Assembly: GCA_034722435.1 (NCBI GenBank)
Contig: JAYENX010000001.1
Span: 1 to 23,017 of the forward strand
DNA: 23,017 bases
Direction: 5' to 3'
Source of the DNA: Nanobdellota archaeon
GTDB taxonomy: Archaea > Nanobdellota > Nanobdellia > Woesearchaeales > JAHWHD01
The notes under the pieces were generated by a model. The model was not told the origin of the DNA, made no database searches, and saw only the letters and a program-made list of their open reading frames with translations. Numbering within the stretch: the first letter of the stretch is position 1; each line of letters begins with the position of its first letter. Below, piece by piece: positions 1 through 23,017 of the stretch. The position numbers and the translations under genes are program-made.

Positions 1-157
1 AAGGGCTTATGTCAATCTTTTTTTTGTATAGTGATTTCATGAATTCTGATCTGTTTTTTACCATGAAAACGAAAAAAAGCCAAGAGGGGTTAGAATCTTT
101 TAAAGGTTTGATAAAATCTATAACGCCTTCAAGTTCTTTCATAAGTATATTTGCGTT
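1..157 (-). other. Inverted copy of part of the DegT-like aminotransferase gene, open and running off the window start
   Basis: The minus strand reads NANILMKELEGVIDFIKPLKDSNPSWLFFVFMVKNRSEFMKSLYKKKIDISP with no stop. Its last part is identical to the plus-strand ORF 157-381. It is absent from the ORF track because it has no stop in the window. Confidence 0.8.
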
Positions 158-232
158 TTTTCGTTTTCATGGTAAAAAACAGATCAGAATTCATGAAATC
201 ACTATACAAAAAAAAGATTGACATAAGCCCTT
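1..232. repeat. Perfect 77-bp inverted repeat (1-77 pairs with 156-232) around a 78-nt spacer; fold-back structure
   Basis: Checked base by base: position i pairs with 233-i for i=1..77 (AAGGGCTTATGTCAATC... versus ...GATTGACATAAGCCCTT). First mismatch is 78/155. The left arm runs to the window edge, so it may be longer. Confidence 0.97.
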
Positions 233-381
233 TACTAGATTATAAAGACTTAAGCAACAAAAGCAAAAAAGCTCAAGACTCTGTAAACAAACATACAACT
301 TTCGCCCTTAATCGACCTATAAATCAAATAGAATACTTAATCAAAAAAATAAAAGAGGTATGTAAAAATGGAAATTATTGA
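157..381 (+). CDS. 3' fragment of a probable DegT/DnrJ/EryC1/StrS sugar aminotransferase (5' part lost at the fold-back junction)
   Basis: Reconstructed C-terminus RKNANILMKELEG...PSWLFFVFMVKNRSEFMKSLYKKKIDIS...NQIEYLIKKIKEV fits the DegT C-terminal pattern (RxxNA...L; y.i.vknRdel...L...gI; eev.yvi..ike). Its stop overlaps the pta start by 14 nt. The catalytic Lys region is not visible. Confidence 0.55.
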   Translation, partial: FFVFMVKNRSEFMKSLYKKKIDISPLLDYKDLSNKSKKAQDSVNKHTTFALNRPINQIEYLIKKIKEVCKNGNY

Positions 382-1333
382 AGACTTAAAAAAAAAAATC
401 CAAGGAAAAGAAAAAATAATTATATTCCCCGAATCTGAAGATGAAAGAATACTGAAAGCCACAGAAATTCTAATCAAAAAAAATATTGCAAAACCAATTT
501 TAATAGGAAACTCACAAAATATTATTAAAAAAATTAACGAACTCAATCTAAACCTTAACAATATTGACATCATAAACATCAACAATCCTCCTGAAGACTT
601 CTCAGAACAATTATTTGAAATAAGAAGAAATAAAGGTTTAACATTAGAACAAGCTAAAGAACTTCTCAAAAATCCTGTTTACTATGGAACCATGATGTTA
701 AAACAAGGAAAAGCCGACGGATTAATTTACGGAGCATCACATCCTACTACAGAAACCATAAAACCTGCTTTACAAATAATAAAAACCAAACAAGGAATTG
801 CATCAAGTTATTTCTTAATGATAAAAGAAGATAAACAATTAATGTACGCAGACTGCGCTTTTGTTGTACAACCATCATCAGAAGAACTCGCAAAAATAGC
901 AATCCAAACCGCAGAATCCGCCAAATCCCTAAACATAGAACCAAAAATTGCCATGCTTTCATTCTCAACAAAAGGTTCTGCCAAACATGAAAATGTTGAG
1001 AAAGTTTCCAAAGCAACAAACATTGTAAAAAAAGAAAAACCTGATTTAATGATTGAAGGAGAAATACAATTAGATACTGCCCTTGTTCCAGAAATTTCAA
1101 AGAAAAAGTTTCCTGAAAGTCAAATTAAAGGCAATGCAAATATTCTCATCTTTCCAGACCTCAATTCAGGAAATATAGCTTACAAAATAACACAAAGACT
1201 TGCAGGATTTAAAGCAATAGGTCCCATCATCCAAGGTCTAAACAAACCAGTTAATGATTTAAGTAGAGGATGTTCGATCGAAGACATAATAAACGTCACA
1301 ATAATAACATGTGCACAAAGTGAAAATAAATGA
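368..1333 (+). CDS. pta: Phosphate acetyltransferase (short-form phosphotransacetylase, PTA/PTB family)
   Basis: Motifs IIFPESEDERILKA, ADCA, MLSFSTKGS, GEIQLD, FPDLNSGNIAYK, GPIIQGLNKPVNDLSRGCSIEDI (catalytic SRG and Asp retained). SD-like GAGGT at 355-359. Confidence 0.95.
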   Translation: MEIIEDLKKKIQGKEKIIIFPESEDERILKATEILIKKNIAKPILIGNSQNIIKKINELNLNLNNIDIININNPPEDFSEQLFEIRRNKGLTLEQAKELLKNPVYYGTMMLKQGKADGLIYGASHPTTETIKPALQIIKTKQGIASSYFLMIKEDKQLMYADCAFVVQPSSEELAKIAIQTAESAKSLNIEPKIAMLSFSTKGSAKHENVEKVSKATNIVKKEKPDLMIEGEIQLDTALVPEISKKKFPESQIKGNANILIFPDLNSGNIAYKITQRLAGFKAIGPIIQGLNKPVNDLSRGCSIEDIINVTIITCAQSENK

Positions 1334-2337
1334 TAATTGAACTTAACCAAGAAAGTGAAGAATGGAATACATTTCTGAAAAATAATAACCACAGAATATA
1401 TCACACCCCTAAATTTAAAACATTCATAGAAGACACATTTAGACTAAGACCAAAATATATTGCATATAAAGAAGATAATATCATCAGAACCATTCTACCA
1501 CTTACTCCTGTACACAGTAAAATATTTGGAAATCGCCTTATTTCAGTAGCAATGCTTGAATATGGCGGATTCGCTGGAGATGAATCTCACACTAACAAAA
1601 TAATTGATTACATTAAAGAAAGATATAAACAAAAATACGATTACGCAGAAATAAGACAAGGTCTTGATAAATTTAACAATTTAAATCTAGAAAATAAAAG
1701 ACAAAAAAGATTTATCCTCCATTTAAATACTTCAGAAGAACTCTGGAAAAATATCCAAAAAGAAAAAAGAAAAGCTATCAAAAAGTCTAAAAAAAATCTT
1801 TTTACACGAGAATTAACAATTAAAGATATTAATAAAATCTATAAATTATATCTTAATAACATGAGAAAATTTGGAACCCCTCCAAGTCCTAAAAAATTCT
1901 TTATAAATTTTTTCAAACTCAATTTAGGAAAATGCTTCGGATCATTTTTAGATGGAAAATTAACAGCCTTTCTATTAGGATACACTTACAAAGATCGAAT
2001 CCATGTAATAATAGCAAATGCTTATTCAAAATATCTTAAATATCGCTCTAATGACGCAGTACATTGGGCATTCATCGAATGGGGATGTCATAATAATTTT
2101 CAAATTTTTGATTTCGGAATAGTCAGAGAAAACTCAGGACATTTTGAATATAAAAGAAAATGGGGTGCTGAACTTAAAGATCTTAACAGACACATAATAT
2201 ATTTAAAAAAAGACAAAATAAAAGATCCCAATCCTGAAGATCCAAAACTACAAACAATCCTAAAAATATATAGAAAATTACCGGTAAACTTAACAATTAT
2301 CGCAGGAAAAATATTCAGAAAAGGCCTCGGAATTTAA
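1330..2337 (+). CDS. FemAB-like GNAT-fold acyl/aminoacyl transferase (type associated with exosortase/PEP-CTERM glycan loci)
   Basis: IYHTP, EYGG, RKAIKKSKK, NMRKFGTP, NDAVHWAFIEWGC, FDFG and HFEYKRKWG match the FemAB-like double-GNAT pattern. ATGA overlap with the pta stop. Confidence 0.8.
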   Translation: MIIELNQESEEWNTFLKNNNHRIYHTPKFKTFIEDTFRLRPKYIAYKEDNIIRTILPLTPVHSKIFGNRLISVAMLEYGGFAGDESHTNKIIDYIKERYKQKYDYAEIRQGLDKFNNLNLENKRQKRFILHLNTSEELWKNIQKEKRKAIKKSKKNLFTRELTIKDINKIYKLYLNNMRKFGTPPSPKKFFINFFKLNLGKCFGSFLDGKLTAFLLGYTYKDRIHVIIANAYSKYLKYRSNDAVHWAFIEWGCHNNFQIFDFGIVRENSGHFEYKRKWGAELKDLNRHIIYLKKDKIKDPNPEDPKLQTILKIYRKLPVNLTIIAGKIFRKGLGI

Positions 2338-3058
2338 CAAAATCCATACAGCTCACCCATTTACTGTTTGAATTCTCAAAAAATTCTCGCAAGATCTTCC
2401 AAGAATTCTTACCCAAGTTCCGTTTATAAAACATCTTTCTCCACATAGGCATACTTCCTAAATCCAGATTCATCTGAAGTTCACAAGGATGAAGATAAAA
2501 CATATAAGGTTCCTTAAACGATTTTGACCAAGGATAAAGAAATCTATAATAAAAAAAGCTTGTAGGCACCATTTTCCAAAAAAACTGATCAGCAGGTAAT
2601 TCAATTACATGTTTTTTATAAGGCTTAGTTTTTATCAAAGGATTAACGAAAAAAGGTGGATGCGATGAAGAAAACGAAGAATCATACGTATAACCATTAT
2701 TCTTTAAAGTTTGCATAAGCATTTTATGCGGTTTCATAAAAGGCGATCTAAAACCATTACATTTAAAACCCAATTTCTCAATTTGTTTTTTAGACTCCGC
2801 CACCTCAAAATTCAATCTTTTAATATCAACTCCATCCAACCTTGGATGAGTCTGCGAATGTGAACCTATCTCATGTTTCTCCCCAATTTCACGTATAAGA
2901 GTCTCATATTTATCAACTAATTCCCCAACAACAAAAAAAGTTGCCTTAACATCAAAATCATCGAAAAGATTCAACAATTTAGGAATTACTTCAGAAACAC
3001 TTTCACTTTTTTTAGAATCAAAATCATACTCTAAATCAACACTCATAACTCTATTCAT
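2315..3058 (-). CDS. Polysaccharide deacetylase (CE4/NodB, PuuE/PgdA-like)
   Basis: SVDLEYD, ATFFVVG, HEIGSHSQTH (HxxxH), GFRSP, FYLHP. Start moved from the TTG at 3073 to the ATG at 3058, which overlaps the upstream stop. Confidence 0.88.
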   Translation of the reverse strand: MNRVMSVDLEYDFDSKKSESVSEVIPKLLNLFDDFDVKATFFVVGELVDKYETLIREIGEKHEIGSHSQTHPRLDGVDIKRLNFEVAESKKQIEKLGFKCNGFRSPFMKPHKMLMQTLKNNGYTYDSSFSSSHPPFFVNPLIKTKPYKKHVIELPADQFFWKMVPTSFFYYRFLYPWSKSFKEPYMFYLHPCELQMNLDLGSMPMWRKMFYKRNLGKNSWKILREFFENSNSKWVSCMDFVKFRGLF

Positions 3059-3407
3059 TTTGTGACTCTTCAACTAATGGTTCAACATGCTTTAATGCAG
3101 AACTTTTTACAATATCAGCAAGCTTCATCTGTCCTTTACGAACTGTAAAATGTAAATAAAAAACTAGCACTGTCAAAAAAAGAATTGCTGCAATTGTTAA
3201 AAACCATAAAGGACCTTGTATAGCTAAAGATTGAAAAACAAATTTAACAGATTCAGGAAAAACAAGCACTAACACAAAACCAACCCACACTAATAACCAA
3301 ACTAAAAAATCAGAGATAGCAAACTCCTTTCTCTTAAAATGTAAATAAGTCAAAAAAAGCATACCTAATGCAAATATCACACCTACAACCTGTAATAACA
3401 TTACCAT
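3051..3407 (-). CDS. DUF2304-family small membrane protein (GT2 partner)
   Basis: 118 aa, three hydrophobic segments, WLLVW...VFPE, basic/polar C-tail, directly coupled to a DPM1-like GT2. Confidence 0.8.
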   Translation of the reverse strand: MVMLLQVVGVIFALGMLFLTYLHFKRKEFAISDFLVWLLVWVGFVLVLVFPESVKFVFQSLAIQGPLWFLTIAAILFLTVLVFYLHFTVRKGQMKLADIVKSSALKHVEPLVEESQNE

Positions 3408-4072
3408 CTTTTAACCTTCCACTTAAGCATATTTAAAAAGATTTTGATTCCATCAAACACGGTTGTACCTTTATAACTCTCAAGATATTTAGTTTCTATA
3501 GGCAACTCACCAATTTTTAAACCCTTCCTTGCAGCATTTGCCAACATCTCAGTCTCTACAGCATACCCTGAAGAATTCCATTTTAAATGTTCATACTTTC
3601 TACAATTAATTGCTCTATAACCATTTGAAAGATCACTAATATTAGTCCTAAACAAAACATTAAAAGCATTCACTAAAAATTTATTACCAAATCTAAATAC
3701 AAAAGGCATATTTTTATTAAATTGCCGTACACCGGTCACCAAATCAAAATCTTGCACATTAAGTTTCTCAACCAACTGAATTATATCTTTAGGATCATGT
3801 TGACCATCTGCATCAATAAATATTGCCACATCAGCTTTTCTTTTTATTGCAGCCTCCATTCCAGTATTCATAGCCAAACCTTTACCCATATTAACCATGT
3901 GCTTCAAAACAAAATCAGCACCCCCTCGCTTAGCATGCAACGAAGTTGCATCTTTAGAACCGTCATCTACAACTATTATTTCATCAACATAATGCTTTGT
4001 CCTTTGGACAACATCCATTATATTCTTCTCTTCATTAAATGCGGGAATTATAGCTGTAACTTTCATTTTCAT
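3401..4072 (-). CDS. Glycosyltransferase family 2, DPM1/polyprenol-phosphate glycosyltransferase-like, no C-terminal TM domain
   Basis: IIPAFNEE, VVDDGSKD, NMGKG, FIDADGQH (DxD), GYRA, YAVETEM; 223 aa. Confidence 0.92.
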   Translation of the reverse strand: MKMKVTAIIPAFNEEKNIMDVVQRTKHYVDEIIVVDDGSKDATSLHAKRGGADFVLKHMVNMGKGLAMNTGMEAAIKRKADVAIFIDADGQHDPKDIIQLVEKLNVQDFDLVTGVRQFNKNMPFVFRFGNKFLVNAFNVLFRTNISDLSNGYRAINCRKYEHLKWNSSGYAVETEMLANAARKGLKIGELPIETKYLESYKGTTVFDGIKIFLNMLKWKVKRW

Positions 4073-4078
4073 AAATAC

Positions 4079-5362
4079 TCATAGAGACTTATAGATAAAA
4101 CCTTTCTCAACTGCTTCTCTTTCATCAAAAAGAGATTTTAAATCAATAATAATAGGATTCGAACTCATTTTAGTTTTTAGATAATCAAGAGTTATTGTTT
4201 CAAATTGTTTATGTTTATTTACAAAAATCACACAATCAATATTTGAAACAGATTCAAGATTCACAGCATCAATACCAAAATCAGTTTTAATAGATTCAAT
4301 ATTAAGATTAGGCTCATAACCTATAACATTAACTTCTGATTTCTGAAGTTCCAATATAATATCTTTTGATTTTGAATTCCTAGAATCCCTAACATTTTCT
4401 TTAAAAGTCAAACCTAATAATAGAACTTTAGAATTTTTTAAAATTTTACCTGCCTCATTCAACCCTTTAATAACTAATTCAGCAACATGCTTAGACATAA
4501 AATCATTTGTAACTCTTCCTGCAAGTATGACCTTGGGATTAAACCCAAATTCCTCAGCTTTATAAGTTAAATAATAAGGATCAACACCAATACAATGTCC
4601 CCCTACCAACCCAGGAAAATAATTATGAAAATTCCATTTTGTACCTGCAGCTTCAAGAACATCTTTTGTTCTCAATCCTAACTTATCAAAAATTAAAGAT
4701 AATTCATTCATAAGAGCAATATTCAAATCTCTTTGTATATTTTCTATGACTTTCGCCGCTTCAGCAGTTCTTATAGTTTTTGCAGGAAAAACACCTGCAG
4801 TGGTTATTTTAGAATAAACATCAGATATTATCTTCAAAGAATCCTCATCAATACCACTTACAACTTTAACAATTTTATCTATTGTATGTTGTTTATCACC
4901 AGGATTAATTCTTTCCGGACTATAACCAATTTTAAAATCATTAGGACATTTTAACCCGGACTCTTTTTCAAGAATAGGCAAACAAATGTCCTCAGTCACA
5001 CCTGGATAAACAGTACTCTCAAAAACTACAATTGAATCTTTCTTAAAATTTTTACCAATCATCCTTGAAGCAGATTCAATATATTTTAAATCGGGCTTCT
5101 TATCTTCAGTAATAGGCGTAGGCACACAAACAACTATAAAATTAGCTTTTTTAATAAATTCAGAATCATAAGTAAAATCAATAATCGCATTTTTTAATTC
5201 TTCTTCAGATATCTCACAAGAATTATCTTTAAATTGTTTCAATTCAGATATACGTGTTTCATTCACATCAAAACCAATAACCTTGAAACCAGCATTGCTA
5301 AAAGCCACAGCTAAAGGTAAACCAACATATCCAAGTCCAACCACACATATAATTTCATCCAT
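4079..5362 (-). CDS. UDP-N-acetyl-hexosamine 6-dehydrogenase (WbpO/TviB type)
   Basis: VVGLGYVGLPLA, VCVPTP, ESTVYPG, YSPERINPGD, KVIENIQRDLNIA, TKWNF, PGLVGGHCIGVDPYYL. Start set at ATG 5362 (MDEII), overlapping the epimerase stop. Confidence 0.92.
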   Translation of the reverse strand: MDEIICVVGLGYVGLPLAVAFSNAGFKVIGFDVNETRISELKQFKDNSCEISEEELKNAIIDFTYDSEFIKKANFIVVCVPTPITEDKKPDLKYIESASRMIGKNFKKDSIVVFESTVYPGVTEDICLPILEKESGLKCPNDFKIGYSPERINPGDKQHTIDKIVKVVSGIDEDSLKIISDVYSKITTAGVFPAKTIRTAEAAKVIENIQRDLNIALMNELSLIFDKLGLRTKDVLEAAGTKWNFHNYFPGLVGGHCIGVDPYYLTYKAEEFGFNPKVILAGRVTNDFMSKHVAELVIKGLNEAGKILKNSKVLLLGLTFKENVRDSRNSKSKDIILELQKSEVNVIGYEPNLNIESIKTDFGIDAVNLESVSNIDCVIFVNKHKQFETITLDYLKTKMSSNPIIIDLKSLFDEREAVEKGFIYKSL

Positions 5363-6281
5363 ACCAATCAACTGTAACACTTAAACCAGAATTAAAATCA
5401 ACATGAGGTTCATAACCTATTAATTCTTTAGCTTTAGATATATCCGCCAAAGAATGTTTTACATCTCCAATTCTCTCTCCAAGGTATTCAGGTTCAAGTT
5501 TTGTTCCAAGAATTGAATTTAACATGTTAACTAAACTATTAAGATCAATCCTTTTATTACATGCTATATTCAATACTTGCCCATTTAATTGTCCAGATTG
5601 CATAGCAAGGATATTTGCATTAACAACATTCTTAACAAAAGTAAAATCTCTTGACTGTAAACCATCTCCAAAAATAATAGGCCTTTTACCTTGATTCATT
5701 AACTTAATAAATTTAGGTATTACAGCAGAATACTGAGAATCAGGATTTTGTCGTGGCCCAAAAACATTAAAATATCTTAAAGAAACTGTATCTAACCCAT
5801 AAACATCACTAAAAACTTTACAATAATATTCACCAACTAATTTAGTTATTGCATAAGGAGATAGAGGATTAGTAACCATAGATTCTTCTTTAGGCATTTT
5901 TTCAGAATCACCATATGCTGAAGAAGAAGCTGAATAAATTACTTTTTTAACTTTATTATCCCTTGCAGCTATCAACAAATTATGAGTACCAACAATATTA
6001 TTATTCAAAGATTCTAAAGGATTTTCAACAGATCTTTGAACAGAAGGAAGCGCAGCCAAATGAAACACAAAATCAACCCCTTTTAAAGTCGCTTGCAATA
6101 AATCAATATCCAAAATATTTCCTTCAATCAATTCAATCTTATCAAAAATATGTTTTATATTATCTTTTGTACCAGTTGAAAAATTATCAATAATAATTAC
6201 TTCATTATCCCGAGCCAAAAGTTCATCAACTAAATGACTACCTATAAAACCCGCCCCACCAGTTACTACACATTTAGCCAT
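5355..6281 (-). CDS. SDR NAD-dependent epimerase, UDP-GlcNAc 4-epimerase (WbpP/TviC)-like
   Basis: TGGAGFIGSH, FHLAA, SSSAYG, YAITK (YxxxK), LRYFNVFGPRQ, GDGLQSRDFT. Start set at ATG 6281 (MAKCVVTG), 23-30 nt below a TATA box. Confidence 0.92.
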   Translation of the reverse strand: MAKCVVTGGAGFIGSHLVDELLARDNEVIIIDNFSTGTKDNIKHIFDKIELIEGNILDIDLLQATLKGVDFVFHLAALPSVQRSVENPLESLNNNIVGTHNLLIAARDNKVKKVIYSASSSAYGDSEKMPKEESMVTNPLSPYAITKLVGEYYCKVFSDVYGLDTVSLRYFNVFGPRQNPDSQYSAVIPKFIKLMNQGKRPIIFGDGLQSRDFTFVKNVVNANILAMQSGQLNGQVLNIACNKRIDLNSLVNMLNSILGTKLEPEYLGERIGDVKHSLADISKAKELIGYEPHVDFNSGLSVTVDWYG

Positions 6282-6303
6282 ACTTATTTCAAAAATACTT
6301 TCA

Positions 6304-6311
6304 TTTATAAA
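6304..6311 (-). promoter_or_regulatory. TATA box for the epimerase unit
   Basis: TTTATAAA 23-30 nt upstream of ATG 6281. Confidence 0.65.
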
Positions 6312-6344
6312 TCTTATTAAACACAAACTAAACACATTTAAGAA

Positions 6345-7343
6345 CTATATAAACCAAATTAAACTAGCAAATACTACTTCTATCAAAATCATAAACCAAA
6401 CAATCTGCTTCTCAGTATACTTTCCAGTTCTAGTCAAAATATGAGGTATTGAATAAATTTTCCTATAAAAACTTTTTATTTTTCCATGCTCATATTTACC
6501 ATAAGTTTGCGCTTTAAACTTAGAACGTGCCTTTAACAAAAATTCAAGTATAAAAGGTATTGAAATTATCAATGCAGCTTTCTCAATATTCCCAACTACA
6601 GCTATACTCACAATAGCAGCCCCCAAAAGATAAGTTAAAGAATCCCCAGGTAAAACCTTCGCAGGAACTTTATTATAATAATAAAAAGCAATAAGCGCAC
6701 CAAGAACAGCAAACGCAATCACTGCAGCATCTGTTCTACCATTTACATAGGCGTAAAGACCAAGACTTAAAGTATAAACAATTCCCATACCAGTACCTAA
6801 ACCATTAAACCCCTCTAAAAGATTTACCATATTAGCAGCACCTATAACTCCAACCGGAACGAGCAGTAAAGGATATAAAAGTCCAAAATCAACAGAACCA
6901 ATAAAAGGAATAGTCAACGTAGAAAATCCAGCTTTAATTACCATTAAAGGAATTGCAGCAGGCAAAGTCAACAAAGGTTTCTGCCACCTTTTCAATCCAA
7001 CATATAGACCTTTTTTAGTTTCTCTGACCATCAAATCGTCTAAAAACCCAATTACAGCAACGATTAACATAGAACAAATTGACGCCAGTATGATTGCATT
7101 TGAAGAAATATCATCATAAATAAAAGTTCTAATAAAAATATAAATTAAAAGTGAAACAAATAAACCTATCATGACAAGCACTCCACCAGAAATAGGAACT
7201 GATGGCTGATGTTTCTTTGCCATATCTTTAACATCTAAACCAATTCTACTTAAGTACTTTATACCTTTCTTCAAAAGTAGAAATGTAACAACAAATCCAA
7301 CAATCAAAACAACAATAATTGCCCATAATGCCATAGATAACAT
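6345..7343 (-). CDS. UDP-GlcNAc:polyprenol-phosphate GlcNAc-1-phosphotransferase (GT4/MraY-like; archaeal AglH/eukaryotic GPT type)
   Basis: Multi-TM protein with GFLDDL, NMVNLLEGFNGL, KVLPGDS and LEFLLKARSKF. Confidence 0.88.
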   Translation of the reverse strand: MLSMALWAIIVVLIVGFVVTFLLLKKGIKYLSRIGLDVKDMAKKHQPSVPISGGVLVMIGLFVSLLIYIFIRTFIYDDISSNAIILASICSMLIVAVIGFLDDLMVRETKKGLYVGLKRWQKPLLTLPAAIPLMVIKAGFSTLTIPFIGSVDFGLLYPLLLVPVGVIGAANMVNLLEGFNGLGTGMGIVYTLSLGLYAYVNGRTDAAVIAFAVLGALIAFYYYNKVPAKVLPGDSLTYLLGAAIVSIAVVGNIEKAALIISIPFILEFLLKARSKFKAQTYGKYEHGKIKSFYRKIYSIPHILTRTGKYTEKQIVWFMILIEVVFASLIWFI

Positions 7344-7366
7344 AAGAACAAATTAAAGAAAGCGAG

Positions 7367-7380
7367 TTTATAAAGGTTTT
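7367..7380 (-). promoter_or_regulatory. BRE/TATA promoter for the GPT gene
   Basis: Minus strand AAAACC-TTTATAAA; TATA 24-31 nt upstream of ATG 7343. Confidence 0.7.
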
Positions 7381-7388
7381 GTCAAATC

Positions 7389-8126
7389 TCAATCTTTAGA
7401 ACTATAAATTCTATCAGCCTCTTCCAAACCATCGAAATTACCAATATCAAACCACCTTTCTGTAAAACTAAAACCATATACTGAAGCTTTAGTTATTAGA
7501 TAAGTAAAAAAGCTTCCAGATTCTTTAAGACTATAACCTTCTTGTATATAGTTTTCATAATGCTGAATATCAGATTTTTTAATTAAATAACACATTGTAG
7601 CAGCTAAACTCGATTTAGGTTTCTCAGGTTTTTCTTCAAAATCAATAATCTTAGCACTATCATCTATTAACACGGTCCCAAATTTATTTGCAAGCTTCAT
7701 AGGATCTTTCAAATCATATAATGCAACCTTTGAATAATCAGGCTTAAAATCTATAAACTCTTTCAAATTAAATTCAAATAAATTATCTCCGGCAATAATT
7801 AAACAATCATCATCAACTTCAGCTTTTCTAAGAGCAAAATGTATATCACCAACAGCCCCTAAAGCATCTTTCACAGCTAATGTCCCATTATTAATTATAG
7901 TTACAGGAATTGAACAAGAAAACTGTTTCTTCCAATCCAAAAATCTTGGAGTATACTTATTATTTGTCGTAATAATAATTTCATCAACAACACCAGTCTC
8001 TTGAATTTTCTCAATAATGTGCTCAATTATAGGCTTACCCCCCACAACCAAAAGATGCTTAGGATAATTTTCAGTCAAAGGAAAAAGCCGCGTAGCATAA
8101 CCAGCACAAATAAGAAGAGCTTTCAT
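7389..8126 (-). CDS. Sugar-1-phosphate nucleotidyltransferase (NTP_transferase family, motifs intact)
   Basis: ICAGYATRLFPLTENYPKHLL, AGDNLF, FEEKP, WFDIG. ATGA overlap with ugd; SD-like GAGGT at 8136-8132. Confidence 0.9.
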   Translation of the reverse strand: MKALLICAGYATRLFPLTENYPKHLLVVGGKPIIEHIIEKIQETGVVDEIIITTNNKYTPRFLDWKKQFSCSIPVTIINNGTLAVKDALGAVGDIHFALRKAEVDDDCLIIAGDNLFEFNLKEFIDFKPDYSKVALYDLKDPMKLANKFGTVLIDDSAKIIDFEEKPEKPKSSLAATMCYLIKKSDIQHYENYIQEGYSLKESGSFFTYLITKASVYGFSFTERWFDIGNFDGLEEADRIYSSKD

Positions 8127-9421
8127 TGTAAACCTCTCCCAAATCCAGAATAATTAAATCCTAAACTAACCATCTCTTTAGGATCAAAAACATTCCGACC
8201 ATCAACAAGATTTGCTTCAGTCATAAAACTCTTCACTTTACCCATGTCAAGTTCTCGAAATGTATCCCATTCTGTACAAATAATCAGAGCATGAACATCT
8301 TTAGCAGCTTCATAAGGAGTCTTACAAAACTCAATCTCAGGAAATATTTTTCTAAAAGAATCTTTTGCAACAGGATCAAAAGCTTTAACATTCGCACCAA
8401 ATTTTAAAAGTTCATCCACTATATTCAATGAAGGCGCCTCCCTAATATCATCAGTTTTTGGTTTAAAAGCAAGTCCCCATACTGCCACTGTCTTACCTTT
8501 CAAATCAGGCAATATCTGTCGAAGTTTAGGAATGGCTTTCATCCTCTGTTTAGTATTTACATCATCAGCAGATTCTAATAATCTAAAATTAGCATTAAAA
8601 TTCTTACCCTGTTTAATCAAAGATCTAATATCTTTAGGAAAACAACTACCTCCATAACCCAATCCTGCTTGCAAAAATCTTGGACCTATTCTGGAATCAT
8701 AACCAATACCTTTTGCAACTGCTTTCACATCTGCCCCGGCAACTTCACAAAAAGTAGCAATTTCATTAATGAAAGAAATTTTCATAGCAAGAAATGCGTT
8801 TGATGCATATTTAATCAACTCAGCACTTTTATTATCAGTAAAAATAATAGGTTTACCGGTTCTTTCTAGAGATTTATAAACCCGAGTCATCAATTTTTTA
8901 GCATTCTCACTATCAGTACCAATAACTATTCGTTCAGGATTCAAAAAGTCTTTAATTGCTGCACCCTCTCTTAAAAATTCAGGATTAGAAACAACATCAA
9001 CAGCAATATTAGATACCTGATTAATTATCCTCTTAACCCTGTAAGCTGTACCAACTGGCACAGTACTCTTAATCACAACAACTTTGTAACTATCTATATT
9101 TTCACCTATAGCTTTAGCAGCAGAATCAATATATGTGAGATCCGCACTCCCGTCTTCAGATTGAGGAGTTCCAACCGCAATATATATTACATCAGAAGTT
9201 TTAACTATGGAAAAATCAGTTGTAAAAAACTGCCTTTCCCCTTCGACATTCTGCTTTAACATGTCTAACAATCCTAACTCATATATTGGAAGTTCAAGAT
9301 TGTTAAGTTTCTCTATCTTACTTTGATCTACATCAATGCATGTCACTTCATTTCCAAGACTTGCTAAACAAGTCCCCACTGTTAATCCAGCATATCCCGC
9401 ACCTAATATTGAAATTTTCAT
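8123..9421 (-). CDS. ugd: UDP-glucose 6-dehydrogenase
   Basis: ILGAGYAGL, IAVGTP, KSTVP, SNPEFLREG, AELIKYASNAFLA, GYGGSCFPKD, FKPKTDDIRE. Start set at ATG 9421 (MKISILG). Confidence 0.93.
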   Translation of the reverse strand: MKISILGAGYAGLTVGTCLASLGNEVTCIDVDQSKIEKLNNLELPIYELGLLDMLKQNVEGERQFFTTDFSIVKTSDVIYIAVGTPQSEDGSADLTYIDSAAKAIGENIDSYKVVVIKSTVPVGTAYRVKRIINQVSNIAVDVVSNPEFLREGAAIKDFLNPERIVIGTDSENAKKLMTRVYKSLERTGKPIIFTDNKSAELIKYASNAFLAMKISFINEIATFCEVAGADVKAVAKGIGYDSRIGPRFLQAGLGYGGSCFPKDIRSLIKQGKNFNANFRLLESADDVNTKQRMKAIPKLRQILPDLKGKTVAVWGLAFKPKTDDIREAPSLNIVDELLKFGANVKAFDPVAKDSFRKIFPEIEFCKTPYEAAKDVHALIICTEWDTFRELDMGKVKSFMTEANLVDGRNVFDPKEMVSLGFNYSGFGRGLQ

Positions 9422-9444
9422 TGTAATTAAAGTAAATTTAAAGT

Positions 9445-9496
9445 TATTTAAATATCTTACCTTCATCCTACTTCATCCCACCAAAAGGTTTAAATA
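9445..9496. promoter_or_regulatory. Divergent promoter pair (TTTAAATA at 9452-9445 on minus; CCAAAAGG-TTTAAATA at 9481-9496 on plus)
   Basis: TATA-like boxes 24-31 nt from ugd ATG 9421 and 26-33 nt from TTG 9522. Confidence 0.7.
9461..9478. repeat. Direct repeat CTTCATCC x2 with 10-bp period; candidate operator
   Basis: CTTCATCC at 9461-9468 and 9471-9478, lying between the two divergent TATA/BRE elements. Confidence 0.85.
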
Positions 9497-9521
9497 ATAT
9501 AATCAATTTATTAAATTTCCC

Positions 9522-10316
9522 TTGAAGAAAAAAATAAGCATAACAATTGATGATAACACACTCCACGACGTAGATTCCATGATTGATGGTATATACATAA
9601 GAAACAGAAGTCAAGCCATAGAATATATGGTAAAAAACCAAATAGGAGAATCTAAAACTGCAGTAATTCTTGCAGGGGGTAAAGAAAAAATACAAAAAAT
9701 AGGATCAGAATACAGACCAACTATAAAAGTATCAGGAACACCAGTCATTGAAAGGGCCCTTAAAAAACTAAAAAAAAATGGTTACAAAGAAATATATGTA
9801 ATAGCAAGACATCACATCCTTACAAAAATATTTGAAATAATAAAAGAAGGTTCTATGTACGGCATGAAAGTACATTATGTTGAAGAAAAAGATGCAAAGG
9901 GTAGTGCAGATTCTTTAAAACTATTAAAAGGAAAAATAAAAAGCAATTTTTTAGTTGTATTCGCAGACATAATATTTGACAAAATAAATATTAACGAACT
10001 ATGGAAACAACACATAAAACAAAGCCCTGTAGCAACATTGATTTTAACCACATCAGGAACACCTTCAAAAAAAGGAATTGTTAAAATAGAAGGTTCAAAA
10101 ATTCTAGAATTCATACAAAAACCCAATAAAAGCGACGCCTATTTAGGATTCAGTTCAATGTTTATCGCGGGACCAGAAATATTTGAATATTCAGGTAAAA
10201 GTCTTGAAGAAGACATATTCCCAATTCTAGCAAAAAAAGGACTTCTACAAGGTCACCTTAGCTCAGAAAAAGAGACACATATACATACTAAAGCAGATTC
10301 TATGAAAAGTATTTAA
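9522..10316 (+). CDS. Ribbon-helix-helix (NikR/CopG-like) domain fused to a degenerate NTP_transferase domain
   Basis: N-terminus KKISITIDDNTLHDVDSMI...RNRSQAIEYMV is RHH-like. It is followed by AVILAGG, VVFADII and FIQKP, but with KEKIQK/RPT in place of GTRL/PK. TTG start. Confidence 0.85.
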   Translation: MKKKISITIDDNTLHDVDSMIDGIYIRNRSQAIEYMVKNQIGESKTAVILAGGKEKIQKIGSEYRPTIKVSGTPVIERALKKLKKNGYKEIYVIARHHILTKIFEIIKEGSMYGMKVHYVEEKDAKGSADSLKLLKGKIKSNFLVVFADIIFDKININELWKQHIKQSPVATLILTTSGTPSKKGIVKIEGSKILEFIQKPNKSDAYLGFSSMFIAGPEIFEYSGKSLEEDIFPILAKKGLLQGHLSSEKETHIHTKADSMKSI

Positions 10317-10331
10317 GAATCAACCACAATC

Positions 10332-10339
10332 TTTATAAA
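10332..10339 (+). promoter_or_regulatory. TATA box of the 5S rRNA gene
   Basis: TTTATAAA 23-30 nt upstream of the 5S helix I start. Confidence 0.75.
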
Positions 10340-10361
10340 TGACCATTTAATCCTCTATCAC

Positions 10362-10471
10362 GGACGGCCATAGGGACTTGGCTCACCCGTTCCCATTCGA
10401 ACACGGAAGTTAAGAAAGTCTCCGTTCTGGTCGGTACTACGTTTTTGCGTGGGAAAATCGGAAAGCTGTCC
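10362..10471 (+). rRNA. rrf: 5S ribosomal RNA, stand-alone and short (about 110 nt)
   Basis: Helix I GGACGGC/GCTGTCC; CATAG; helix II GGGACTT/AAGTC(T)CC; ACCCGTTCCCATTCGAACACGGAAGTTAAG; loop E GGTA/GAA. GC-rich island in an AT-rich region. Ends are approximate. Confidence 0.95.
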
Positions 10472-10472
10472 A

Positions 10473-10497
10473 CCTTTTCTTTTAAATTTTAATTTTC
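10473..10497 (+). terminator. Oligo-T terminator region after 5S
   Basis: CCTTTTCTTTTAAATTTTAATTTT immediately after helix I. Confidence 0.55.
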
Positions 10498-11016
10498 CTA
10501 CAAGATCTTAATTATACCAAGAATAGCATCTTTCTTATTATTAGAATTCTTGAAAACAAAACCATCTTTTTTTACATCAGTTCTACCTTCATAACTATGT
10601 AAAACTCTTTTCAACTTAGATCTATCATAAATTATAACTATATCAAGCCGCACAGGTTTATTACCAAATTTAGGCGGCCAAGTATAAAATGGTTCAATAA
10701 AATTCTCAATTATCTTAGTCTTAGATTTCACCACAAAATCAAGAGCAAAAATATCAATCTTCTTACCTTCAACATTTTCATATCTGTCATCACACCTTTT
10801 TAAGTCATATCTATCGTGACCGATTTTTTTTATAACCTTAATCAAATCACCAACCTTTTTCTTGGAATGTTCTTGAGAACCCAAACATCTAATAACAACT
10901 TTCTTTCCAAAAAAATACTTCTTAATCAATAAATCAACTTTAGCACCTATAGTAACCCAATCAGGTTTTGATTTAACAGAATATTCAGGAATTGTTACTT
11001 GATAAACCTTAATCAT
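10498..11016 (-). CDS. Hypothetical protein, 172 aa, unrecognised family
   Basis: ATGA overlap with the NOP2 stop and GGTGA SD 7 nt upstream support a real gene; no motif recognised. Confidence 0.8.
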   Translation of the reverse strand: MIKVYQVTIPEYSVKSKPDWVTIGAKVDLLIKKYFFGKKVVIRCLGSQEHSKKKVGDLIKVIKKIGHDRYDLKRCDDRYENVEGKKIDIFALDFVVKSKTKIIENFIEPFYTWPPKFGNKPVRLDIVIIYDRSKLKRVLHSYEGRTDVKKDGFVFKNSNNKKDAILGIIKIL

Positions 11017-11834
11017 AATTTCTTCACCTTTGCAACAAAAAACCCTTGAGTACCATCAATATGCGGCCAAAACTTTTTTTGTTCTATAATTTCAACCTCA
11101 AAATTATCTTTTAACCAGGAAATATTTTCTTCATCTTCTTCAATCTCAAAACTGCATGTAGAATAAACCATCTCACCACCTTTCTTCAAAACATTCAAAC
11201 TCTCCTGTAAAAGCTGCTTCTGAATCTTTGATTTATGCTTAAAATCTTCTAAAGTCCGTTTCTGTAACCAATTTTTATCAGTCACAAAATTACCTGAACA
11301 GGGTGCATCTAAAATGATTTTATCAAACTTTATACCTAAATCAGACACAAATCGGGCATCTTTATTATAAATAACCACATTCGAAGCGCCAAGACGTGCA
11401 CAATTATTGCGTAAAGCTTCTAACCTTTTAGTCTTCATATCAAGAGCAACCACTACACCCTTATTCCTCATCCATTGTGATAATTGAGTTGTTTTTCCGC
11501 CAGGAGCAGCAGCCATATCCAAAACAATTTCACCAGGTAAAGGATTCAACAATTGCACAGGATACTGCGATGCACCCTCTTGAATATAATAATAACCTTG
11601 AAGATATTCATTAATTGCACCCATCGAAAAATCACTTTTAATAACTTTATACCCACATTTTACAAAATCTAATTTTGCAAATTCAACTCCCTTTTTCTCT
11701 AACCGCCTAATCAAATCACGTTCCTTAATTTTCAAAGTATTAACTCTAATGGATACAGGAAGATTTTCAAAACTCTCTAAACCTTCAAACTTATCGCCTA
11801 ACCAATCTTTATACCTACTAAAAAAAATATTCAT
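11013..11834 (-). CDS. RsmB/NOP2/NSUN-family RNA m5C methyltransferase (core domain only)
   Basis: SIRVNTLK, YYIQE, DMAAAPGGKT, LDAPCSG, YSTCS (both catalytic Cys). GGTGA SD. Confidence 0.93.
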   Translation of the reverse strand: MNIFFSRYKDWLGDKFEGLESFENLPVSIRVNTLKIKERDLIRRLEKKGVEFAKLDFVKCGYKVIKSDFSMGAINEYLQGYYYIQEGASQYPVQLLNPLPGEIVLDMAAAPGGKTTQLSQWMRNKGVVVALDMKTKRLEALRNNCARLGASNVVIYNKDARFVSDLGIKFDKIILDAPCSGNFVTDKNWLQKRTLEDFKHKSKIQKQLLQESLNVLKKGGEMVYSTCSFEIEEDEENISWLKDNFEVEIIEQKKFWPHIDGTQGFFVAKVKKL

Positions 11835-12934
11835 AATTCAATCACCACAGTTTTATCTTTAGGATTAAGCTCTTTAACCATATTATGATCTTTCAATCTT
11901 TTTTTAACATCATCCCATTCTAATTTTTTCAGAGCTTTATTTATCTCATCAATAATCTCCTTAACAGTTTGATAATTTGCATATAATAACTCAGCTTTAT
12001 CTGCGGCCTCAACAGCTTTTTTCGCTAAAGAAAGAATAGTACTTTTTTGATTTTTTATAATACGATTTATACGTTCAGCCTCTTTAGTATAACCTGCAAT
12101 CTGTTTATCAGCAATATTCTTCCTAAGTTCAGTACTTAAAACTTCATTTAAAGCTTCATTATAAGTTAAGAATTCTTTATGTTCTAAAGATTTATACTGT
12201 AATAATTCATAAGGTACAATATCATTTTTATAAACAAAACCTTTAGGTTTCTGTTTTTTCAACCTCTCAATTGCCTTAAACAACTTCTCAAAGTCATCAA
12301 AATCTCCCGGAATTTTATTTTTATTTACACCAGCGTCAGCACATATATCCTCAGCATATACACCCCCCAATCCAAGATCCATAGCCAAAGATTTAACTAA
12401 TGATTCCTTATCACTTTCCTTAAGCATCCGCTTAAGATCATCTAACTTAAATTTTAAAAGATTATAATCCCTTTTAGGATATACATACTCTTCACCCACC
12501 TTTAAAGTCCTATCCTTCCAAATTTTAGGAACCAAAGTCATCAATATTTTATGATTTTTAACTAAAAGAATATTACCTTTACCAAATAATTCAATAATAA
12601 GAGAAATAAACTCACCCTTACTTTGCTCAAATACAAACTCCACAACTCTTTCAAAATCTTTTTGCTCCAAAATTCGAAGCCGTGCCCCTTTAAGATTTTT
12701 CCTTAACTGAACACAGAAACCAGAAGGTTTATCTGCTGCAGCCTTAAAATCCGCAAGATACATGAACTTACCAACTACAATTCTTAAAATCTTTTTTCCC
12801 GTACTTGGAATATGAAACTGTAATACTAACTCATTTTTATTAGGTTGATATATCTTATCAATCTTCCCGTTAAGAAGTACTTGTAACTCGGACACAAGAG
12901 CATACAATTCTATTGAAGCTAGCTGAGTTTTCAT
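11831..12934 (-). CDS. NFACT/Rqc2 (RqcH, FbpA-like) protein, N-terminal half only
   Basis: KIDKIYQP, PSGFCVQLRKNL, FERVVEF, IELFGKGNILL, LGLGGVYAEDIC (HhH), then a coiled coil; ends at 367 aa. Confidence 0.85.
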   Translation of the reverse strand: MKTQLASIELYALVSELQVLLNGKIDKIYQPNKNELVLQFHIPSTGKKILRIVVGKFMYLADFKAAADKPSGFCVQLRKNLKGARLRILEQKDFERVVEFVFEQSKGEFISLIIELFGKGNILLVKNHKILMTLVPKIWKDRTLKVGEEYVYPKRDYNLLKFKLDDLKRMLKESDKESLVKSLAMDLGLGGVYAEDICADAGVNKNKIPGDFDDFEKLFKAIERLKKQKPKGFVYKNDIVPYELLQYKSLEHKEFLTYNEALNEVLSTELRKNIADKQIAGYTKEAERINRIIKNQKSTILSLAKKAVEAADKAELLYANYQTVKEIIDEINKALKKLEWDDVKKRLKDHNMVKELNPKDKTVVIEL

Positions 12935-12956
12935 ATTATGAAAGCACTTTATAAGT

Positions 12957-12985
12957 TATATAAACCTTTCCAAAAACTTATTTAT
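12957..12985. promoter_or_regulatory. Back-to-back promoters for the NFACT operon and the HerA-like ATPase
   Basis: Minus GAAAGG-TTTATATA (12964-12957, 23-30 nt from ATG 12934); plus CAAAAAC-TTATTTAT (12978-12985, 24-31 nt from ATG 13009). Confidence 0.7.
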
Positions 12986-13008
12986 ACCCTTATACCATAT
13001 TAAAAAAT

Positions 13009-14946
13009 ATGAAAGCCCTAATTGGAAAATCAAAAGATACGAACATAAGTATACCTTTCGAAACATTCAAGAAACATTTTATAGCACTTGGTAGCTCAGG
13101 CTCTGGCAAAACTGTAATGTGTAAAGTAATTATAGAAGAAGCAGCAAAAAACCATATCCCTTCAATAATAATCGATCCACAAGGAGATCTAGCTTCTTTA
13201 GCTATAAATTCTGAAAAAATCAATGCCAAAGTCATGATTTATACACCCACATCTTCAAAAGGAATTCCTCTATCACTCAACCCATTAAAACTACCTCAAC
13301 ATAATTTAGAAAAAGAAGAACTTATCTCAATCATAAACACAATTTCTTCATCTTTATGTAAACTCTTAGGATACAATTTAGATAACGACAAAGGAAGATC
13401 TGCTCAAACATTTATGTATAAGATACTTGAACAAGCACACCAAGATAATCAAGAACTTCAAAATTTTAATGATCTCATCGAAATAATCAAAACAAAAGAA
13501 TCAGAGTTCATCTCAAAAAAAGAAATTTCAAAATTAGTACAAAAACTTAAATTTCTTACTATAGGAGAGAAAGAACTTCTATTCAATTTCGGCGAACCCT
13601 TAAACATTAAATCCCTTTTAAAAAATGATATATCCATCATTTATCTTAACACATTAAACTCAACACAAGATAAAGACTTTTTTCTATCAATATTAACCAC
13701 GAAACTTTACGAACATATACTTGAAAACCCATCAAACAAACTTCAAAGCTTATTTTATATTGACGAAATCTCAACATATCTTCCAGCAGGTAACAGAAAA
13801 ACATTATCAAAACCAATCTTAAACTTACTCTATAAACAAGCAAGGAAATACGGGCTAGGTTGTATTGTCAGCACACAAAATCCAGGCGATATAGATTATA
13901 AAGCATTCAGCCAGTTCAGTACATGGGCAATAGGAAGACTCACCACAAAACAAGACCGTGAAAAGCTCAAAACATCTCTAAAATCAATTGCTGGCAATAA
14001 AATTAACATTCTAGAAGAAAATATGCCAAAATTAAAACCGGGAGAATTTTTACTTTTCTCACCCGACATTTTTGAAGATATTAATAAAATAAAAGTTAGA
14101 TGGCTCGAAACAGAACATAAAACATTGACAACAAATGACATAAGCAAAATTATGCAAACTCACAGCAAAAACATACACAATCAAATTAAAAAAACAAAAC
14201 TAACCACTAAAAAAGGTAAAAAACATATAGCTATTCAACTTTCACAAGAACAAATCAATAAACTTATTAATAAAAATAAAAAAAAATTATTCAAATTCTT
14301 TGGACCTGATAAAGAACGCATAGACTTTGTTAAACTCAAATTCATTCCTTTCTACAATACAATTATAAAAATAAAAACTTCAAAACTTCTAAGAATAAAA
14401 AAAGATATAAAAGAGCACAAAATTTTCTTCAATAGTATTACAGGAAACCCTTATAATTTTATAAAAGATAAATTCAAAAAATTCGAAGGATTTAATCATT
14501 TAATTAATTTATCAGAAAATGAATTGCACATTGTAAAACTATTAAATAAAAAAGATAATATCTCAACAAACGAAATTGCATTTAAACTTAAGAAATCGGC
14601 ATCATCAACTAATAATCAAATAAAATCATTATTTGAAAAAAAAATAATTACCTATGATAAAAAAGAAAACATTAATATATGGTCATTACTAATAAAAGTT
14701 AATGTACCAAACCCAAAAAAACTAGAGTCCAGCCCAGGAATTTCTGAAAAAAGCATTAATGCAGAAATACTCAACCCTAAAATAGACATAAACAAATTAA
14801 ATAAATTAGTAAGAACCTGGTTCGGTACAGCAGAAATCATATCACATGAAATAATATACTATCCTGTATACGAGATTAAATATTTAAGTAAAAAAGGAAG
14901 CAGAAATCTTACATTAAGTGCAGTTAATGGCGCACCATTTTCTTAA
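13009..14946 (+). CDS. HerA/FtsK-superfamily (DUF87/DUF853-like) ATPase with C-terminal duplicated domain and winged HTH
   Basis: Walker A GSSGSGKT, IIDPQGD, Walker B FYIDE, ARKYG, STQNPGD. wHTH-like LSENELHIVKLL...STNEIAFKL...QIKSLFEKKII. Confidence 0.85.
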   Translation: MKALIGKSKDTNISIPFETFKKHFIALGSSGSGKTVMCKVIIEEAAKNHIPSIIIDPQGDLASLAINSEKINAKVMIYTPTSSKGIPLSLNPLKLPQHNLEKEELISIINTISSSLCKLLGYNLDNDKGRSAQTFMYKILEQAHQDNQELQNFNDLIEIIKTKESEFISKKEISKLVQKLKFLTIGEKELLFNFGEPLNIKSLLKNDISIIYLNTLNSTQDKDFFLSILTTKLYEHILENPSNKLQSLFYIDEISTYLPAGNRKTLSKPILNLLYKQARKYGLGCIVSTQNPGDIDYKAFSQFSTWAIGRLTTKQDREKLKTSLKSIAGNKINILEENMPKLKPGEFLLFSPDIFEDINKIKVRWLETEHKTLTTNDISKIMQTHSKNIHNQIKKTKLTTKKGKKHIAIQLSQEQINKLINKNKKKLFKFFGPDKERIDFVKLKFIPFYNTIIKIKTSKLLRIKKDIKEHKIFFNSITGNPYNFIKDKFKKFEGFNHLINLSENELHIVKLLNKKDNISTNEIAFKLKKSASSTNNQIKSLFEKKIITYDKKENINIWSLLIKVNVPNPKKLESSPGISEKSINAEILNPKIDINKLNKLVRTWFGTAEIISHEIIYYPVYEIKYLSKKGSRNLTLSAVNGAPFS

Positions 14947-15421
14947 CAACATATTCAACTATTTCCTTTAAATTATATCCTTGAGAAGTTTCAACTACCA
15001 ACAGATCATGTCCCGCTTCTTTAGCCTCATTTAAACATACTTGAAATATCTCCGCTTCAAGATTTTCCTTGATTTTATCCTTAGAATATTTACGCCTCTT
15101 AAGTCTTTTTTCAAGTTCTTTCAAATTTTCACATACAGTAACAATACAAAGATCAACATATTTTTTAGGAACAAAATACGACATATGAGAATCAATAACA
15201 AGAGATTTGTTTGAAGATTTAATTAAATCAACTAAAATCTTACCCAATTTTTTTTCATCTACAACTACACAATCTCTCTTTTTATCAAACTCTTCACAAA
15301 GCTGATTATTAGAAATAACTTTGTTTACGTCAATATAAGAAAAATCTAAACTCTTTGCCAACTTCTCGCTAAGCGTAGTTTTACCACTTCCAACTGAACC
15401 CGTAACAATTATTGTCACCAT
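14924..15421 (-). CDS. AK6/Fap7-type adenylate kinase/ATPase
   Basis: IVTGSVGSGKTT, VIDSH, LEKRLKRRKYS, KENLEAE; 165 aa. Confidence 0.85.
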   Translation of the reverse strand: MVTIIVTGSVGSGKTTLSEKLAKSLDFSYIDVNKVISNNQLCEEFDKKRDCVVVDEKKLGKILVDLIKSSNKSLVIDSHMSYFVPKKYVDLCIVTVCENLKELEKRLKRRKYSKDKIKENLEAEIFQVCLNEAKEAGHDLLVVETSQGYNLKEIVEYVVKKMVRH

Positions 15422-15449
15422 AATTATTTAAAAAAAGAATTAGCTTTAT

Positions 15450-17297
15450 TTACTTTTTCTTTTTCACAGAAATATTCAATAACCTGTTTGATTTTTTAAC
15501 AACCTTTTTAATAGATTTTTTAACAGGTTTTTTCTTAATTTTAGCACTCACTACATTTTTCTTTAATTTTCCTTTATTTGCTTTAATTCTATACGCAAAT
15601 TTATGAAAATACCGTTTCTCAGCTAACTTCTGCGTTATATACACTAAAGCAAAAAAAGCACCAATAAACACAAGCATAAAATAAAAATCATTAGCTAAAA
15701 CTTTGAACGAAGCTCCAAACATCAAAGATCTTTTAAGAGCCGTTTCAGCTATGACAAACGGATTAAACCTCGCTATATTAAGCACATATGCAGGCATACT
15801 CTCAACAGGTATTATAATGTCAGATAACAATAACATTATACTTGAAATTGAAACAGATGCAAGTGTTGAAGTTTCTTCAGACTTAAATAAATGACCTATT
15901 AACATACCTAAAAATACGAACATTGTTGCAATAACAAACAATAATGTAAGTGTAACCCATATATTTGTTAATATTTGACTTTGAAAAAATATAGCAGATA
16001 TTGCTAATATTACTATAACTTGCACTAACACAGTAATCAAAGCTGTTATATAAGTTCCTAAGAAAAATGTTATATACCTAACAGGAGTTATCAAATTCCT
16101 GAAATAAGCAGGACTATGCTTCTCCATCATCACCAAAGTTGATGATAACAAAATTCCAATGAACATTATAACCAAAATTATTAAACCAGGAAAAATATAA
16201 TTAAGATGCGTTTTCTCAGGTGTTATAGGATTAATTTTAGTATTTATCGGACTAACAATAGTTGAAGCTTTAGTTACCTCGATACCACTTATACTCGCAT
16301 CAATTTTCTGTAACGCATTTTTAACATTATCAATTTCAGTTTTAGATTTACCCAAAAGCGAATTTATAGTTGATACATCCGACCCTACATCAGTTTTTGC
16401 ACTCTCAGCATCATGCAACCTAGATTGAACACTTTTCAATCCTAAATCAAGAGTAGAAACTAAATTATTTATTGAAGACCAACTAACATTATTATCAGTA
16501 GTATTTCCAATAGTATTTGCTGATAACTCAACAATCTCAAGATAAGTGTAGATACTACTACTATTTGAAATATTTAAATCATCAAGTTCTTCTCTAATAT
16601 CTTCAGCTTTATTTTTTATTAATTTTGCAGTATTACTTATTTGCGAATTACTTGAAGATTGTTCTTGAACTGAAGATTTTAATGACGTTACACCTAAAGA
16701 ATCCAAATCAAGTGAAAGATCCATACCTTGCACTTTTGAAAGTACTGATGCAGTTTTTGTCACCAACTCATTATTATTCCCCTGTAAACTATCAACTATA
16801 GGATTATTATTATGTATCTCAATTCTTGTCTCATCAAGCTTTTGTAATAAAACCTCTGTTAAACCCTGACTAATTTGTTCAGATTTGGATGCAACCTGTG
16901 ATTTCAAAGTATCAATTATCATCCATACAAGATTTATTTTAGAATAATCAACATTTAAAAGAATTTCATTCTGAATATCATCACTAATCTTCATATCTGG
17001 CGGGAAAGTTATACAGGTATGAATCGTGCCTTGTTTAATTTTCGTAAGACAATTTTGTTCAGTTTCAAATTTTTGTACATTAAAATCTTTATTCGTCAAA
17101 GCATCAACAAAAGAATTTGTTAAATCATTATACGATTCAGAATAAACTCCTAAATTCAAAGAATAAGTATTTGCATTATCAAATGCTACGCCTACTAAAA
17201 ATATTACTAATAAAGGTCCAAGGATTACAATTAAAGAAGAACTTTTCGCTCTTAACAATAATTTAAAGTTCTTTTTTATTAAAGTTCCTAATGCCAT
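15450..17297 (-). CDS. ABC-2 type exporter permease with large extracellular insertion and Lys-rich tail
   Basis: N-terminal TM (IVILGPLLVIF), about 320-aa soluble region, then YIFPGLIILVIMF, MEKHS and 5-6 TMs. ATG 17297 follows a GAGGTGA SD; GTG 17303 is the alternative start. Confidence 0.85.
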   Translation of the reverse strand: MALGTLIKKNFKLLLRAKSSSLIVILGPLLVIFLVGVAFDNANTYSLNLGVYSESYNDLTNSFVDALTNKDFNVQKFETEQNCLTKIKQGTIHTCITFPPDMKISDDIQNEILLNVDYSKINLVWMIIDTLKSQVASKSEQISQGLTEVLLQKLDETRIEIHNNNPIVDSLQGNNNELVTKTASVLSKVQGMDLSLDLDSLGVTSLKSSVQEQSSSNSQISNTAKLIKNKAEDIREELDDLNISNSSSIYTYLEIVELSANTIGNTTDNNVSWSSINNLVSTLDLGLKSVQSRLHDAESAKTDVGSDVSTINSLLGKSKTEIDNVKNALQKIDASISGIEVTKASTIVSPINTKINPITPEKTHLNYIFPGLIILVIMFIGILLSSTLVMMEKHSPAYFRNLITPVRYITFFLGTYITALITVLVQVIVILAISAIFFQSQILTNIWVTLTLLFVIATMFVFLGMLIGHLFKSEETSTLASVSISSIMLLLSDIIIPVESMPAYVLNIARFNPFVIAETALKRSLMFGASFKVLANDFYFMLVFIGAFFALVYITQKLAEKRYFHKFAYRIKANKGKLKKNVVSAKIKKKPVKKSIKKVVKKSNRLLNISVKKKK

Positions 17298-17299
17298 CT

Positions 17300-18295
17300 T
17301 CACCTCTTTTTAAAATGTCTTCCCATCGCAAGGCTTTCAAATACCTCTCGTAAGGAAGGTTTATTTACTTCAGCCGAAACTAAATGATCCTTTGAACGCT
17401 TAATAGTATTAAGTATCCATTGAAGAGTGTCAGTACCCTTTTGCGCATAAATAACTAAACTTCTACCCTCTTGTTTAATTTTACTTACTTTGAGCGACTT
17501 CACAGACTTCAACTTTTGAATTAAAAATGCATAATTAGCTGAAGTAGTTTCTAACCTAATTTCATTATCAGTAGTATAAATATCTTTTAATTTAAGAGGA
17601 GAACCCACACTCAAAACTTTACCATTATGCAAAACACCTATACGATTACATAAATTTTCAATCTCCTCTACAAAATGTGAAGCAATAATAACAGTTGTAC
17701 CTTGTTTATTGATTTTCCTTATCAATTGCCAAGTTTGATCCCTCAATATAGGATCTAAATCAGCTGTTGGCTCGTCAAGTATTAAAATATCAGGTTTATG
17801 TACTAAAGCACAAGCAATACCTAACCGTTTTTTCATACCTCCTGAAAGATCCATTGCAAGAGTCTCTTTTGCACTTGTCAAACCAGTAAGATCTAAAAGA
17901 TGTTTTATATTTGATTTTTTGATTTCTTTAGTTAAACCATACATACTTGCAAAATAATCTAAATTTTCTTTCGCAGTTAATTGATTATAAAATGAAGGAA
18001 GTTGCGGAGCAAAACCAAATATTTTTCTTAACTGTATTATATGACTTGAAACAGACATCATATTTTTAGGAGATTCTCTCTCAATCACAAGATTAGATTG
18101 AAACATCACATCTCCTTCTTCAGGTTGCAAAAATCCCACAATTGTGTTAAGAAGAGTAGTTTTTCCAGAACCAGACATCCCAATGAGTCCAAATATTTCT
18201 CCACGTTTGATATCTAAATTAACATCATCAAGAACTATACTCTTTTTAAAAACCTTTTTTACATCCTTTACTCGAATAATAATAGGACTAACCAT
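17300..18295 (-). CDS. ABC transporter ATP-binding subunit
   Basis: GMSGSGKT, FAPQ, LSGGMKKR, ILILDEPT, SH switch. Start at ATG 18295 fits TATA spacing; 18301 is the alternative. Confidence 0.95.
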   Translation of the reverse strand: MVSPIIIRVKDVKKVFKKSIVLDDVNLDIKRGEIFGLIGMSGSGKTTLLNTIVGFLQPEEGDVMFQSNLVIERESPKNMMSVSSHIIQLRKIFGFAPQLPSFYNQLTAKENLDYFASMYGLTKEIKKSNIKHLLDLTGLTSAKETLAMDLSGGMKKRLGIACALVHKPDILILDEPTADLDPILRDQTWQLIRKINKQGTTVIIASHFVEEIENLCNRIGVLHNGKVLSVGSPLKLKDIYTTDNEIRLETTSANYAFLIQKLKSVKSLKVSKIKQEGRSLVIYAQKGTDTLQWILNTIKRSKDHLVSAEVNKPSLREVFESLAMGRHFKKR

Positions 18296-18318
18296 GTGCA
18301 TAATTAAAACAAAAATGG

Positions 18319-18378
18319 TTTATAAACCTTTCTGTAAGATAGTATGAAAAGAAAAAAGAACACGAAATAAATATAAAT
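18319..18378. promoter_or_regulatory. Divergent promoters for the ABC operon and yjbQ
   Basis: Minus GAAAGG-TTTATAAA (18326-18319, 24-31 nt from ATG 18295); plus ATATAAAT (18371-18378, 25-32 nt from ATG 18403). Confidence 0.65.
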
Positions 18379-18402
18379 ACAACAAATATTTTCATATTCA
18401 AT

Positions 18403-18795
18403 ATGATAAAAACATTCCAAATTCGAACCGAAGAAAAAGAATCATTAATCGACATAACAAAAAAAATAAAAGAAATTACTAAAAGAATTAAAAATGGAAC
18501 CTGTACAATTTTCATTCCACACACCACCGCAGGAATTACTATAAATGAAAATGCTGATCCAGATGTAAAACTAGACATCATTCACGGACTTAACTCTTTT
18601 AATTTAAAAAATCTCAAATTCAAACATTTAGAAGGTAATTCTCCGGCACACATCAAAAGCTCTTTAATAGGGGCATCCTTAAACATAATAATTCAAGATA
18701 ATCAACTTATTTTAGGAACTTGGCAAGGAATACTATTTTGCGAATTCGACGGACCCAGGACCAGAACAATTATTGTAAAGATCTTAGAAGATTAA
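18403..18795 (+). CDS. yjbQ: YjbQ/UPF0047 family protein
   Basis: HTTAGITINENADPDV, EGNSPAHIKSSL, LGTWQGILFCEFDGPR. Confidence 0.93.
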   Translation: MIKTFQIRTEEKESLIDITKKIKEITKRIKNGTCTIFIPHTTAGITINENADPDVKLDIIHGLNSFNLKNLKFKHLEGNSPAHIKSSLIGASLNIIIQDNQLILGTWQGILFCEFDGPRTRTIIVKILED

Positions 18796-19792
18796 CAAAT
18801 AAATCATAGGCCATATCAGTTTTCAAAGCCTCAGGACTAAAATGAGTATTAGAAACCTTAAAACCTTGTTTTAGAATATTTTCAGCAATCTTATCCTTTC
18901 TAGGTATCTGCAATTTTTCCCGCTTACAAATCTGATGAATATCAAAAAAGAAAGGTACTTCAATCAAAGATTCTTGTTTTAACAATTGCACAAAATTATT
19001 ACCTGATTCAATCTCCGCCATCAACTTCGCATCAAACAAACCTCCCAACCACATGGGACCTGCCTCTTGAAAATTCCCATGCATTTTTATCAAATCATCA
19101 ACCTTTTTCTTCCCTTTAACACACCTAAAAAAGATTCTAAAATAATGAAGATTCCAATAAGAAAGTACAGGCACCAAAGCTTTTTCGTATTGTGCGCCTA
19201 TTAATTGCACTTTTCTAATTAAAATACGCAACCCAATCTCATGCTTAAGCTCATTTCGTAAAGGTTTAGCCCAATACTTTCTAAGACAAGTCTTAGGATA
19301 AGTCCCACAAAGAGGCGCAGTATCCGTCGCTGTTACTGCCAATACACCTCCTCTAGACATCCTTTTTACTGCAATGTCAAGAAATGGATTAGGGCTACCA
19401 AACGGATCAATATCAATATAATTAAAACCTGAACTTTCCAAAAGAAATCTATTAGCATCTTTATTCGCAATTATAATCTTATCAAAATCTTTTAGTTTAT
19501 TTAATTCCAAATTAGATTTAATATTCTCAATCGCATCTAAACTCGAATCATTAAAAATGAGCTCAGTTATTTTATCATCATCTAATTCCAATAAAAAACG
19601 CACACCTCTAACACCAGACCCCGCAAGAGGAAGTGCCATTCTTAATTTCTTATCATGTAAAGTATTTAAAACAAGAACAGAAATATCCCTATTTAATTTC
19701 ATGTTAGGATTATAAAAAACAGACAACTTCTTTGAAATCTTCCCAGAATATATTTTTATTCTCGCTTTCCCTTCCTCAATTATTTTTGTCAT
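18770..19792 (-). CDS. trm1: tRNA (guanine26-N2)-dimethyltransferase
   Basis: VFYNP, NRDIS, GSGVRGVRF, IDIDPFGSP, TATDTAPLCG, HEIGLRIL, GPMWLG, THFS. Confidence 0.93.
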   Translation of the reverse strand: MTKIIEEGKARIKIYSGKISKKLSVFYNPNMKLNRDISVLVLNTLHDKKLRMALPLAGSGVRGVRFLLELDDDKITELIFNDSSLDAIENIKSNLELNKLKDFDKIIIANKDANRFLLESSGFNYIDIDPFGSPNPFLDIAVKRMSRGGVLAVTATDTAPLCGTYPKTCLRKYWAKPLRNELKHEIGLRILIRKVQLIGAQYEKALVPVLSYWNLHYFRIFFRCVKGKKKVDDLIKMHGNFQEAGPMWLGGLFDAKLMAEIESGNNFVQLLKQESLIEVPFFFDIHQICKREKLQIPRKDKIAENILKQGFKVSNTHFSPEALKTDMAYDLFVNLLRSLQ

Positions 19793-19815
19793 AATATACT
19801 AAAAAGACAAAGATA

Positions 19816-19850
19816 TTTATAAAGCTTAATCTCCCAAAACCTTTTTATAT
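19816..19850. promoter_or_regulatory. Back-to-back promoters for trm1 and aIF5B
   Basis: TTTATAAA 19823-19816 (24-31 nt from ATG 19792); CAAAACC-TTTTTATA 19842-19849 (23-30 nt from ATG 19872). Confidence 0.7.
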
Positions 19851-19871
19851 TACACCTTTTTCTGTTTAACC

Positions 19872-21638
19872 ATGTCAAAATTAAGGAGTCCCATATGTAC
19901 AGTTGTAGGTCATGTAGATCATGGTAAAAGCAGCATTCTTGACAATATAAGAGGTAGCGCTATAATCTCAGCAGAAGCAGGAGCTATAACGCAAGCCATA
20001 GGTGCTTCAATTGTACCTATGAACATTGTTAAGAAAATATGCGGGGATTTACTAAAATCCATGAACATGGACTTTTCAATACCAGGAATTCTTTTTATTG
20101 ACACTCCGGGACACGCAGCTTTTACTAATCTAAGAAAACGTGGAGGTAACCTTGCAGATATAGCAGTATTAGTTGTAGACATAAACGAAGGTTTCAAACC
20201 GCAAACAATTGAAGCCATAGAAATCCTAAAATCATATAAAACTCCATTTGTTGTCGCCGCCAATAAAATAGATCGTACATCAGGATGGCAAAATAAAGAA
20301 GGTCGCGTATTACAAACCATCAATACACAATCTGCAAGTGTAATCACAAGCATAGAAACCAAACTTTATGAACTTGTTGGAAAAATCCACGAACGAGGTT
20401 TTGAATCTGAAAGATTTGACAGAATTGAAAGTTATACTAAACAGATTGCAATTGTCCCATGCTCAGCTAAAACTGGTGCAGGAATTCCTGAACTTTTAAT
20501 GGTCATTACAGGCCTTGCACAAAAATATCTTGAAAAATGTTTAAAATGTAATATCCAAGGTCCTGCAGAAGGAATCATTCTCGAAGTAAAAGAAGATAAA
20601 GGTCTGGGAAAAACAATGGACGTAATCCTATTTGATGGAACCCTGAAAATAAACGACACCATAGTTATTGGTGGATTAAATGGTGCAATAACTGGTAAAG
20701 TGCGTGCACTCTTCGAACCATCGCCATTAGCTGAAATGAGAGACAAGAAAGCTAAATTCAAATCAGTTAAAGAAGCTATTGCAGCTACAGGAGTAAAAAT
20801 ATCTGCACCAGGAACTGAAGAAGCAATGGCAGGTATGCCTATAAAATCTGCAGAATCTAAGGACATTGAAAAAATTAAAGAAGAAATTCAACAAGAAATT
20901 GACGAAGTCACAATTGAAACTGACGACATGGGAATAATAATTAAAGCTGACACTTTAGGATCACTTGAAGCACTCATAACATTATTAAAAGAAAAAAATA
21001 TTCCTATAAGAAAAGCAACCATAGGTTCTATTAGTAAAAAAGATATAAGAGATGCTGAAGCAAACTATGAAAAAGAACCCCTTCTTTCAGTAATATTAGG
21101 TTTTAACATTTTACCCGATACAAATCTAACCATCCCCGAAAATGTCAAAATTATAACAAACGATGTAATCTATAGACTTATTGAAGACTATGAAAAATGG
21201 AAAGAACAAGAAACTAAAAAACAACAAACTAAAGAACTAGATAAACTAACACTCCCTTGCAAATTCAAAATCATGGAAGGTTACATATTCAGACAAAGTA
21301 GCCCTGCTGTTGTGGGTGTTGACATTTTAAGTGGGAAAATAAAGACAGGAACACCCATAATGAACAGAGACGGTAAAGAAATAACATCTTTAAAAAGTAT
21401 TCAACAAGATAAAGATTCACTAAGCGAAATTAAAGCAGGTAAACAAGTCGCATTTTCCATGGACAACGTCACAGTGGGCAGACAAATTAACGAAAACGAC
21501 ATTCTTTACGCAGCCATACCTGAAGAAGACTTCAAAACATTAAAAGAGCTTAAAAAACTTCTTAACAACGAACAAATAGAAATTCTTAAAGAAATTGCAG
21601 AAATTAAAAGAAAAAACAATCCTGTTTGGGGAGTTTAA
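19872..21638 (+). CDS. infB: Translation initiation factor aIF5B/IF-2, intein-free
   Basis: LRSPICTVVGHVDHGKS, EAGAITQAIGA, IDTPGHAAFTNLRKRGG, NKID, KADTLGSLEAL, FRQSSPAVVGV; archaeal length of 588 aa. Confidence 0.97.
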   Translation: MSKLRSPICTVVGHVDHGKSSILDNIRGSAIISAEAGAITQAIGASIVPMNIVKKICGDLLKSMNMDFSIPGILFIDTPGHAAFTNLRKRGGNLADIAVLVVDINEGFKPQTIEAIEILKSYKTPFVVAANKIDRTSGWQNKEGRVLQTINTQSASVITSIETKLYELVGKIHERGFESERFDRIESYTKQIAIVPCSAKTGAGIPELLMVITGLAQKYLEKCLKCNIQGPAEGIILEVKEDKGLGKTMDVILFDGTLKINDTIVIGGLNGAITGKVRALFEPSPLAEMRDKKAKFKSVKEAIAATGVKISAPGTEEAMAGMPIKSAESKDIEKIKEEIQQEIDEVTIETDDMGIIIKADTLGSLEALITLLKEKNIPIRKATIGSISKKDIRDAEANYEKEPLLSVILGFNILPDTNLTIPENVKIITNDVIYRLIEDYEKWKEQETKKQQTKELDKLTLPCKFKIMEGYIFRQSSPAVVGVDILSGKIKTGTPIMNRDGKEITSLKSIQQDKDSLSEIKAGKQVAFSMDNVTVGRQINENDILYAAIPEEDFKTLKELKKLLNNEQIEILKEIAEIKRKNNPVWGV

Positions 21639-22579
21639 ACTATATAATATATTAAAAATATAAAAATTAAATAAAATATAAGATACATAACACCCTCAAT
21701 TCTCGAAAGTTTCTTTTTTATAGCTGCAAAAGAAATCAATAATGTCGCAATCATCATCAAGGGTAAACCCATTAATATAGTACTACGAGAAACTTTTAAT
21801 GCAGTAAATAATCCAGGAACACCTATAACTACGAACGAATTAAAAACATTCGAACCAATTATATTTCCTATAGACATATCAAAGTTTTTCTTTATTGCAG
21901 CCATCACACTAACCATAAGTTCAGGCAAAGAAGTTCCAAGGGCAACTATAGTAATTGCAATTATCGAAGTATCCGAAAATCCTAGAAAAATGGTTAAAGC
22001 ATTCACTGCATCAACTGAAAATTTAGCCCCTAAATAAATTCCAACTATAGAAACAAATAAAACTAAAATCCACTTATACTCGAAATGTTCCTTTATCTTT
22101 TTCTTATCAAGATGACTTTTTGCAATATTAATAATATAAGCAGTATAAAGTATTAAACAGAACACAGCTTCCATAAAACTAAACACTCCATCCCAAAGAA
22201 GAAAAGTTATCAACAATGCAGAACCAACTATGAGTGGAATGTCAACTCGCAAGATTTCATCTTTAACTTTAAGTCCCTTAGTTAACAAAGCAGCCACACC
22301 ACCCACTAAAAGAATATTAGTTATATTCGAACCTACCGCATTCGCCACAACAAATTCTGTTGCTCTACTGAACACAGCCACAATTGAAGTGGCAAGTTCT
22401 GGAATTGAAGTACCAATACTAACAATTGTAATTCCAACAATAAATTGAGGTATACCTAAGATATGACCAATTTTCTCACTAATCCCAGTAAAATGATCTG
22501 CACTCTTAATAAGAACAGCGAGTCCAATAATCAAAACAATTACAGAAGATAAAATTGAAAAATACAAAAAATCCAACAT
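21635..22579 (-). CDS. Ca2+/Na+ antiporter (YrbG/CaCA family)
   Basis: Two alpha repeats: GTSIPEL...GSNITN and GTSLPEL...GSNVFN. Confidence 0.93.
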   Translation of the reverse strand: MLDFLYFSILSSVIVLIIGLAVLIKSADHFTGISEKIGHILGIPQFIVGITIVSIGTSIPELATSIVAVFSRATEFVVANAVGSNITNILLVGGVAALLTKGLKVKDEILRVDIPLIVGSALLITFLLWDGVFSFMEAVFCLILYTAYIINIAKSHLDKKKIKEHFEYKWILVLFVSIVGIYLGAKFSVDAVNALTIFLGFSDTSIIAITIVALGTSLPELMVSVMAAIKKNFDMSIGNIIGSNVFNSFVVIGVPGLFTALKVSRSTILMGLPLMMIATLLISFAAIKKKLSRIEGVMYLIFYLIFIFLIYYIV

Positions 22580-22602
22580 AATAATTCAAATATACACTAT
22601 GT

Positions 22603-22630
22603 ATAAATAAGTTTCCGTAATCTTTTTAAT
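22603..22630. promoter_or_regulatory. Back-to-back promoters for the antiporter and the Nip7-like gene
   Basis: Minus GGAAAC-TTATTTAT (22610-22603) and plus TTTTTAAT (22623-22630), each 24-31 nt from its ATG. Confidence 0.6.
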
Positions 22631-22653
22631 AAGAAAGAAATTTAAACAAAATA

Positions 22654-23017
22654 ATGAAAATCAAAAACCTAAAAGTACTTAACAAGAAACAAACAAAAGT
22701 CATACTTGGCCAAATAAAAGAACAATGGGATGCCGATATAAATTTAGATAGTTATGCGGTTTTAACAAATGAAAAAGAAAAAGTCTATATTGTAAAAAGA
22801 GACGTTTTCGATATTGAAATTGAAAAATTAAGAATTAATTCTCTAGGCATATATTTTTGTGAACTAAAAAAAGGTATTAGACTCAGCATTGAAGGCTCTC
22901 AATTAGTTGGACCGAAAGCCCAAAAAAATATTGCAAAAATCAATAATGAACAAGCACAAAAATGGATTCGAGGTGAAGACATTAAAATTAAACAAGAATT
23001 TAAAGGATTTGTAATCA
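22654..23017 (+). CDS. Nip7/RsmF-C-terminal PUA-like RNA-binding protein, 3'-truncated by the window edge
   Basis: Not in the ORF track. Translated by hand: MKIKNLKVLNKKQTKVILGQIKEQW...LGIYFCELKKGIRLSIEGSQLVGPKAQKN...AQKWIRGEDI...; open to the end of the window. Confidence 0.7.
   Translation, partial: MKIKNLKVLNKKQTKVILGQIKEQWDADINLDSYAVLTNEKEKVYIVKRDVFDIEIEKLRINSLGIYFCELKKGIRLSIEGSQLVGPKAQKNIAKINNEQAQKWIRGEDIKIKQEFKGFVI

Follow-up and report, generated by a model that had tools for sequence, protein, structure and literature searches.

A candidate nucleotide-sugar-responsive transcription factor combining a ribbon-helix-helix domain with a remodeled nucleotidyltransferase fold in DPANN archaea

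A predicted one-component regulator of the ugd glycan operon

The stretch of DNA analyzed here (the window, 23,017 nucleotides in length) contains a gene in which a ribbon-helix-helix (RHH) domain is fused to a domain with the NTP_transferase fold of sugar-1-phosphate nucleotidyltransferases (NTases). From sequence comparison we consider it probable (at roughly 0.6) that its product is a local, autoregulated and probably repressing one-component transcription factor that acts on the ugd glycan operon, and that a pseudo-enzyme domain in it senses a nucleotide-sugar. The original prediction had proposed a regulator of this kind, and the proposal is supported by the divergent synteny with ugd, by a near-invariant repeat element that is tied to the gene, and by the invariance of those residues of the RHH domain that are predicted to contact bases.

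The gene and its start codon

The fusion gene occupies positions 9522 to 10316 of the forward strand, stop codon included, encodes 264 residues and starts with TTG. Homologues that start with ATG open with the same MKKKISITI N-terminus; this conservation (KKKISITID...) identifies the TTG at 9522 as the correct start. The open reading frame is a real gene, as had been assumed. The public gene call, P0002, is 100% identical but comprises 245 residues and begins at an internal methionine; it is without the first 19 residues (window 9522-9584), and because the real start codon is TTG it thereby loses the RHH strand expected to contact DNA. The host is a DPANN archaeon of the Woesearchaeota group (assembly of 1.3 Mb in 60 contigs, 94.5% complete, 33% GC), in whose genome the fusion gene is single-copy.

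Divergent orientation with the ugd operon

The fusion gene lies head-to-head with ugd (8123-9421, reverse strand), which encodes a UDP-glucose 6-dehydrogenase (TuaD/AglM-like) and is the first gene of the predicted target operon; the divergent arrangement on which the original prediction was built is thus present, with a spacer of 100 nt, given a ugd start at 9421 (M16 of the longest open reading frame). The ATG at 9421 is most likely the start of ugd. The longest open reading frame (8123-9466, reverse strand), starting at 9466, would overlap the operator described below; this start was rejected because homologues align from residue 15-16 on and because a TATA box precedes the ATG at 9421 by 25 nt.

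Eight closely packed minus-strand genes are headed by ugd. Its stop codon is overlapped by the gene of a canonical, AglF-like sugar-1-phosphate nucleotidyltransferase with an intact TRL..PK loop (7389-8126, reverse strand), so named in what follows as the in-window paralogue. The remaining six, tightly packed and on the same strand (2315-7343), encode a GT4/MraY-WecA-like protein, a TviC-like epimerase, a TviB-like dehydrogenase, a GT2 protein, a DUF2304 protein and a deacetylase, and probably belong to the same operon; the TviC-like gene is of the UDP-GlcNAcA epimerase type, and the GT4 protein is a phosphosugar transferase.

Homologues had been expected to share the link to ugd, and a survey of their loci bears this out: where at least 1.5 kb of upstream sequence is available, ugd is divergent and less than 500 nt away in 64 of 73 loci. 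The genes after ugd in related loci are, as a rule, those of a canonical nucleotidyltransferase and of an SDR epimerase or decarboxylase. Six loci (L009, L027, L034, L043, L048 and L049) carry a gene of about 300 residues between the regulator and a ugd-family gene of more divergent sequence (39-40% identical); the operator is still located about 60 nt before the regulator start in these six.

A repeat element between the two promoters

Alignment of the spacers reveals an element of 35 nt, which reads TTTAAATA, then ATCTTAC, ATCCTAC and ATC(C/M)(T/G)A(C/T); it is thus composed of a TATA box and three ATC(C/T)TAC boxes, with starts 11 and 10 bp apart. In the window, the TATA box that serves ugd (TTTAAATA; 9447-9454, reverse strand) is 25 nt from the ATG at 9421. 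The putative operator (9454-9481) consists of the direct repeats ATCTTAC (9454-9460), ATCCTAC (9465-9471) and ATCCCAC (9475-9481), and is followed by a second TATA box (TTTAAATA; 9489-9496, forward strand), 25 nt before the TTG of the fusion gene at 9522. With TATA boxes this close to the start codons, the mRNAs of ugd and of the regulator are predicted to be leaderless or nearly so.

The element is tied to the fusion gene. Of 81 non-redundant loci, 78 have one copy upstream of it, in fixed orientation (among the three loci without it, one has only 8 nt of upstream sequence). The 78 include 8 loci in which ugd is no neighbor of the fusion gene, and the element stays beside ugd where an insert separates ugd from the regulator gene. 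In one locus (L080), ugd, two further open reading frames and the RHH-NTase gene are co-directional, and here ugd and the regulator each have their own copy of repeats and TATA box (2070-2130 and 4940-5000), in the ugd-type orientation. That the element follows both genes fits an operator common to an autoregulated factor and its target, yet the element could be bound by another protein. Its mean pairwise identity is 87%; in the same loci, the RHH codons reach 66%, third codon positions 39% and the adjacent spacer 36%. In the 1.3-Mb genome of the host the element is unique (9447-9481; PWM score of 36 bits at 9455), the runner-up site scoring 11 bits. Scans of the whole genome with relaxed two-box and three-box PWMs for a wider regulon returned no second convincing site; a regulon of several operons is therefore unsupported in this genome.

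About ten species have GC-rich, hairpin-rich inserts of 140-420 nt between operator and regulator (L003, L008, L010, L019, L020, L023, L044, L047, L062 and L063). These inserts align poorly with one another, and Rfam gave nearby 5S rRNA genes alone; they could be MITE-like insertions or a new RNA.

Repression and activation

The boxes occur in two promoter settings. In about 45 loci, the window included, they are sandwiched between two TATA boxes; in about 22, there is a single, shared TATA box and the boxes are located 1-19 nt before the regulator start codon, which is the geometry of autorepression as far as the predicted promoter layout goes. On the side of ugd, box 1 shares its first base with the end of the TATA box and extends over the 6-7 bp where the BRE is expected. 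Repression of both promoters is favored by this position of box 1, and by the boxes of the single-TATA loci, which cover the initiation region of the regulator. In the mechanism that we propose, RHH dimers, joined through their NTase-fold domains, would probably occupy the three phased ATC(C/T)TAC boxes; since these are placed between divergent TATA boxes and over the BRE position of ugd, their occupancy would most likely block TFB or RNA polymerase, and so repress the regulator's own gene along with the glycan-precursor operon headed by ugd.

For ugd, we judge repression to be about twice as probable as activation. The opposite possibility, which we hold to be unlikely yet worth weighing, is a regulator that activates ugd by recruiting TFB/TBP from upstream of the BRE and TATA box, and that represses its own gene where the boxes are downstream of the TATA box. 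The boxes are indeed upstream of the TATA boxes in the window and in L080, a position also typical of archaeal activators, and position-dependent dual regulators exist among archaea in SurR and TrmBL1. However, the overlap of box 1 with the TATA box and the expected BRE argues against recruitment, the TATA box of ugd already is a perfect consensus, and RHH proteins are mostly repressors. We therefore retain repression of ugd as the preferred reading.

A conserved but remodeled nucleotidyltransferase pocket

Residues 46-264 (9657-10313, forward strand) form a domain of the NTP_transferase fold with a remodeled active site, as judged from PF00483, from AlphaFold2 and Foldseek, and from alignments. 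PF00483 matches residues 47-229 with 67.8 bits, against a gathering cut-off of 21.2. The AlphaFold2 model, computed with 24 homologues, has a mean pLDDT of 80, with values of 85-95 over most of the enzyme domain and a dip around residues 181-210; its top matches in Foldseek are GMPPB/GMPPA, plant VTC1, RmlA and MurU, with E-values down to 6e-18 and a TM-score of 0.72. The fold assigned originally to this part of the protein, for which profile and structure prediction had been proposed as a check, is thus recovered by both.

Active-site positions were assigned by aligning the protein with both B. anthracis RmlA and the in-window paralogue, and residue counts were taken over 119 close homologues. 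The loop (AGGKEKIQKIGSEYRPT) is as originally described: the degenerate G-loop (residues 50-69, LAGGKEKIQKIGSEYRPTIK; 9669-9728, forward strand) reads GGKEKIQK, a GGxE pattern, unlike the G-x-G-T-R of the enzymes. Its phosphate-loop glycines (G52 and G53) are kept in 119 of 119 homologues each; the second glycine of the loop is Glu55 (108/119); the position of the catalytic arginine, 57, is a mixture of H, R, K, N and S and is not conserved; position 59 is K or R (108/119); and the lysine of PK(P/H)L is Arg65 (115/119), a conservative change. Further into the domain, the base-binding G-T/S-A motif (G127; 118/119) and the aspartate of GD (D149; 117/119) are kept, EKP has become Q199-K200-P201 (Q199 in 119, K200 in 118 of 119), and the place of NxG is taken by F210-S211 (119/119). 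Finally, W-x-D-x-G has become E251-x-H253-x-H255, with both histidines in 119 of 119. It falls within a subfamily-invariant GHLSSEKExHIH block (residues 245-255; 10254-10286, forward strand), in which H253 stands for the Mg-binding aspartate and H255 for the glycine of DxG; the replacement of the DIG motif that had been pointed out is thus one by HIH.

The original claims about this site hold in part. The conserved arginine and lysine were said to be gone: the arginine is lost, its position being mixed across the 119 homologues, but the lysine is replaced by a conserved arginine (R65), so that its loss was wrongly claimed. The protein was also called a dead enzyme, which the loss of motifs supports (G55 to E, the catalytic arginine, the Mg-binding aspartate to histidine, EKP to QKP); several motifs for ligand contact (GG, G-T/S-A, GD and K200) are retained. 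Read from the alignment, the pocket is strictly conserved and remodeled, not decaying: it has lost the residues for triphosphate chemistry and Mg binding, and retained those that hold the nucleoside and the sugar-phosphate. Given the loss of the arginine, the loop glycine and the Mg-binding aspartate, and the retention of the nucleoside- and sugar-phosphate-binding elements, the C-terminal domain would most likely sense a nucleotide-sugar and be non-catalytic. Judged by the pathway, the ligand could be UDP-Glc, UDP-GlcA or a downstream UDP-sugar, and ligand occupancy may be coupled to oligomerization and DNA affinity, by analogy to GMPPA for GDP-mannose and to NikR for Ni.

The fold might instead contribute nothing more than a scaffold for oligomerization, placing three RHH dimers on the boxes of a regulator that acts independently of any ligand. 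NTases of the RmlA/GMPPB fold are dimers or tetramers, and three phased boxes demand a higher-order assembly; but the residues of the former active site are the most conserved ones of the domain (Q199, K200, H253, H255, D149 and G127, at 117-119 of 119), and so strict a retention of pocket residues is hard to expect of a mere scaffold, which makes this explanation rather improbable in comparison to a ligand sensor.

Distribution and history of the family

A protein search returned 655 relatives, the best 120 of which are nearly all about 265 residues long and 54-84% identical. The gene was found in 172 GTDB species genomes (one genome per species), nearly all labeled Woesearchaeota or Nanoarchaeota. 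Among 301 sampled genomes of the phylum, a tally that includes one unpublished genome (G244), 144 have a member of the family and about 40 a close orthologue (E<1e-100); many have 2-4 paralogues. With a profile as query, 133 clusters were retrieved at E<1e-30 from 1.8 billion representative proteins, nearly all of them full-length fusions of 240-290 residues. Named members occur in Diapherotrites, Micrarchaeota and Nanoarchaeia, where their annotation reads nucleotidyltransferase or AglF; it had been suspected from the outset that such fusions were filed in databases under this name.

The association with nucleotide-sugar genes and with phased boxes reaches beyond the close orthologues. Of four distant fusion loci in DPANN archaea (27-35% identity), three are located among nucleotide-sugar genes (PGM/PMM, NTases, epimerases, DegT). 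ATCATAC-type boxes, spaced by 10 bp, are found just upstream in three of the four; in the fourth, the boxes read TATTAC and have a spacing of 10-11 bp. The two-box pattern is present at two of the four loci; the entire host genome, both strands considered, has just two occurrences.

The canonical GxGxR loop is kept in 10 of 132 distant clusters (about 8%), the majority of which also have PK and EKP, and some DxG, so that some fusions may be active enzymes. In a FastTree phylogeny rooted on unfused NTases, with a modest deep support of 80-92, the clusters with a canonical loop sit in basal groups; the clade of the window falls inside a crown group, and this loop is found in none of its 85 sampled clusters. 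The tree suggests that the canonical loop is ancestral and that the fused ancestor was active, an ancestry made plausible by these rare canonical-motif fusions near the root.

Could the regulator, then, still be a bifunctional trigger enzyme, that is, an active NTase that works through R65, K/R59, D149, H253/H255 and a metal, and is autoregulated by its RHH domain in the manner of PutA and BirA, which remain active enzymes? The rare fusions with GxGxR..PK..EKP..DxG near the root of the tree speak for it, as does a pocket that is invariant rather than decaying and has retained GG, G-T/S-A, GD and K200; with R65, D149 and K/R59 in place as well, an unusual catalytic mechanism is possible. However, the glutamate in place of the second loop glycine and the unconserved position of the catalytic arginine run counter to activity, as do the exchanges of the Mg-binding aspartate for histidine and of the sugar-binding glutamate for glutamine in 119 of 119 homologues; the target operon already encodes a canonical NTase; and the sampled clusters of the crown group to which the window clade belongs are devoid of canonical loops. 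We consider an active enzyme distinctly unlikely here, and continue with a non-catalytic sensor as the preferred reading.

The N-terminal ribbon-helix-helix domain

The RHH domain comprises residues 1-45 (9522-9656, forward strand), with a strand KKISITI that presents K4, S6 and T8, and with NRSQAIE at the start of a helix. Taken alone, the window protein matches RHH_1 (PF01402) with 12.8 bits, below the Pfam threshold of 20.5 (E 0.12), and NikR models match it, with their N-terminus, at an E-value of about 1e-3, over residues 3-46 only. Among 32 diverse full-length homologues, 17 match RHH_1 with an E-value of 0.01 or below, down to 2.6e-9. Compared to the PDB, a profile of the N-terminal part from 24 species retrieves the RHH antitoxin Rv0298 as its best match (3e-4), followed by the NikR proteins of P. 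horikoshii (9e-4) and E. coli (0.035). Across these 24 species K2, K4, S6 and T8 are invariant; in E. coli NikR, the latter three correspond to R3, T5 and T7, which we take to be its base-contacting strand residues.

In the AlphaFold2 model of the monomer, the KKISITI segment is followed by helices at residues 11-21 and 29-39. The pLDDT of this part is low (44-53), as expected for an obligate dimer that was folded as a monomer, and the predicted strand and two helices are accordingly of low confidence. The assignment of the first approximately 40 residues to an RHH domain, made originally from a motif, is thus backed by the matches of the homologues to RHH_1, by the profile matches to NikR and Rv0298, and by the predicted helices. 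The notion that the N-terminus is no DNA-binding RHH domain at all, rather a protein-interaction or antitoxin-like tail, with some other factor bound to the repeat element, can draw on the sub-threshold RHH_1 match of the window protein and on an antitoxin as best PDB match, but is very improbable, since that antitoxin is itself an RHH protein, the NikR matches span the strand and both helices, over half of the homologues pass RHH_1, the element accompanies the fusion gene even without ugd, and a toxin partner gene is absent at the locus.

Relation to known regulators and pseudo-enzymes

In its overall plan, the predicted regulator resembles NikR: both have an N-terminal RHH domain in which the NRS(E/Q)AI motif is shared and the base-contacting residues of the strand align, both would use a C-terminal domain for ligand binding and oligomerization, and both act, here by prediction, as local regulators on an operator in the core promoter. 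Unlike NikR, whose C-terminal domain is an ACT-like tetramerization and metal-binding domain, the protein has an NTP_transferase fold at its C-terminus; its putative operator consists of three direct repeats, where that of NikR is a palindrome of two half-sites; and its ligand is presumably a nucleotide-sugar instead of Ni.

One-component regulators derived from enzymes are known in B. subtilis PurR (PRT fold), in the ROK repressors Mlc and NagC, and in PutA and BirA. As in these, the fold of a metabolic enzyme would here be combined with a DNA-binding domain to report on a metabolite of the pathway, and PutA also uses an RHH domain for this purpose; to our knowledge, none of them uses the fold of a sugar-1-phosphate nucleotidyltransferase. 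A regulatory role for a degenerate NTase has its parallel in GalF, a paralogue of UDP-glucose pyrophosphorylase that is GalU-like and without catalytic residues; GalF works at the level of proteins and, unlike the fusion, is devoid of a DNA-binding domain. Among the matches of the in-window paralogue is the NCBIfam model 'GalU regulator GalF'.

The closest precedent for the proposed sensor is GMPPA, described as a non-catalytic NTase paralogue that binds GDP-mannose and exerts feedback control on GMPPB (PMC11228364); an NTase fold can thus serve as a sensor of the product. GMPPA has the same fold as the C-terminal domain, GMPPA and GMPPB chains being among its top Foldseek matches, but it also has a β-helix and acts on GMPPB by protein contact, whereas the regulator is without a β-helix and its predicted output is on DNA.

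No description of an RHH-nucleotidyltransferase regulator was found in the full-text open-access literature, PMC6393860 included. The RHH literature retrieved within the same scope deals with toxin-antitoxin, CdrS/CdrL or viral systems, none with an NTase fusion. The logic of the regulator is already known from NikR, PutA, PurR and the ROK repressors; its RHH-NTase architecture appears to be new.

Taking these considerations further, we tentatively propose, as a broader reading that we would not yet rank as probable, that RHH-NTase fusions form a large, DPANN-specific family of nucleotide-sugar-responsive transcription factors, the first such family in Archaea. Bifunctional enzyme-repressors, represented by the rare members with canonical motifs, would have been converted stepwise to pure sensors, and paralogous subfamilies would each have their own phased-repeat operator. 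D149, H253 and H255, in the former Mg site, could constitute a new metal or ligand center that reads UDP-uronate and thereby sets the supply of surface glycans in these symbionts.

Very little is known about how DPANN archaea regulate transcription, and all of these organisms are difficult to grow. Here, a predicted regulator and a predicted operator come with a clear target, the supply of UDP-glucuronate and downstream precursors of surface glycans, and the system is tractable, being composed of a single gene and a single site, with an operator that is near-invariant in more than 70 species; recombinant protein, a 60-bp probe and commercial UDP-sugars would suffice for testing the whole hypothesis in vitro. 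If it is correct, the nucleotidyltransferase fold would join those enzyme folds that have been recruited as sensor domains of transcription factors, and the regulator would provide a prokaryotic, DNA-binding counterpart to the pseudo-enzyme feedback sensors of the GMPPA type. The public annotation of these proteins as nucleotidyltransferases probably overstates the capacity of these reduced genomes for sugar activation.

Genes downstream of the regulator

Directly downstream of the regulator gene is a stand-alone 5S rRNA gene (10360-10474, forward strand). At least eight related loci (L008, L010, L019, L020, L023, L044, L062 and L063) likewise have a 5S gene 0.1-1.8 kb downstream of the orthologue, so that the linkage of the two is conserved. 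Next to it, on the reverse strand, an open reading frame of 172 residues (10498-11016) has no match in Pfam and is translationally coupled to a NOP2/Sun methyltransferase gene and a half-length NFACT gene; NFACT is a conserved downstream neighbor of the regulator in many related loci.
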